Positions 1 through 64,000 of a DNA stretch of 64,000 nt are shown here, in pieces; position 1 is the stretch's first letter; the number at the start of each line of letters is the position of its first letter. The notes beneath the pieces were generated by a model. That model did not search any database, was not told where the DNA came from, and was given only the letters and a program-made list of their open reading frames with translations. The translations under genes were made by a program, and so were the position numbers. Source of the DNA: an uncultured Methanoregulaceae archaeon (GTDB lineage Archaea; Halobacteriota; Methanomicrobia; Methanomicrobiales; Methanospirillaceae). The stretch covers positions 480,001-544,000 of the forward strand of contig CAVTTL010000001.1 of the NCBI GenBank assembly GCA_963737635.1, read 5' to 3'.

Positions 1-2
1 GT

Positions 3-197
3 TTCCTTATTGATGTGACAGAAAAGAAAAACGTCGAAGAAGGTCTTATCGAAGCTGAAATCCTCCTGAAGAATTACGGAGGAAAGAAACAGGAGGATCA
101 GCCTGGTGGAGACGGGCAGGGTCCATTTGCTGCACTCAAATCCCTCTTTTCTCCAAAAAAAGCCGAAGCTGATGAAGACATCTCTCCCGATACCTGA
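3..197 (+). CDS. 3' end of a hypothetical protein (5'-truncated by the window edge)
   Basis: Frame is open from position 3 (FLIDVTEKKNVEEGLIEAEILL...) to TGA at 197 and converges on leuB; no recognisable motif. Confidence 0.55.
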   Translation, partial: FLIDVTEKKNVEEGLIEAEILLKNYGGKKQEDQPGGDGQGPFAALKSLFSPKKAEADEDISPDT

Positions 198-264
198 TAT
201 TCTGGAGTAGGCTTCGATTCAAAGATAAACCTAAGGAAAAGTTCAAAAATACTGATAGGCTGGA

Positions 265-1380
265 TCAGATACTGCGTACGCATTCAGCAATATAACTTCC
301 TGCGCGTGCGGTTCCCGCTGTCCCACCCAGATCTTTTGTCACCACACCATCTCGGATGCTCTTTTCGATGGCAGAAACCACTGCTGCCGCAGCCTCGTGT
401 TCGCCAAGATGATCCAGAAGAAGGGATCCTGCCCAGATGGTAGCGATCGGATTTGCCACGTCCATGCCCTTGTACTTCGGTGCTGATCCGTGGATCGGCT
501 CGAACATGGATGTACCTTTCGGGTTGATGTTACCGCCCGGAGCAAGACCAAGTCCTCCTTGGATCATCGCGCCGAGATCCGTAATGATGTCCCCGAACAT
601 GTTGGGCGTGACGACGACGTCGAACCACTCGGGGTTTTTCACAAACCACATCGTGACTGCATCCACGAAATTGAATTCCGTAACGACATCCGGGTACTTT
701 TTTGCTGTTTCACAAAAGACGTCGCGCCAGAGCCCATAGATATCGGAGAGTACATTTGCTTTATCGACTGAAGTGAGTTTTTTCCGGCGTTTTCTGGCCA
801 GATCAAACGCATAGGTCTGGACCCGCCTTGCCCCTTCCCTGGTCACGACCCCGATCTGGTACGCCAGTTCCTCAGCATCGCTTTCGATGTCGAGACCGAA
901 CTTCACGTTGTAGATCTCCCGGACAACCTTAAGTTCGGTCTTTTGGTGGCCTGTGAACCGGGAACCTATCCCTACGTAAAAATCCTCGGTATTTTCCCGA
1001 ACGACCACAAAATCAATGTCTTTTGGTGTTTTATTGGCAAGTGGTGTCTCGACGCCTTCAAGCAGTTTAATCGGCCGCAAATTTATGTACTCATCAAAGG
1101 AGAACCGAAGCGCAAGCAGAATGCCTTTCTCAAGGATGCCCGGCTGGACCCGGGGGTCACCGATCGCACCAAAGTAGATCGCCTTGAATTTCCTCAATTC
1201 TGCCAGATCATCCTCGGTCAAGAGCTTCTTGGTCGCAAGGTACCTTTCTGCCCCGATATCGAAATCAGTCCATTCGATCTCGAAGTTGAACCGCTCTCCC
1301 GTGGCTTCCAGTACTTTCTTTCCTTCTGCGACAATCTCCGGCCCGATGCCATCCCCGCCTATTGCTGCGACTTTGTACAC
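265..1380 (-). CDS. leuB: 3-isopropylmalate dehydrogenase (isocitrate/isopropylmalate dehydrogenase family)
   Basis: Motifs [45 protein letters not shown]; downstream of the dehydratase subunits. Confidence 0.9.
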
Positions 1381-1859
1381 ACTGGCACCTCCTTTAAGGG
1401 CTTCGCGTAGTTTACCAGACCCCCGGCATCGATAATACCCTGCATGAAGGGGGGGACCGGTTCAATGGCAAGTTTTTTGCCGTCGACCTCCACATAGCCC
1501 TTTTTGACGCTGATCGTGACCTTTGCCCCGTCAGGGATTTTATCTGTTTCATGGCAGACCACCGGGAGTACCCCGACGTTAACGGCATTCCGGAAGAAAA
1601 TGCGGGCAAACGATTGGGCCAAGACTACCTGTACTCCTCCGCCAAGGAGCGCCAGCGGCGCGTGTTCGCGCGAAGAGCCGCACCCGAAATTCTTTCCGGC
1701 AACGACCACGTCGCCTTCTTTTACTTTCTTTGCAAACTCATCCCGGGTACCCTCAAAGGCATGCTTTGCCAGTTCCTTTGGATCGTAAATGGTCAGGAAA
1801 CGGCCCGGTATGATCGCGTCAGTATCGATATTGTCCCCAAATTTCCATGCTCTCATCAT
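1359..1859 (-). CDS. leuD: 3-isopropylmalate dehydratase/homoaconitase small subunit
   Basis: [40 protein letters not shown]. Substrate class (LeuD vs HacB) cannot be resolved from sequence alone. Confidence 0.88.
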
Positions 1860-3111
1860 TACACCTCACGCGGATCCGTGATCTCGCCTTTTATTGCGCT
1901 TGCAGCTGCCGTTGTCGCCGAAGAGAGATAGACCGAGGCTTCGGTGCTGCCCTGGCGGCCCTTAAAGTTCCGGTTTGATGTCGAGAGACAGACCTCCCCG
2001 GGTGCAAGCAGGCCAAATGATCCCCCCATGCACGGCCCGCAGCACGGCGCCTCGACAAGAGCTCCCGCCTTTACGAATCGTTCTATGAGTCCCTTTTCGA
2101 GAGCTTTGAGATATTCGTCGCGAGATGCAGGGATGATAATTACCCGGGTTTTCGGGTTGAACTTCTTTTTACCCAGCACTTTTGCAGCCTCGGCAAGATC
2201 TTCATACCGCCCGTTTGTGCATGAGCCGATGAAAACCTGATCGATATGGGTTCCTTCGACCTTACTTACCGGCACCCCCTGATCAACATTATGGGGAATA
2301 GCGACCTGAGGCTCAAGGTCAGTGACATCGTACAGTTCTCTTTTCCGCAAACGTTGCATCGTCATCGCTTGCAAGATCGAAGGGTTTCATTTTCCGGCGG
2401 CCTTTCATGTATTCCCAGGTAATTTTGTCGGGCGGGACGATACCGGCTTTTGCGCCCATTTCGATCGCCATATTGCAACAGGTCATCCGGCAGGCCATGT
2501 CCAGTTTTGCGATGGTCTTACCCGTAAATTCGATTGCCTGGTAGGTCAGCTCCGTCTGCTCCGATATCGGTTGCAATTGCGAGGATCAGGTCCTTTGCCC
2601 CGACCCTTTCCGGGAACTTACCCGACACCGCAACCCGGAGGGTCTCCGGCACCTTGAAGTAGAGGGCACCGAACTTCATGGCAAAACCCATATCGGTCGA
2701 ACCAATGCCGGTCGCAAACGCCCCTACGGCCCCGTACATGCAGGTATGGGAATCGGCACCTACTACGATCTCACCTGGCGCTGCCCGGCCTTTCTCAAGG
2801 ACAACCTGGTGGCAGACACCTTCATTGATATCGTAATTATGGATGCCCTGCTCTGCCGCAAAGGTGCGCATGAATACGTGATTTTTTGCCGCTTCAAGGG
2901 AATCTGCAGGTATCTGGTGATCGAAGAGCATGATGACACGGTGCGGATCGAAAACCTGTTCTCCGTCCATCTCGTAGAACTTCTGGATGGCAAGAGGGCC
3001 GGTAATATCGTGGATCATTACCCCGTCAAGAGGAGTCATGACCACTTCGCCTGCCCTGATATCGCTGCCGCATTTCCGTGAGAAGATCTTCTCGACGATT
3101 GTTGATCCCAT
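1859..3111 (-). CDS. leuC: 3-isopropylmalate dehydratase/homoaconitase large subunit (split by two frameshifts)
   Basis: Three overlapping ORFs (2518-3111, 2319-2576, 1859-2374) join into one aconitase-family protein: [52 protein letters not shown]. Confidence 0.88.
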
Positions 3112-3279
3112 GCTCTATCGTCTGTACCATGTGCGCTTCTGGCACTTTTACTTTGGGGACTGCTATCCTTTGGCAGTATAATGGCTTTGCATGGATAGTT
3201 CCCCGGGATAATTTCGAATTTTTTCGCAGTCAAAGCAACCTTTAATCTTCCTGATCTCCAATGATCGACCGGAAATACT

Positions 3280-4070
3280 ATGAGGAAGACAGCAGTTCTT
3301 ATCCTGGCCGCGACGATTCTTTTCATGGCACTGATCGGCTGTGTATCAGCCACAGATACGACCAATGATCATACCATTCAGGTCAGCGGCACCGGCTCGG
3401 TCACTGGTACCCGGACCGGGTACAGATCAGTTTTGCGGTCGAGACAGAAAACGCGGATGTCAAAATCGCACAGTCAAACAACGCTCTCACGATGAACAAT
3501 GTCTTTGACATGCTTGAGGCAGCCGGAGTTCCCGGTGATCAGATGAAAACCATTGGCTATACGATCACCCCGGTTTACCAGCAAGATGCCAGTGGCATCC
3601 TCTCGGGTACGGTCAAAACGTACCAAGTGACAAATACCCTTCAGGTCACCCTCAATGACACAAATTCAACGGGCCAGGTCATCGATACAGCTGTCAGCGC
3701 CGGCGCAAACCAGGTAAACTCCATCCAGTTCATGCTTTCCGATGAACAGGCGCAGGCGCTCCGCAGCCAGGCGCTGACAAAGGCGGTCGCAAACGCACGA
3801 GCCGACGCAAATGCGGTCGCGGCAGCCCTCAACGTTACCCTGACCGGGACGCAGACTGCCGATATCAGCCAAGGATACATCCCGGTAGTTTACGGCAATT
3901 ACGATACTACGTCAGCCGCTTCCGGTGCACTGAAGGCAGCCCCGACTCCCATCCAGTCCGGAGATATAACCGTCACTGCCCAGGTATCGGTCACCTATAC
4001 AATTCAGCTGATACCCCCTCAGCTAGTCACCAGATTTTTTTCAAAACTTTTTTACATAAGCAGCGTGTGA
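3280..4070 (+). CDS. SIMPL/DUF541 domain secreted protein (frameshift near 3410; 3' end uncertain)
   Basis: Signal-peptide-like N-terminus, TIQVSGTGSV, then YQVTNTLQVT, VIDTAVSAGANQVNSIQF, ALTKAVANARADA and TVTAQVSVTY, typical of DUF541. Confidence 0.8.
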
Positions 4071-4172
4071 TTATTTCTTAATCCAGCAACCATAGTTCCG
4101 GTCTACCGGACTATTCTCTATCCAAGTATCGAATATCGGAAAAATTGCGGATACAATAGGATTGATTTTGAA

Positions 4173-4617
4173 ATGGAACGCAATATCGGCTTTAAAGAGC
4201 GAAGGTATATTGAGGAGCTGCGGATCCTCACCCGGGCAACTGCCCTCGACTGTGTAATCGACGAAAGGTTTGACCGGGTAATCTATGTGATCCGGCAGGG
4301 CGACATGGGCCTCGCAATAGGGAAGAAAGGAGATAATATCAAGCGGCTCCAGAACGTGCTAGGCCGGCGTATCGAGATGGTCGAGTATGCCGAGGACCCG
4401 GATATGTTCATTACCAACATCTTCAAACCTGCTGAAGTAACCGGTATTGAGCGGAGTGCCAATAACGGTCCCGTCAATGTGCAGGTAAACAAAAAAAGCG
4501 ATCTCGGTATCGCTATCGGGAAGGCTGGCTGCAATATCGAGAAGGCGCGTATACTCTGCCCGGCGTTTCTGTGGTCTTGAAATCGGCGATGTCCTGCTCA
4601 CGCAGGAGGAAGCATGA
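4173..4617 (+). CDS. nusA: Archaeal NusA-like KH-domain transcription factor (frameshift near 4560)
   Basis: Two KH GxxG loops (GLAIGKKGDNIK, GIAIGKAGCNIEKA). The corrected frame ends at a TGA overlapping the hisE ATG. Confidence 0.88.
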
Positions 4618-4928
4618 GATCGGCAGATGAGGGATCGGTCGATCTCCGGGTGATCCGGGAACTCTGGGAGGTTATTTGCGATCGGGCGGCACACCCGGAC
4701 GAAGGGTCCTACACAAGCCGGCTGTTGAGAGACACAAAAGGCATCGACCGGGTTCTTGAAAAAGTAGGCGAGGAGTCTACCGAATTTATCATCGCTATAA
4801 AAAATGGGGTGCCAGCCCGGACTGCTGAAGAGGCGGCTGACCTCTTCTTTCATATCCTTGTCGCGCTACGTGCCGCGGATGTCGATCTTAAAGATGTTAT
4901 ACAGGAGCTCGAGCGCCGGCGAAAGTAG
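4614..4928 (+). CDS. hisE: Phosphoribosyl-ATP diphosphatase
   Basis: GSYTSRLL, KVGEESTEFIIA, EAADLFFHILV, ELERR. Confidence 0.93.
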   Translation: MRSADEGSVDLRVIRELWEVICDRAAHPDEGSYTSRLLRDTKGIDRVLEKVGEESTEFIIAIKNGVPARTAEEAADLFFHILVALRAADVDLKDVIQELERRRK

Positions 4929-4956
4929 ACACCTGTCTGCTCGCGATAGCGGACCG

Positions 4957-5415
4957 TTATTTCAACTGCGTATTAAGAAACGTTGAGAGATCGATCATAT
5001 CGGCGAAATTATTTCTCTTTTCAGCAAGGGCCAGAAGCTCTTCATCCACAAGGATATACGCATTTGCGCGCAGGGCCACTGCAATGCCGTCACTCGGCCG
5101 GCAGTCAAGAAAATCCTCACGGCCATCTGCCAAAAGAACGAGATGGGCATAATAGACCCCATCTTCGACACTGTCGATACTAAGGTGGCTCACGGTGATA
5201 GCATACTTCTCCGTGAGATCCAGAATCAGATCGTGCGTAAACGGGCGGGCGGATACCTCCTTGTTCTTCGCGCTGTTGATCGAGATCGCTTCCCAAAGAC
5301 CGATGAAGATCGGCAGCACGCGTCCGGCATTATCTGTCAGCAACACCACAGGTACGGTGGCCGCTTCATTCATTACCACAAACACGCCTTTGACTTCGCA
5401 CCGGACCTGCTGCAT
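4957..5415 (-). CDS. Bifunctional nuclease family protein (DUF151)
   Basis: LPIFIGLWEAISI, RPFTHDL, GVYYAHL, DCRPSDGIAVALR. Confidence 0.9.
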   Translation of the reverse strand: MQQVRCEVKGVFVVMNEAATVPVVLLTDNAGRVLPIFIGLWEAISINSAKNKEVSARPFTHDLILDLTEKYAITVSHLSIDSVEDGVYYAHLVLLADGREDFLDCRPSDGIAVALRANAYILVDEELLALAEKRNNFADMIDLSTFLNTQLK

Positions 5416-5484
5416 GGTAGGTGAAGAGACATTATCCTGCCGTATGATAAGAGTTGAGATCTGAATGCGGCAGGTGCCGGACGG

Positions 5485-6501
5485 TTACCGGTTCCCCGAC
5501 TCCCGCCTGACGATGATGAGGCTAGAGATGATCCCAAGAGCGATATTGAAATAATAGAGCACGATCCTCCAGATGACCACGAAAACGCCGACGATCGCTG
5601 CGGGGATAAACAGGGCGTACATCGAGGTTGCCCCGACCTCGGCGATGCCGGAACTGCCCGGTGTCAAAGGCAGCATCATCAGGATAGCAAGGATGAGCTG
5701 GATCACAAACGACTCAAAGAAGAGCGGCGGCTGCCCGAGGCCGAGAAGGATCAGCGACGCAGTAACGATCTCCGAAACCCAGTAGAGCAGAGTGAAGAGC
5801 ATGCCCCATAACAGCCCGGATTTTGCCGTCCGCACAAACCTCAGTACCGCGGAATGAAAATTCGCAATTTCCTTATCTATTCGTTCGAGCAGGGCTGTGA
5901 CACGTGCCGGTTCCCATTTGCGGGTAAAGAAACGCGCAGCCCTGTCTGCCAGTCTCTTCATCACATCGGGCCTCCGAATGGCAAGATAGAAAAGGAAGAG
6001 GCAGCCTGCAACGAACACCCACGTAACATAGACCATGAGATTTGAGATCGCTCCCAGACTCTGCCACTGCTCGGAAAGGGCAAACATGGCAACCGCGGCA
6101 AGGCAGGCAAGCGCGATGCCGTCCAGTACCCGCTCCATGATCACGACAGCAGTCGCGTCCCCAATCGGGACGTTGGCCCGGTACAGCTCATGCACCCTGA
6201 CCGGTTCGCCGCCGGCCTGAGCGGGGGTGACTGCTGCAGCAAGGAGGTTTGCAAAAACAAGGTTCAATGAATAAAAAAATTTGATCGGGTATCCGAGCGA
6301 CCCCGACATTTTCTTGACCCGCATGGCCCAGAAACACATGGTCAGGATGTGTGTCAGAAATGCCAGAAGCAGGAACCAGGGATTGATCTTCTTGAGGTAC
6401 TGGATTGTATTCTGGTTGATAGTAAGGTACAGGATGACAATCAGTACCGTAAGGGAGAACCCGATGGAAATATACAGCCATTTCCTCTGCGATCTCTCCA
6501 T
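5485..6501 (-). CDS. UPF0104/lysylphosphatidylglycerol synthase TM-domain (flippase-like) membrane protein
   Basis: Multi-TM protein with TPAQAGGEPVR, ERVLD, PLTPGSSGIAE, WRIVLYY. Confidence 0.85.
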   Translation of the reverse strand: MERSQRKWLYISIGFSLTVLIVILYLTINQNTIQYLKKINPWFLLLAFLTHILTMCFWAMRVKKMSGSLGYPIKFFYSLNLVFANLLAAAVTPAQAGGEPVRVHELYRANVPIGDATAVVIMERVLDGIALACLAAVAMFALSEQWQSLGAISNLMVYVTWVFVAGCLFLFYLAIRRPDVMKRLADRAARFFTRKWEPARVTALLERIDKEIANFHSAVLRFVRTAKSGLLWGMLFTLLYWVSEIVTASLILLGLGQPPLFFESFVIQLILAILMMLPLTPGSSGIAEVGATSMYALFIPAAIVGVFVVIWRIVLYYFNIALGIISSLIIVRRESGNR

Positions 6502-6595
6502 AATGCAATCCCCGGCAAGCGCTGAGCTTGTGCGCCTTTTATCCTTAAAGGTTATGAGGCATAGTATAAACAGTTTTTATCCGGGGAATATCTCT

Positions 6596-7176
6596 TCATA
6601 TCGTAAAAATTTCCCGGTTCGCGGTAACTACCAGGAGGCCGGCCCGACCCCGGCATCAAGCCACCCGTGGCCGTAGCTGAACCGGGCGAGGGCTTCCTCC
6701 TCTGCTCCTGCGGTAAGGCTGTACACTCCACCCCGCGCATAGCAGGTGCCGATCAGAATGACTCGCCGGGCAAACCTGCCGGCTGCCGTTTCAGGTTCGG
6801 GTGCAGGGACCACAGAGGCGCACGCGGTATCGAACAGGCGGGCATACCGCTGTGTCTTCTCGCGTCGTTGTGCAGCAAGAGCCGGAGAGAGTATCTCAAC
6901 CTGCCCGGCAAAAGGGCAGGCAACCGGCTTTCTTTTCGGCAGAAAAAACAGGCCGTATGAGATGCCGAAATGCAACCAGGCGTACCCGTAATAGAATGCG
7001 GCCAGCGCGTTGACCCGGTCTCCACCGGTTAAGAACGTAGTCCCATCGTCTGCGTACGCGCGTGCCATATCCTTCGTGATATCCGCGAGCGCTGCGAGCG
7101 GTGTGCTCTCCGGAGGGACGACCATTATGGCATCGAGTTCGCGGGATAGACGATCTCCACACTCGGCGATTAACAT
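6596..7176 (-). CDS. DUF357 domain protein (tandem domains; frameshift near the 3' end)
   Basis: [26 protein letters not shown] and [15 protein letters not shown]. The start overlaps the dph5 stop; the corrected tail [13 protein letters not shown] ends at 6596. Confidence 0.75.
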
Positions 7177-7922
7177 AAGCCGGCAAACCTCGCCAGGTAC
7201 GTTCTCTCCATATCGTGAAGGTCCCCCGGCACGACCAGCACATGGAGGGGGGGACCAAAGTCCATAGAACAAAGAGTCTCAGCAGTTCCGGCGTGAACGA
7301 CCGGTACATTGGAACCGGCCCTTGCTATGCCGACATAAAGCGGGATCGTCAGCTGTTTTTTTCGTGCCATCTCTTCGAGCAGGCTGACACCTTCGCCGAC
7401 GGTCATATAACGCCCGTCATGGATATCGAGATACACAAGCGTATGCAGCCGGCGTATCAGGTTTTCTGCAATGACATCCAATGGAGACGTCGGTGACCAG
7501 CCTGCCTGCGGGAACGGCACTGAGCAGGACTTTCCGAACCGGTAGTTCTGGAGACCCGATAGTCCGCAGACGGCACTCACTATTGATGATCCATGAATGA
7601 TAGCGGTTGGAATACCCCGGTCGGCCGCCCGTATCCGGAGATCTGCGTGAGTAGTCGATACCATGGGATCCCCGGCACACAGAAAGACCGTATTTCCGGT
7701 GAGCGCACAATCGAGCAGTTCGTCCGGGTGCTGCTCCACATCCTCACGTATCAGCACCCGGATTGGTTTCTGGTAGAATGTTTCGAGCTCTTCTTTTGTC
7801 GCTCCCATGAGCCGTGAGGTATATCCCTCGAGAAAGACGTGGTCCGCGCTCCTGATAAGAAGAAGTCCCTTCTCCGAGACGTCGTTCTTGTCGTAAAGGC
7901 CAAGGCCGATAAAGGTCAGCAT
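7170..7922 (-). CDS. dph5: Diphthine synthase
   Basis: [54 protein letters not shown]. Confidence 0.95.
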
Positions 7923-7981
7923 GTCTGTATTTTTTTTTTTGAGAGTATCCCGGGCTATGTCCCGGATGCTCGATCGCCGTG

Positions 7982-9145
7982 TCAGTAGATGAAGCGGGTA
8001 ATCGAATCCACCAGAGATTCAAGGACCGCCCGCACGTCGTCTTTCTGGCGGGCGGAGATCAAAAACACCGGAATGTTCTTGTCAACACCAATCCCCTTTC
8101 TTATCTCTTCTTCGCTCATCGTTCCCGGAAGGTCCTTTTTATTCGCCGCAATAATCATCGGCACGTGCATCATGGTAATGAGTTTATAGAGATGACGGGC
8201 CCGTGCAAGCTGCTCGTGGTTCGTGGCATCCGCCAGTAAAATGACACCCATCGCATTATTCAGGATCACCGGCAGCATCGAGTCGAACCGGGGCTGCCCC
8301 GGGGTACCGAAGAGCGTGATGTCGAAATCCCGCCAGTGCAGCCACCCGAAGTCCATAGCAACCGTGGTCATGTCGCCGTTTATACCGGTCCTGTCGACAG
8401 ACATCCCCAGTTCCGTTGCGCTTGCCACAAACCGGGACTTCCCAGATTCAGGTGGCCCGGTAACGACAATTTTGGGGATATAAGGGACAATGTGACCGTT
8501 CTTGACAAGGAAAGGTACCGAACGGCGCAGCTGGGTCGACCATGACGTATACAGGATGGTGAAATAGTTGAAGTGAGGCAGGGGCCGGAATGAGGATTTG
8601 ATCGCAAGGATAAGATCGAAGGATTTCCTGACCGCAAGCGACTCAAGAAACGCATCTCCCTCGAAGTTCAGATGCTCGATAATGATAGTTGAACCAGGCA
8701 GGCAGTTCGCCCCGGAGAAGAGGGATAACCCTTTTTCCAGGCCGAAATCTTCGTAAATCATATCGAAATAACCAAAGATGACTTCGACTTTGTTATCAGC
8801 GCATAGTTTGTCAATTCTGGCCTGCCATTCCCGTTCGGCCGCTTCTCCGGTAACCGTACTGCGTTGTATCCGTTCACGGTCAACGCTGTCCAGAAAGACC
8901 AGCCGGTAATCCTTTGCCTGAACCGGTTTTCCCAGAAGCTGACTGATATCATGCAGAAATGCGTCAACCGTTGTGTGAGGAATGATCACAAGGCATGACT
9001 GCCCCTTTTCGAGGGTCGCAGACAATGTAGAGATCGTGAAAAGCTGCCCGTCAACCCCTGGCTCAAGACTATAGAGGACGCGACTGCCTTCGGGAATCCC
9101 ACCGCCCAGCATATCATCGATCCCATACATTCCGGTCGAAATCAT
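7982..9145 (-). CDS. KaiC/RAD55-like domain fused to a C-terminal small GTPase
   Basis: N-terminal [18 protein letters not shown] (KaiC-like, degenerate P-loop). C-terminal [37 protein letters not shown] overlap with the upstream gene. Confidence 0.8.
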
Positions 9146-9849
9146 GGTACCAGAAACACCTGCCCCTTGTTGATGGTGAATTTGTTCCAATCCGTGTTTA
9201 CGCCACTGATTCCCAGAACCCGGAAATAGTTATCCGATCCTTCGACCTTGACCTCGATAACGATCATCATGAGCTGCTTGATCAGGGAGATCGTTTTCTC
9301 GTCAAACGATTCGTTATTGAGTATATAGACACCAAAGCCCTCGATCTTCCTGACTTTTGCCGTCATCACGTGGAGAAACTGGTAGAGTACCTCCAGCTTC
9401 CGGTACATAAGCAGGGTCGAAACAGAATTGACGCAGAACCGGATCGGCGGTGGAAAAAGCCCGGTCTCTTTCCCGGCAAACGTCCCGTCAAATATCGTTT
9501 CGATCATATGGGAAAATTTGATCCCGATCCCAGTCAGATCTGTTGGGTTCGTGACAAACATGAACCGCTCAGTGTCGGAAATTGTCGGCGTCGAACTTTT
9601 TGTGATCGCGTCAATCACACCGACGAAATGCTTATCAGCCCCGGCGGATTTGAACTGGTCGATCACCTCAGAGGCACGTTCGTTGGTGGAAAGCATGAGA
9701 GCAAACTCTCCGGGCTCGGGGCGCGTCAGGCTGTACGCAAGTTGTTCTGCATAGCTGAGGGACGGTGCGAGAATGAGGATGTTGGTCCCTGCATCAAACC
9801 CCCCGGTCACCTGATCGATCTGGGGGATACCTGTCTTATAAGAGTACAT
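9142..9849 (-). CDS. RAD55/KaiC-like (RecA-fold) protein with a degenerate Walker A
   Basis: KTGIPQIDQVTGGFDAGTNILI, GVIDAI, PTDLTGIGI, NSVSTLLMY. Confidence 0.78.
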   Translation of the reverse strand: MYSYKTGIPQIDQVTGGFDAGTNILILAPSLSYAEQLAYSLTRPEPGEFALMLSTNERASEVIDQFKSAGADKHFVGVIDAITKSSTPTISDTERFMFVTNPTDLTGIGIKFSHMIETIFDGTFAGKETGLFPPPIRFCVNSVSTLLMYRKLEVLYQFLHVMTAKVRKIEGFGVYILNNESFDEKTISLIKQLMMIVIEVKVEGSDNYFRVLGISGVNTDWNKFTINKGQVFLVP

Positions 9850-9968
9850 CTGTTGCGTGATTATTTAATGAGAAGACTTATAAGTGCTTTTGTCGGCTGG
9901 GACTACGCCACCTCAGGAAGATGCAGAGGTAAATCCTCATAACCTTGTCTGCCCTACGATTAGGTCAG

Positions 9969-10609
9969 ATGTTTTACTGGCTCTACGAGCGGATGCTTCT
10001 CTCGCAGATACAGGAACTCCCCCGGCACGTCTGTTTCATGATCAGTGGGACCGACCTCGCTGCAGAACCGGGGAAGTGCCTTGAAGTGACCGGGTGGTGT
10101 TCCGATTTAAATACACTCCATACGCGTCAGTCCCAGCAGTCAGCTAACCCCACGCCGTGCGCAATCCAGGGCCTCACCTTTCACATCAATCAGCTTTCCC
10201 GGAAGAGCTATCCCGTACTCTCCCGGCAATAAAAAGGATCTCATCGGTTGCCCGACTTGTGCTTCACCATGGCACAACTGAAGAGATCTCCGGTACCGGT
10301 CTCGATGTGGTGGTCGCAATTGGGAAAAGCGGGCGCGAAGAGATCACAGACTGCATCCGCAGGCTTGCGGAGAACGCAGTCCCGCCATCGGAGATCGATG
10401 AAAAAACACTCGAATCCTGCCTGACCTTCCGGTACGATCCGGACATCGTGATCAAGACTGGTGGCGATCACCTAACCGACTTTTTGATCTGGCAATCAGT
10501 CTACTCGGAGCTCTTCTTCTCCGATGTCAACTGGAAGTATTTCCGGCGCGTAGACTTCCTGAGGGTGCTGCGCGACTACCAGTCCCGCATACGCCGGTTC
10601 GGAAAATAA
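9969..10609 (+). CDS. Undecaprenyl diphosphate synthase family protein, divergent paralog (frameshift near 10200)
   Basis: N-terminal YWLYERMLL..LPRHVCFMI. C-terminal GKSGREEI, PDIVIKTGG..LTDFLIWQSVYSELFF, DFLRVLRDYQSRIRRFGK. The DGNRR motif is absent. Confidence 0.82.
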
Positions 10610-10621
10610 TCTAAAACGGAG

Positions 10622-11266
10622 TTATTTGATCCGGATATTTACCCAGCTCGGGATACCGCCCACGATCCGTTCCGTGAACGCATACTTGTTCTTGAGAGAA
10701 ACTGAGAAAATCCGCCGTTCCGGAATACTGACGTAACTGTGGTCCCGGCACCAGCGTTCAAATCGCTCGTAGAGTTCGTCCTTAGCAATAATCGCATCGG
10801 GACTCTCTTCCGACTCCCGGATGATCCTGGTACTCACAAACCGCGGTATTGCTTCTACTTTTTTCCCCGTTCTCCCGGTCTTTGGTTTCGTACCGGCAGG
10901 TACTACGGGAGGTGCAGCGGGAGGCAGAGGGGCTACTTCCCGGGGTTTTGTCGCTACCGGGCCCTTCTTCTCTTTTTTCTCCCTGAGCACTTTACCTGGC
11001 ACCGTGGGATCTTCTGCGTTGATAACCGGCGGTGATGCCGGGGCTTGAATTGATTGCTTTACCGGTCCATCCGGTGCGACGATCACCTTGGACTCAACTG
11101 GCCGGTGCAGCGGGGGACGGTATTCTATTTCCAGACGTTGTGCGAGCGCCCGGTTACATTCCTCGCTGATATCCAGGCGTTCTCTCTCCGCTGCCGCAAT
11201 AATATCGGACCGGAGCAGCACCGGCACCTGCTGCCAACCGTATCCTGCAGTCTTACCCGCTCCCAT
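10622..11266 (-). CDS. Hypothetical protein (possible N-terminal RHH-like and C-terminal winged-helix domains, Pro/Lys-rich linker)
   Basis: 214-aa ORF between the two uppS genes; domain guesses come from sequence pattern only. Confidence 0.6.
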   Translation of the reverse strand: MGAGKTAGYGWQQVPVLLRSDIIAAAERERLDISEECNRALAQRLEIEYRPPLHRPVESKVIVAPDGPVKQSIQAPASPPVINAEDPTVPGKVLREKKEKKGPVATKPREVAPLPPAAPPVVPAGTKPKTGRTGKKVEAIPRFVSTRIIRESEESPDAIIAKDELYERFERWCRDHSYVSIPERRIFSVSLKNKYAFTERIVGGIPSWVNIRIK

Positions 11267-11348
11267 AGGTTCACCCTATGTTCTCTGGTATGTTCCGGGA
11301 AATATAGTACGCGAAACACGTGCAAATTTAGTACCGGTACAGACCGGT

Positions 11349-12116
11349 TTAATGCGCTTTTGCACTCAGCCGCTGGTCGTAGATCCGGATAGCACGGAGC
11401 AGGTCGACCTTCCGGAAGAGTGGCCAATACGGGGCACAGAAGTAGACTGCAGATTCGTGGCCATTGGCAAGCCAAGGCAGGAAATTGGAGGTACGGTATT
11501 CGTTCCCGGTTCGTATGATAAGATCGACAGGTGGGATCTCTTTTCCTTCATGGAGGTGGGATTCCACCAGCCCGATATCGATTGCCTCCGGTAAAATCTT
11601 TCCCTCGCGCACAGCTGATACGATCTCCCGGGCGGCAAGGACGATCTCGTTTCTCCCTCCATACGCTAACGCAACACTGAGAGTAAACCCGTCGTAATTT
11701 TTGGTCGTCTCTTCTGCAGCCTCTATGGCGATCCGCAGATCGTCGGGGAGGAGCGATCGGTCGCCAACCATCTGGATGCGTATCCGGTACCGGTGCACCC
11801 GTTCATCGGAGATAGTGCGGATAAATTTCTCTTTAAAAAGCAGAAACAGCTCCCGGATCTCTTCTTCGGTCCGGTTGAAATTTTCCGTCGAGAACGAATA
11901 GACGGTGATATACCGGATACCCAGGTCATGGGCCCAGTCCAGCATCTCCTCTGTCTTATCCGCCCCGGCCCGGTGGCCCTCTGCAGTATTGATTCCCGTC
12001 TCCTTTGCAAACCGCCGGTTGCCATCCTGGATAATGGCGATATGGGTCGGGATCTGCGCGCACTGCATCAACAGGTACCGCTCATACAGCGGGAGAAGAA
12101 GATCGCGGAAGTTCAC
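11349..12116 (-). CDS. uppS: Polyprenyl (undecaprenyl) diphosphate synthase
   Basis: HIAIIQDGNRRFA, YSFSTENFNR, ALAYGGRNEI, DLIIRTG..RTSNFL. Confidence 0.95.
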   Translation of the reverse strand: MNFRDLLLPLYERYLLMQCAQIPTHIAIIQDGNRRFAKETGINTAEGHRAGADKTEEMLDWAHDLGIRYITVYSFSTENFNRTEEEIRELFLLFKEKFIRTISDERVHRYRIRIQMVGDRSLLPDDLRIAIEAAEETTKNYDGFTLSVALAYGGRNEIVLAAREIVSAVREGKILPEAIDIGLVESHLHEGKEIPPVDLIIRTGNEYRTSNFLPWLANGHESAVYFCAPYWPLFRKVDLLRAIRIYDQRLSAKAH

Positions 12117-13104
12117 AGTGGCGTCACCTCCACGACCATACCACCGTCAGGATAGCGCTCGACCACCGATTTTTTGCCGGGAATTTTGTCTTTGTATTCT
12201 TCGAGAAGCCACCATGCTGTTTCGACCCGGTCGCCACAGTCGCAGAAGGCCTCCTCTTCAAGGAAGGTCCTGCACCGGGCGACGACGGCGTCCCGGGTAC
12301 TGGGTGGAGTTCCAGCACGCCGTATACGATCGTCCCGTCTTCTGTCACTTCATCGAATGACCGTGCTGTGTTCACGGCGACACGCTTAAGACGTTCCCGG
12401 AGCTGCACCGAGTCCTTGAACGAAGAGGCGCACCAGTGAACTTTTTCCTGCTTTACAGGCTCATCCGCCCATTCCCGTGCCCCACAGACGGCGTTATGGA
12501 TTCCGTCGGCCAGTTCGTAGCCGCGCTCCCGCATATCGTCGGCATTAGTCTCTCCCCATTCAAGTTCATTGATATTTAAAAAATCCAAGTACGGGAGCGC
12601 CGGGACGAGCAGCTCCAGCCCGGGGAGAGCCGGGACCTCGACGCCGATATCAAACCCCATATCTCTCGCAGACTTCGCTGACGTGATAAAGTCTGTATCG
12701 CAGATGTGATCCCAGCACTCCCGGGGCGGATGGAGCCGGATCTCGTCTACCAGCCCGATAAGTTGGGCCAATTCCGTTTTCGTCGGTGCCTGCGCTGTAT
12801 AGAGGTGAATATGATGCTCTTTGCCGAAATGGTCCTTGAGAAGTTTACCATACTGTGTGACCCTGTCGATGCAGAGTAGCGGTTCCCCGCCAGTGATGCC
12901 GGTTCCGAGCGCGCTCATGCGCTCTGCGATCCCGATTACCTGTTGTGGGGTATCGATCCTATGTTCATTTGCAAAGACTACGTCCTTTCCTTTCCGTTCG
13001 CTGGAGAGAGGGCAGTACCAGCAGGAGCGGCGGCAGCGTCCCGTAACAAAGAGTACCATCTTTGCGCCTTGGTAACAGAACGTGCAGCCTTTCGCGAGAG
13101 TCAT
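12113..13104 (-). CDS. Radical SAM protein, archaeal conserved type (frameshift near 12290)
   Basis: GCTFCYQGAKMVLFVTGRCRRSCWYCPLS (CxxxCxxC), ITGGEPL, DEIRLHP. The corrected tail VVERYPDGGMVVEVTPL overlaps the uppS start. Confidence 0.85.
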
Positions 13105-13380
13105 TTTTATGCCTGCCGGGATCCGGAAACGCGTACGGTCTCCAGAAGATTGCGTAGTACGTTGGTGCAGGGAATTCAAAACCCTTCTTGAGGTGTCCCG
13201 AGATGCCTCCGGAAGAACCAAAGGCCCCGGTGAGTGTAGATTCGATCCAGAATCCGGACAGCAGTTATTTAAATACAATATATATATTCACTGGTACGCC
13301 GGACAGATCCGCTGTCAGCATTCCCTGAAGCCTATGTGCAGGCCCTGAGGAGAGTACTGGCACTCTGTCGGGATCCAGCG

Positions 13381-15090
13381 ATGATCGATCTTCCACTTAC
13401 CTCGTTTGCCCTGATGAGGGCCGTTATAGAAAATCTTACGATTATCGCCACCTTGGTTCTTCTCTATAATTTCATACCCGATTCCCTTCTTTCACGATCG
13501 AAACTGGTCTTCTCGCTCTGGGTAGGTCTCATCTTCGGCCTTGCCGCTGCCATTAGCATCCCGTCTCTCTGGCAAACAGCGGGAGCTCCTGCCATAGGCC
13601 TCAATATTATGCTTGTCCCGCTTGCCGGCTTTATTGCAGGGCCGGTCTCGACGGTGGTCGTTGCCGGAGTCCTCCTCCTTGGAAGTTATGCCTCAAGCGG
13701 ATCTCTCTCCATCGTAGAGATCGTAATGGTGATTGTGGGCATCCTGCTTGGGACCCTCTTTTATTTTTTCCGGACCTGGAACAGGTTTCCCCGATCCTAT
13801 TTCGTCCAGATCATCTTTCTTGGCGCTGGTGTAGCGCTTATGGAAATGGGTTTATTGGCCCTCAGGTCTCTTGTGGAGAGGTCTTCTGGCCCGCTTTTTG
13901 GTATGTCTCCGTTCCTAGCGTCCCTCTTTTTGTTTGGCATCAGCTGGGCAGGTACCGTCATTATCGGGCTTATTATCGTCTTTATCGACCGGAAAAAACA
14001 GACGGAGAAGGAACTTATAAGATACGAGGCTCATCTTGAAAGTATTGTAAAGGAACGAACGGTGGAACTCCGTCAGTTAAACTCTCTCCAGCGAGCAACG
14101 ATCGAGGCCACGGCAGATGGGATTGTGGTCACGGATAGAGATGACGTGATTCGTGCGTATAACCGGAAAGCTGCCTGGATCCTGAACATTCCGGTTCAGC
14201 CTCCCCCGGATCTCCAGAAAGGCTGGGGAGATCACATCTTGGCGTCTCTTTCCGATCCCGAGGAGGTGGTCCGGCTCATTCGATCGTTACCGGATTCCGC
14301 CGAAAAGATCGTCACCACCGATATGAAATTTGCCAGCGGGAGGATCTATGAACTGTATGTCCACCCCCAGAAAATTGGTGACAGAATAGTTGGGAGGGTC
14401 TGGAGCCTCCATGACGTCACTGACCAGCGTCTGGCAGAAGATGCACTCAGAACGGCGAACAGCAAGATGGTCACGCTTGCAGAGGTAGCCAGCCATGACA
14501 TCCTCAACCAGATGACAGCGCTTTCGGCTTATCTCGATCTTCTCGCTGAGAAACCCAACGACACCACCGCCTCAAATTATCTGGATACTATGAAAAAGAT
14601 CCTCGAGGTGATCAGGCTCCAGATTGAGTTCACCCATGATTATCAGGAACTTGGGATCAAGGAACCTTCATGGCGGGACATCAGAAACGCCTTTGATACC
14701 GCTGCGAAACCGTTTGCTGACCACCCTATCGTTTTTACGTGCGATACCGGGCAGCTCGAAATCTATGCCGACGCCCTGATCGAACGGGTTTTCTACAACC
14801 TCATCGACAATTCGATCCGGCACGGCGGATCAGTATCCGCAATACGACTGTCGGTCGAAAAAGCCGATCCTGATCTCATTCTTGTCTACGCGGATGACGG
14901 TGTTGGCATCCCCTTAGAGGAGAAAGAGAAAATTTTCCTCAAAGGCTTTGGTAAGCACACCGGTCTCGGGATGTTCCTGATAAAAGAGATACTTTCGATC
15001 ACCGGCATGACCATACGGGAAACCGGGACGTTTCAGCGGGGCGTCCATTTTGAGATACGAGTGCCGGCCGGCAAATTCCGTTTTGCATGA
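13381..15090 (+). CDS. Membrane-bound PAS sensor histidine kinase
   Basis: Several N-terminal TM helices, PAS domain (TADGIVVTD...DVTDQR), H-box SHDILNQ, NLIDNSIRHG, DDGVGI, GLGMFL. Confidence 0.9.
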   Translation: MIDLPLTSFALMRAVIENLTIIATLVLLYNFIPDSLLSRSKLVFSLWVGLIFGLAAAISIPSLWQTAGAPAIGLNIMLVPLAGFIAGPVSTVVVAGVLLLGSYASSGSLSIVEIVMVIVGILLGTLFYFFRTWNRFPRSYFVQIIFLGAGVALMEMGLLALRSLVERSSGPLFGMSPFLASLFLFGISWAGTVIIGLIIVFIDRKKQTEKELIRYEAHLESIVKERTVELRQLNSLQRATIEATADGIVVTDRDDVIRAYNRKAAWILNIPVQPPPDLQKGWGDHILASLSDPEEVVRLIRSLPDSAEKIVTTDMKFASGRIYELYVHPQKIGDRIVGRVWSLHDVTDQRLAEDALRTANSKMVTLAEVASHDILNQMTALSAYLDLLAEKPNDTTASNYLDTMKKILEVIRLQIEFTHDYQELGIKEPSWRDIRNAFDTAAKPFADHPIVFTCDTGQLEIYADALIERVFYNLIDNSIRHGGSVSAIRLSVEKADPDLILVYADDGVGIPLEEKEKIFLKGFGKHTGLGMFLIKEILSITGMTIRETGTFQRGVHFEIRVPAGKFRFA

Positions 15091-15213
15091 TAGTACCGAG
15101 AGATGGTACCTGGGATATACAAACGTAGCCGCCCGCGACACTCATGGGATACAATCCAAGATCCCCTCAGGTGTGTGACAACTATTCATATCAGAAACGG
15201 CAAAGGGATCTGT

Positions 15214-15510
15214 ATGACCGGACAGGAAATATCGGTAAATATTCCTCCGACGCTCGATCCTGTGTATAGTAACATGATTCAGATCGCGTACAAAGATGAT
15301 GAATTCACGTTTGTATTCCTCCACCAGCTACCGCAGGTCAATCAGGCACGTGCTAAAGCAATCGTTTCCATAACGCCAGCGCATGCAAAGAACCTTCTTG
15401 CCGTGCTCCAGAAGACCGTGGCTGATTATGAAGGGAAGTTCGGGACAATCTCGCCGGCAAAAGAGCCTCATGCCCCGGACAGCGTAACCACACTCCGCGG
15501 GTATTCATAG
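15214..15510 (+). CDS. DUF3467 family protein
   Basis: PVYSNMIQI..DEFTFVF..IVSITPAHAKNLLAVL..YEGKFGTI. Confidence 0.8.
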   Translation: MTGQEISVNIPPTLDPVYSNMIQIAYKDDEFTFVFLHQLPQVNQARAKAIVSITPAHAKNLLAVLQKTVADYEGKFGTISPAKEPHAPDSVTTLRGYS

Positions 15511-15576
15511 AATCCTGCAAGCAGCCTTCCAAACACAGATTTTATTAGCGTACAGGTCGATATTGTGAGGCAGTGC

Positions 15577-15648
15577 GCCGCCGTGGCTTAGCGGCATAGC
15601 GGCTGATTCGTAATCAGCAGGTCGAGGGTTCAATTCCCTCCGGCGGCT
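15577..15648 (+). tRNA. tRNA-Thr(CGT)
   Basis: Acceptor GCCGCCG/CGGCGGC, anticodon arm GCTGA-TTCGTAA-TCAGC, T arm GAGGG-TTCAATT-CCCTC; no encoded CCA. Confidence 0.96.
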
Positions 15649-15864
15649 TCCTTCGCGCAGGTTGAAATCCCTACAAAACCGTTTCTCAGGGCAACCTTTT
15701 CCCTAACCTCGATAACAGGTATATCGGGACAACAAATGCGTACACTACTGGCACCTAACCGGCACATGCGGCCATATCATAACGCAAAGAGTATATACGC
15801 CGAGGTTTCTGACGATGAAACCAGACCGGTGCTCACCGTAAAAAATCGTTAGAACTAAAAAGAA

Positions 15865-16215
15865 CTATTTTTTCAGTTCTTCGCTTATCTTCTGGAATTG
15901 CTCGCTCGTGATCTCGCCTTTCGCATACCGCTCTTTCAGTATATCCAGCGCGGTCTTTTCACCCGGACCGGCTTTTTGTGCATCAGTCTCCCGGAGAATA
16001 ATATAGATTATCAGCGAGATGATCCCGATCATCGGGATGATGATAAGGATGAACCAGATCAGCCCATTCATCCCCCGCGAGTTTGCATCCCTGTACACAA
16101 AATACCCGATGATGATGAACACAACCAGCCAGAAGAGCATCATGCCCATACCAAAGAACGGGAGACCATACCCTCCATCCCATCCACCTCACATGGTATT
16201 CATCATGTATGCCAT
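15865..16215 (-). CDS. SHOCT-domain membrane protein (in-frame TGA at 16191-16189; may start at 16149)
   Basis: Two TM helices, YRDANSRGMNG, C-terminal ALDILKERYAKGEITSEQF (SHOCT). The N-terminus MAYMMNTM*GGWDGGYG is in the same frame. Confidence 0.75.
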
Positions 16216-16359
16216 ACCGCAGGCAATGCATTCGGACCCAATAAAGATTCTGACCGGTGTCATTATTTTTTTGGCGAACTTTGCATCATTTTCGTGATTT
16301 AAGAGCATCCCGCCATAACATCCTGCACTATGCAATAGAAGCGCGAAGGGTGCACGTCG

Positions 16360-16820
16360 TGGAGACCTGATTGTCCATATTGCGGCCGTTTCGCCAAACT
16401 GAATCACATGCCCTTTCATCGCTGTTATAAGCTCATGTTTGTTGGATCCGGCAGCGAGATCAAGCATCGTATTCAACCCATACACCTTGAACAGGTACCG
16501 TATCATCTGGCCATGTGGAGGACACGGCCCCGTATATCCGAGGGTCCCATAGTCCGTGACGCCCTGCACAGCCGGGATAGGTGAAGTGACCCTTCCTCCG
16601 GGCGGGATTCCAGGAGGGATCTGTTGCACAGGGGGGGGATGTTCCAGACAATCCATGGGGTGAAAGAACAACAGGATTTTTCGAACGGGTTAAAGATCAT
16701 AACTGCAACTGATGATGCATTCAACCCCTTGAGGATAAGGCGGGGAGACAGATTTCCACCATCGCATGTATGGGTGGGTGGGAATTCGAGAAAATCCAAT
16801 GAGACAATAAGTCGCTCCAT
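16360..16820 (-). CDS. YbhB/YbcL (PEBP/Raf kinase inhibitor-like) protein, frameshifted; 3' end approximate
   Basis: FPPTHTCDGGNLSP..WIVWNIP in one frame, then GYTGPCPP..YLFKVYGL in another. Confidence 0.78.
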
Positions 16821-17030
16821 TACTATAAAATCGGACAACCAACAATAAATCCTTCCTTTCCTGCACCCACCCGCGATTCGCCCGTGAGATCTTGTTTCAA
16901 AATATGTCTCAAAGGATGATAAACGGGACAAATACTATGAATCAGCATGGTAAGTGTTCCTCTTGGCTAAAGAGGGAAAAAACAGTCTTTAATGGAGTTT
17001 TCCCAAAAGTAAATTGGAGGAGACAAAATC

Positions 17031-17285
17031 ATGATCACGGTAAAGAAAAGGGATGGCCGTAAGGAGCCGTTTGTAGCCGAAAAGATTGTGGTCAGTGCCA
17101 TAAAGACCGGCGCACCGCCGGATGTGGCACGAACCATTGCCCACGGGATCGAACAGAGCGCAACTGATGGCATCTCCACGAAGGAGCTCAAGGGCAAAGT
17201 GCTCGGGATGCTCAAAGCGAAAAATCCTGAATGGGAAAGGAACTGGATGGTCTTTGATACTGCGGTAAAAAAGAGGCCGGAATAA
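17031..17285 (+). CDS. Stand-alone ATP-cone domain protein
   Basis: VKKRDGRKEPF..EKI..ISTKEL; GGAGG SD-like sequence upstream. Confidence 0.85.
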   Translation: MITVKKRDGRKEPFVAEKIVVSAIKTGAPPDVARTIAHGIEQSATDGISTKELKGKVLGMLKAKNPEWERNWMVFDTAVKKRPE

Positions 17286-17310
17286 GTGGAGACAGAGGGG
17301 GGATTGTAAT

Positions 17311-17523
17311 ATGCCATACCGATGGAAAACAAAAACCGATGCTGACGAAGCCATTGTCGTAATAATGAATGTTCTTGACAAGAATCCCGATCTGCCGAAC
17401 TGGCTGATCGTTACGCTCAATGGCTCAGTAGCTGACTCGGATAAAAAAATTGTCAAGTATTTCTTCGAAGAAGTAAAGAAACACGCCCCTAAAGCCCTCA
17501 AATATTTTGAATCCCGCGAGTAG
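17311..17523 (+). CDS. Small hypothetical protein
   Basis: 70-aa ORF with a purine-rich SD-like sequence, co-oriented with the ATP-cone gene. Confidence 0.65.
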   Translation: MPYRWKTKTDADEAIVVIMNVLDKNPDLPNWLIVTLNGSVADSDKKIVKYFFEEVKKHAPKALKYFESRE

Positions 17524-17583
17524 AAAGAGGGATCTCTTTTTTATCGAAGACCGGGAAATACCTGCCTATAAGGGACAAGGGTT

Positions 17584-18630
17584 ATGCCGGATAAGATTAA
17601 TGTCGGGATCATAGGTCTGGGCACCAAGGGGATGCTCCGGAAATCGATAATAGAAAATCACCCTGAGCTCAACCTGGTCGCCATAAGTGATGCCCACCGG
17701 CCGAATATGCCCCGGACGGAAACCTACCGCTATTACGAGGATTACCGGAAGCTTCTGGATTCCGGGATCGATGCGGTTTTTGTCGCCCCCCAGAATAAAT
17801 ACCGGCCAAAGGTCGCGATCGAAGCCCTGAACCGGGCGCTGCACGTCTTTTGTGAAATGCCACCGGGCAGGACCGTAAAAGATGTAGAGAATATTATAGC
17901 CGCAGAAAAAAAGGCCAAAGGATCTGTGCTCAGTTTTGGTTTTACCTACCGGTTCCATGGGGCCGTACTGAAAGCACAAAAATTAATAAAGACGGGTACG
18001 TACGGGAAAATCCTGTGGATGAAAGGTGTCTATGGGAAATCCGGGGGGAAAGATTTTGAGAGTATATGGCAGAGCAACCGGGAGTGGGCAGGAGGGGGGA
18101 TCCTGCTCGATCAGGGAATCCATATGGTCGACCTGTTCCTGTTCTTTGCGGGAAATTTTACCGAAGTGAAAAGTTTTGTTACCACGTCGTTCTGGAATAT
18201 CCCACTGGAAGATAACGCATTTGCCCTGTTACGCAACTCCCAAAACCAGGTTGCGATGATCCACGCTTCTTCGACCCACTGGAAAAACAAATACTCCTTT
18301 GAAATCTGCCTTGAGAACGGCTTCATCGTCATTCGGGGTGATCTCTCTCCCACCGGGGACTACGGCCCCACTGAAAAACTGATCGTCTCACCCCGGCAAC
18401 TTGAAGATAAGAGAAATACCCCCGGGGCAAGTGCAGAATTGGTAACCCATTTCAAAACTGACACCGCGTGGGTACATGAGGTGGAGGCGTTTGTTGATCG
18501 CATCCACGGCGGTACAACGACACAAAACGGAACCTCCGGCGATACCCTGAAGGCAATGAAACTGGTTGATCGGATATATCACAAGGATACGTCATGGTGG
18601 AACCGGTGGAACTTGTCTGCCGCACAATAA
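17584..18630 (+). CDS. Gfo/Idh/MocA family oxidoreductase
   Basis: VGIIGLGTKG, HVFCEMPP, GFTYRF, GGGILLDQGIHMVD. Confidence 0.9.
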   Translation: MPDKINVGIIGLGTKGMLRKSIIENHPELNLVAISDAHRPNMPRTETYRYYEDYRKLLDSGIDAVFVAPQNKYRPKVAIEALNRALHVFCEMPPGRTVKDVENIIAAEKKAKGSVLSFGFTYRFHGAVLKAQKLIKTGTYGKILWMKGVYGKSGGKDFESIWQSNREWAGGGILLDQGIHMVDLFLFFAGNFTEVKSFVTTSFWNIPLEDNAFALLRNSQNQVAMIHASSTHWKNKYSFEICLENGFIVIRGDLSPTGDYGPTEKLIVSPRQLEDKRNTPGASAELVTHFKTDTAWVHEVEAFVDRIHGGTTTQNGTSGDTLKAMKLVDRIYHKDTSWWNRWNLSAAQ

Positions 18631-18637
18631 GGAAAAA

Positions 18638-19102
18638 TCATCGGTTGTATATTGCAATTGCCTGACCACCGTATTGTACCATATGCCCTTTCATCGCGTC
18701 CTCGAGGGCATCCCTCTTCGAACCTGCAGGAATTGCCAGCTTCGCATCAAGCCCATACACGTTGATGTAGTAGGTATGCGTCTCACCAGGAGGCGGACAG
18801 GGGCCCCGGTACCCGATCGTGCCGAAATCATTGGTCCCCTGGACTGCCGTGAAAGGATCACTAATTACTGAGGTCTTTGGAATGTTTGCCGGTATAGTTG
18901 CCCGTGGTTCAATGTCCCACATCAGACAATGGGTGAAGTGTTCCGAAGGTCCGATCCAATCGTCAATAATAACAGCGAGATACGGGGAGTGGATCCGGTC
19001 AATATGAATCACGGGAGATATATCCTCGCCGTCACAGGTGTGTTGTCGGGGAAAAACACCTTTGTCGAAATCGATGCTGATGAAAAGGTTCTCGGTCTCC
19101 AT
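18638..19102 (-). CDS. YbhB/YbcL (PEBP) family protein
   Basis: HTCDGEDISP, FTHCLMWDI, GTNDFGTIGYRGPCPPPGETHTY. Confidence 0.9.
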   Translation of the reverse strand: METENLFISIDFDKGVFPRQHTCDGEDISPVIHIDRIHSPYLAVIIDDWIGPSEHFTHCLMWDIEPRATIPANIPKTSVISDPFTAVQGTNDFGTIGYRGPCPPPGETHTYYINVYGLDAKLAIPAGSKRDALEDAMKGHMVQYGGQAIAIYNR

Positions 19103-19313
19103 CTTCTGTCGCTCCTGCCTTTTCTCTATAAGGTGGGGGATGAATGACCCTGAATTACTATGTCATTCCATAATCCTATGCCGGGTTTACAAAATCTGTA
19201 ACATTGGGTGAAAGATATAAAAGATCCCGGATATCCTTGGCATGTTTTCATTTTCCGGGATCTTCCGATATGTTGATGAGTTCCCTCTGCAATATGCCGC
19301 AGAGGAGACGAGA

Positions 19314-19544
19314 ATGGTAAACATTGATGAGTCTGTCGCTAACCTTGAAATCTGCGGAAGGTTTTGTGGATCCTGTCCGGTGTACGCAGCGAATAATCTG
19401 AAAAACGGTAAACCCTCCCTGCTCTTCTGTGGCAGGGGTGGATCCACAAAGGCACCTCAAGAGAAAAAAGAAGGGTGCAACTGCCTGAAGTGTGGCGTAC
19501 ATACGCGATACAAGCTCGACAGCGACTACTATTGTATGAAATAA
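19314..19544 (+). CDS. DUF2769 Cys-rich small protein
   Basis: CGRFCGSCPVY, LFCGRG, GCNCLKC, YYC. Confidence 0.78.
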   Translation: MVNIDESVANLEICGRFCGSCPVYAANNLKNGKPSLLFCGRGGSTKAPQEKKEGCNCLKCGVHTRYKLDSDYYCMK

Positions 19545-19665
19545 TGATTCAGTAGAAGATATGGTTACGATAAAACGGACTATCGACTTACTGGAACGCG
19601 ATATTTAGTGGCTAAAAAATGCCATACCCAAACCATTAACCATCTGACGCTCCTATTATATAACG

Positions 19666-19890
19666 GTGATTTTATTGGAGAGACAGTCCGTTAAGTCATG
19701 TATTCTGCGCTCCGTGGGGTATGATGATGCCAAAAAAAATCTGGAGATCGAATTTCACTCAGGACTTGTATTCCAGTACTCAGGTGTCCCTTCAAAAGTC
19801 TATACCGATCTTATAAATTCAAGCGCGGTCGGGAAATACTTCTCTGAAAAGGTCCGGAACCGGTTCCGGACAAAACAGATGGTCGCATAA
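19666..19890 (+). CDS. KTSC domain protein
   Basis: VKSCILRSVGYD..LEIEFHSG..YSGVP..SAVGKYF. Confidence 0.9.
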   Translation: MILLERQSVKSCILRSVGYDDAKKNLEIEFHSGLVFQYSGVPSKVYTDLINSSAVGKYFSEKVRNRFRTKQMVA

Positions 19891-20102
19891 ACCATCTGGT
19901 AAAAAATTTTTTTGTTTTTTGCCGGCGTACAGGACCGGATCCTTTAAAAAATAGATTCTCTAGAGATCCTCAATCATCTCACTAGTTGTTTCATAAACTA
20001 ATTCTTAAGAGAGATCTTTTAATTTCCTTCGGCAATACGGAAAAATAAAATGCCGTTTCTATTTCCGTCGCCAAAATACGGATAGTATCAGAGGTAAAGA
20101 GT

Positions 20103-20483
20103 ATGGTGTTAAAAACTCAAAAAAAGCCAAAAATAGCCCATGGAAAAGATCCCGCATCTCACGGAGCTACAGGTGCATCTTCAGAAATTCAGTCAGGTAA
20201 AACGGTGGAACAACTGATATACGAGCTGAAAAATGGCAGCAATGAAATTGTTCGTTCATCGGCCGCAGGTGCACTCGGAAATCTGAAAGCAGAAAAAGCA
20301 GTCGGGCCACTCATCCAGGCTCTCAAAGATCAACACGTGTACGTCAGGCATGGTGCTGCCTGGGCGCTTGGCGAAATAAAAGCAGAAAAAGCAGTCGGGG
20401 CGCTCAAAGAGGCATTGAACGATGCTGATGAAGTAACGAGAGGAAAAGCGACGGAGGCGTTGAGGAAAATCCAAGGAATGTAA
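20103..20483 (+). CDS. HEAT-repeat (PBS lyase-like) protein
   Basis: VRSSAAGALG, VRHGAAWALGEI, RGKATEAL repeats. Confidence 0.88.
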   Translation: MVLKTQKKPKIAHGKDPASHGATGASSEIQSGKTVEQLIYELKNGSNEIVRSSAAGALGNLKAEKAVGPLIQALKDQHVYVRHGAAWALGEIKAEKAVGALKEALNDADEVTRGKATEALRKIQGM

Positions 20484-20638
20484 TACGAAAATAATTCGGT
20501 CACTTAGTGAGGCTTGAAAAGGATTGAGAGGATAATTCATATTGTCGTGAAAGTCGCAAAAAATCCTCATTTATTTAATTCCCTCTGCAAAATCGCTCGC
20601 ATGAGCTAGACGAACATCCTGTTATCCAGAGACATCTT

Positions 20639-21532
20639 ATGGACCAAAAATCAGCCGATATCCCATCGGTCAACCCCTCAGAAGATTCCTGTTCCCACGA
20701 ATGCGCCGGCTGCCCTTCTGCAGGAGCCTGCCCTAGTGCAAAGGCCGCCTCCGCAGCAAAGGCGGATATTGACGTAAAGCACGTTATCCTGGTGCTTTCC
20801 GGGAAAGGAGGCGTCGGAAAGTCGACGATATCTGTGAACCTCGCCTATGCACTCTCTAGTCACGGCTATCAGGTCGGTCTTCTGGATCTCGATATCCATG
20901 GACCTAATATCCCGAAGATGCTGGGAATCGAGGATCACAGACTTACGATGCTTGGCAACAGGATCGAACCGGTCCACATCACCGGGTCCCTTTCTGTTAT
21001 ATCAATGGCACTCTTGATACCTGACACGAGCACGCCCATTATCTGGCGCGGACCGATGAAGATGGCGGCGATCAAACAATTCCTTACTGAAGTTAACTGG
21101 GGATCCCTGGACTATCTTGTCGTTGATCTCCCTCCTGGCACCGGTGATGAAGCGCTTACGATTTCGCAGCTTGCGCCAAACGTTCGTGGCGCAGTTATCG
21201 TGACTACACCCCAAGACGTAGCGACGCTTGATGCGAAAAAGGCCATAAAATTCGTGGAGCAGCTCGGGCTACCGGTGCTCGGCGTTATCGAAAACATGAG
21301 CGGAATGCTCTGCCCTCACTGCGGTCAGGAGATCGATCTTTTTGGAAAAGGTGGCGGCCAGAAGATCGCCGAAGAATTTTCTGTGCCTTTCCTTGGTTCC
21401 ATTCCCCTCGATATCGACATGCGTAAGGCCGGTGACGAGGGACGGCCCTTTATTGTCAGGCACGGTGACAGTCCTACGTGGGCAAGCATGGATAAGGTTA
21501 TGGAAGCACTCATAAAAACTATCGGGGAATAA
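20639..21532 (+). CDS. mrp: Mrp/NBP35 (ApbC) Fe-S cluster carrier ATPase
   Basis: SGKGGVGKST, DLDIHGP, WRGPM, DLPPGTGD, ENMS..CPHC; Cys-rich N-terminus. Confidence 0.93.
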   Translation: MDQKSADIPSVNPSEDSCSHECAGCPSAGACPSAKAASAAKADIDVKHVILVLSGKGGVGKSTISVNLAYALSSHGYQVGLLDLDIHGPNIPKMLGIEDHRLTMLGNRIEPVHITGSLSVISMALLIPDTSTPIIWRGPMKMAAIKQFLTEVNWGSLDYLVVDLPPGTGDEALTISQLAPNVRGAVIVTTPQDVATLDAKKAIKFVEQLGLPVLGVIENMSGMLCPHCGQEIDLFGKGGGQKIAEEFSVPFLGSIPLDIDMRKAGDEGRPFIVRHGDSPTWASMDKVMEALIKTIGE

Positions 21533-22053
21533 AAAATCACGAGATTATAACCTACTCAATAAGATATGAGGAATCTCCTCCGCTGTATTTTAGAGTTTTT
21601 GCGAATATTCAGGAATAGTCCGGCGTGATCGCATACAATCCCCTCGCGTGGAAATAAGATAAATTCTCTGTTCGCGAATGTCCGGGAAAATACACCCATA
21701 TAAAGGGATATTTTTGTGAAAAGAATTATTTTAAGAGACAAAAACTGGAAATTGAAAGTAGGTTTTTTAGTTACTACTCGTATCAGGAGTATGGCGGTGG
21801 TACCAGACCGCCATTGCACCTAAGCCCCATACCAGAGAACTAATCCTCATAAACTGCCACTTTTTTCTCTGTCGGGAGAAGAGATCACCGGTTGAAATAA
21901 CCGGGGAGAGAAGGATTTCATGTATTGCAAAATGTGTATCATGATCTGCTTTTCAGGACAATCCCTTTTACGATCCCTACGCTATTCCTGACCTATAGGT
22001 CATTCCCGTTGTCAGTTGCTACTTCAGGCGGGTAGGATGAGGTTTGAAAGAGT

Positions 22054-22467
22054 ATGATAGTAAAAACTCAAAAGAAGCCAAAAATTCCCGTTCATGATAG
22101 TGTCGAAACCGCTCGAGTAGATAAAAAAATAGCTGCACATCTCCGGTCAGAAAAACTTGTCGAGCAAATGATTCAGAAGCTACGGTTTGACAGGGATGAA
22201 ATTGTCCGTTCCACCGCTGCCGGAGCGCTGGGACGCATCAAATCAGAAAAAGCAGTTGAGCCGCTTATCCATGCACTGAAAGACAATCATATTTATGTCC
22301 GCCATGTCGCTGCCTGGGCACTCGGCGAAATAGCGTCAGAAAAAGCAATCAATGCACTTAAGCAGACGGCATTGACCGATGATGACGAGTTAGCCCGGGG
22401 AAGGGCAACTGAAGCACTGTGGAAAATCCAGAGAAAAAGCAAAGTCAATGTCATTGAATTTTTGTAA
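22054..22467 (+). CDS. HEAT-repeat protein (paralog of 20103-20483)
   Basis: Shares the N-terminal KTQKKPKI and the EIVRS.AAGALG..K.EKAV.PLI.ALKD repeats. Confidence 0.88.
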   Translation: MIVKTQKKPKIPVHDSVETARVDKKIAAHLRSEKLVEQMIQKLRFDRDEIVRSTAAGALGRIKSEKAVEPLIHALKDNHIYVRHVAAWALGEIASEKAINALKQTALTDDDELARGRATEALWKIQRKSKVNVIEFL

Positions 22468-22607
22468 TACATTCATGACGGTGGATGGATCCAAAGATCG
22501 GGTAACTAGTGTATGTGTAATACGCCACGTATCCGGCTTATTGAACGACAAAAGATCGCCGGTAAGCAAAGCACACAATCCTACCTGTAAGAGGAGGTCG
22601 TGACCTT

Positions 22608-23796
22608 ATGGATATCTTCTTTGAACTTTCCGTCAGGAGTGTCCGGCTGAACTTCCTGCGCTCGGTTCTCGCCTCCGTCGGGATCGTGATCGGTGTCGTT
22701 GCCATCTCATCGATGGGAATGCTGGGAGCCAATTTGCAGCTCTCGGTGAAATCCCAGCTCTCGTCAGATGTTAATACCATTATCCTTACCTCCGACGTGG
22801 TAAAAATAAGCTCCGGCCTTGGGGCGGCCCCGCCTTCAAGTACCATTGACACGAGCACCCTCAATGATATCAAAGGATCTGTGGGACAGAACGAGGTGAT
22901 AACAATCCACCACACCAGTACCTGAGTTCAGTGTCGGTGACCAGAATGGTCGGGGAACGATCTATGGGCTTAACCCCATCGATGTGCCAAAATTCCTCAC
23001 TATAGCCGAGGGATCGAATATCCGGGGCAGTGACGTGCTAGTCGGTGCAACCCTTGCTAGCAATTTCAACCTCGTCGTCGGAAGCACGATAAAGATCGGA
23101 CAGAACTGTGCCACCATTACGCGACCGGTAGTTAGGGTAGCCGGGATCCTTCAGGCACGGGGCATCGCGGCTGACGGCGTCAATGTGGACAACGGGATCG
23201 TGGTTGACGATGTCTGGTATACAGACCACTTTGGCGGCCTGAACCAGTACGATCAGGTCAACGTGATTGTGGCGGACGTGGACACTATCAACCAGACCGA
23301 GGCGGCAATCAATGACAAAGTAAACAGGAACAGCGACGTGGTGCGGGTATCTGACGCCAGCTCCCGGTTGTCAACTATTTCAACCACCCTTGGGACGATT
23401 ACCACCTTTATCATTGCAATTGGAGGCATATCCCTAGTGGTTGCTGCGGTCAGCATCTTCAACGTCATGATGATGTCGGTCAAGGAGCGGATTCAGGAGA
23501 TCGGTATCCTACTCTCGATCGGGACGGAAAAAGGAGAAGTACGGAGGATGTTCCTGTACGAGGCGCTCATCTTAGGCATCATCGGTGCGGTGGCGGGCGG
23601 CATCATGAGTTTTATTATAGGCTACTCGGTGGTGAGCGCCATGGTCGGCAACACCCAGTACTTCTTTGCCCCGGGCAGCCTGATCTATATCCCCTACGGT
23701 ATGATCATCGGCGTGGTTGTCTGTGTGGTGTCCGGGATGTATCCCGCGTGGGCGGCGTCAAATATGGATCCCATTGATGCCTTGAGAAGTGAATAG
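22608..23796 (+). CDS. MacB/FtsX-type ABC transporter permease (frameshift near 22920)
   Basis: RSVLASVGIVIGVVAI, IGGISLVVAAVSIFNVMMMSVKERIQEIG, YPAWAASNMDPIDALR. Confidence 0.9.
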
Positions 23797-23813
23797 CCGG
23801 TTTTTCCTTCGTA

Positions 23814-24242
23814 TTATCCGGATCGTCTGAATACCATCTCTATCCGCTCGAAATCATCCTTCTGAATCTCGATCAGGCCGAAGCGGAATGCATACCCCCA
23901 CGATTTCTTATTCCGGATAAAGTGGAGATCCGGGATGAGCGGCTCGATCTTTACTTCTCCGGTGTACTGGTACTTCGCATTTCTCCGGAATGGCTTGAAA
24001 TCCGGCGACATTTCTACCTGTACAATGTCATTGTCTGCAACCGTTCCAAGAGCGGTAAACGCATGCAGAGATTCGTCTCCCCCATAGGCAACTTTCGGGG
24101 AATAGTAGATGATTGCATCTCCGGCATGCATTCTTGCAAGGCCGGTACGTTTTCCGTGCCCGGCCTGCACGAACCCTCCGGCAACGCCGAGCATCACGTG
24201 TTCTTTGGAGGTAACAACAATCCAGAACCGGCGATCTGTCAT
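23814..24242 (-). CDS. EVE domain protein
   Basis: FWIVVTSKEHV..QAGHGK..GDAIIYYSP..FKPFRR..WGYAFRFGLIEI..DF; 10 bp downstream of the ligase gene. Confidence 0.88.
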   Translation of the reverse strand: MTDRRFWIVVTSKEHVMLGVAGGFVQAGHGKRTGLARMHAGDAIIYYSPKVAYGGDESLHAFTALGTVADNDIVQVEMSPDFKPFRRNAKYQYTGEVKIEPLIPDLHFIRNKKSWGYAFRFGLIEIQKDDFERIEMVFRRSG

Positions 24243-24252
24243 TGGGCGATCA

Positions 24253-25770
24253 TTATCCTCCTGCCTTAAATACCAGCCACTCATTTTTTCCGGCACGTTT
24301 GAACCGGACGAGGACATACGGGCCGTTCAGCCGTTCCCCATGGAGGTTAATCTCGATCTTATCATCACCCCAATGCACCGTGGTGTACCTGCCTTTATCC
24401 CAGATGCTGACCGTTCCTGCGCCATACTCTCCTTGGGGGATCGTTCCCTCAAAGGTCCCGTATTCAAGGGGGTGATCCTCAACCGCCACCGCAAGATGTT
24501 TCTCGCCGGGCGTTTCCGGTATTCCTTTTGGCACAGCCCAACTCTTCAGTACACCATCACGTTCCAGGCGCAGATCGTAATGGAGGTGACGTGCATGGTG
24601 TTCATGGATGACAAAATAATTCCCTTCACTTGCGTTCGCTGTTCCCTTCGGTTCTTTTGTCATAGAAAAATCCCTCCTCTCCTGATAATTCTTCAATAAC
24701 GATACGGCTGATTGCATTTTTTTCTCATCATTTGCGGTTCTTTCCGTTACGGGAGTACCGATTGTGGTGCCACTTTCTTCCAGCTGATCGAAGGTGCATT
24801 CCTCGGGTTTTTTGTCCAGCCGGATCCTGAGAAAACGAGGTATTCTTAGTTTTTTGTCCCTTGTGCTCTCCTGATATGCCACCTCGCAGACGAGCACGGG
24901 GTTCAGCCAGGTTACGTGGTCACTTTGGTCCGTTGCAACAAAGCTCGGGGTTTTTGTCACCAGGCTTGAAAACGTCTTCATAAGGTCCGCTTGATCGTGA
25001 ACCGAGAACCCGGTCCCGACTTTGCCGATATATACCAACGTTTTCCCTGTTGGATAAAGACCGGTTCCACCTGATCCCAAGGACTCGGTCTCGTTCCGGG
25101 TATCATACACCCCAAGCAGGAGAGCGCCAAACGAAGTCCCCCGTTTTCCCTGCCCCGCGGTATAACCGGCGATAACACAGTCGCAGGTCTTCTGCGCCTT
25201 TATCTTCAACCAGTTCACGCTCCGCAATCCCGGATCATACCGGCTATCCTTGCGTTTTGCCATGATACCTTCAAGTCCCTGTGCAACTGCAGCCCGGTAG
25301 TACTCTTCCCCTCTCGAATCAATGGGCCGGGACAAAACAACATGGGGACCTTCCTTTACGACTTGTTCGAGAATCTTTCTCCGGTCGGTAAACGTGAGGC
25401 TGGTCAATGGTTTCCCATCCTTTTCCAGAATATCGAAAACAATGTAGGTGACCAGGTTTGTTTTCTGGCCGGGCAAGGATCTTCCAGCTTTAGCCTGCAA
25501 ACGGGGGAAAAGGGACTGGATATCAGGTTTTCCCTTATACATGACGACAATTTCCCCATCGAGGACAGTGCCCGGGGCGAGGCCCGGAAGCACGCTCAGT
25601 TCCGGAAACTGCCCGGCCAGTTCATTACCGTTCCGGCTCCTGATGGACAGTGTGGCATTGACATAGGCAATGGCCCGGACACCGTCCCATTTGACCTCAA
25701 AAACCCAGTCATCGCCGCTGAAGGGACCGTGGGCGATTTTTGCAAGCATTGGCTGGTATCGGGCATTCAT
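24253..25770 (-). CDS. ligD: NHEJ ATP-dependent DNA ligase fused to a C-terminal LigD 3'-phosphoesterase domain
   Basis: Ligase motifs EVKWDG, LDGEIV, VFDIL, EGIMAK, WLKIK, RIPRF. PE motifs HEHHARHLHYDLRLE, SWAVPKG, HPLEY..FEG..YGAG. Confidence 0.93.
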   Translation of the reverse strand: MNARYQPMLAKIAHGPFSGDDWVFEVKWDGVRAIAYVNATLSIRSRNGNELAGQFPELSVLPGLAPGTVLDGEIVVMYKGKPDIQSLFPRLQAKAGRSLPGQKTNLVTYIVFDILEKDGKPLTSLTFTDRRKILEQVVKEGPHVVLSRPIDSRGEEYYRAAVAQGLEGIMAKRKDSRYDPGLRSVNWLKIKAQKTCDCVIAGYTAGQGKRGTSFGALLLGVYDTRNETESLGSGGTGLYPTGKTLVYIGKVGTGFSVHDQADLMKTFSSLVTKTPSFVATDQSDHVTWLNPVLVCEVAYQESTRDKKLRIPRFLRIRLDKKPEECTFDQLEESGTTIGTPVTERTANDEKKMQSAVSLLKNYQERRDFSMTKEPKGTANASEGNYFVIHEHHARHLHYDLRLERDGVLKSWAVPKGIPETPGEKHLAVAVEDHPLEYGTFEGTIPQGEYGAGTVSIWDKGRYTTVHWGDDKIEINLHGERLNGPYVLVRFKRAGKNEWLVFKAGG

Positions 25771-25795
25771 GGATGGTCAGTACCACCTGGTGAAA

Positions 25796-26827
25796 TCACT
25801 TAACGGCAAGGGTTGCAAGGGTTTCTTTGAGCGCCTGCATAAGCTCTTTTGCTTCTTCGAGATGGGGTTCTTCGTAAACGATCTTTTCCCCTGCAAGCTT
25901 CTGTTTGACGAGATCCATGACTGCCCTGTGATAGTGGTCTTGGTACTCGTCTATGGAAAAGTCCCCGGTCAACTGGTTGACTATCCGTTTTGCAAGGGCA
26001 ATCTCAGATTCCTTGGGGACCGGGAGATCGATAAGATTGGGAAATGCCTGCGGGGGAGTGACTTCTTCTGCGTACCTGAGAGTGGTAAGCACAAGCCCGC
26101 CCCGATAGAAATGCACGAGGACAGGATACTCTTTTGTCCGGAGGGTAATAGACCCGGCCGCTGCCATACTCAGATCCCGGAGCGTGGTTGCGAAAAGATT
26201 GTACGCTTCCTCGCTGCTATCCGGGGTAAGGACGTAGGACGTGTCAAAATACATTGGATCGAGGGAGAGATAATACACAAATTTCCCGATCCGGATCTTC
26301 CGGTCTGATTCCGGAGCGATCGCTTTGAGTTCCTCGTTTGTGAATACAATAAACTCCCCTTTCCTGACCTCATATCCTTTTACCGTGTCTTCCCAAGGGA
26401 CCACGCGACCGTCCCGGGAACAGACCCGGTTATATTTGAGCGGTTGTCCATCCTCCCGGTGGAGCAGCCGGAACGAAAACGACCTGTCCCTGACCATCGT
26501 GTTGAGGCGGACCGGAATATTGATAAGACCGATAGCTATTGCACCACTCCAGAAGGATCTTCCGGCCGCTCCCTGTGGCGGGGATCCGCCCGCATCGTGC
26601 TTTGTGGCTGCCGGAACGTGTTTTTTCTTTATATTCCCGGCCGTCCCGGAAAGAGAGGGAATCCCTTCGAGCGACGGAGCCTGAACAAGTTCAACCGGTC
26701 TAGGGCCGGAAACTCCTGATAGGGGATTTTTTTTGTGTCCGTCTGGTCCTGAGCCTTTGTTCTTGTCCGGTTTTTCGTGTGGCGATTTCCTATCTGTTGG
26801 ATCCCCCGATTGACTGCCGGTTTTCAA
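25796..26827 (-). CDS. ku: Prokaryotic Ku (NHEJ end-binding protein); start uncertain
   Basis: RSFWSGAIAIGLINIPVRL, VKGYEV, YFDTSYVLTP, TLRYAEEV, YQDHY, LMQALKETL. Confidence 0.92.
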   Translation of the reverse strand: MKTGSQSGDPTDRKSPHEKPDKNKGSGPDGHKKNPLSGVSGPRPVELVQAPSLEGIPSLSGTAGNIKKKHVPAATKHDAGGSPPQGAAGRSFWSGAIAIGLINIPVRLNTMVRDRSFSFRLLHREDGQPLKYNRVCSRDGRVVPWEDTVKGYEVRKGEFIVFTNEELKAIAPESDRKIRIGKFVYYLSLDPMYFDTSYVLTPDSSEEAYNLFATTLRDLSMAAAGSITLRTKEYPVLVHFYRGGLVLTTLRYAEEVTPPQAFPNLIDLPVPKESEIALAKRIVNQLTGDFSIDEYQDHYHRAVMDLVKQKLAGEKIVYEEPHLEEAKELMQALKETLATLAVK

Positions 26828-27677
26828 AGATGTCCCTCCACGGATCTTCTTGTGCTGGATTCAGTGTCCTGATATTAAAATCTTCGGGACGGACACCATG
26901 GTTCAGATCCTTCCAGTGAAGCGGTGTCGAGACCGTCGCGCCTGGACTTCCTCTCAGGCTGTATGGCGCAACCATCGTTTTCCCGTGAGCGTTCTGGAGA
27001 TAGTCGATGAAGATCGTTCCGGGATCCCGGGACATCGGGAACTCCGAGACGACATGAGGCACTTCCTGTGAAATTGCTTTGCCGATCTGGTGAACGAACT
27101 CCCGGACCTCGCCGAACCGGTACCCCGGTACAAGCGGGACTACGATATGGAGCCCCTTCTTTCCCGACGTTTTCACGTACGGCCGGATCCCATCGTTTTC
27201 CAGACGCTCGTGGACGATATGGGCGATATCAATGACCTCATCAAAGGGAACCGGGGGTTCGGGATCGATATCGAAGAGCAGGAGATCCGGGGATTCAAAG
27301 GCGGTTGTAGTGGAAAGAGTGGCGTGGATCTCCAGCGAGGCAAGGTTTGCCATCCAGATAAGGGTGTCGAGGTTGTTGCAGACGATAAAATGCACCTCGC
27401 GTTGTGCGGTCTTCGACCACCGGGTGAATATATCCACGTAATCCGGGGTTCCCCGGGGAGTATCCTTCTCATAGAAATCCTCGCCCCCGATACCTTCCGG
27501 GAACCGGTGCATGGTTAGTGGCCGGTTAAGGAGAACCGGGAGCATGAAGGGAGCATACCGGATGTAGTGGGTAATAACCTCTTCCTTGGTGATCCCTGCT
27601 GCCGGATACAATATTTTTTCCAAGTTGGTCAGCCGGACCTTCGAGAGATCATTAAACGATGTCCCGTTCTTTGGCAT
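26790..27677 (-). CDS. LigD polymerase/primase domain (PolDom, AEP family)
   Basis: LTNLEKILYP, RPLTMHRFPEG, FYEK, FDIDP, KTSGKKGLH, IFIDYLQN, APYSLR, VSTPLHW, DPW. Confidence 0.92.
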   Translation of the reverse strand: MPKNGTSFNDLSKVRLTNLEKILYPAAGITKEEVITHYIRYAPFMLPVLLNRPLTMHRFPEGIGGEDFYEKDTPRGTPDYVDIFTRWSKTAQREVHFIVCNNLDTLIWMANLASLEIHATLSTTTAFESPDLLLFDIDPEPPVPFDEVIDIAHIVHERLENDGIRPYVKTSGKKGLHIVVPLVPGYRFGEVREFVHQIGKAISQEVPHVVSEFPMSRDPGTIFIDYLQNAHGKTMVAPYSLRGSPGATVSTPLHWKDLNHGVRPEDFNIRTLNPAQEDPWRDIFENRQSIGGSNR

Positions 27678-27786
27678 TGAAATGAGTTCCGGTTAGCGGG
27701 AGAAAATAATTTCCTTGTTAGCGATTGGAGTTTCACTCGCTAAATTGTTCAAATCCCATAAATGCATCAGCACCTTCTTCAATAAT

Positions 27787-28149
27787 TTATAGCCCGCGGT
27801 TTATCCAGAGGACGAGCGATACGCTAATGAACACAATGAAAAACGTGAACCGGTAAGCAGCTGCTAAGTTTATCGCCACCCCTGGTGGAGAGAGGAGAAA
27901 ACCGCATATGAGAAAAAGCAGAGTAACTACACAAACCGCGGGAATTGCATAGTACCTGGTTGACCAGTAAGCCAGAATGAGGGGAATGAAATAAAGGAGC
28001 CAGACCGGGTCACCAAGAGGAGTTATAGTGTCGATTAGATAGACTGCAAAGAAGATCAGAGCAACTACAATTACAAGACCTAGATCGGATGCAAGGTGTT
28101 TGAGTATCGGTGATACCGGGGCTTTATTATGACGTCGAGCGGGTAACAT
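27787..28149 (-). CDS. Small membrane protein (hypothetical)
   Basis: About four hydrophobic helices; DTITPLG..WLLYFIP resembles kinase membrane-sensor modules. Confidence 0.65.
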   Translation of the reverse strand: MLPARRHNKAPVSPILKHLASDLGLVIVVALIFFAVYLIDTITPLGDPVWLLYFIPLILAYWSTRYYAIPAVCVVTLLFLICGFLLSPPGVAINLAAAYRFTFFIVFISVSLVLWINRGL

Positions 28150-28258
28150 ATCACATTCCATCTAAAACGAAAACTGGCATATTCAAATATATCATAACTT
28201 TTCCAGACAATCTTAAAAAATTGTTGCTATTTTTGAATATATTTGAGAGCGATCAGGT

Positions 28259-30082
28259 TCAAGGCTCTTTTTCCTCTCTTTTGCAGGCATTCCGGTGGCT
28301 TGCCTGAACGTAGGTTCTCAGGATGTCGGATCGGGTAAGGAAACCAACTAGCGTGTCCGGGTTTTCCTCAGGTACAACCGGCAGGTGATCGAAGTTCTGG
28401 CCGACCATGATGACCAGAGCATCCTCAAGGGTGTCGTCCGGATGGATGACAAATGGCTTGAATGTCATGATCTCGCGTATGGTCGGGCACGTTTTATTTG
28501 CGGCGCGGACGGCGGTCACATCCCGGTTCGTGATTATCCCGACGAGGCAGCCATTATCGACAATGGGAAAACCAGTATGCCCGGTTTTTGTGATGAGGTC
28601 GATGACCTTTCCTGGCTCATCAGAGGGAGAGAGTGTGATGACTGACTCCCGCGGGATCATAGCATCCCGGATAAATATCCCTTCAAGGGTTTCCCGGTCA
28701 TATTCGCCGCGATGGGCGCCGGACTGAGCTTTGGTCGGTACCTGGTCTCGGAAGATGGTCTTTTCTCCGGTCAGCAGGTGGGAAACGGCGACGGCGGCCA
28801 TTGCCGGTATCAGGATCGTAATGCTTCCCACCATCTCGACCACCATGATCAGCACTGCAATGGGCGCATTGGCCACCGCCCCGAATAATGATATCATACC
28901 CACGACGATAAAAACCGGAATTGTTGCCGCCGGTACATACATCGGGAACAACAGGTGCAGGATAATGCCAAGAGCCGCCCCGATCGATGCACCAATAGTA
29001 AGTCCCGGGCCAAACACACCCCCGCTTCCTCCAGAGCCGAGAGTGAGGGATGTTGCAAGGATCTTGAAAAACGGCAACAGCAGGATCACGGCGAGCGGAA
29101 GCATGGAATAGAGCATGAGCTGGTCAAAACCATAACCTGACCCCAAACAGGCAAGGCCAAGCATTTCTGCATCAGGGGATATGATTGCGAGTATAGTAAC
29201 CAAAATGCCGAGGATAAGCGCTCCTGAAACCGGCTTTAAGTATTGGGGAAGATTATGTTGTTTGAATACGGCTGTAAACCAATCGCGGCTTCCGTAAAAG
29301 AGAAAGATATAGAGGAGACCGAACGCCGCACACGGTACACCGAGCAGGAGGAAGAGGGGGATCTGCCATACGGTCCACGAGAGCGGGATAAGCGAGAAGA
29401 TTGGCGCGTATCCTTCGAAGAACCCGAAGATGGCATACCCGATCACCGATGCAAGAAATGCCGGAATAATGGCATCGGATTCGAAGTCCCGAGTGTAGAG
29501 GACTTCTGCGGCAAGCACCGCCCCGCCAAGCGGTGCCTTGAATATGGTCCCGATCCCTGCCCCGATCCCGGTCGTGAGTGCAATCCTCCTCTCGCGGGGG
29601 GAGAGGCCGAGCATATCCGCAACAACGGACCCGAAACCCGCCGATATCTGGGCCGCGGGGCCTTCCCTCCCTGCACTTCCTCCGGTTGATATGGTAAGGA
29701 TTGCCGTTACGGCTTTTAAGACCGGAACCCTTTTGCGTATCCTGCCATCGCCATGGAATGCCTTGATCGCTGCATCTGTGCCATGTCCCTCTGCCTCAGG
29801 GGCAAAACGAGTGACGAGGAAGCCGGTCAGGAGACTCCCCGATAGGAGGATGGGAATCAGAAAGAAGAGCGAATGGGGCTCAGACCACTGGCTGATTGCT
29901 GCAACACTCTGACCTTCCTGTGGGTATGCATACTGCAGGAGATATCCCATGAAGAAGGCAATTCCCCATTTGAGACCCTCATAAAAAAGGAGAGAGCCGA
30001 AACCGGCAATGATACCAACTACTATAGCGATTATGACAACCCGTTTTGTCGGTGTAATACCGGAAGGGAGAGAGAACTTCAT
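28259..30082 (-). CDS. ClC chloride channel/Cl-:H+ antiporter with C-terminal CBS pair
   Basis: GHGTD, GGSAGREGP, APLGG, GGSGGVFGP, followed by two CBS domains. Confidence 0.93.
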   Translation of the reverse strand: MKFSLPSGITPTKRVVIIAIVVGIIAGFGSLLFYEGLKWGIAFFMGYLLQYAYPQEGQSVAAISQWSEPHSLFFLIPILLSGSLLTGFLVTRFAPEAEGHGTDAAIKAFHGDGRIRKRVPVLKAVTAILTISTGGSAGREGPAAQISAGFGSVVADMLGLSPRERRIALTTGIGAGIGTIFKAPLGGAVLAAEVLYTRDFESDAIIPAFLASVIGYAIFGFFEGYAPIFSLIPLSWTVWQIPLFLLLGVPCAAFGLLYIFLFYGSRDWFTAVFKQHNLPQYLKPVSGALILGILVTILAIISPDAEMLGLACLGSGYGFDQLMLYSMLPLAVILLLPFFKILATSLTLGSGGSGGVFGPGLTIGASIGAALGIILHLLFPMYVPAATIPVFIVVGMISLFGAVANAPIAVLIMVVEMVGSITILIPAMAAVAVSHLLTGEKTIFRDQVPTKAQSGAHRGEYDRETLEGIFIRDAMIPRESVITLSPSDEPGKVIDLITKTGHTGFPIVDNGCLVGIITNRDVTAVRAANKTCPTIREIMTFKPFVIHPDDTLEDALVIMVGQNFDHLPVVPEENPDTLVGFLTRSDILRTYVQASHRNACKREEKEP

Positions 30083-30115
30083 GTATTCTGTGGTTTTTTA
30101 CTTTTTTTCCCGATC

Positions 30116-32732
30116 CTATTTCAGTGTTCTCATAAAGAATTCTGACCGTAATGCCAAAAAATAAAGGAGTCTCTTGTCTATCCTGAAAGGAAGAGATGTT
30201 AGCGGGAATCCAGAACTTGGATTAACCTCGTATCCCTTGAATCGGATTATATGTTCTCTTTTGCCAGGTTTCCCGATGAATCCCGGCTGAAAAATACGGT
30301 ATGCTAGCAGTTTCACCTGATCCTGGAACGGGAACATGACCAGAGTGTAGAGCCAGACAAGCCCTGCAAGTTCCCAACCGATGGGTGTCATAAAAACCCC
30401 ATACACTGCGATGAGAGTAGCCACAAGTTGTGTCCCGATGACTGCAATGAGCAGGATCCGCGCCGGGGGGATAGACCAGAATGGTCCTCTTGTGCGGGCG
30501 ACGAACACCGTCAGGTGTCCTCCGACAGAGAGGTTCAGGTAGACCAAGGTCTGGATGAGGGCCGGGGTAAGATGCAGTACTGAATTGCCTATAAAAAATA
30601 TGCCAAACGACCGTAGTGCGGCGAAGAGACCGATAGTCGAGGCAATGACTAATACAAAACGCATATCCCAGGATTCCGGTTTATTGGAATACCTTACGTT
30701 GTCATAAGCGATGGAGAGGATCGCGCCATCATTGAGAATTGCCAGGAGCACGATCATAATCGCGGTGACCGGGTAGAAATCGAAGAGAAGGATAACCACC
30801 GCAATAAAGAGGAGAAGCGCGAATGTCTCCGCAATACGGTAGATAGTGTAGTTGAGCATTCGCTGGAAGATTTTTCTGGCTTCTTTGACAGCGTCGATGA
30901 TCACCGAAAGACCGGGTTTCAGAAGTACGATCAGCTGCCGCCGCACGGGCAGCATCGGTCGCTCCCGATACCGCGATGCCGGCATCAGCCTTCTTCAGGG
31001 CAGGGGCGTCGTTGACTCCGTCCCCGGTCATGCCCACGATATGCCCATGCTTCTGGAGCACTTCAACGATATGGTACTTGTGCTGGGGGAAAACCTGTGC
31101 AAATCCATCCGCCTTCTCGATGGCATCGTCCATCCCGCTTGTCCTGTCTTTCGCGGCATCGAAAATGCTGGCGTCCACGATGTTTGTAGACAAACCAAGT
31201 TCCTTTCCGATCTCCTTTGCGATTGCGATCTGGTCCCCTGTGACCATTTTCACGGTGATACCCATACTTTGTGCAGCTTCGACGGTCTCTTTTGAGTCCT
31301 CCCGCAAGGGATCGAAAAGAGGGATAATTCCGATGAACTTCCATGTGCCAGCATCAATAGTACGGGCAACTCCAAGGGACCGGTATCCCTTCCCGGCAAA
31401 CTCGTCCACTACCTTATTCACGATCGGCCTGAGCAGTTCGGCGTCAGGATCAAGGGCAAGGATAACCTGCGGCGCACCTTTGGTGGTTTTGAATGTAATC
31501 CCATCCTTTCCCACCACCGTCGCCTCCGTCCGCTTGTGCACCGGATCGAACGGCGTAAAATGAGTTACCTGACAGGACTTCACATTCTCATTAAGCCCGG
31601 GCGTCACTCCTTTGAGAATGGCAAGATCGATCGTGTCCTGGTTCTCTGCCCGCGAGGCGAGGGCAGCACAAAATATCACATCCTCCGGCTCCACTCCTTC
31701 ACGGGTGAAGTGTTTTCCCATGGTCAGGGAGTTCTGGGTAAGAGTGCCGGTCTTGTCAGAGCACAGAACGTCAATCCCCGCCAGTTCCTCGATCGAGGTC
31801 AGCTTGGTGACGATTGCCTGCTCGCGGGCGAGAACCCCAGCTCCGATGGCCATGGTGACCGACATCACTGCCGGCATGGCCACCGGCACCGCCGCGACTG
31901 TCAGTACCAACCCAAACTGCAGGACCTCTAGGAAGGGATTGCCACGGAGAAATGAAACTACAACAATGACGATCGCAAGACTGATGGCGATATATATCAG
32001 GTAATTCGCGATCTTTATCACTGCTTTCTGCAGGTGGCCTAGAGTTTCTGTTCCCCCCACGAGTTCAGCAATCTTTCCGTAGTAAGTATGCATTCCGGTC
32101 GCGTACACCAGTGCATCGGTCTCCCCCTCCCGGATGATCGACCCCAAATAGAGAATCTCGTCAAGTTTCCGCTCAACTGGAAGAGACTCTCCGGTAAGAG
32201 CTGACTGGTCTACTTCGACAGGTCCGTCTTCCAGGAGTTTTGAATCTGCAGGGACGATATCTCCCATGCGGACACGGATGATGTCCCCCGGCACAAGCTC
32301 CCTCCCGGGCACCATGATCCATTCTCCGCTCCGCTTTACCCGTGCCTGGATCGCCAGTTTTCGTTTCAGCTCGTCAATGACGTTGCCTGCCTGATATTCC
32401 TCCCGGAAGCCTACAATAGCATTCATCACCAAGAGGGCAAGAATGACGCAAAGGTCTTCCCAGTGCTGCAGGACTCCGGAGAGGAGCGCAGCAAGCATGA
32501 TCATCCAGGGAATCGGTCCCCAGAAATAAGTCAGGAACTTAATAATTGGGCTGACGCGTTTTTCGGGGATCTCATTATATCCATATTTTTCCAAACGGGA
32601 TACAACTTCTTCATGAGTGAGACCTTCGGAAGTAGTTTTCAGCTCCTTTTCAAGATCTCTAGTGGGAAGTGCCTCTTCCCGGATTTTCGTTGTTTGTTCC
32701 TGTTGTTTTGGGCCGGTCATCCTATCACTCAC
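30116..32732 (-). CDS. Plasma-membrane-type proton-efflux P-type ATPase (P3A; frameshift near 30935)
   Basis: WGPIPWM, DQSALTGES, PVAMP, CSDKTGTLT, PFDPVHKRT, KGAPQ, TGDGVNDAPAL, then IFQRM..Y..YRI and ILNDG in the second frame. Confidence 0.92.
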
Positions 32733-33002
32733 ATGAAGATTTTAAGATAAATTATCGGAATCCATTCTTGCTCCTGCGTAAGGGTGGTCAACAGATGAAC
32801 CGATCGTTTTCATAAACCCCTCTTCCAACATTTTTAGCATCACAGAGTAACAATGGTTCCAGTGGAATTACCATTTGAACACTCCAAATCGGCATTATCT
32901 GAATCTGGTCATTCGTGGCATCACGCACCGGGATAAAAAAAACTATGACCCATTCCGGGACCCGGATCCAGAGTTCACATCACCCGGATTCAATATTCAA
33001 AC

Positions 33003-34010
33003 CTACATTCGACCCGCCATAAATGATGCGAGATCCAAAAGTCTCCGTGCGTATCCCCATTCGTTGTCGTACCAGATCATCACTTTAACCACATTTCCCC
33101 CGATAACCGCCGTAGAAGAAGCATCGACAATTGCAGATCTGGGATTCCCGACGATATCGGCCGATACCAGCTCTTCCGTAGAATACTCCAGAATGCCACT
33201 GAGTTCCTTTTCGGCCGCGTTTTTCAGAGCCGTATTTACCTCTTCTGCGGTAACCTGTCGTCCAAGGTGCGCGACAACGTCGGTGATCGATCCGTCCGGG
33301 ACGGGGACGCGGATCGCAATGGCATGCATTTTGTCTTTCAGTGCCGGGATGGTCAAAACGGTTGCCTCTGCCGCTCCTGTCGAAGAGGGGATTATCGATA
33401 CGGCGGCTGCACGACCCCGTCGTTTTTTACGGGCAGATTCGTCGACAAGGGCCTGGCTCGAGGTATATGCATGGACGGTTGTCATCATCAGATAATCGAT
33501 ACCGAAAGCATCGTTGAGGACTTTTGCGACCGGTGCAATGCTGTTTGTTGTACATGAAGCGTTTGAAACGACGTGATGCTTTTTGGGATCGAATGTCTTC
33601 TCATTTACTCCCATGACAAAGGTAGCATCAGATTCTGACGCTGGTGCACTGATAATGACTTTTTCAGCACCTGCCTGCAGATGCTTTGCCGCATCCTTTC
33701 GGTGCGTGAAAACCCCGGTGCATTCCAGCACGATATCGATATTATGCTTCTTCCACGGGATCAGGGCCGGGTCCCGGTTATTCACAATAGTGACCCGATG
33801 CGATCCCAGCATAAGAAAATCCGGACCGTAAGAGATGGGAAATGAGGCTTTTCCATGCACTGAATCATATTTGATCAGGTACGCGAGATCCTCCATGGCC
33901 GTCGAGGAATTTGCAGCAGTAAGCTGGATGTTTTCCGGCGGGTTTTCTATATAATGTCTCAGTACAAGCCGGCCAATCCGGCCAAGGCCATTGATAGCAA
34001 CTTTTTTCAT
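33003..34010 (-). CDS. gap: Type I (bacterial-like) glyceraldehyde-3-phosphate dehydrogenase
   Basis: INGLGRIGR, YDSVHG, ECTG, SNASCTTN, TVHAYT, PSSTGAA, RVP, WYDNEWGY. Confidence 0.92.
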   Translation of the reverse strand: MKKVAINGLGRIGRLVLRHYIENPPENIQLTAANSSTAMEDLAYLIKYDSVHGKASFPISYGPDFLMLGSHRVTIVNNRDPALIPWKKHNIDIVLECTGVFTHRKDAAKHLQAGAEKVIISAPASESDATFVMGVNEKTFDPKKHHVVSNASCTTNSIAPVAKVLNDAFGIDYLMMTTVHAYTSSQALVDESARKKRRGRAAAVSIIPSSTGAAEATVLTIPALKDKMHAIAIRVPVPDGSITDVVAHLGRQVTAEEVNTALKNAAEKELSGILEYSTEELVSADIVGNPRSAIVDASSTAVIGGNVVKVMIWYDNEWGYARRLLDLASFMAGRM

Positions 34011-34276
34011 AGCATGCCTTCCTTGAATTGCTGACGTTATCACCGCCTTTTTGGGGTATAGAGCCTTTTCCAAAAGCCAGATTTTGAAACAAAAACTGAA
34101 ACGATCAGGAAGTAAACCGGAAAGAAGTTTTCAGTCCTTGATTGTTGTTCACTGGAAAGTCAAGGGGCCCGAATTCAATTTTTTGGAGAAAATAACTTCT
34201 CCAAGATTATCAAACGTGAGAGAAAATCTAAATAAAGTGATTACGAGAAGTATGAACCGTGATCATCCTGAAACCA

Positions 34277-34912
34277 TCAGCCGAGCTTGCGTTTTGCGGC
34301 CAAGATCCGGTCTTTGAGGTCGCGAGCAGCTTCGGTAATATCCGGTTGCCCAACCACTGCTGAGATCACAGCAACCCCGTCGGCACCTGATGCTATAACC
34401 TCTCCCACATTATCGCGACTGATGCCGCCTATACCAATGACCGGTATCGACACTGCTGCCCGGATCTTCCGCAATGCTTCCAGGCCGTACCCTGGCCCGG
34501 CACCACTTTTGGACGATGTCGCAAAGACAGGGCTCACGGCAACATAGTCTGCCCCCCCTGATTCAGCTGCAATTGCTTCACCGACATTCCCGACGGAGAC
34601 GCCAATCACAAAAGGGCGGGGCGCAATCTGTCGTGCTACGTTTATCGGGAGATCCTCCTGCCCCAGATGAACCCCATCGGCCCCGCAGGCAAGCGCAATG
34701 TCCAACCGGTCGTTTACAATAAAGAGGGTTCCGGTCTTTTGGGTGATTATTCGGATCTCACGTCCGGTACTGCAAAATGCCCGTGTGCCGCAGCGTTTAT
34801 CCCGGAGCTGAATCGCATCTGCTCCCCCATCGCACGCAAGGCGTGCAATCTCCGCGTGGGTTCGTCCTGTGGCAATCACTTCATCCGTGATTACATAGAG
34901 ATCGAGATCCAT
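34277..34912 (-). CDS. thiE: Thiamine-phosphate synthase
   Basis: LYVITD, QLRDK, IVNDRLDIA..ADGVHLGQED, TSSK, IGGI. Confidence 0.95.
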   Translation of the reverse strand: MDLDLYVITDEVIATGRTHAEIARLACDGGADAIQLRDKRCGTRAFCSTGREIRIITQKTGTLFIVNDRLDIALACGADGVHLGQEDLPINVARQIAPRPFVIGVSVGNVGEAIAAESGGADYVAVSPVFATSSKSGAGPGYGLEALRKIRAAVSIPVIGIGGISRDNVGEVIASGADGVAVISAVVGQPDITEAARDLKDRILAAKRKLG

Positions 34913-34922
34913 AACCCCACGT

Positions 34923-35723
34923 TCAGCCGGATTTTACCCGCGCACCTGCCAGAACATCCTTTGGCGTGAGTGCCGCCATCTCATCGAAGAGTGCCACCTT
35001 AAAAGAGCCGGGACCCTGGCTTTTTTCTGCTGCCCGTTCTCCTGCAAGCCCAAAAGCGGTAAGAGCGGTTGCCGCTGCCGTCACCATATCCCCGTTTATC
35101 GCTGCGCAGACCCCGGTCACCGAGGTCGCCATGCACCCGGTTCCGGAGAGCGTACCCATCTTTGAATGGCCGTTTTCCACGAGGAGGACGCGTTTTCCGT
35201 CCGTGACTATATCGGTTGCACCGCTCATTACGATAGTGATTCCCGTATCGCGGGCAAATGTCCGGGTAACATCCACCGGATCGCCCTTTAACCCCGCCGA
35301 ATCGACGCCTCGCACCTTTGCATCCACACCGGCAAGCACTCCGATCTCCCCGGCGTTTCCCTTGACGATGGCAATGTTCAATTCGTCGAGAAGGCGCTTT
35401 GTACTCTCCGTCCGGAGCCGTGTGGCTCCCGCACCAACCGGATCGAGGATGATTGGGATCTTGCGTTCGTTCGCCATGTTCCCGGCGAGGATCATGCTCT
35501 CGATAATCCCCGGATTGAGCGTCCCGATGTTTAAGACGAGAGCACCCGCAAAGCCTGCCATCTCTCCTGCCTCTTCCCAGGCATCGGCCATCACCGGCGC
35601 CCCTCCGGCGCAGATAGTGATGTTTGCGCAGTCATTAACCGTCACGTAATTCGTTATATGGTGGACAAGGGGGTGATGCTCCCTTGCCCGGGAAAAGATA
35701 TCGGAAAAGACCTGGGAATCCAT
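34923..35723 (-). CDS. thiM: Hydroxyethylthiazole kinase
   Basis: [42 protein letters not shown]. Confidence 0.95.
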
Positions 35724-35842
35724 GCTGTTTCACCGATTTGTTCTTCCGTTCGGGTGTACGAACCGTACACGATTATGGGACGGGAGGCGTAATAAATCGT
35801 GGCTGCAGGTAATAAAAATAACCGGCACATGCTCTTTTGGGG

Positions 35843-38485
35843 TTACCGCGTGAGCTCTTCCAGAGTGGCCACGAGCAGGTCGATTTCTTGCCGGGTGTTG
35901 TAATAGGCAAGACTTGCCCGCACCGTTCCGTCAGGGAGGCCGAGGCTTTCTACCAGCGGTTGGCAGCAGTGGTGGCCTGACCGCACCATAATATCTGCTG
36001 CCTCGTCGAGCTGCTGGGCCACTTCGTGAGGGTGGAACCCATCAACCGTGAAGGAGACCACCCCGATCCGGTGTGCCGGATCCTGCGGGGCATATACGTG
36101 AACACGATCGTTCCTGGCGAGAGCGGCGATCAGCCTATTGGTGAGATCCGTCTCGTACCGGTGGATCTGTTCCATCCCGATCAGATGGAGGTAGTCCACT
36201 GCAGCGCCAAGACCGATGCCACCCGCAATATTGGGTGTCCCCGCTTCGTACTGTTGGTAACCCTGCGCCGGTGTGAATCCATCAGAGGTGACCGCCTCGA
36301 CCATGCCACCGCCAAGCACGAGAGGTTCGATACAAGGCTCCTTCATCCAGAGTACACCCGTTCCGGTCGGCCCGGACATCTTATGGCCCGAGAAACAATA
36401 GAAATCACACCCGAGTTCCTGTACGTCCACCGGCAGGTGCGGGACAGCCTGCGCTCCATCGACAAGAAGGCGCACCCCATGATCATGGCAGATCCTCCCA
36501 ATCTCCTTCACGGGGGTAACCGTACCAAGTACGTTTGATGCCTGCGTAACAGCAACGAGACGCGTCGAATCGGTAATCGCTTTTTCCAGAGCAGTAATGT
36601 CGAGCGTATACTCCGGGGTGATGCCGACGATATCCGTGGCGACATCTTGACGGGCGAGACGGCGCCAGGGAAGGAGGTTCGAGTGGTGTTCGAGGATAGT
36701 GGTGATCACCCGGTCGCCGGGCTTCCAAGTGAGCCCCCGTGCAACCATATTAACTGATTCAGTCGTGTTCTTGGTGAAAACGGTGACCCCGTTTTTCCCG
36801 CCAATAAATTCTGCGATCTTCTCATGGGCATGCCAGTACCGCTGGCTTGCAATGCTGGTGAGCCGGTGGACCCCTCGCCCCACGTTTGCCCGGTACCGGT
36901 GCTCGAATTCGACCATCGCGGCTACAACAGGTTCCGGGGAGAAGCTGGTCGCCGCATTGTCGAGATAGATAATATCGCCGAGAATGGGAAAGTCGCGGCG
37001 GATAGCTTCCACGTTATATCTCCCGATCTCCTGTATTGCCATATCCGGTTCCATGATTCTTTTTCCTGCTATTTCAACCGTCTCTTCTCTTTCTGCGGGT
37101 GGTTCTGCCTGCAGGGTATAATCATCCCGTACTGGTATGCCCCGGTCACGGCAGAGCTCGCGCATCTTTGGCGGTAGGGCCCGCCAGCGCCAGAGACCCC
37201 ACTGGTGATAAGCGTCAGGCAACCCTCGTTTTTTTGCGTAGGCCACCAAAAACGCGTCCCAACGCTTGGCATAGTCCGGGTGCATAGATCTAAGCTCTTC
37301 GTACTCGCTTTCAAGCATGGATGGGCAGACATAGCACCCAATCCGTTCGATCCCCCGGTCGTAGAGCGAGTTTATTTCAGCCTTCTGCCACCAGAGGTAA
37401 AGAAAAACCTCAAGAGCTCTCCAGTTCCTTATCGGTGAGATATTAAGCTGGAGAGGGTTTGCCGGGTTCTGGCTCGTCTCTTCAAGCGCTGCCCGGTTCC
37501 AAGACTCATACCACCGGTTACCCTGCACTGTGACGCAGGGACCCACCTCGGCAAGATGAAGCTTGAGGGGCCGGAGTTTCAGGAGTTTGCAACACCACCG
37601 GTTATCCTTTCCCGGGGGCCCGGCTTTTTCTGCCGCTGAAAAGAAATCCCCTGCTTTTTCTATAACGGGAACTCCTTGCGATCTCACGAATGCAACCGTC
37701 TCAGGAAACTCAATGCCGGTATCGAGGAAGAACGCATCGGTTACCCCTGCTTTGCGTGCGAGCGTCAGTACAGCGGTACTGTCTTTTCCCCCCGAAAAAG
37801 AAACATTGCATACCGGCCGGTCGTGGATATGCTGTTTGATCATCCGGATCGCGTTCCGTTCAAGATTTTTTAAATGATACCGGTTCTGCCGGACAACCTC
37901 CGCCAAGTCCGGGTTCCTGCCAGTACGGAGATCAACCGGTGCCAGTTCCCTGACCCGGACATAACCGTCTTTGACAGTCCCGGTTCCGAACCGGTTTTTG
38001 AGTTGCACGATCGCCGTACCGTCAGGCACCGAGTGCAAGAGTCTGAACTTCTTGCCCCCCATGCGTCCTCCACCATGCCCCGGTTCGATACCGGTGCCAA
38101 GGTCGATCACCCCGGCAGTCACATGCTTGAGGATAAACGGCAGTGCCTCCGGGGAAAGATCGAACGAGAACTTCCGGGTAACCGGATCGAAGGAGAGCCA
38201 GCCGAAACGGTGACCGTGTGCGATCACGAGATCTGCCCGGTCCAAGCCGCCAGTCTTGTTGAGCAGGAGGACGGTCTGGACGGGTACGTTCCCGAACCGT
38301 TCCCGCACCAGCCTTTTTATGAGGGCCATGTCAGCCGCAAGCGCCGGGCGTACGTCGTACGGCTGAAGAAGTTCAATCTCCCGTCCCTCCGCACCGCAGG
38401 CACAGGTCCTGCCAATCAGCGGGACATTGCACCGGTCGCACCAGTAGAGAATCTTTTTTACCGGCGGCTCATGCGTCACACTCAC
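35843..38485 (-). CDS. Fusion of a PAPS-reductase-family domain and a SufS-type cysteine desulfurase
   Basis: N-terminal CxxC...CxC finger, SFSGGKDS, WCCKLLK, RIGCYVCP; then YLDNAATS, EHHSN, DGAQ, SGHKM, RSGHHC. One uninterrupted 880-aa ORF. Confidence 0.9.
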   Translation of the reverse strand: MSVTHEPPVKKILYWCDRCNVPLIGRTCACGAEGREIELLQPYDVRPALAADMALIKRLVRERFGNVPVQTVLLLNKTGGLDRADLVIAHGHRFGWLSFDPVTRKFSFDLSPEALPFILKHVTAGVIDLGTGIEPGHGGGRMGGKKFRLLHSVPDGTAIVQLKNRFGTGTVKDGYVRVRELAPVDLRTGRNPDLAEVVRQNRYHLKNLERNAIRMIKQHIHDRPVCNVSFSGGKDSTAVLTLARKAGVTDAFFLDTGIEFPETVAFVRSQGVPVIEKAGDFFSAAEKAGPPGKDNRWCCKLLKLRPLKLHLAEVGPCVTVQGNRWYESWNRAALEETSQNPANPLQLNISPIRNWRALEVFLYLWWQKAEINSLYDRGIERIGCYVCPSMLESEYEELRSMHPDYAKRWDAFLVAYAKKRGLPDAYHQWGLWRWRALPPKMRELCRDRGIPVRDDYTLQAEPPAEREETVEIAGKRIMEPDMAIQEIGRYNVEAIRRDFPILGDIIYLDNAATSFSPEPVVAAMVEFEHRYRANVGRGVHRLTSIASQRYWHAHEKIAEFIGGKNGVTVFTKNTTESVNMVARGLTWKPGDRVITTILEHHSNLLPWRRLARQDVATDIVGITPEYTLDITALEKAITDSTRLVAVTQASNVLGTVTPVKEIGRICHDHGVRLLVDGAQAVPHLPVDVQELGCDFYCFSGHKMSGPTGTGVLWMKEPCIEPLVLGGGMVEAVTSDGFTPAQGYQQYEAGTPNIAGGIGLGAAVDYLHLIGMEQIHRYETDLTNRLIAALARNDRVHVYAPQDPAHRIGVVSFTVDGFHPHEVAQQLDEAADIMVRSGHHCCQPLVESLGLPDGTVRASLAYYNTRQEIDLLVATLEELTR

Positions 38486-38564
38486 ATGATTAGGGCGCGA
38501 GGAAGATAAGAGAAACGCTTCAGGAAATCAGATACAGCGAAAAAGATGCAGGAAAAAAGGGGGA

Positions 38565-38813
38565 TTATTCTTGACTCCCGGCCTCTGCAAGGGCTGAACG
38601 TATCTGTTCTTTGACATCATTTGAAATATCAAGGCTGTCCAGTGCCCGCAAGAGGAGAAGCCGAGCCATCTGCTGGCCCCCGGGAGTTGCGAGGTATGAG
38701 TCGATGGCCTCTTTTCCCTGATGAGAGGAGAGAAAGGATCGGATCGCATCCTGTCCTTTCGGAGAGGCAAGATATTCTGCAACCATTCCCTGAATGCCCT
38801 CAAGTACGCTCAT
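38565..38813 (-). CDS. Small hypothetical protein
   Basis: 82-aa ORF with an internal repeat (YLASPKGQ / FLSSHQGK / YLATPGGQ). Confidence 0.65.
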   Translation of the reverse strand: MSVLEGIQGMVAEYLASPKGQDAIRSFLSSHQGKEAIDSYLATPGGQQMARLLLLRALDSLDISNDVKEQIRSALAEAGSQE

Positions 38814-38885
38814 CAGATGTCACCAAAGAATAGCAGGTACTGGAACAACCGAACAGATAAAGGTACCAGAATTTTTTTCAGCGTA

Positions 38886-39514
38886 TCAGGTAGGCAAAAA
38901 AACGTTGCCAGCCCCGTCAGTACTCTCCGGCACAGGTATACAAACTATTTTTTCGTTTTTAACCCGGGCGCGGTGCTCGGCTACCATCTCGCCGCAGACA
39001 GCACACGGGACCGATTTGGAGATCCGTGCTTTTTCAAGGATTTCCGACCTTGCTTCTCTCTCTATGAAAAGCGCGCCAATCGGGATCGTGAGGATCTTTT
39101 CGGTGATGGCAGCCTGGCGCTCGTTGAACTCTTGTATTTTGTCCGGCGTCGCTTTCCCGGCCATCACTCCTCCGCGCAATCCCGATATCACTGGATCGAT
39201 CCGTTCAGTCAGGGGATCACTAGACTGGACAAGCCGTAATGCCGCGCCGGTACTGAGGCTGATGAACGTGTATGCGTGTTTGCCCAAATCGGGGAGGATC
39301 AGGTTTCCCTTGCTAACAGAACATCCGGTGATAGCCTGCATGGCATCAATCCCGCACGCATCGTTCTCGACAATGGCAACTAAGTTCTCATTATCGGATC
39401 GTTCGCATGCAGGCAGTGAGAGCATGTCTGGCTGCCCGGACCTAATGCAAGACCGGGACAGGAATGGCCATGGAAGGCAACTGCATCGTCGTAAGTCTGA
39501 TAGTGGCACGTCAT
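38886..39514 (-). CDS. fmdE: FmdE family protein with C-terminal Zn finger (frameshifted)
   Basis: FHGHSCPGLALG (frame from 39514), then ENDACGIDAMQAITGCS..GNL and CAVCGE..CIP in a second frame. Confidence 0.82.
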
Positions 39515-39674
39515 AATCTTCACGTAGATAGTCACTTGCCGGGAGGAGGGTAAAACCGTTTCGCCCATGCCGGTCTGCCGGAAGCGGACCGGGTTATCCG
39601 GGTGTACCGGTACACTTTTCTGACACTAAGGTATATACGAGCCGGGCGCAGAGGAAAAGATCGGTGCATTAACC

Positions 39675-40079
39675 ATGGCAAGATTGACAGAAGAGATGAA
39701 GGAAGCGTTCCAGAAGATGAAAATATTCCCGGTTGCGACCGCATCCAAGGACGGAACGCCAAACGTCATCCCGATCGGGATTGTCGAACTTATCAGCGAC
39801 GACACGATCTGGATCACAGACAATTTCATGAACAAGACACTCGATAATCTCAAGGCCAACCCGAAGATCGCACTCTATGTGTGGGGACCGGAGATCAAGG
39901 GGTGCTTCCAGATCAAGGGACATGTCACCATCAAAACAAGCGGCAAGGAGTATGATGAGATGAAAGCGAAGATTAACAAGAAGAACCCGGCGCTCCCTGC
40001 ACGGTCGCTCCTTATCGTGAAGATCACCGAAGTCTTTGAGTGCAAACCCGGGGCGACGGCTGGATCAAAACTCCTCTGA
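39675..40079 (+). CDS. Pyridoxamine 5'-phosphate oxidase-like FMN-binding protein
   Basis: VATASKDGTPNV, DNFMNKT..NL..NP, FQIKG. Confidence 0.9.
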   Translation: MARLTEEMKEAFQKMKIFPVATASKDGTPNVIPIGIVELISDDTIWITDNFMNKTLDNLKANPKIALYVWGPEIKGCFQIKGHVTIKTSGKEYDEMKAKINKKNPALPARSLLIVKITEVFECKPGATAGSKLL

Positions 40080-40150
40080 TACTCTTTTTTGAACTCTCGG
40101 ATCCGGATGATCCTGCATAAAGGAAAGAACCGGATCGTTGCGAAAAAAGA

Positions 40151-40456
40151 TTAATTTCCAAATTGCTCTACTGCATCTGGCAGAGAGTGAGCGACCCCCC
40201 GGATCCCTGATACGGTCACGGTCATGAGGATCGCATCGATGACCTCTTCCCGGCTCGCCCCCGCCGCCCGCGCCAAGGGTATATGGGCGTTTACCGCCGT
40301 GTCGTCACCCATCGCCACCTTCATTGCGATATAGATGAGCTGCTTGGTCTTTGCATCGAGTGCCGGTCTCTTTACGACTGCCATGATCAGGTTGTTGAAT
40401 GCTGCAGCGACTTCAGGGGCCTCTTCATTGAACAGTTCCATAGTGTTTTTTGCCAT
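40151..40456 (-). CDS. Carboxymuconolactone decarboxylase (CMD) family protein
   Basis: LDAKTKQLIYIA, H..ARAAGASREEV. Confidence 0.88.
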   Translation of the reverse strand: MAKNTMELFNEEAPEVAAAFNNLIMAVVKRPALDAKTKQLIYIAMKVAMGDDTAVNAHIPLARAAGASREEVIDAILMTVTVSGIRGVAHSLPDAVEQFGN

Positions 40457-40666
40457 ACTATGCGCCTCAGATACCCTAGTTGCCGGGCATTGGGTATATA
40501 TCTTTAAGAGAATCTGGCGTCAGGGAGATGCGAAAAAAGTAAGTGTGGCGGTTTTTATACCTCAATGTTGCCGGAAGAGAATGTTTATATGACAAAATGT
40601 TAAATAAACTATACAAGATGTTGGCAATAACATACCACATCTCTACGGAACAAGGAAGATCATACC

Positions 40667-41248
40667 ATGAGAGCACCACAAATTCTGACAGGAAGTATCG
40701 CATTACTTCTCTTTGCCCTCGTCATCTTGGGATTCGGGATAGGCCCTGTCAGTGCATCGGCGGTACAAGGACAGTACGGCAACTCTACCGCGGTGCACGG
40801 CCATGGGGGAGGGCACCATTTCGCCCGCAACAGTGCCCAGCGGAATACGATGACCGAAGCGTTCATCACTAAACTGCAGAACCAGGGAGTTGACGTGAGC
40901 ACAGTTCAGGCTGCATTCCAGAACAACGATACCACCGCGGTGAACGCGTGGTTTAAATCGTATAGCGAATCGCACCAAGGATCATTTGGCAATTTCACCC
41001 ACGTGGAGAGGGGAACCGGTTTTAAGGTTAATGCAACCGCACAACAGGTCCATCTCAAGTCATTCATCTCCAAGCTACAAAGCCAGGGAGTTGACGTAAG
41101 CTCAGTTCAGACCGCACTCCAGCACAACGACACCGCTACAGTAACTTCGTGGCTCAAATCGTTCTTTGAAGCCCATCCCAATACCATGACCAATTCGACC
41201 CGGCCGCACTGGCACCAATGGAACTCGACGGCCAGCAAATCATCATAA
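40667..41248 (+). CDS. Secreted hypothetical protein with two internal repeats
   Basis: Signal peptide; FITKLQNQGVDVSTVQAAFQNNDTTAVNAWFKSY and FISKLQSQGVDVSSVQTALQHNDTATVTSWLKSF. Confidence 0.75.
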   Translation: MRAPQILTGSIALLLFALVILGFGIGPVSASAVQGQYGNSTAVHGHGGGHHFARNSAQRNTMTEAFITKLQNQGVDVSTVQAAFQNNDTTAVNAWFKSYSESHQGSFGNFTHVERGTGFKVNATAQQVHLKSFISKLQSQGVDVSSVQTALQHNDTATVTSWLKSFFEAHPNTMTNSTRPHWHQWNSTASKSS

Positions 41249-41391
41249 CCGGATCCATCTACCTATACTCTTTTCCACCGGCGGCCCGTTACAGATCAGC
41301 TAAACGATTATCGGTTCTCAGGGATGTCTTTTTTACATCACAAATTCTGGTATGTTCCCCCACCTTTTGCGAGAATACGGTGAACTAATTC

Positions 41392-42309
41392 TTACACGAG
41401 GAGGTACGCAAGGATCGGAATTGTCGCAAGGCACAGGAGTGTAGAAATAAAGACCCCCTGCGAGGCAAGTGTCGAGTCCACCTTGTATTCCTCCGAGAGC
41501 AGTACCGAATTTGCCGCAACTGGCATCGCAATTAGGAGAAGGGCGGCCCCGAGCAAGAGTTTGTCGGCGACAAAAGGTGAGAGCAGGAGAAATGCCATGA
41601 TCGGGAAGATAACGAGCCGGAGCGCTGCTACCAGATACACCCGCCAGTCCCCGGCAAGCCGTTTGGCGGGAAGGGTTGCAAGCAGCGCACCTACCACAAG
41701 CATGGCAAGCGGTGTGGTGGCCGATCCAACCAGTTCGAGACCGGCATCCACCGGTGCAGGGAGCATAATATGGGAGAGGAAGAAGGCGAGACCGGCAAAT
41801 GAGGCCACAAGACCCGGTGAAAGCAAAACTTTTGGGTCAAATTTTCCGGGCCGGCCCCGGGCAAGCAACCAGACCCCGAGGGTAAAGACAAGGAAATTGA
41901 ACGGGAGGTTGAAGAGGATCACATAGAAGAGCGAATCGGGGCCGAGTACCGCCTGTGCCACCGGGATCCCCATGAACATGGTATTAGGAAAGACCAGCAT
42001 AAATTGAAAGACCCCTTTCTCCGCTTGGGTTGAAGGAAGGAAACGGCAGATGAGAACGCTGACCAGAAACGCTGCAATGTAGTAACAGAAGGCGACGAAG
42101 AGCATGCTGTCAACGATCCCCATAGTCTTTGCCGTTTCCGGCACCTGCATGCTACTGATAGTAAGGGCAGGCAACGATATGTTGACAAGAATGTGGGAGA
42201 TCAGATGAACTCGGCCGCCATTGAGGATGCCGTACCCGCGTGCAGCAAACCCGATCCCGATAAGGACAAAAAGGGAGATAATTGCGGTAAGAATGGCGAA
42301 AGGTTCCAT
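41392..42309 (-). CDS. AEC (auxin efflux carrier) family transporter
   Basis: NISLPAL, FPNTMFMGIP, PLAMLVVG, AMPVAANS; about 10 TM helices. Confidence 0.88.
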   Translation of the reverse strand: MEPFAILTAIISLFVLIGIGFAARGYGILNGGRVHLISHILVNISLPALTISSMQVPETAKTMGIVDSMLFVAFCYYIAAFLVSVLICRFLPSTQAEKGVFQFMLVFPNTMFMGIPVAQAVLGPDSLFYVILFNLPFNFLVFTLGVWLLARGRPGKFDPKVLLSPGLVASFAGLAFFLSHIMLPAPVDAGLELVGSATTPLAMLVVGALLATLPAKRLAGDWRVYLVAALRLVIFPIMAFLLLSPFVADKLLLGAALLLIAMPVAANSVLLSEEYKVDSTLASQGVFISTLLCLATIPILAYLLV

Positions 42310-42550
42310 AGTTGAGACCCTTGACCTATGAGACTGCCAGACGCCACATACCAGAATTACACACACTTATCTGGATTGTGTGCGCTAATAGGACGCTCTG
42401 AGCGGTCTCTATCCGGCCGTGAAAAACCGCCGGCGCATGCAGGTAACAATGTTGATCTGATGCGGACTTATACATTGGGAAAGGAACAGGAGAGATCGGC
42501 GGACTGGAAAAAAGAAACAATGCGGCCGTCGCCGCAATTATCCGGCAGGT

Positions 42551-43291
42551 TCACGCTGCTGTAATTCTGTCATAAAAAAGCGCTGCGGTCACGGCTCCAC
42601 AGACGGGACCGATTACATAGATCGGAAAGTACTGCCAGAGGTTTGCACCGCTAAGCAGCCCTTCCATAAGGTACGGCCCGAACGTTCGTGCCGGGTTGAT
42701 AGATGAACCGGAGATATTACCGGCCATCGTGATCATCCCGGCGACAGTAAGCCCGATTATGAGCCCGGCAAATCCCGGCGTGGCCTGCCGGTCTACCGCG
42801 ACACCCATGATCACAAGCATGAGGACAAAGGTTGCCATGCCCTCGATAAGGATTGCCTGCCCGTACCCGATTCCCGGGAATGGTGCAGTGGCGCCAAGCC
42901 CGCCAACCGTGACCGCCTGTGGCCCGAGCGTCAAAAACAGGAGCAGGCTTCCTGCCGCGGCGCCGATGCACTGCGCAACCACATAGGCAACGGTATCACC
43001 GGCAGGAAACCGTTTTGTCGCCCATAATGCAATGGTCACCGCCGGGTTAATATGGGCACCGGAGACCCGGCCGAGCGCGTAGATCACGGCGGCGACCACG
43101 ATCCCGAACACAAGACCGATAGCAAGCCAGTCGCCAAGCCCCCCCAGCTGCCCTATCCCAACATTAAATGCCGTCGCGGGCTTGGTACCTGCTGCAATCA
43201 GCAGCGTGATCACCACCGATCCCGTCCCGAAATAGACCAAAAGAAGTGTGCCAACCCCTTCCGCAAGGCAGCGGGACGAGAGCGAGGCCAT
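42551..43291 (-). CDS. aqpM: MIP family channel (aquaporin AqpM-like)
   Basis: SGAHINPAVT and GSSINPART (two NPA motifs). Confidence 0.92.
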   Translation of the reverse strand: MASLSSRCLAEGVGTLLLVYFGTGSVVITLLIAAGTKPATAFNVGIGQLGGLGDWLAIGLVFGIVVAAVIYALGRVSGAHINPAVTIALWATKRFPAGDTVAYVVAQCIGAAAGSLLLFLTLGPQAVTVGGLGATAPFPGIGYGQAILIEGMATFVLMLVIMGVAVDRQATPGFAGLIIGLTVAGMITMAGNISGSSINPARTFGPYLMEGLLSGANLWQYFPIYVIGPVCGAVTAALFYDRITAA

Positions 43292-43503
43292 TACTTCCCC
43301 TCCTGGTACGCTTCACTGCAGTCAGGACAGAGCATCCGCGGCATCTTTTTGGGCAGCTTGCGGGAAGGGAGCGGATACCCGCCCTCCCAGACATCAATCT
43401 CTTTCCGGATTGTATGTTTCATGCAGGTGGCCATACCGCAAACTATGCAGACGGCCACAGCATCCGCATCCTTTCCCTCTCTCGCACATATATAACACTT
43501 CAT
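43291..43503 (-). CDS. DUF2180 family Cys-rich protein
   Basis: MKCYIC..AVAVCIVCGMATCMKH..WEGGYP..CPDC; the stop overlaps the aquaporin start. Confidence 0.82.
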   Translation of the reverse strand: MKCYICAREGKDADAVAVCIVCGMATCMKHTIRKEIDVWEGGYPLPSRKLPKKMPRMLCPDCSEAYQEGK

Positions 43504-43523
43504 TATCATCACCTTGTCTGGGA

Positions 43524-45024
43524 TCAGACCGCGTCTTTCCACTGGCAGGCGCAGTGCCGGAAGTCCATCAGAGCGGCAGATGCGCAATCCTTGCAGATCC
43601 GGGCGGGCGCGGCAGCGACAGTCTTGTTTAGGGCAATGATGTTTGTCATCAGAGTCGCAGTGACCGGCTCGCTCGTGAGCAGGCACGGATAGTCGGCAAG
43701 ACGCATCATTGCCGAGAACCGGACCGTCATCGCACAGGCCGGGTAAGCGTACCGCTGCGGGTTTGCAATGACCTCATTTTTTAGGATCGGTGAGAGATCC
43801 ACGTCAAACCCGCCAACTTTGGGCGTAAGTGCCCCGGGGGTTCCTGCCTTCATCCGGCGGGCTTTATCCACGAGTTTCCAGCCCCGGTACACCATGTCCA
43901 TGAAGTCACAGTTGTGCAGTTCGATGGCGGCCCCGCGCTTCGGGTACAGCTGGACATAGTTGTGATAGCGCTTGGTGAGCAGGTCCACAACCATGATCGC
44001 ATTGAACCCGTCGAGTTCGAGCAGGTACTCGGCAGCGCTCGCCGATGCCCCGGTCGCAAGCGAAAGCACTTCGGTCTCATTCTTGATCTTTGGCGCCGCA
44101 GCATGAAGGGTCGTGTCCATCACTTCAGTCACCGATTCAATCACTGCCATGATCACGTCGTCCTTGCACATGTTGTATGTAGACTGAGCGATATGATGAG
44201 CGATATCGCCAACGCAGTACGCCGGCACCGTGACAATGTTACCGTAGTGGACATCATCATCGATTGCAGCCCTGACTGTTCCTTTCATCTTCGTGCGGTA
44301 ATCCTTCATATACTTCCGGCAATCAAACGAGGACTGGCCCACGCTGTCCATGAGTTTTGCCTGAGCCTTGACCGGTGTCTCGTAGATGGACTGGATCATG
44401 GCGACCTCTTTTTTTACTGCGTCTGCAAGGGTCGCACCACTTTCGACTGCGTGGGCAAAGATATCCCCTATTCCGTAGGAGGTGTTCATGCCCCACGACT
44501 TTGCAGCAAGGATCGCCTGCTTGTGGGCGACCGGGATCTCCGTATTCTTCAGGATCTGGTTAACAATGTTGCTGCTGCTGCCCGGGATCAGGGCAAAGTC
44601 CACGACGCAGGTAGGGCCATAGAAGCCCGCATAGCGCCGGGCCGATTCTTTTCCTATCAGGGCTTCGGCTTTTCCCACAGCAACAACAAACGTATCCACG
44701 CTCTTCCTGAACGCCGGGTCCTCGTCACAGAGGAGCTCCATGATGACCGGCGTCTGGTAATGCTCGACAAAGGGATCGTCCTCGGGACGGATCGTTGTAG
44801 TGAGGCTTTTGAGGATCGCGTAGTGAGCGTTGACCGAGTCCATGTGAAGAGCAAAGACAGACTTTGCTCTGGGCGCCAGCCGGTTTCATACCTTTTATTG
44901 CATCAACATAGGCCTTTGTGTCATCAATGATAAATTCCTGTCCGCGCTTCTTTTTTATCTGGTTCACGTCGGCGTGCTGGGCAGCCATCGCCTCAGCGAT
45001 CATCTTTTTTACTATTTCCTGCAT
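43524..45024 (-). CDS. DUF2193 family protein (frameshift near 44860)
   Basis: KKMIAEAMAAQHADV; RPEDDPFVEHYQTP, GFYGPTCVVDFALIPGS, KSWGMNTSYG, ELHNCDFMD, CKDC. Confidence 0.82.
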
Positions 45025-45197
45025 ACGAATCAGACTCCCTGGCGCCCTCTTATGGGTGCCCCTATGGCAAGCATAGTGCGATCAGCTATAATATTTTTTC
45101 AGTTACGACACCTCCCGGGTCTACCCAAGGTGCAGGTAAAAAGGAACAATCTGGGACTACTATAGCATGGAGGAAGGTATATAAGCCCCGCGACCGG

Positions 45198-45907
45198 TCA
45201 AATCACCCGGTTGAGGCTGCAGGCAAGGCGCAACGAGCTGTGCACCATGTCGGTGAGGTCTTCCTGCGTGTACTGGTTTTTAGCGATCTGCTCCCAGTCC
45301 CTCGTGGTATCCTCGTTATTCTCTCCTACCCACGAAGCGATCGAGACCTCAGGGCTATGGAAGCCCAGCCAGGCAAAGAAATTTAAAAGGTTGCCTGCCA
45401 CATGTTGCATACCGTCTACGTGCCCGATAATGATGAGCCCCACGACATTATTTTTGATCATCCGGTTGCCGAACCACGAATACTGATTCTCGATACAGTT
45501 CATCCGTTCGATGAACTTCTGGACAAGCGCCGAGTGGTTGTTCCACCGGATGGGGGTGGCAAGGAAGAGGACGTCGCAATCGAGAATTGAGGTATAAACT
45601 GTGTCCATTTCGTCGTCTTTGTACTTCATCGAGGATTGGGAGGGGTAGGTGCAGTACTCCGGGTTCTCGGAGTAATTGCCTTCGCACTCGTAGATTTTGA
45701 GATCCTTAAGTCTGATAAACTTCGTTTCACAGCCGAGCGCCGTACACCGGTCGAGCGCTTCTATGAGCAGGCGTTCTGACTTGGACATACCCGGTTCCTC
45801 CAGCTTGACCCGGAGATCCCGACCACCCGGATACCCTTCACATTCGCGGTGTCCGGCGCGGGGATCGCGCCGACGCCGATTTTCCGTCCGACCAAGGGAG
45901 ATGGCAT
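45198..45907 (-). CDS. Flavodoxin-like NAD(P)H-dependent FMN reductase family protein (frameshift near 45800)
   Basis: RVVGISGS (frame from ATG 45907), then LKIYECEG, LATPIRW, KFIERM in the second frame. Confidence 0.78.
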
Positions 45908-46233
45908 GAGGTACTCTCTTGCGCATGAAGGAATATGGGTTTGTCCCTTCGACCAAGGGAAACAGGAAGCGGATGGTCCCGGTCTGCAGGCTACTTCCTG
46001 CACATAAGAAGACCGCCACAAAGACCGGCATGATCTTGCAGCTGCGTTGCACCATCAGTCGAGGTATTGGGGGGATGATTCTTCCCGTAGTAGTCCCTGT
46101 TGTTCCAATCGGGATCTCATGATACATCCAAATCCGGATGCTTGCGTAACTTACTTCATGCAGATGGTAATTATGACCTCGATTCTGATAAATATAACTA
46201 TATATATAAAATAAGATCTAAAATTCCAACGGA

Positions 46234-46268
46234 TTTTAATGGCGTTAAAATTTTTAATGGCATTAAAA
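46234..46268. promoter_or_regulatory. Tandem pseudo-palindromic operator candidate (TTTTAA-N5-TTAAAA x2)
   Basis: TTTTAATGGCGTTAAAA (46234-46250) and TTTTAATGGCATTAAAA (46252-46268), between a TATA-like element and the ubiA-family start. The same pair recurs at 48354-48388. Confidence 0.6.
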
Positions 46269-46313
46269 AAAATCATACGTTTGAAATAATGAATGGTTAA
46301 GCAATTTTAATCT

Positions 46314-47171
46314 GTGAAACTTTTCGGCTCACCCACATTACATCTGCTCAATGCATCAACTATTGTAGCATGTGCCGGATGTTTTCGGATATTTGTTGCA
46401 ATTCTCCTCGCAGGAATCGCTCCGAAACCATCTGTGATAATTGCGTACGGATTGATCGTCTATTCAACCTATACACTTGACAGGGCAGTCGGCTGCGGGG
46501 AAGATGCGGTCAACCGGAGCGAACTCCTTGGCGCGAACCAGCGTATCGGGATCGGGGCAAGTATTTTCGCGTTTCTTATAGGCGCCGGACTCCTTGCTGC
46601 TGAACAAATCTACCTCGCCTCTCTCCTGCCTTTTGTCATCGGATATTTTTATTCAAAAGGATTATCCATCGGAGGATTTACCGTCAAATTGAAGGGCAGT
46701 ATGGGCAGCAAAAATATCGTGATCGGATTGACATGGGGGGGGAGCATTGCTCTTATTATCAGCCGGTATACTTCAGATATATTCACGATCGGTACGTTGT
46801 TTTTCTTCTTTGGGGTAAAGATGTTTATCAATTCAGCTCTTTATGATTTCAAGGATGTAAAAGGCGACCTTGCATCCGGTATCCGGACACTACCCGTTTG
46901 TCTTGGCCAAGCTGCGACAAAATGCCTGCTTCTCGGACTGTGCATTTCGCTGTACGCATCCATGATCTTCTCGACGTATGCAGGCTATTTACGATCTGAA
47001 TGGATCCTGCTCGCAGTAAGCTTCTTCTTTACCGCATCATTTATCAGCCTATATACTGTCGGTTTCGAGGAACGAGCACACGGTATTAAGAAGAAGTTTC
47101 GTCAATGGATGGTGATCGGCGAATGGCCGGTTGCACTTTTATTGCAATGGGCAGCCAGCCTAATTTTCTAA
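46314..47171 (+). CDS. UbiA family prenyltransferase
   Basis: YTLDR..EDAVNR and YDFKDVKGD..GIRTLP Asp-rich motifs; multi-TM. Confidence 0.85.
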   Translation: MKLFGSPTLHLLNASTIVACAGCFRIFVAILLAGIAPKPSVIIAYGLIVYSTYTLDRAVGCGEDAVNRSELLGANQRIGIGASIFAFLIGAGLLAAEQIYLASLLPFVIGYFYSKGLSIGGFTVKLKGSMGSKNIVIGLTWGGSIALIISRYTSDIFTIGTLFFFFGVKMFINSALYDFKDVKGDLASGIRTLPVCLGQAATKCLLLGLCISLYASMIFSTYAGYLRSEWILLAVSFFFTASFISLYTVGFEERAHGIKKKFRQWMVIGEWPVALLLQWAASLIF

Positions 47172-47948
47172 TTTCTTGATCCTCCGGGATCTCTTCTGGA
47201 AATACGTAAAAAGATCTTCTCCCCATTTTATTGCGGAAGGTTCGGTACTAATGAGATCCCGCTTCGTGTCAAATATCCCGTTGGAATAAAAGAGCGTAAG
47301 GGAGAGGTACATCTCGGTGGTGATATAGGAGAATTTTATTTCTCCATCAAAAACGTAAAGCTGCGCGTTGTCTAATTCCAGCCATTGGGAAATCTGTCGG
47401 GGGTAATTGGCTGCAACGATCTCAAATACGTTGCGTGTCAGGATCAGGGTCGTATCGATACCTTTTTTTCCAATCGACAAAAAGAGGTCCGGGTAGGTCG
47501 GGTGAACCATGTGCGTGATTCCCCTCACCTTGGAAGACTGTGCCAGGATATCCTGAAACTCCTTGTGGGATTCGTAAATTTCTTCATCCTTGCTCTCCAC
47601 GATCCGGATGTTCCCGAGTTCGCTAATGCGCAGGAGAAATTCCTTTGGGAGGGCGTTGATATTATGGTCCTGCCAGAATTTCTTCTCTTTCTCAAGTACT
47701 TCGAGTGTCCTGTTAAGAGGTTCCAGGAAATGGGCGACAAGCGCACCTAGCTCGGTGAGACCGTACTCTTTTCCCTTTCGGCAGATCAGTTTTTCATCTT
47801 CAAGGATTTTAATCTGGGGAAGCATCCCCGTAGAAGTGACATGAAGTGATGCCTTGATCTCCTCCCAGCTTTTCGGGCCATCTTTTAAAAGCATCAGGAG
47901 GTTTTTCCGTTTTTGTGAATAACAGATGGTACAGAGGAGATCCGCCAT
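47160..47948 (-). CDS. Winged-helix transcriptional regulator (methanogen DUF1724 type)
   Basis: SQKRKNLLMLLKDGPK..LPQIKILE..YGLTELG; FWQDH..LP.EFL.RI.ELG; AIKWGEDLF. Confidence 0.88.
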   Translation of the reverse strand: MADLLCTICYSQKRKNLLMLLKDGPKSWEEIKASLHVTSTGMLPQIKILEDEKLICRKGKEYGLTELGALVAHFLEPLNRTLEVLEKEKKFWQDHNINALPKEFLLRISELGNIRIVESKDEEIYESHKEFQDILAQSSKVRGITHMVHPTYPDLFLSIGKKGIDTTLILTRNVFEIVAANYPRQISQWLELDNAQLYVFDGEIKFSYITTEMYLSLTLFYSNGIFDTKRDLISTEPSAIKWGEDLFTYFQKRSRRIKKLEN

Positions 47949-48353
47949 AATTAGAATACCCTATGATCCATTTACCGTGAATTGAATTATAGGTAATGAA
48001 GCAGTATCTTCCATTCATGATTATAAAGGAAATGATCTGAGTATCTTCATCCTTCCAAAGGTTCTGCCGTTGCGATAAAAAACAGTCTAAGCGAGAGTCA
48101 TGTCGGATTCGGGAAGTATTCACCCGGCGTAGTCCACGGAAAAGTCACCCAACTCATTATCCGCATCTCTGCATCCACCCCTTAAAAAAGAGATATTATA
48201 ATTCATATAAATCTAAAATGTGCATAAAATAAGAAAGATTCCATTATTTATATCAAAAAATATTCATATATAATTATTGGATAAAAATGTGGAGAGGCCG
48301 GAATATATTACCTGGTAACGATTGGCCTGACAAAATATATAAAATTCTATAGA

Positions 48354-48388
48354 TTATAATGACGTTAAATTTTTTAATGGCGTTAAAA
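48354..48388. promoter_or_regulatory. Second tandem copy of the TTAA-N5-TTAA operator candidate
   Basis: TTATAATGACGTTAAAT (48354-48370) and TTTTAATGGCGTTAAAA (48372-48388), same 18-bp period, just after TATATAAAA. Confidence 0.6.
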
Positions 48389-48704
48389 TCTTACAGACGG
48401 ATAATAATATACTTGCGTCGTCCGGATATGAAGTGTAATGTTGGATTTACTGCCCGAATAGATTGTGCGACAAAAGGCAGGATTAGCTTCCCTCCATTGG
48501 GGTTCATTTATGAGATTCGTCAAGAACATTGGAAAAAACTGGCATCTTTACAGAAAACGGTCTTCTCTTCCGAAGATAAAGTTTAGTATATGCCTGAACA
48601 AGCTCCGGCACTTGCTTACCCGAATTCAAGCCGCCCGCTTCATAGGCACACCCGGTTTGACGCTGATATCTTCAGATTACCTAAGAACAGGATCGAATTG
48701 AAGG

Positions 48705-49871
48705 ATGGATATGACCACGACAATCGATCCGGAAAAACGAGAGAGTGGCAAACACGTATCTGTTGCACTTCCTGCCGCAGATCTGTCGAAAGAGATTCTG
48801 GCAAGTATAGGCACCATCGTCCGGATGTCTTCGGCCCCCCAATTTTTAATTGATCGAAGCCATCGCGTCATCGCTTGGAGCCGGGCAATGGAAGACTTCA
48901 CCGGTATCCGAGATGAAGACGTCATCGGAACAACGCAGCATTGGAAAGCTTTCTACGATGTGAAGCGACCCTGTCTCGCTGATCTTGTGGTTGACGCTGC
49001 AGCAAGAGACCTTTCTTTCTGGTACCAGAAAAAATGGGCAGAGTCAGAGTGTGCTGATAAGGCATACGAAGCCATCGATTTTTTCCCGCGTATTGGAAAA
49101 AAGGGAAAATGGCTGCATTTCACTGCCGTTCCTATCAGGGATAACAGCGGGATTATTATAGGGACCGTTGAAAGTTTCGAAGATCTTACTCAAATGAAAC
49201 TAATGGAGCGTGCTTTACAACTCTCCGGCAAAAAGCTCCATCTCATGAATAGTATCACCTGGCATGAAATTGAAAATAAAATTACCAGTATACGGGGATA
49301 TATAGAAATTTCAAAAGAGATCACAAAAAACGAAGAATGCATGAAATGTTTCGAAGCGGAAGAGGTCCTCCTTAAAAAAATTCATGAACTTCTTAAATAC
49401 ACTGTAGATTACCAGAAGATAGGTATGCAACCCCCTCGGTGGTTGAATGTTGGGGAAACGATCCAGACGGTTCTGTCTCTGATGGATATGAGTTCACTGC
49501 GCATGAATATTAACGTTAATTCATTGGAATTATTCGGTGATCCGAGCATTGAGCTGATGTTTGCCCATCTATTGAAAAATACCCTCAACAATGGAAAGGA
49601 TGTACCAGAAATCCGGATCAACTTTGATAAAGTTCCGGAAGGTCTGCGGCTTTTATTCGAGGATAATAGTAAAGGGATTCCATTAAACAGGAAAAAAAGT
49701 TTGTTTAATGAACCCATCATCAATGCCAATAATTTTTACTTAAAGTTCATTCACGATATTCTGGAATTTTCCGGAATGAGTATCAGAGAAACCGGTGACC
49801 CCGACAAGGGTTTACGATTTGAGATACTTGTCCCGCATGGCGCATACCGAATCACCGGATCATCAGATTAA
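48705..49871 (+). CDS. PAS-domain sensor histidine kinase (cytoplasmic, degenerate ATPase boxes)
   Basis: PAS (VIAWSRAMEDFTG..RPCLADL..WLHFTAVP), H-box ITWHEIENK, EDNSKGIP, RETG..GLRFEI. Confidence 0.82.
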   Translation: MDMTTTIDPEKRESGKHVSVALPAADLSKEILASIGTIVRMSSAPQFLIDRSHRVIAWSRAMEDFTGIRDEDVIGTTQHWKAFYDVKRPCLADLVVDAAARDLSFWYQKKWAESECADKAYEAIDFFPRIGKKGKWLHFTAVPIRDNSGIIIGTVESFEDLTQMKLMERALQLSGKKLHLMNSITWHEIENKITSIRGYIEISKEITKNEECMKCFEAEEVLLKKIHELLKYTVDYQKIGMQPPRWLNVGETIQTVLSLMDMSSLRMNINVNSLELFGDPSIELMFAHLLKNTLNNGKDVPEIRINFDKVPEGLRLLFEDNSKGIPLNRKKSLFNEPIINANNFYLKFIHDILEFSGMSIRETGDPDKGLRFEILVPHGAYRITGSSD

Positions 49872-49987
49872 CCCGCGACTCAAGCTGATTCATGTAGTCA
49901 CCTCCTGCAAAATAATTTTGTCAAATTCGATCCTTCCCCATATGTCTAAAGCCAAACAGTATCACTATCTGAACATAAGGGGGAGAT

Positions 49988-50494
49988 ATGACCACCCTTC
50001 CGGATTCGCAGCCAGTAGAACCAACAAAAAAACCGGATAGTGAGATTCACCACGTCACGATTGCTCTCGTGGGACTTATTCTCTTCATAGTAGTGTTGAT
50101 AATTTTCTATGCAGGTTTAAGCGGGCAAGGCGGTTTAAACTCAGGAAATGCCCCCGGTATCGGACCTGCGGGAAGTACCAATGCCATGACCCCGGCAGCA
50201 ATGGAAATGCCCATCGCAGAGATCGCAACAAAGTCGGTAATATGTCAAGTGACCGGCATGTTAAGTATTTCTGGGACTGTCAAGAATAATGCCAATCATC
50301 CGCTCTCCGTAGAAATGGTTGGTGCCGGTTACGATAGTAATGATGTCGAAACAGGTACCGGATATGATACCGTCACTATCAATCTTCATGGCACCAGTCC
50401 CTCTATGATTAACGTTCTTGATGGCTGCCAGCTTGATGAAACCGGAACGTATGAGGTAAGGATAGTTGACATCAGCTGGAGACACACAACCTAA
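49988..50494 (+). CDS. Membrane-anchored hypothetical protein (possible FxLYD/Ig-like domain)
   Basis: One TM helix, then ISGTVKNN..GYDSND. Confidence 0.6.
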   Translation: MTTLPDSQPVEPTKKPDSEIHHVTIALVGLILFIVVLIIFYAGLSGQGGLNSGNAPGIGPAGSTNAMTPAAMEMPIAEIATKSVICQVTGMLSISGTVKNNANHPLSVEMVGAGYDSNDVETGTGYDTVTINLHGTSPSMINVLDGCQLDETGTYEVRIVDISWRHTT

Positions 50495-50683
50495 AACACA
50501 CCGAGGAAAATCAGCTCAAAAAAGCATCTGATGGAAACCCGGGGTTTATCTTATATTTTTGTTTCTCCGCTATTCACTTCGAAGACACCCTTCTGTTTCA
50601 AGGTTGATTTGCTCAACCCAAAGTTGTCGTACCCTACTATGGGAATCCTCAAGGGGAATACTGGTCGTGATCCTGGAGATATA

Positions 50684-51796
50684 TTACACCGGGAGCGGCA
50701 TCTTCGTCGCCTCCATATTCTTTTCCATTTCAAGGATCTCAGCCAGATGAGCCTTTGTGGACGGCCCTTTTGGTACGGCCTTGCAACCGGTTGCTTTGCT
50801 CGTGGACTCCCCATAGGTACCTATCTCCCGGGCGATCGCTATCGCATCTGTCTTGTCAAACCCGATGAGAGGGCGGTAGACCGGGATTTCTGCCGAATCT
50901 GAGAGAACAACCAGATTATCGAGAGTTTGGCTTGCGACCTGTCCAAGTGATTCGCCGTTCACGATACCCTTAGCCCCGACTTTCTGTGCGACAGCCTGCG
51001 CAATACGGTACATCCGGCGTTTACAGAAGATGCAGGTGTACTTCTCCTGCCGGTTTGTGATCAGTTCCTTTTTTGCTGCCGCCAAGTATGGATCGCGTAT
51101 CACCCGGAGCCGGATATCGGGCTGGTACTTTCGCAGCACCTCCACTACCCGTTCGGCCCGGGCAAGCACGGTCTCGTCGAGGAAGGTGTCCAGCGCGACA
51201 AAGATCGGCACGATCCTGCAGCCCCGTTTCATCATCATCCACGCCGCGACCGGGGAATCGATACCTCCCGAGACAAGTGCAACGAGCGTCCCTTCGACCC
51301 CGAGCGGGAGGCCACCGGCTCCTTTTATCACCGTATCGTAGAGGTAGCACTCATCCTGCCGTATTTCGACATGGATCTCGACATCCGGGGCAGCAAGGTT
51401 CACCCTGATATGGGGGAATGCCTTCCGGACCACATCACCGAGCTCAATCGCTTTATCGTTTGATGAAAAATTGTGCTTTCCTACTCTTTTAATGCGCAGC
51501 GCAAACGTCTTTGCCTCGGGAATGCCATGTGCCCTGCTGTATTCGATAACCGCTGTTTCAAGCGGTACGTCACGAGGGACATGTTCGATTTCTGAAAATG
51601 AAACGATCCCAAAGACATGCCTGAGTTTTTCGGGATCGAGATCGCCGGTGATCCAGATTCTGCCGCGTTCGCTTTTTATCTTCAGGTCCGGGATTATCTC
51701 GCGGATGTTGTTTATCAGGACACATTCCCACTGCCGGCGCACCGGGTCCGATTTCAGGAAGATCTCCGAGTACCTGACCAGCCATTTCTTTGTCAT
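50684..51796 (-). CDS. thiI: tRNA 4-thiouridine synthase, rhodanese-less methanogen type
   Basis: VRYSEIFLKS, THUMP domain, GGLPLG, SGGIDSPVA, CIFCKRRM, GESLGQVASQT, third Cys in TGCKAVP. Confidence 0.93.
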   Translation of the reverse strand: MTKKWLVRYSEIFLKSDPVRRQWECVLINNIREIIPDLKIKSERGRIWITGDLDPEKLRHVFGIVSFSEIEHVPRDVPLETAVIEYSRAHGIPEAKTFALRIKRVGKHNFSSNDKAIELGDVVRKAFPHIRVNLAAPDVEIHVEIRQDECYLYDTVIKGAGGLPLGVEGTLVALVSGGIDSPVAAWMMMKRGCRIVPIFVALDTFLDETVLARAERVVEVLRKYQPDIRLRVIRDPYLAAAKKELITNRQEKYTCIFCKRRMYRIAQAVAQKVGAKGIVNGESLGQVASQTLDNLVVLSDSAEIPVYRPLIGFDKTDAIAIAREIGTYGESTSKATGCKAVPKGPSTKAHLAEILEMEKNMEATKMPLPV

Positions 51797-51850
51797 GTTC
51801 ACATTCCTGTCCGACACTAACTCAGGCCTTTTTCCGAATTGGGGAGATTT

Positions 51851-53332
51851 TCATGGTGTCTGCCTCCCGACCAGGGTGCTGATAGCATCGCTCGTAATGA
51901 GCCCGATAACATGCTCTTCATCATCAATGACCGGCAGCGCCGAGATAGAATGAGCTTCCATCTTCCGGGCCGCCTCCTCAACAGGCTCCTTTTCGGTAGT
52001 TGTGACCACATCGCGGCTCATAATCTCATCGAGCCAGAGGAAGTTGGACGCAACCGCCTTTGCGATATCCCACGAAGTGACTATTCCCACGAGCTGGCCG
52101 GTGGCGGAAAGGACCGGGAGGTGGTTGACGCTGCAGTGGATCATCCGCCGGGCGGTGACCGCGATCGTAGTCCCCTCCTCGATGCACTCAACATCCTGGG
52201 TCATTACGTCGCCAACGACCGTATGGGAGAGGAACCTTGTGATCAGGTAATTGAGCTGACCGGATTCAAGAAGGAACGCGTCATGGCCGTAGTTGGAGCG
52301 GATTTCACAGTAATGCACCTCGCGCTCGTTTGCAGTGAGTGCCGTCACGATCTCCTGCGACTGGTAGGGAGGGTAGAGCCAGTCCGAAGTGACTGAGATA
52401 ATAAAGAACGCCGCTTTTGCAGCCGAAAGTCCGGTTGTGAGCGAACCATCCTTTGTCAGATCGAAGTAATCGATAGCTTTTGTGATATAGAGGTACGAGT
52501 TTGCATCAAATCGTTTGGTGAAAGTATCCCCTTGGTGGTGGAGGTAACTCTCCACGGCAAACTCAGTGGAGAAATCAAACCCGACATGGTCTTTTTCCTG
52601 AAGTGCCCTCCCGAACTTTGTGTGCATTGATTCATCGGATAGATACGTGATGTGGCCGACCATTCGTGCCAGCGCAAGGCCGTGCGTGGGAACCCGTTTC
52701 CCATAATAATCCCCGTTATTCCAGTCGGGGTCGGAAATGATGGCTTTCCTACCAACCTCGTTGAAAGCGATCTGCTGGGGTGTTGAGTAGCCGGTCGTGG
52801 CAATCACGATCGCCTTTTTGATCATCGACGGATACGAGATCGTCCATTGGAGCGTCTGCATCCCTCCCATCGACCCCCCGGCGACTGCGTAAAGTTCGGA
52901 AACGCTGAGATAGTCGAGAAGAAGTTTCTGAGCGTTGACCATGTCCCGGATGGTAATGACCGGAAAAGTCGTACCAAAAGGTTTGCCGGTCTCAGGGTTG
53001 AGTGACGAAGGGCCGGTTGATCCCTTGCACCCCCCCAAGACATTGCTGCAGATCACAAAATAGCGATCCGTGTCGAATGCCTTACCGGGCCCGACAACGG
53101 CGTCCCACCAGCCGGGCTTGTCTTCTCCGTCATGAAACCCGGCTATGTGGGCATCGCCAGACAGAGCATGGCAGATGAGGATTGCGTTGCTCTTTTCCTT
53201 GTTGAGCCTGCCGTAGGTCTCGTAGGCGATTGTCACGTGGGAGAGCACCTCGCCGCTTTCAAGGGTGAGTGGCCCTGCGAGGTCGGCGTGTTCTGTCCTG
53301 ACAATGCCTAGAGAGCCACGGAGCATATTCAT
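51851..53332 (-). CDS. metX: Homoserine O-acetyltransferase with C-terminal CBS pair
   Basis: [28 protein letters not shown], then two CBS domains. Confidence 0.93.
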
Positions 53333-53335
53333 ACT

Positions 53336-56160
<2,825 letters not shown>

Positions 56161-56174
56161 GGTAACAACCACAA

Positions 56175-56245
56175 AGCCAGAACCCGGAATCGAACCGGGA
56201 TACGCTGATCTGCAGTCAGCCGCGTAGCCTTTCCGCCATTCTGGC
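56175..56245 (-). tRNA. tRNA-Cys(GCA), canonical (G37, U73)
   Basis: GCCAGAA/TTCTGGC acceptor, GCTGA-CTGCAGA-TCAGC anticodon arm, CCCGG-TTCGATT-CCGGG T arm; ends 14 nt before the pscS ATG. Confidence 0.96.
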
Positions 56246-56252
56246 ACTAGTC

Positions 56253-56267
56253 GTTCACAATTGTGAC
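56253..56267. promoter_or_regulatory. Palindromic operator candidate (Cys-island motif) upstream of tRNA-Cys/pscS
   Basis: GTTCACAATTGTGAC; perfect core TCACAATTGTGA. Confidence 0.7.
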
Positions 56268-56345
56268 TTGATATATTAGTATAGGTAAGGGGATTATTAA
56301 AGGATCATTTTTAGGCAAGATTTACCTTCATGACGAAGAGGTAGA

Positions 56346-56417
56346 AGCCAAGACCTGAATTCGAACTGGGCTGTAGCTGATCTGCAGTCAGCCGCGTAGC
56401 CACTCCGCCATCTTGGT
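56346..56417 (-). pseudogene. Degenerate tRNA-Cys(GCA) (A1-C72 mismatch, broken T stem)
   Basis: Anticodon arm identical and D arm near-identical to the neighbouring tRNA-Cys; acceptor ACCAAGA/TCTTGGC; T arm CCCAG-TTCGAAT-TCAGG. Confidence 0.75.
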
Positions 56418-56423
56418 AGGGAC

Positions 56424-56438
56424 GTTCACTATAGTGAC
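56424..56438. promoter_or_regulatory. Palindromic operator candidate upstream of the second tRNA-Cys
   Basis: GTTCACTATAGTGAC; perfect core TCACTATAGTGA. Confidence 0.65.
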
Positions 56439-56963
56439 ATCGCATATTCCCGTATACCGGATTGTTATTAATAGCCTGATTTGAGGGCATTTTTTGCCGC
56501 AAAAATTGCATGACTGCAAAAGTCATAGAGAACCATTCACGGCAGATTTTGCTTAATTGTAGGGGTTCATGTATCCGGCTCTACCTAGCTGTACTGCGTC
56601 GTTACGGTCAATCTCCCGAAAATATACCCGCAGAACCGGTTATTCCAGCGACTCCTTATAGACAGGGACACGGTCTAATGCAAACAATGTTATTGTCACG
56701 ACCCCAGCCGGTGTTTGCATCAGGGAAACAGGTGAGGAGCGCCATAATAACCGGTAAAAAGAGCTCATAATTCAGCAAAATGCGCTGGAATAATGATTAT
56801 AAATAATCCTATGATTGTTGCGCATAGAGGAATTCAAATCCTGTATCGGGAAAAATAAGGTTATTCCTGCCTCAAATCACGAATATAACCTTATTTTATA
56901 AGATTTAACGTCTATAGGACACATGTATTTCATACACCGTATATATGCGTAGAAACGAAAGAC

Positions 56964-56978
56964 TTAACAATTGTGAAT
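56964..56978. promoter_or_regulatory. Operator candidate upstream of the wHTH regulator
   Basis: TTAACAATTGTGAAT, just downstream of GTATATAT. Confidence 0.62.
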
Positions 56979-57091
56979 TCCCACCTATGTGTGGTGATCC
57001 ACTATGAGGGATCGTTTTTGTCGATCATAACCTAGGCGCGAATGGGGGATCATTCGCACGGATTGGGCACCTGCCACCATCGGCAAAGCTC

Positions 57092-57295
57092 GTGTATAAA
57101 GTGCTGGAAACGAACGGTAAGCTAACGCAGAAGGATCTCATCCGTGAGACTGCACTTCCGTCACGTACTGTTCGGTACGCATTGAACAGGCTCAAGAACG
57201 AAAAGTTCTTGATCGAACATTATTACTTCATTGATGCGCGGCAAAGCCTGTACGGCCTGAACACCAAACCGCAGGAAGAGGTGGTTGCTGTATGA
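57092..57295 (+). CDS. Small archaeal winged-helix DNA-binding protein (true start probably further upstream)
   Basis: In-frame upstream LPPSAKL, then VYKVLE..GKLTQKDL..ETALPSRTVRYALNRL..DARQSLY. Confidence 0.85.
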   Translation: MYKVLETNGKLTQKDLIRETALPSRTVRYALNRLKNEKFLIEHYYFIDARQSLYGLNTKPQEEVVAV

Positions 57296-57782
57296 TGCGT
57301 CCTATGTGTACAACTGGCACGTTCCTCATTTTTCCGGGACAGTGGTAATCCACCACCGTCCCCACTATAATTTTTTTTGGTGATTGCTTAATTAAAGCCA
57401 CCAGGAATCAGTACTATTATGGAAAAAATTCAAAAAATCTCATTTATTTTCCGATATGGAGACGTTCATGGGGGCTTCTCCCCCGCCACTGGGGCTTCCC
57501 CTATGTTGCGATGATGCCGTATTACCTAATCTCATGAAATAATTTGAATTTTCTTGATCTGACTCATATTTCATGTGGAATATCAATCACATGAAAAATT
57601 TTAGTGGCACCAAATGATGAATCACCTTTTTTTATTTTCTCCGCTCCCGTGATGTTACGTTTCCTCGATGTATTTGGGCTCTTTTGAGGATTGGTTCCGG
57701 ATTTAAGAGGAATTTAAAAAAGGTAATAAGGCTTTGGAAAAGTCATCTCGTTAATCCGGCAGACTTATTTTCGAGAGACCCA

Positions 57783-59043
57783 TTAGAGCGGCTTATCAGT
57801 GATAGGTATTCCGGCGGCAACCATACGCTCGCGGATCAGGTCCGCAATGTCAAACTGTTTTTTTGCCCGCAGTTCTGCACGTATATCCTGCAGGACACTG
57901 AGCGGCGCACTTGTCTCACGCAGGAAATTGATGCCGAGAATCTCCCCGTTCTCCCGCAATGCCTCAAGATCGCCGCTTGCTGCAAGTGCCTGGATTGCTG
58001 CCATTGCCATGGGCGTGTTGAGATCAGATTCCATAGCATCGACAAACGCTTTCCGTCCCTTCGTATCTGGCCCCTTATCTTTGGTTGCAATAGCCCGGAT
58101 ATGGTCGAGCCCCCGGGCGGCGTTAGCAAACCCCTCATTAGTTGCCTGGAGCGGCGACCGGTAATGGGAGAGAAGGATGAAGTACCGGAGTATATCTTTA
58201 TTCCATGTTTTGAGAGTATCCCGGATCGTGACAAAGTTCCCCAGAGACTTGGACATCTTTTCGCCTTTTAGCGTAAGAAATCCCGTGTGCAACCAGTATC
58301 TCACCATCGGATGCCTTCCTTCCAAGGACTCCATCTGGGCGATTTCCGCCTCGTGGTGAGGGAAAATCAGAATCTAATCCCCCGCCGTGGATATCGTACT
58401 GCTGGCCGAAGTATTTCTCGGAGATCGCTGTGTCCTCGATATGCCAGCCGGGCCGTCCCCTGCCCCAGGGGGATTCCCAGGTGTACTCCCCGAATTCACC
58501 GAGTTTCCAGAGCACAAAATCCAGAGGGTTGTGCTTAGTTGCGTCGGTTATGCGGCTGACACGCTTTACCCGTTCCTGCCCTGAAAGTTCCCCGTTATGC
58601 CCGAATGTGTCGAGATTGAAATAAACGCCGGTGTCCGTGATATACGCCACATCTCTTTCGACGAGCCGCTGTACCTGGTTGATGATCTCGGGGATATGAG
58701 TGGTAGCCCGGGCATAGTAACTGACAGCGTTGATCCCAAGGGCGTGCATATCCCGGAGGTATTCAGTCTCAAACTTCCTTGCAAGGACACTCTGGGGCAT
58801 GCCCTCCTCTTTTGCACGGTTGATAATCTTGTCGTCAACATCCGTGATATTCTGGAGATAGAATACTTCTTTGCCGGTCGACCGGAGGTACTTTGCAAGG
58901 ACGTCAAAGACAACATATGTCCTAGCATGACCCAGATGCGCGTAATCATAAACGGTCGGACCGCAGACAAAAAGCGCGACCCTGTCCGGGTTGAGAGTCA
59001 CAAGCGGTTCAACGGTTCTTGACAACGTATTATACAGTTCCAT
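57783..59043 (-). CDS. cysS: Cysteinyl-tRNA synthetase, compact (~420 aa; frameshift near 58370)
   Basis: CGPTVYD..HLGHAR, NITDVDDKI, DFVLWK, SPWGRGRPGWHIE, DIHGGG.DL.FPHHE, KMSKSLGN, ADLIR. Confidence 0.93.
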
Positions 59044-59064
59044 AGCAGTGATCCTCTTTTTTGA

Positions 59065-59137
59065 CGCCGGCGGAGGGAGTCGAACCCCCAGACATTCGCT
59101 TTGCAGGCGAAGGCATTTACCGCTCTGCCACACCGGC
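59065..59137 (-). tRNA. Atypical tRNA-Cys(GCA) (A37, apparent G73)
   Basis: GCCGGTG/CGCCGGC acceptor followed by G; TTCGC-CTGCAAA-GCGAA anticodon arm; GGGGG-TTCGACT-CCCTC T arm; 21 nt before the cysS ATG. Confidence 0.88.
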
Positions 59138-59182
59138 TTTTTTCCAAGGACTTGTGTTTCGGATTATTGAACATTTGTGTGA

Positions 59183-59197
59183 GTTCACAATTGTCAA
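59183..59197. promoter_or_regulatory. Operator candidate upstream of tRNA-Cys/cysS
   Basis: GTTCACAATTGTCAA (minus strand TTGACAATTGTGAAC). Confidence 0.65.
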
Positions 59198-59734
59198 TAT
59201 TCGCGTAATGTCAAATATCAGAGATGACAATACCGATCTTTTGCTGCTCATTGGTGTCATCTTATCTTTTCTGACAGGAGATGTGCATGAAATGTGCGGC
59301 TCTGTCATGAAAAAGAATATTATCCCCGGGAAGGCTAACGAATCTCCCGGGCACCATGAAGGGAGGCGATGTAGTTGTGCTGGTGCATGAGGCTTTTTAA
59401 ATTCCGGTAGAGATATCGGCCATCACGGGCGAGATGCCGCCTATGACCCTTCCGGGTTGGGTGCGAGGACGTGAAATCAGGATATGGTGCTCGCCGACAC
59501 ATACCAGGGATCACAGGTCATCCACAGATTATAGTGAGTGCATCCAATCGTGAGACTTTATCGATCAACCTCCGAAGCGTACAATACTGCCCGGAGCTCC
59601 GGATACCGCTGAATCGTTCCACCGGCTTTACCGGTAGTATGTCAGCAAAGGCCCGGGTAGCGGGACCGGGTATATCCCGGCCTGCTGATGGTCCATCGAT
59701 ATTCGCGTGGTGTGCGTTCGTGGCTATTTTTCCC

Positions 59735-59750
59735 GTTCACCTTTGTGAAC
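59735..59750. promoter_or_regulatory. Additional operator candidate in the cysS-cysK intergenic region
   Basis: GTTCACCTTTGTGAAC (GTTCAC-N4-GTGAAC inverted repeat). Confidence 0.5.
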
Positions 59751-59877
59751 AACCAATATGGTCCGTGAAAAGTATTATACCCTGATTTTGCGTCATATTT
59801 TGCCGCCAAATTTATATTTTCCTGAAGAACAGTAGTTTTTTGCTGGAAACCAAGGTATAATATCTGGCTCTATACAA

Positions 59878-59892
59878 TTAACAATTGTGAAC
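59878..59892. promoter_or_regulatory. Operator candidate upstream of cysK
   Basis: TTAACAATTGTGAAC, downstream of TATAATA (59856-59862). Confidence 0.68.
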
Positions 59893-59946
59893 TTCCGGAA
59901 CCTCGCCGGTTTGTGCGGGATGTTCCAGAGTCATAGAGGGAACAGT

Positions 59947-60879
59947 ATGACAAAAATTTATGAGAATATTACAGCAACAATAGGCAACACCCCGCTCGTA
60001 CGGCTGAACCGCCTTACCAGCGGTGCCGGCGCAACGGTGGTTGCCAAGCTTGAATCGTTCAACCCACTGAGCAGCGTCAAGGACCGGATCGGAGTTGCAA
60101 TGCTCGATGATGCTGAAAAGCGCGGGTTGATCAAAAAGGATACGATCATTCTCGAACCAACAAGCGGCAATACCGGGATTGCGCTTGCGTTCGTGAGTGC
60201 GGCCCGGGGATATAAACTCACGCTGGTGATGCCGGAGACCATGAGTGTCGAGCGGCGGAGACTGGCAAAAGCATTCGGTGCGGAGCTGGTGCTTACACCG
60301 GGTGCTGAAGGGATGAAAGGGGCTGTATCCAAGGCCGAGAAGATGGCAGCAGAGAACCCGAAGTACTTTTACATTCCCCAGCAGTTCAACAACCTGGCCA
60401 ACCCGGCAATCCACCGGAAGACTACTGCTGAAGAGATCTGGCGCGACACAGACGGAAAGGTCGATATTGTCATCGCCGGCGTGGGGACGGGAGGAACGAT
60501 CACTGGTATCGCAGACGTGATCAAGAAGAGAAAACCTTCGTTCCGTGCGATTGCCGTTGAACCCGATGCTTCCCCGGTACTCTCCGGAGGGTCTCCCGGT
60601 CCTCACCGCATCCAGGGAATCGGCGCAGGTTTTGTCCCGGAGGTACTCAAGCGCGAGCTAGTGGACGAGATTATTCGTGTCAAAAATGAGGATGCCTTTG
60701 AAATTACGCGGAGACTGGCAAAAGAGGAAGGTATCCTTGCCGGGATCTCCAGCGGCGCAGCGACCTATGCAGCACTTGCGGTCGCAGCGCGTCCGGAAAA
60801 CAAGGGCAAGCTCATTGTCGTTATCCTGCCCGACACCGGGGAACGCTACTTAAGTATCCCCGACCTGTTTGTGGAATAA
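59947..60879 (+). CDS. cysK: Cysteine synthase A (O-acetylserine sulfhydrylase)
   Basis: [52 protein letters not shown]. Confidence 0.96.
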
Positions 60880-60890
60880 GTGAGACGGTC

Positions 60891-61857
60891 ATGATTTTTG
60901 ATCGTCTCCGGGAGGATATCCGAGCTGATTTTCTCCAAGGATCCTGCTGCCCGCTCCACTCTTGAGGTCCTCTTCTGTTACCCGGGGCTTCACGCCCTCT
61001 GGTTCCACCGCAGGGCCCACTGGCTCTGGATCCACGACCTGAAATTCTGGGCCCGGTTCGTTTCCCATATAGGCAGGTTCCTCACCGGGATTGAGATCCA
61101 TCCCGGTGCCATAATCGGGCGGCGGGTGGTCATCGACCATGGTATGGGGGTCGTTATCGGCGAGACAGCCGAGATTGGGGATGATGTCCTCATCTACATG
61201 GGTGTGGTGCTCGGCGGCACGGCGCTCGAGAATGTCAAGCGCCACCCGACTGTCGAGGACGGTGTGATCCTTGGATCCGGCGCTATCGTCCTTGGTCCCA
61301 TCCGTATCGGTAAGGGCGCAAAGGTCGGTGCCGGGTCAGTTGTAGTCCGGTCCGTCCCGCCCGGTGCGACGGTTGTCGGTGTTCCGGGCAGGATCGCCGG
61401 CCCGGAGCCTGGTTCCCCAGATGAGACGATCGAAGAGGTGATGCCCGACCCGATGCTCCGGGTGGTGAGCCGGCTGCTGGACCGGCAGAACCAGCTCGAG
61501 GAACGGCTCCGCACTTTCGAGCAGGCGCAGCCAGGCCCAATCTCCCCCGCAACCCGGCAGGAGATCGTCTGCGAGAACGAGATCCGAGAAGCGTTAAAGG
61601 AAGTGATTGATCCCGAGGTAGGTATTGATATCGTTGACCTCGGGCTCATCAAGGAGATACGGGTGAAAGGCACCAGCGTAGAGATCGACATGGTCCTTAC
61701 CTGCAAAGCCTGCCCCCTCTCCGATCACCTCTCCGGGCAGGTGCAGCGCAAGGCGTTCGGAGTCTGCGGCATTGAGCACGTTACCGTGAACGTGCTTGAC
61801 GAGCCGTGGAACTGGGACCGGTTTGTGAAGCAACGGGGAAACTTCAGACAGATCTGA
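60891..61857 (+). CDS. cysE: Serine O-acetyltransferase fused to a C-terminal DUF59/SufT (FeS_assembly_P) domain (frameshift near 60926)
   Basis: [10 protein letters not shown] / [38 protein letters not shown]; then [25 protein letters not shown]. Confidence 0.92.
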
Positions 61858-62193
61858 GCCCTTGCCTAAGGTATGCCAGGATTTCTTTTTGATCCGCGGC
61901 AAAAACGCAGAGACCGAAGCAAGATAAATTACTTTATTTTTGATACATGGCAAATCCCACCATGAAGCATACCGGCACGTACTTACGCAACGCATCACGT
62001 TCGGATCCATTCCCTTCTGAATCCGTAATCCCCTAAGTAACCCGGCAAGTGGTTGCCCGGAAAAACACGAAAAATCCGGCCTATCGCCCCTCGAGAGTTG
62101 GCTTTTCTTTAAAGAGTATACTTTAAATGACAATAAGTAAAATCTATATTACATATTTCCTCTCGCGTTCTCTAAAAAATTTTTGAGGTTTCC

Positions 62194-62590
62194 ATGAAGA
62201 GACGACACGTAATTTTTAGTTTAATCCTGTTGTTGCTTGTAATATCGACAGCAGCCTATGCAAGACTCAGCTTCAAGCAGTTCTACCACTGCTTCGAGCA
62301 GTTCTGGCAGTTCAACGAGCAGCACGAGCAGTTCAACGATCAACCAGGCAGCATTGGTCACGGTCACAAACGTGACCATGGACCCGCAATCGTTCTTCCC
62401 CGGGGATCAGGGCACCGTTACCGTCACCCTCACAAACGACGGAACATCTGCCATGGGGCTTTCCCACCCGGACCTCATGAGTACTCACCTCAGTGTTCAG
62501 GATAACGACTGGGAGGACATGAGTTTTGTCGGTGCCGGATCGACTATCACGTACACGCTCATGTTCACGGTAAAACCACCGGACGAGTGA
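62194..62590 (+). pseudogene. Truncated secreted (COG1361/S-layer-like) gene fragment
   Basis: Signal peptide and Ser/Thr-rich tract, then VTNVTMDPQSFFPGDQGTVTVTLTN; frameshifted and stops after about 130 aa. Confidence 0.6.
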
Positions 62591-62600
62591 AACGACGGGT

Positions 62601-62684
62601 CTTGTTGTGACCCATGAACCGGAGATCACAGAATTTGCCCACTTTACACTCATAAGGGGGGACGGGAGGATTGCAGGATCATGA
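62601..62684 (+). pseudogene. C-terminal remnant of an ABC transporter ATP-binding subunit
   Basis: LVVTHEPEITEFAHFTLIRGDGRIAGS* (H-loop plus DGRI tail); the TGA overlaps the permease ATG (ATGA). Confidence 0.7.
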
Positions 62685-63906
62685 TCAAAGGGGACATTTT
62701 CTTTAGCCTTGCGGTCAGGAGCGTCAGGCTGAATTTCCTTCGATCGATGCTCGCTGCAATTGGCATCGTGATCGGCGTCGTTGCCATATCGTCCATGGGA
62801 ATGCTCGGCACCAACATGCAGCTGGAGGTAAAAGACCAGCTTCTTCCAGCGCAAACACCATCGTCGTCTCCTCGGATACGGTCAGGATGGGTCCGGTCGG
62901 ATTCAACCCGTCTTCATCCGCGGCTTCCGGGGTGACAAAAAGTGAGCTCACAAAGATCAACATTGTTGTAGGATCTAATGGCACAGTAATCCCGATTTAT
63001 TCCACAAACACCGAGTTTACCATCAATTCAATCCCGGGCAGGGGTTCAGTCTACGGCCTCAACCCCATAGATATCCCCAAGTTCCTGTCCCTGAACCAAT
63101 CGTATGGTAACGGGACGACAGATCTCGGATTAAGTCAGGTTCTGGTCGGGGCAGATATTGCAGAAAATTTTAACCTCAAAGTCGGGAGTCGCATCAGGAT
63201 CGGATCGTTCTCATCGGCATCGCGGCCCGAGCTTCGCATAGCCGGGGTCCTTCAACCCCGGGGGACTGTTGCTGACGGCGTCTCTACGGACAACGGGATC
63301 GTTGTGAACGACAATTGGTTTACTAACCAGTACGGCGGAGAAGACGAGTGGAATCAGGTCAACGTTATTGTCAACGATATTGATAATATCAGTGACATAG
63401 AATCGGCGATCAGTTCAAAAATCAACATCAATGCAAAATCCCCGGTTATCCGGATCCGGGATGCTACCTCGCAGCTAGCGACAGAGACCTCCGCATTGAG
63501 TACGGTGACGACATTTATCATGGCTATCGGTGGGATCTCGCTCCTTGTTGCCGCCGTGAGTATCTTCAATGTGATGATGATGTCCGTAAGTGAGCGGATA
63601 CAGGAAATCGGTATCCTGCTCTCCATCGGAACCGAGAAAAACGAGGTGCGCCGGATGTTCCTGTACGAGGCATTTATCCTGGGGCTCTTGGGTGCAGGTG
63701 TCGGTGGAATCTGCAGCTTGGCTATTGGTTACACCGTAGTGGAAGCTATGATTGGAACAACGGCGTATTTCTTCCAGCCGGCAAGTATCATGTACGTCCC
63801 GGCAGCCATGCTTATTGGTGTGGTGGTCTGCGTCATCTCCGGGATGTACCCCGCCTGGAGGGCATCCAATATGGATCCCATTGATGCGATCAGGAGCGAA
63901 GAGTGA
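62681..63906 (+). CDS. MacB/FtsX-type ABC transporter permease (frameshift near 62845)
   Basis: RSMLAAIGIVIGVVAI, IGGISLLVAAVSIFNVMMMSVSERIQEIG, YPAWRASNMDPIDAIR; paralog of 22608-23796. Confidence 0.9.
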
Positions 63907-64000
63907 GCGTCCCCCCAGATCCTGTAATAAGAGGCGATTGAGTCATAATCCCCGGTTTTTAAAAATTTCAACCCACTGATTTTTCCGACGTCCCGAAGAA

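Follow-up and report, generated by a model that had tools for sequence, protein, structure and literature searches.

A short palindrome recurs in a cysteine gene island within a 64,000-nucleotide window (the whole stretch of DNA analyzed) from an uncultured Methanoregulaceae archaeon, raising the questions of whether it marks a regulon, which protein binds it, and what the winged helix-turn-helix (wHTH) gene of the island does. Our preferred answer, to which we assign a joint probability of roughly 60%, links three claims: the palindrome would define a regulon, an HTH protein encoded outside the window (HC) would be its likely binder, and the wHTH gene would be a frameshift-dependent member of that regulon. 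Little is known of how methanogens regulate their supply of cysteine, sulfur, and Fe-S, and a literature search found no published description of such a regulon or regulator in these organisms. A regulator of this kind is not named in the accessible text of a 2020 study of the Methanosarcina ISC system (PMC7585200).

The gene assignments of the original prediction hold, and all six of its palindromes are present. The first site (56253-56267, one mismatch in the 14-mer core) ends 8 nt before tRNA-Cys(GCA) no. 1 and heads a minus-strand unit of this tRNA (56175-56245; Rfam, 57.6 bits), SepCysS (Sep-tRNA:Cys-tRNA synthase, 54796-56160; NF006810, 628 bits, and Pfam), and, by NCBIfam and Pfam, metY (O-acetylhomoserine sulfhydrylase, 53336-54742), MetX homoserine O-acetyltransferase fused to a CBS pair (51851-53332), and ThiI (tRNA 4-thiouridine/thiamine sulfurtransferase, 50684-51817). 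A weak variant at 56424-56438, with three mismatches yet symmetric, lies 7 nt before tRNA-Cys(GCA) no. 2 (56346-56417, minus strand), which is possibly degenerate given its low Rfam score (31.4 bits against a gathering score of 29). The wHTH promoter carries a site at 56963-56978 (originally given as 56964-56978). Another, at 59183-59197, is located 46 nt upstream of the minus-strand genes for tRNA-Cys(GCA) no. 3 (59065-59137; Rfam), whose sequence is unlike the other three, and CysRS (cysS, 57783-59043; NCBIfam and Pfam), the latter in two frames owing to a 1-nt insertion near 58345-58350. The site at 59878-59892 follows a TATA-like box by ∼15 nt, and 55 nt separate it from the start of plus-strand cysK (O-acetylserine sulfhydrylase, 59947-60879), which is followed by cysE, a serine acetyltransferase fused to an FeS_assembly_P domain (60898-61857; both by NCBIfam and Pfam). 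The sixth palindrome, at 59735-59750, has the same half-sites around a different center (GTTCAC-CTTT-GTGAAC).

Allowing up to three mismatches, TTCACAATTGTGAA matched the window 9 times, versus 3.16 ± 1.56 by chance (100 shuffles, none of which reached 9). At no more than one mismatch, the whole 2.46-Mb genome (G000) holds 5 matches, against ∼0.4 expected by arithmetic. Four of these fall within the 3.6-kb cysteine island, and the fifth, a perfect copy at C1:434935, lies between iscS-iscU and the 113-aa HTH gene for HC. With two mismatches allowed, 9 matches were found genome-wide versus ∼8 expected, so the matches inside open reading frames (window position 33781, C1:201147, and C1:2131631) may be chance. 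Two-mismatch matches being no commoner than chance, it is its location that supports the 59735 site.

The motif extends well beyond this genome. At one mismatch or fewer, it occurs in 33 of 41 relatives and in 67 of 151 genomes of the order (265 matches in total, from related genomes that are not independent samples), and the matches are clustered, while a reversed-pattern control gave 0 to 2 matches per genome. Downstream (3′) of the sites at 20 loci in 11 genomes, chosen for containing the motif, 52 of 69 Pfam-annotated proteins act in Cys/Met synthesis, sulfur mobilization or transfer, or Fe-S assembly, and a further 9 are Fe-S proteins. Similarly, 24 of 29 proteins downstream of sites in three genomes of a second family of the phylum (f7) are of these kinds. 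Promoters that carry a site include those of tRNA-Cys, SepCysS-metY-metX, cysK-cysE, iscSU, nadA, and thiamine(-thiazole) genes. Among motif-selected loci and the window, 11 of 13 tRNA-Cys genes have a site with at most one mismatch, which in 10 of the 11 ends 6 to 15 nt before the mature 5′ end; in G000, three of the four tRNA-Cys genes have one.

These patterns support TTCAC-AATT-GTGAA as an operator-like site of a conserved cysteine/sulfur regulon that includes tRNA-Cys genes and both routes to cysteine, as originally predicted. The regulon would extend across Methanoregula and its order plus at least one further family of the phylum, taking in tRNA-Cys, tRNA-dependent and O-acetylserine-dependent cysteine synthesis, homocysteine synthesis, cysteine desulfurase/IscU, sulfur-transfer enzymes, and some Fe-S enzymes. 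Judged by its predicted membership, it is wider than cysteine, including Fe-S assembly, sulfur transfer, nadA, and thiamine-thiazole genes. The placement of tRNA-Cys and SepCysS under one operator would fit a role of tRNA-Cys as a biosynthetic scaffold, beyond its function as a translation adaptor.

We consider it very improbable that the palindrome is instead an RNA hairpin in leaders, the end of a mobile element, or a restriction-type site. The core does contain CAATTG, a typical restriction palindrome, and the whole palindrome would lie within the transcript of some tRNA leaders if the start site were upstream. However, an RNA stem would be only 5 bp long, and the Rfam scan of the island found nothing at the palindromes, tRNAs being the only matches. 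The sites occur in either position relative to genes but always in promoter regions, at a fixed distance from TATA-like boxes; their symmetry is kept by paired changes (TTAAC...GTTAA in one genus), and they track one regulator family across 151 genomes.

The TATA-like boxes reported ∼28 bp upstream of the first two sites (56267-56253 and 56438-56424) are present, and across 35 distinct HC promoters the center of an AT-rich box falls ∼27 nt before that of the palindrome. Relative to the HC start, the palindrome is mostly found 44 to 47 nt ahead. A conserved CGAAA block adjoins the left half of the palindrome in 82 distinct wHTH promoters; at the wHTH promoter of the window, this half is TTAAC, which follows a block of the CGAAA type and probably overlaps BRE/TATA. 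In general, sites lie on or just downstream of the predicted transcription start, or over the TATA box, a position consistent with the dimeric repressor proposed originally. Based on this geometry, we infer repressor-type action, in which a dimer on the palindrome would block TBP/TFB or RNA polymerase.

The original prediction took the wHTH protein for the autoregulated repressor and expected motif matches both to be enriched at sulfur-gene promoters and to co-occur with the wHTH gene. The enrichment was borne out; the co-occurrence was not, given that only 20 of the 37 genomes with at least three sites have a wHTH orthologue and 17 lack one. Three motif-rich genomes without any match to the wHTH query (G025, G030, and G040) are 93 to 99% complete. 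In contrast, an orthologue of HC (E ≤ 1e-28) is present in all 37 (among the 151), and the HC gene (G000 C1:434993-435334) is itself preceded by the palindrome. None of the 60 genomes with only an HC paralogue or with neither reaches three sites, and just 2 of them have two. HC orthologues do occur in 26 genomes with no motif match at one mismatch or fewer, and in those examined, variant operators account for this: TTAACAATTGTTAA in six genomes of one genus and an N3-spaced form, TCAC-AAT-GTGA, at four loci of another. The most likely binder therefore appears to be HC, acting autoregulatorily, and the assignment of the wHTH protein as the regulator is probably wrong; it is better read as a regulon member.

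HC is an XRE-like HTH protein with four cysteines (C6, C88, C91, and C102) that are invariant in 36 sequences, and it may sense sulfur or Fe-S. Its score against HTH_3 (PF01381), 20.6 bits, is below the cutoff of 23; some relatives have a precomputed PF01381 match, and its nearest Atlas clusters are 45 to 68% HTH_3. A search for solved structures resembling HC found none. Membership in the Rrf2/IscR group was considered and rejected, since neither Pfam nor NCBIfam gave an Rrf2 match at E values up to 1 and the cysteines are placed otherwise (one N-terminal, then CxxC plus one more).

We regard it as unlikely that the wHTH protein is nonetheless the dimeric, autoregulated repressor, with HC only a regulon member or cofactor. 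In its favor, the palindrome is found in every orthologous wHTH promoter seen (82 distinct), and all 21 genomes with a wHTH orthologue have at least two sites, 20 of them at least three. The protein also contains a winged-helix domain above the Pfam cutoff (HTH_24, PF13412; 26.6 versus 21.9 bits, residues 29 to 65 of the 95-aa frame). Moreover, wHTH and HC paralogues form a conserved pair behind a shared TTAAC-N3-GTTAA palindrome, as at the paralogous HC gene pair of G000, so either protein could bind there. Besides its absence from many motif-rich genomes, repression by the wHTH protein would be counter-homeostatic if, as argued below, it is made only when Cys-tRNA is short. The wHTH protein may still be a co-binder, since HC and the motif are found in all wHTH-positive genomes and each wHTH gene has a site; the adjacency of HC and wHTH paralogues in many genomes suggests that the two act together.

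The wHTH gene itself required reannotation. The open reading frame given originally, 57092-57295, is truncated: the frame is open from 57008, and the likely start is an out-of-frame ATG at 57004. A plus-strand Shine-Dalgarno sequence, GGTGATCC (56993-57000), a perfect complement of the 16S rRNA 3′ end (GGATCACCTCCT), is positioned 3 nt before this ATG, which opens a frame-0 short ORF, MRDRFCRS and then a stop (57004-57030); together with the conservation described below, this marks the likely true initiation site. The candidate +1 shift site (57016-57021) comprises a TTT codon, the TTT one base on (57017-57019) with which peptidyl-tRNA-Phe would re-pair, and TGT (57019-57021) as the A-site Cys codon. 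The winged-helix body follows in the +1 frame (57020-57295), for a predicted product of ∼96 aa.

We surveyed 100 loci, of which 96 could be parsed, yielding 80 distinct orthologous sequences. Their common pattern is a Shine-Dalgarno sequence and an ATG one frame off, then AG(G/T) GAT CGT (T/C)TT TG(T/C). ATGA before the wHTH frame and GAT as codon 3 are found in all 80 and CGT as codon 4 in 76; the slippery codon 5 is TTT in 62, CTT in 17, and CGT in 1, and TGT fills codon 6 in 78, with TGC in the other 2. The wHTH frame opens with GGG, not a start, in 68 and with GTG in 12, and the sole cassette without a slippery codon has GTG. Frame 0 terminates after 6 to 19 codons in every case, and the linker ahead of the conserved HLPPS motif spans 15 to 20 codons (six length classes), always in frame. 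The slippery codon is preceded, at a distance of 2 nt, by GAGGGATC or GAGTGATC, each of which differs from AGGAGGTGATCC (the complement of the 16S 3′ end) by a single base, missing or changed. Many cassettes have two Cys codons in a row. In G000, 34% of Cys codons are TGT. The cassette recurs at 17 of 18 parsed f7 loci, where the linker is unrelated and all 17 have TTT-T; it is conserved across two orders of methanogens. Taken together, these features resemble a +1 frameshift cassette of the prfB type in which the A-site codon is one for Cys.

All four bases occur at the position after the shift site, and each is silent in the +1 frame; in frame 0, the codons there have nine different meanings, 15 stops among them. 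Upstream of the shift site, substitutions were silent six times in frame 0 and three times in the +1 frame, so the frame switch appears not to be cleanly separated on that side. Conservation of Phe-Val in the +1 frame would equally conserve TTT-TGT, which counts against the frameshift.

An unlikely alternative, to which we give somewhat more weight than to the wHTH protein as repressor, is that the short ORF is a Cys-codon leader peptide or an incidental overlap and that wHTH translation initiates separately, at GTG where present, at ATC/ATT, or at GTG 57092 (giving a 67-aa protein). The 12 in-frame GTG codons right behind the ATG are consistent with this, as are the retention of GTG-TAT at 57092 in both relatives checked, the frequent choice of the short form by gene callers, and the sensing of cysteine through ribosome pausing on Cys-codon leader ORFs in mycobacteria, as described in the consulted portion of one report (10.1101/834739). 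However, GGG predominates, and it alternates with GTG in close relatives (GGG in G000 and GTG in G108, whose protein is 97% identical). Ahead of 57092, third-position changes leave the protein sequence (IGHLPPSAKL) conserved, the linker frame is held through all six length classes, and ATC lies 10 nt after the Shine-Dalgarno sequence versus 3 nt for ATG. In addition, the Val codon before Phe is restricted to GTT/GTC in 79 of 80 sequences, versus 42% GTA plus GTG among Val codons genome-wide. Leader-peptide attenuation was rejected; it needs a start and ribosome-binding site of its own downstream, and in 58 of 73 GGG-type sequences the wHTH frame offers neither ATG nor GTG nor TTG ahead of the conserved domain with its HLPPS motif. 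If frameshifting is assumed, the inconsistent annotated starts of the family (62 to 95 aa) would follow from the cassette.

Under the frameshift reading, the wHTH protein would be obtainable only via programmed +1 frameshifting. Ribosomes would start at ATG 57004 and read M-R-D-R-F; when tRNA-Phe (or, for CTT variants, tRNA-Leu) occupies the P site and the A site presents TGT, a Cys codon read by wobble, a one-base forward slip would lead into the wHTH frame, while ribosomes that do not slip would terminate within a few codons. Scarce Cys-tRNA(Cys) would increase slippage, so that production of the wHTH protein would require both derepression of the regulon and a shortage of charged tRNA-Cys; our guess is that the product counters repression or activates Cys-tRNA supply. 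We put it at about even odds that the gene gauges cysteine through the ribosome in this way, by programmed +1 frameshifting at a hungry Cys codon, on top of a repressor, HC, that senses sulfur or Fe-S.

If true, the cassette would be a rare kind of sensor, a sense-codon, amino-acid-specific switch, and an example from nature in which frameshifting senses an aminoacyl-tRNA and so controls a regulator of the same amino acid; it could be tested in genetically tractable relatives. Archaeal fucA1 is reportedly a −1 frameshift case. In the consulted part of a 2021 review (PMC8211752), archaeal cases are few: +1 frameshifting in one haloarchaeal virus, further cases in several viruses, and a suggested one in magnesium chelatase. 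Judged against that part, this would be the first cellular gene of an archaeon with a programmed +1 frameshift.

The proposed circuit resembles several known systems in part. Like HC as proposed here, the bacterial Fe-S- or cysteine-responsive repressors IscR (Rrf2), SufR, and CymR are small, Cys-bearing, autoregulated HTH proteins with palindromes at promoters of cysteine desulfurase/IscU and cysteine synthesis genes. Unlike them, HC has only a subthreshold HTH_3 match in place of an Rrf2 or other sensor-family domain, and its predicted regulon takes in tRNA-Cys genes and SepCysS, at archaeal promoters. T-box leaders of Gram-positive cysS/cysE operons work as RNA, binding uncharged tRNA directly. 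The wHTH proposal likewise couples expression to tRNA-Cys charging, but the sensor would be the ribosomal A site, and the Rfam scan of the island detected no T-box.

The polycysteine leader short ORFs of mycobacteria (the "Cys ribulon") are described, in the consulted portion of the report, as sensing cysteine supply by pausing at Cys codons and controlling cysteine-metabolism genes, the pause opening an RNA structure that hides the ribosome-binding site belonging to the gene that follows (10.1101/834739). The wHTH cassette shares with them a very short ORF with Cys codons as a proposed cysteine gauge. Unlike the genes behind those leaders, most wHTH frames have no start codon or ribosome-binding site of their own, so a change of frame would be needed.

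Another parallel is bacterial prfB (release factor 2), in which a +1 programmed frameshift combines an early end of frame 0, a slippery codon, and a slow A-site codon, a stop, in a homeostatic logic whereby shortage of the decoding factor increases shifting. The wHTH cassette has the same early-terminating frame-0 ORF with the functional protein in the +1 frame, a P-site codon of the slippery kind (CUU-U or UUU-U), a candidate Shine-Dalgarno-like stimulator (GAGGGAUC/GAGUGAUC) located 2 nt upstream of that codon, and a proposed homeostatic logic in which shortage raises shifting. It differs in its archaeal host, in a shift site only five codons after initiation, and in a product that is a DNA-binding protein, not the decoding factor itself. 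Because its A-site codon is a sense Cys codon (UGU/UGC) and not a stop, we infer that it works like prfB without being a member, slow decoding under Cys-tRNA shortage taking the place of a slow stop codon, and that it would sense Cys-tRNA(Cys) where prfB senses a release factor.

All six palindromes that the original prediction had located in the ~3.6-kb cysteine gene cluster of the window (the island) are present in the sequence exactly where it placed them. Searching the candidate operator, TTCAC-AATT-GTGAA, as the 14-mer TTCACAATTGTGAA and allowing up to 3 mismatches, we found 9 matches in the window versus 3.16 ± 1.56 in shuffled sequences, with 9 or more in 0 of 100 shuffles. With at most 1 mismatch, the whole 2.46-Mb assembly (genome G000) contains 5 matches, compared with ~0.4 expected by simple arithmetic. 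Four of these fall inside the island, and the fifth is a perfect palindrome at position 434935 of the same contig (C1). The 9 matches in the genome at up to 2 mismatches are close to the chance count, and intragenic matches are therefore no evidence. One such sequence, TTCACAATAGTGAC (2 mismatches; window 33781-33794), lies within a GAPDH-like ORF (C1:513003-514073, minus strand) and is probably a chance match.

The fifth site occupies a divergent intergenic region, with a weaker second copy of the palindrome 26 nt beyond it. On one side is a unit encoding a cysteine desulfurase (class-V aminotransferase), IscU, and a ThiF-like protein; on the other is a 113-amino-acid, four-Cys, XRE-like helix-turn-helix protein (HC; C1:434993-435334, outside the window), followed by a LarE-like PP-loop protein and FdhD. 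These neighbors tie the motif to sulfur and Fe-S genes generally, beyond the cysteine island.

Within the island and its flanks, ARAGORN and Rfam identified three minus-strand tRNA-Cys(GCA) genes, no. 1 (56175-56245), no. 2 (56346-56417), and no. 3 (59065-59137), and a permissive Rfam scan of 55500-60500 returned these three tRNAs and nothing else. Protein-coding genes assigned by NCBIfam and Pfam were thiI (50684-51817), metX fused to a CBS pair (51851-53332), metY (53336-54742), SepCysS (54796-56160), a winged-helix ORF of the HTH_24 family (wHTH; body 57020-57295, plus strand), cysS in two frames (57783-58334 and 58198-59043), cysK (59947-60879), and cysE fused to an FeS_assembly_P domain (60898-61857). 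Relatives share both the SufT-like cysE fusion and the metX-CBS fusion. The 750-nt spacer between tRNA-Cys no. 3 and cysK (59198-59946) contains the variant palindrome at 59735, and ORF, NCBIfam, Pfam, and Rfam searches revealed no recognizable gene or RNA family in it. The break in cysS reflects a 1-nt insertion at 58340-58350. We rejected a programmed frameshift in cysS, as the extra base is missing in 4 relatives and sepS (SepRS; C1:1128217-1129792), though present in G000, is also split into two frames in the assembly. Since both routes to Cys-tRNA cannot be broken together, at least one of the two breaks is probably an assembly indel.

Among 13 tRNA-Cys genes from the motif-selected loci and the window, 11 have an upstream site with at most 1 mismatch. 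The site ends 6 to 15 nt ahead of the mature 5' end in 10 of these 11, the exception being tRNA-Cys no. 3 of the window, whose operator is 46 nt upstream. Several tRNA-Cys promoters carry a second palindrome copy abutting the TATA box, 26 nt away center to center. G000 has four tRNA-Cys genes, with a site at all three island copies; the fourth (C1:591021-591092, outside the window) has an ordinary TATA-type promoter without the palindrome and may be the constitutive copy. In these organisms, cysteine is made on tRNA-Cys via SepRS/SepCysS, and G000 encodes sepS, so co-regulation of the extra tRNA-Cys copies with SepCysS would be biochemically sensible. The sequence of tRNA-Cys no. 3, upstream of cysS, differs from those of the other three, and its discriminator position is apparently G, not U. 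tRNA-Cys no. 2 scores 31.4 bits in Rfam (gathering score, 29), begins with A, has the most degenerate operator, and may be a decaying copy.

Among 41 relatives, 33 contain the motif (at most 1 mismatch), as do 67 of a set of 151 genomes taken from the order (265 matches in total, grouped within a few kilobases of each other); a reversed-pattern control in the 151-genome scan gave 0 to 2 matches per genome. We annotated by Pfam the units downstream of the motif in 20 stretches from 11 genomes (106 ORFs, 69 with a Pfam match); as the stretches were selected for containing the motif, the counts describe its neighbors and are not a test against background. Fifty-two of the 69 matched proteins function in Cys/Met synthesis, sulfur mobilization or transfer, or Fe-S assembly, the families being cysK, cysE, SepCysS, metY, metX, class-V aminotransferases, NifU, ThiF, ThiS/SAMP, FdhD, PP-loop proteins, ThiI, and TauE. 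Another 9 are Fe-S proteins (NadA, radical SAM, CDGSH, Rieske, and CCG/Fer4), and the remaining 8 belong to other families. A search across 301 genomes of the phylum gave matches in 34 of 37 genomes of a second family, outside the order (f7). Of 29 Pfam-annotated proteins encoded downstream of sites in three of the f7 genomes, 24 belong to the sulfur, Cys, and Fe-S kinds already listed, including SepCysS-ThiF-MoaE, IscS-IscU, NadA, ThiM-ThiE, and Thi4, and in two of these three genomes a site is directly followed by a tRNA-Cys gene. The palindrome is real and well conserved, and the interpretation first put forward for the island, that it marks a cysteine/sulfur regulon, is supported in this respect. 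A full-text literature search returned no description of this operator, HC, or the frameshift discussed below, and excerpts from work published in 2020 on the ISC system of Methanosarcina (PMC7585200) name no regulator.

The position of the operator differs among promoter types. At 35 distinct HC promoters, an AT-rich box is centered ~27 nt upstream of the palindrome center, so that the palindrome coincides with the expected start site, and the window's cysK promoter is arranged likewise. The TATA box of tRNA-Cys promoters is farther upstream, which puts the palindrome just past the expected start. At 82 distinct wHTH promoters, the left half-site is always TTAAC, preceded by a conserved CGAAA-type block, and probably serves also as the BRE/TATA element, with a Shine-Dalgarno sequence ~20 nt farther on. 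Archaeal repressors use all three layouts, and relative to the predicted starts these operators are where a repressor would be expected to bind. The f7 wHTH promoters (loci L299, L300, L301, and L302) have two or three tandem palindromes 14 to 15 nt apart.

To HC and wHTH, as the two candidate regulators, we applied the same 151 genomes, tabulating each with the motif (cutoff for HC orthologues, E ≤ 1e-28). All 37 genomes with at least 3 motif matches have a close HC orthologue, and of the 60 with only a distant HC paralogue or none, 0 have at least 3 matches and 2 have 2 matches. The 21 genomes with a close wHTH orthologue all have HC and at least 2 matches. Conversely, 17 genomes with at least 3 matches lack a wHTH orthologue, and 3 of these 17 gave no match whatever to the wHTH query. 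Maintenance of the operator thus does not require wHTH. The original prediction held that the autoregulated wHTH of the island itself binds the palindrome; given the 17 motif-rich genomes without it and the presence of HC in 37 of 37, this is probably wrong, and we consider such a role for wHTH quite unlikely. HC is the better candidate for the operator-binding repressor, possibly one that senses sulfur or Fe-S clusters. The palindrome precedes the HC start codon in nearly all of 37 loci, mostly by 44 to 47 nt, and f7 HC genes are likewise preceded by it.

HC orthologues also occur in 26 genomes without a motif match (at most 1 mismatch), and those examined have variant operators before HC. 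The symmetric variant TTAACAATTGTTAA precedes HC in six genomes of one genus, and HC promoters of another genus, g20 (L111, L113, L118, and L123), have TCAC-AAT-GTGA, in which 3 bases separate unchanged half-sites; this spacing would explain why g20 has HC but no match to the 14-mer. The HC recognition helix TP.AIS.Y.TGKRG pairs with TTAACAATTGTTAA in 12 of 12; because this covariation comes from a single genus and represents a single event, we regard it as a hint only. Four cysteines of HC (C6, C88, C91, and C102) are invariant in 36 sequences. The protein matches Pfam HTH_3 below threshold and is named just "transcriptional regulator" in databases. Its AlphaFold model is all-helical (mean pLDDT, 76.9); Foldseek against the PDB gave no match at E ≤ 0.001, the best hit of a wide VIA-align search (Z, 5.5) was within the noise for helical models, and a likeness to CstR/CsoR (Z, 3.5) was not meaningful. 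Searching genome contigs with HC retrieved Methanoregula-type records only, with no link to model organisms.

In the search tables, distant wHTH and HC paralogues are neighbors in many genomes, spanning all six families, and this adjacency suggests that the two protein families may act together. In G000 they form a two-gene unit (C1:1230013-1230565, outside the window), the wHTH member of which has a normal ATG start. TTAAC-N3-GTTAA has one exact copy in G000, at the promoter of this pair, and no regulon could be derived from a genome search with that sole copy.

The most interesting element is at the start of wHTH, where comparative evidence is strong for a candidate Cys-codon +1 frameshift switch (57004-57022). 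The gene had been predicted to start at 57092, but this first ATG/GTG/TTG of its frame lies within the domain, and the conserved frame is already open from 57008. It begins G-I-V-F-V and continues through a variable linker to the invariant HLPPSAKLVY of the first helix. In the preceding frame (frame 0), GGTGATCC (56993-57000), a perfect complement of the 16S rRNA 3' end GGATCACCTCCT of G000, is followed after three bases by ATG 57004, from which frame 0 reads ATG AGG GAT CGT TTT TGT CGA TCA TAA. This cassette is found once in G000.

Genomes of the order supplied 20 orthologous wHTH loci and metagenomes another 80; 96 of these were parsed, giving 80 distinct sequences. In all 80 the wHTH frame is preceded by ATGA and codon 3 is GAT, and in 76 CGT stands at codon 4. 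At codon 5, 62 sequences have TTT, 17 have CTT, and 1 has CGT; at codon 6, 78 have TGT and 2 have TGC. Frame 0 terminates after 6 to 19 codons, and the third frame is closed within 13. Constraint at the nucleotide level extends to sites silent in the wHTH frame: 79 of the 80 sequences use GTT or GTC for the Val ahead of Phe (GTA and GTG make up 42% of G000 Val codons), Phe is TTT in 79, and Ile is ATC in 78. The gene-caller lengths for the family, 62 to 95 amino acids, show the spread expected of a gene without a normal start. Outside the order, 22 f7 loci were fetched and 18 parsed (4 were not); 17 of the 18 have the cassette (codon 4 being CGT, CGC, or CGA), usually with a stop directly after it, ahead of a linker (about 30 residues) and C terminus unrelated to their Methanoregula counterparts. 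The f7 linker is basic, and both it and the C-terminal extension are missing in Methanoregula.

Alternatively, no frameshift occurs, and wHTH is initiated separately (at the GTG, the ATC, or an internal GTG) or the short ORF is purely a leader peptide. Of the 80 sequences, 68 open the wHTH frame with GGG and 12 with GTG, the latter including the sole one without a slippery codon 5. GGG and GTG alternate among close relatives (GGG in G000, GTG in genome G108, 97% identical in protein), and GTG therefore does not look essential. Most of the 73 distinct GGG-type sequences (58) lack any ATG, GTG, or TTG in the wHTH frame ahead of HLPPS, and GGG-type linkers fall into six length classes of 15 to 20 codons, always in frame. 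Taken together, these alternatives seem unlikely. Transcriptional instead of ribosomal slippage is also unlikely, as 17 of the 80 cassettes have only T3 (CGT CTT TGT). Among 99 distinct cassettes from both groups, picked by a pattern requiring the cassette, all four bases occur immediately past the shift site, each silent in the +1 frame (Val) and together giving nine different meanings in frame 0, including 15 stops. Upstream of the shift site, six changes leave frame 0 (Arg) unaltered and three leave the +1 frame unaltered. This pattern makes the downstream frame clear, and the upstream stretch is seemingly doubly constrained.

If +1 shifting does occur at the cassette, scarcity of Cys-tRNA(Cys) would lengthen the pause at the Cys codon and increase shifting, and production of wHTH would require both derepression of its promoter and a shortage of charged tRNA-Cys. 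TGT is the minor Cys codon in G000 (34%) and is wobble-read.

The programmed +1 frameshift of prfB, the bacterial release factor 2 gene, combines a slippery P-site codon, a slow A-site codon, a Shine-Dalgarno-like stretch, and an early stop in frame 0. The cassette resembles it in having UUU or CUU followed by U in the P site, where the tRNA is able to re-pair one base downstream; a possibly slow A-site codon (Cys); and early termination of frame 0. A Shine-Dalgarno-like GAGGGAUC or GAGUGAUC, which stops 2 nt short of the slippery codon, would be a candidate counterpart of the prfB stimulator. Among archaeal genes, fucA1 is a case of −1 frameshifting. The frameshift examples in excerpts from a 2021 review of archaeal recoding (PMC8211752) come from archaeal viruses, plus a suggested case in magnesium chelatase, a haloarchaeal virus being the sole +1 case named there. 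The closest precedent to Cys-codon sensing by the ribosome is provided by the mycobacterial polycysteine leader ORFs, in which ribosomes sense cysteine at Cys codons (10.1101/834739).

Follow-up and report, generated by a model that had tools for sequence, protein, structure and literature searches.

Introduction

Uracil at the discriminator position (U73) is treated as a near-universal identity key for cysteine, and a lineage in which this base has changed offers a natural experiment on the joint shift of a synthetase and its tRNA to a new identity rule. In the systems tested, U73 is described as the strongest single determinant for CysRS (PMC8762117 and PMC9976931, in their available text). 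On the side of SepRS, the determinants listed besides the anticodon and U73 are G37, A47 and A59 (in the available part of a review, PMC9976931). The SepCysS of M. jannaschii gates U73 by means of R345, G346, F347 and G364, and a tRNA with U73G binds M. jannaschii SepCysE-SepCysS less well (Chen et al., 2017, PMC5688128, available sections). For SepRS, base 73 is reported to matter relatively little, and SepCysS is reported to accept a Sep-tRNA(Sec) with G73 in vivo (available portions of PMC8762117 and PMC5688128).

Several archaea depart from U73. A tRNA-Cys with G73 has been described in some Methanoregula and Methanospirillum (Perona et al., 2018, as cited in the available text of Mukai et al., 2022, PMC8762117), and the same text gives C73 for some Methanobacterium species and A73 for Methanolobus and Methanocella. 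It also proposes, for the G73 case, that the acceptor-binding regions of CysRS are altered and that the tRNA may be orthogonal or preferentially used (PMC8762117). The available part of that paper thus already contains both the finding discussed here and its main interpretation, and since the idea has been published, the value of a further locus lies in its detail and testability. Our literature searches found no biochemical test of a G73 tRNA-Cys.

The locus considered here lies in a stretch of 64,000 nt from an uncultured Methanoregulaceae archaeon (assembly GCA_963737635.1, contig CAVTTL010000001.1, positions 480,001 to 544,000 of the forward strand), referred to below as the window. It offers a two-gene cassette of tRNA-Cys and cysS, two candidate residues in CysRS (N150 and Y187), a SepCysS with its U73 gate and a possible shared regulator site.

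A tRNA-Cys gene with G73 upstream of cysS

A 73-nt tRNA-Cys(GCA) is called on the reverse strand at 59065–59137 by both ARAGORN and Rfam RF00005, the latter as a full-length match (model positions 1–71) with 62.1 bits and an E value of 3.2e-12, against a gathering score of 29. The gene forms a 7/5 cloverleaf and encodes no CCA. Its acceptor stem, GCCGGUG/CGCCGGC, has 7 base pairs including one wobble (U6.G67), and the unpaired G73 (base 59065, a C on the plus strand) stands directly 3′ of it. Position 37 is A, positions 47 and 59 are C, and the variable loop is 5 nt long. The spacer that separates G73 from cysS comprises 21 nt (59044–59064, reverse strand), running from U74 through a run of A to GAGGAUCACUGCU and then to the cysS ATG at 59043; it holds a Shine-Dalgarno-like GAGGA and has no T-run. 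A sequence-only reading of the window had claimed a well-paired tRNA-Cys(GCA) with A37, followed by G73, a short sequence and the start codon of cysS. All of this holds exactly: the junction reads G-TCAAAAAAGAGGATCACTGCT-ATG, and the open reading frame is cysS by Pfam (tRNA-synt_1e, 250 bits). The tRNA thus has the GCA anticodon of the standard tRNA-Cys identity set and lacks its U73, and it has none of the three bases that the available part of PMC9976931 lists on the SepRS side, with A37, C47 and C59 in place of G37, A47 and A59.

The cloverleaf is well conserved. We pooled 37 archaeal loci with 14 from an order-wide search (both described below), among others, and obtained 57 copies representing 35 distinct tRNA sequences. 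Over 20 cloverleaf pairs in these 35 sequences, 99.0% of the 700 cells are paired, and both sides have changed in four of the 20 pairs (7:66, 28:42, 51:63 and 52:62 in tRNA numbering). The observed pairing and covariation values were matched by 0 of 500 shuffles, and slid controls were 44–57% paired. With a mean column identity of 94% the sequences diverge little, and the covariation signal, though clean, is therefore modest. The anticodon G34-C35-A36 is invariant across the 35 distinct sequences, as are U8, A14, G18/G19, U54, C56 and A58, and U55 is found in at least 90% of them. Position 37 is G in 6 of the 35, so A37 is no fixed part of any barrier. The element at 59065–59137 is a genuine, canonical tRNA gene.

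The G at position 73 is equally genuine, and is not an error of sequencing or assembly. We aligned Logan contigs to positions 57700–59300, using public metagenome runs from four studies, one run from each (X1, X2, X4 and X7, of which X1 may be the source sample). The contigs that span base 59065 (record 1 of X1, record 8 of X2, record 13 of X4 and record 17 of X7) show no difference there. One further X7 contig, 61 nt long and of depth 4, deviates at two places, one of them 59103 (anticodon position 35), and is probably from the tRNA of another organism. A DNA search of 40 other genomes recovered the locus in five, all among the 24 genomes sampled from the same genus, and G73 is present in all five. 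Because the pattern by which the 57 copies were extracted fixes the terminal G, the count for G73 rests instead on the loci called by ARAGORN, where it stands at 37 of 37 archaeal orthologous loci in addition to these 5 of 5. That one spurious G might have hidden a U73, as had been cautioned, is refuted by these data, and G73 was found throughout the reads and orthologous loci with no U73 among them. The caution was still reasonable, since the assembly does contain an indel error 694 bases away, inside cysS (at 58371), and its SepRS gene lies in two frames; nevertheless, with four runs from four studies in agreement and G73 present in other assemblies, the chance that the true gene has U73 and that G73 is an artefact is vanishingly small.

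We also considered whether G73 might be absorbed into an eighth base pair (-1:73), leaving U74 as the true discriminator. Among 40 distinct loci, base -1 is G in 23, A in 12 and T in 5; a purine at this place rules out the eighth pair in 35 of the 40, and such a pair is possible in the five with T. Base 74 is T in 38 of the 40 distinct loci, and RNase Z cleaves more readily behind the discriminator when a uracil follows. An encoded CCA after U74 (GUCCA) was rejected as a further candidate: it occurs in 6 of 40 loci, which is not clearly above chance given the conserved TC.

The cysS gene and its clade of CysRS

The gene downstream of the tRNA (57783–59043, reverse strand; Pfam tRNA-synt_1e) encodes a short CysRS of 419 aa and lies in two frames in the window, with the break inside the conserved GGxDLxFPHHE stretch. 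The break is due to a surplus base at 58371, which is left out in the contigs of all four runs (X1, X2, X4 and X7). With the base count that the reads support, the gene reads through 419 aa without a stop, and 380 of the 419 residues are identical to the protein of locus L002. The break is consequently an assembly error, and a pseudogenised cysS is ruled out. In relatives the gene is intact at 419–422 aa. Early breaks of cysS in two other loci (L049 and L052), as well as the two frames of SepRS in this assembly, are suspected to have the same cause. There is a single cysS in the genome, the remaining matches to tRNA-synt_1e being weak and to other class I synthetases.

A comparison with 1.84 billion representative proteins gave a best match of 87% identity, followed by matches of 52–55%. 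We aligned 39 distinct CysRS sequences of the clade with 139 representatives and the E. coli CysRS, after dropping 10 representatives outside 380–560 aa and five clade loci with partial or frame-broken reading frames. The clade keeps the HIGH-type and KMSKS motifs, the zinc ligands C28, H234 and E238, and W205. Position C209 is D, which is also the residue in 36 of the 140 other sequences. The short length of the enzyme is due to deletions in the helical region that precedes the C-terminal anticodon-binding domain. Two further positions set the clade apart more sharply: where E. coli has Y152, 38 of 39 clade sequences have N (1 of 140 others), and where it has P192, in the GEPxW stretch, 38 of 39 have Y (0 of 140 others). 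These are N150 and Y187 of the 419-aa enzyme. Both lie in CysRS residues ~131–208, a region we take to be the acceptor-binding insertion, and they are candidate specificity residues. By its sequence, this CysRS is a distinct clade.

A second type of CysRS in the Methanomicrobiales (family f2, 32–36% identical) was tried as a U73 control and dropped. It lacks E238 and the C-terminal domain, and may therefore not be a true CysRS. An adjacent tRNA was found in 0 of 13 of its loci, and tRNA-Cys genes with U73 and G37 are present in four of five of its genomes, these being the ones where tRNA-Cys was found.

Distribution of the tRNA-cysS cassette

A scan of genome contigs with the intact CysRS of L002 as query recovered 39 loci, 37 archaeal and two bacterial. 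The archaeal proteins are 79–100% identical to the query, and by record title their carriers are Methanoregula, Methanoregulaceae, Methanosphaerula subterraneus, Methanospirillum, Methanoculleus palmolei (one) and Methanomicrobiales. In all 37 archaeal loci ARAGORN finds a tRNA-Cys(GCA) 17–27 nt upstream of cysS; near the cysS of the two bacterial loci it finds no tRNA. These two, from candidate-phyla-radiation bacteria, were the sole non-archaeal matches, and at 45–46% identity they are too distant for a bacterial donor to be named.

An order-wide sample comprised 201 genomes, the window's own among them, and 14 of the others have this type of CysRS (78–94% identity). The same family supplies 12 of them, out of 43 genomes (7 out of 15 for the genus); one each comes from a second family (43 genomes) and a third (20 genomes). 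In 34 of the order-wide genomes, every one at least 94% complete, we looked for the G73 tRNA. It is present as one copy adjoining cysS in 14 of 14 genomes having the CysRS type, and absent from 20 of 20 without it. Adjacent genes will co-occur strictly through linkage, so this result identifies a cassette and does not by itself argue for functional dependence. In 28 of the 37 archaeal loci cysS has a cysK homologue within 2.5 kb, and the cassette thus tends to adjoin genes that make free cysteine for CysRS. We regard the cassette as a probable accessory module of some Methanomicrobiales.

The SepRS/SepCysS route in the same genome

The genome (2.46 Mb in 4 contigs) has four tRNA-Cys genes among 50 ARAGORN calls, and the other three all carry U73 and G37. 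One of them, an archaeal-type tRNA-Cys(GCA) at 56175–56245 (reverse strand; ARAGORN; Rfam 57.6 bits), lies 14 nt upstream of SepCysS. Another, at 56346–56417 (reverse strand; ARAGORN), scores only 31.4 bits with Rfam against the gathering score of 29 and has an A1.C72 mismatch and further mismatches in the T-stem; this weak, tRNA-Cys-like gene is possibly degenerate. The last lies outside the window, at C1:591021-591092, and carries A47 and A59 in addition to G37 and U73. The sequence-only reading had noted that the body of the G73 tRNA is unlike that of the other tRNA-Cys genes, and so it is: it matches each of two genomic U73 tRNA-Cys genes at 43 of 74 aligned positions, whereas these two match one another at 55 of 73. 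The reading had counted two others and missed the one beyond the window.

SepCysS itself (54796–56160, reverse strand; Pfam SepSecS/Aminotran_5) has 454 aa and retains the residues of the U73 gate. In alignment with PDB 3wkr and 5x6b (E 3e-86), R344, R345, G346, F347 and G364 are all identical. SepRS is also present in the genome (TIGR00470, 406 bits), so that the SepRS/SepCysS route and the CysRS route coexist in one organism. The order of tRNA-Cys(U73) and SepCysS mirrors that of tRNA-Cys(G73) and cysS, likewise in the relatives represented by loci L023, L026 and L039. A U73 tRNA-Cys upstream of SepCysS argues that both are ordinary tRNA genes co-transcribed with the enzyme genes behind them.

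Neighbouring genes and a shared palindrome

Divergent from the tRNA-cysS pair lies a cysK-type O-acetylserine sulfhydrylase (59887–60879, forward strand; Pfam PALP, 256.8 bits), whose likely start is the in-frame ATG at 59947. It is followed by a cysE-like gene (60898–61857, forward strand; Pfam Hexapep and FeS_assembly_P) for a serine-acetyltransferase-like hexapeptide protein with a fused FeS_assembly_P domain. On the other side of cysS, a small winged-helix protein (57092–57295, forward strand; Pfam HTH_24/MarR_2) is a candidate regulator, and a homologue of it adjoins cysS in 19 of the 37 archaeal loci.

A 14-bp palindrome, TTnACAATTGTnAA, lies at 59184–59197, 47–60 nt upstream of the 5′ end of the G73 tRNA, and overlaps an A/T-rich, TATA-like stretch. 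A motif search places further copies upstream of cysK (59878–59891) and upstream of the small winged-helix gene (56964–56977). There are four copies in the 2.46-Mb genome, against an estimated chance number of ~0.15, and all four stand in front of cysteine or sulfur genes; the fourth, at C1:434935, lies between an operon of iscS-iscU-thiF type and one of HTH/PP-loop/FdhD type. The 12-mer ACAATTGTGAAC occurs three times genome-wide, always in the cysS/SepCysS locus, and as a half-site it is found at 56253–56264, 7 nt before the U73 tRNA-Cys of SepCysS. In relatives, similar palindromes lie near SepCysS, the winged-helix gene and, in many loci, cysK. A search of the 150 nt in front of the G73 tRNA, allowing up to 2 mismatches on the tRNA strand, found the palindrome in 0 of 56 relatives' loci, so that the link between the cassette and such a regulon may be particular to this species and its closest relative. 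We consider the palindrome a candidate operator of a cysteine/sulfur regulon.

A putative dedicated CysRS/tRNA-Cys pair and its alternatives

The reading that we moderately favour is that the locus encodes a dedicated CysRS/tRNA-Cys(G73) pair, working beside the route of SepRS, SepCysS and U73 tRNAs and probably insulated from it. Transcription would start upstream of the tRNA, and the tRNA and cysS, 21 nt downstream, would be transcribed together. RNase P and RNase Z would then excise the tRNA and leave the cysS mRNA with a leader of ~20 nt bearing GAGGA, while CCA would have to be added to the tRNA because none is encoded. The short-form CysRS of the clade would charge the G73 tRNA with free cysteine, of which the neighbouring cysK, and sometimes cysE, would be a source. 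SepRS and SepCysS would serve the host's tRNA-Cys genes with U73 and G37, from which route G73, together with A37, C47 and C59, would probably exclude the cassette's tRNA; the substitutions in CysRS would adapt the enzyme to G73. Co-transcription, charging by the clade CysRS and insulation from the SepRS/SepCysS route are all steps that we infer from sequence. Of 16 sequencing runs, 13 have at least part of the stretch, and no RNA run is among these. A co-evolved CysRS/tRNA pair was one of three options offered by the sequence-only reading and is the best supported of them, as the two genes are always adjacent and strictly co-occur, the enzyme has substitutions of its own clade and the tRNA lacks the SepRS/SepCysS determinants, although here too charging is a prediction.

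It is rather unlikely, though a serious alternative, that the tRNA is real and chargeable but not insulated, in which case CysRS would charge both G73 and U73 tRNA-Cys, and G73 would be an inherited oddity of the cassette that is tolerated, its tRNA being simply one more isoacceptor linked to cysS. Only some close relatives carry the cassette (7 of 15 genomes in the genus), and it recurs, 78–79% identical, in just one genome of another family; this points to its transfer as a unit, and its features may thus be a matter of ancestry. The reported insensitivity of SepRS to position 73, and the acceptance of a G73 tRNA by SepCysS in vivo (PMC8762117 and PMC5688128, as far as available), point the same way. 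A CysRS able to use the host's U73 tRNAs, however, would need no tRNA of its own, and this CysRS has one in 37 of 37 archaeal loci. Moreover, G73 is invariant in 35 of 35 distinct sequences (a set in which the extraction pattern fixes it) while other positions vary, the CysRS clade differs from nearly all others at two conserved positions, and U73 is the strongest single CysRS determinant of the tested systems (available text of PMC8762117 and PMC9976931).

The closeness of the tRNA to its synthetase gene allows quite another role, that of a tRNA-like cis leader: CysRS would bind the uncharged 5′ end of its own mRNA and repress translation in the style of thrS, or processing would control the fate of the cysS mRNA, and there would be little decoding. 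Such a leader would fit the layout here: the 21 nt between tRNA and start codon hold GAGGA and no T-run, and the spacing is conserved at 17–27 nt. We judge it improbable, and the non-chargeable feedback mimic that had been suggested for this locus gained no specific support. The cloverleaf is complete and canonical, with 62.1 bits and all tertiary-contact bases, and is thus an expected substrate of RNase P and RNase Z that would be detached from the mRNA; a U73 tRNA-Cys of ordinary score (57.6 bits) has the same position before SepCysS; U74, which 38 of the 40 distinct loci have, is consistent with 3′ cleavage behind position 73; and the known thrS operator mimics the anticodon arm alone. Far less probable still is that an amino acid other than cysteine is attached to the tRNA, which would make UGY codons ambiguous. 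To our knowledge, no synthetase except the cysteine type reads GCA. With an invariant anticodon and a variable loop of 5 nt, the tRNA is not of the type that SerRS and PSTK use as substrate, and its strict linkage to cysS points to CysRS. G73 is indeed the discriminator of other families, e.g. Asp, Asn, Sec and Pyl (PMC9499178, available text), but this option of the sequence-only reading found no support.

If the preferred reading of a dedicated pair holds and the pair is truly insulated from SepRS/SepCysS, the cassette would be a ready-made orthogonal cysteine pair for genetic-code engineering, and would show how methanogens separate the free-cysteine route from the tRNA-bound one. In this species both tRNA-enzyme units, cysK-cysE, the iscS-iscU operon and the winged-helix gene lie behind the same 14-bp palindrome (the SepCysS unit behind a half-site), and a single regulator could therefore shift the supply of cysteine. 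A wider picture is tentatively possible, though we doubt it more than we believe it: two mutually insulated Cys-tRNA channels, each enzyme gene with its own tRNA upstream, in which G73-cysS would use free cysteine and be linked to cysK/cysE, U73-SepCysS would serve tRNA-bound synthesis, one regulator could move supply between them, and the G73 cassette would form a natural orthogonal pair able to move horizontally.

Comparison with known systems

The E. coli thrS operator resembles this locus in that a tRNA-like RNA lies directly upstream of the start codon of the cognate synthetase. That operator is a partial mimic of the tRNA-Thr anticodon arm and is neither processed nor charged. The element in the window differs in being a complete 7/5 tRNA gene, which ends outside the GAGGA and 21 nt before the ATG. 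In bacterial selC* tRNA-Cys and CysRS*, too, a special tRNA-Cys is coupled to a CysRS variant dedicated to it (Mukai et al., 2017, PMC5389517). The selC* tRNAs, however, are 8/4 and tRNA-Sec-like with U73 (PMC5389517), whereas the tRNA described here is a 7/5 cloverleaf with G73.

Two pairs for one amino acid within one archaeon are also described for PylRS/tRNA-Pyl, where a G73 and an A73 pair are separated largely by the discriminator (available text of PMC9499178). Those pairs belong to another synthetase class and another amino acid, and their orthogonality is experimental, while that of the cysteine pair is a prediction from sequence. In Methanosarcina mazei, CysRS and SepRS prefer different tRNA-Cys isoacceptors in the same cell (Hauenstein and Perona, 2008, via the available parts of PMC9976931 and PMC8762117), but there all isoacceptors have U73 and the preference comes from core nucleotides, whereas here the discriminator differs and the tRNA gene is joined to cysS. 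The closest likeness is to the G73 tRNA-Cys of Perona et al., 2018 (in the available text of PMC8762117), which belongs to the same lineage, likewise has G73, occurs together with SepRS and with a CysRS in which residues are altered, and has been given the same proposed meaning of possible orthogonality or preferential use. The window holds a G73 tRNA-Cys in a genome of the Methanoregula/Methanospirillum type that also has SepRS; nothing essential differs from the system as described in that text, and the window is another carrier of it.

A candidate operator for cysteine and sulfur genes

The 14-bp palindrome TTnACAATTGTnAA occurs in four copies, together with one half-site, in the 2.46-Mb genome from which the window derives. 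Three copies lie in the window, in front of the tRNA-Cys with the G73 discriminator and the cysS that follows it (59184-59197), in front of cysK-cysE (59878-59891), and in front of a small winged-helix gene (56964-56977), while the half-site (56253-56264) precedes the tRNA-Cys(U73) and SepCysS. The remaining copy, at 434935-434948 of contig 1 (2936-2949 in the stretch handled as L089), lies between an iscS-iscU-thiF-type operon and divergent HTH/PP-loop/FdhD-type genes. Cysteine or sulfur genes lie downstream of every copy, the half-site included, and the palindrome is a candidate for the operator shared by a regulon of cysteine and sulfur genes. The obvious candidate for the regulator is the small winged-helix protein encoded at 57092-57295. 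The window also encodes, at 60898-61857 (+), a serine-acetyltransferase-like hexapeptide protein with a C-terminal FeS_assembly_P domain, a fusion that links Fe-S assembly with cysteine synthesis in an unusual way.

Variation in the G73 tRNA and in CysRS

Among 40 distinct loci carrying orthologues of the G73 tRNA, five (L003, L038, L040, L045 and L048) have T at base -1, and four of these five are labelled Methanospirillum. A U.G pair between this base and G73 is possible; it would extend the acceptor stem to 8 bp and make U74 the discriminator, which is how ARAGORN draws all five. G-U-C-C-A directly follows the acceptor stem in six of the 40 loci, and one orthologue (L041, L063) carries C33 in place of the near-universal U33 of the anticodon loop.

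A CysRS homologue with 32-36% identity and no adjoining tRNA is present in one family of the Methanomicrobiales (L068-L079, L081). It lacks the zinc ligand E238, with N, V or T in its place, and is unaligned over the C-terminal domain, with gaps at E. coli L442 and a match that stops near residue 320 of 419. The genomes carrying it have tRNA-Cys genes of the U73/G37 type. This homologue may be a CysRS-like paralogue with a different function.

Assembly errors and other predicted tRNAs

Indel errors are present in the window's assembly. The cysS frame is broken by one surplus base at 58371, which is missing in the contigs of four runs, and SepRS is also split over two frames (contig 1, 1129196-1129200). 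Frame breaks in this genome should be called pseudogenes only once the reads have been checked. In L049 and L052, cysS ends prematurely. ARAGORN also predicts, on contig 1, a 96-nt tRNA-SeC(tca) (623973-624068, (-)), a tRNA-His(atg) (1924866-1924940) and a 90-nt tRNA-Ile(tat) (1664868-1664957). All three may be false positives, and the tRNA-Ile(tat) may instead contain an intron or have a modified anticodon.

The tRNA-Cys beside SepCysS

A weak tRNA-Cys-like gene at 56346-56417 (-) scores 31.4 bits against Rfam, barely over the threshold of 29, and has an A1.C72 mismatch as well as mismatches in the T-stem. Possibly it arose by duplication of the adjoining U73 tRNA-Cys and is now decaying. The start codon of SepCysS lies 14 nt past the end of that U73/G37 tRNA-Cys gene (54796-56245 for the pair), and the same tRNA-Cys(U73)-SepCysS order is found in L023, L026 and L039. 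This layout mirrors that of the G73 tRNA and cysS.
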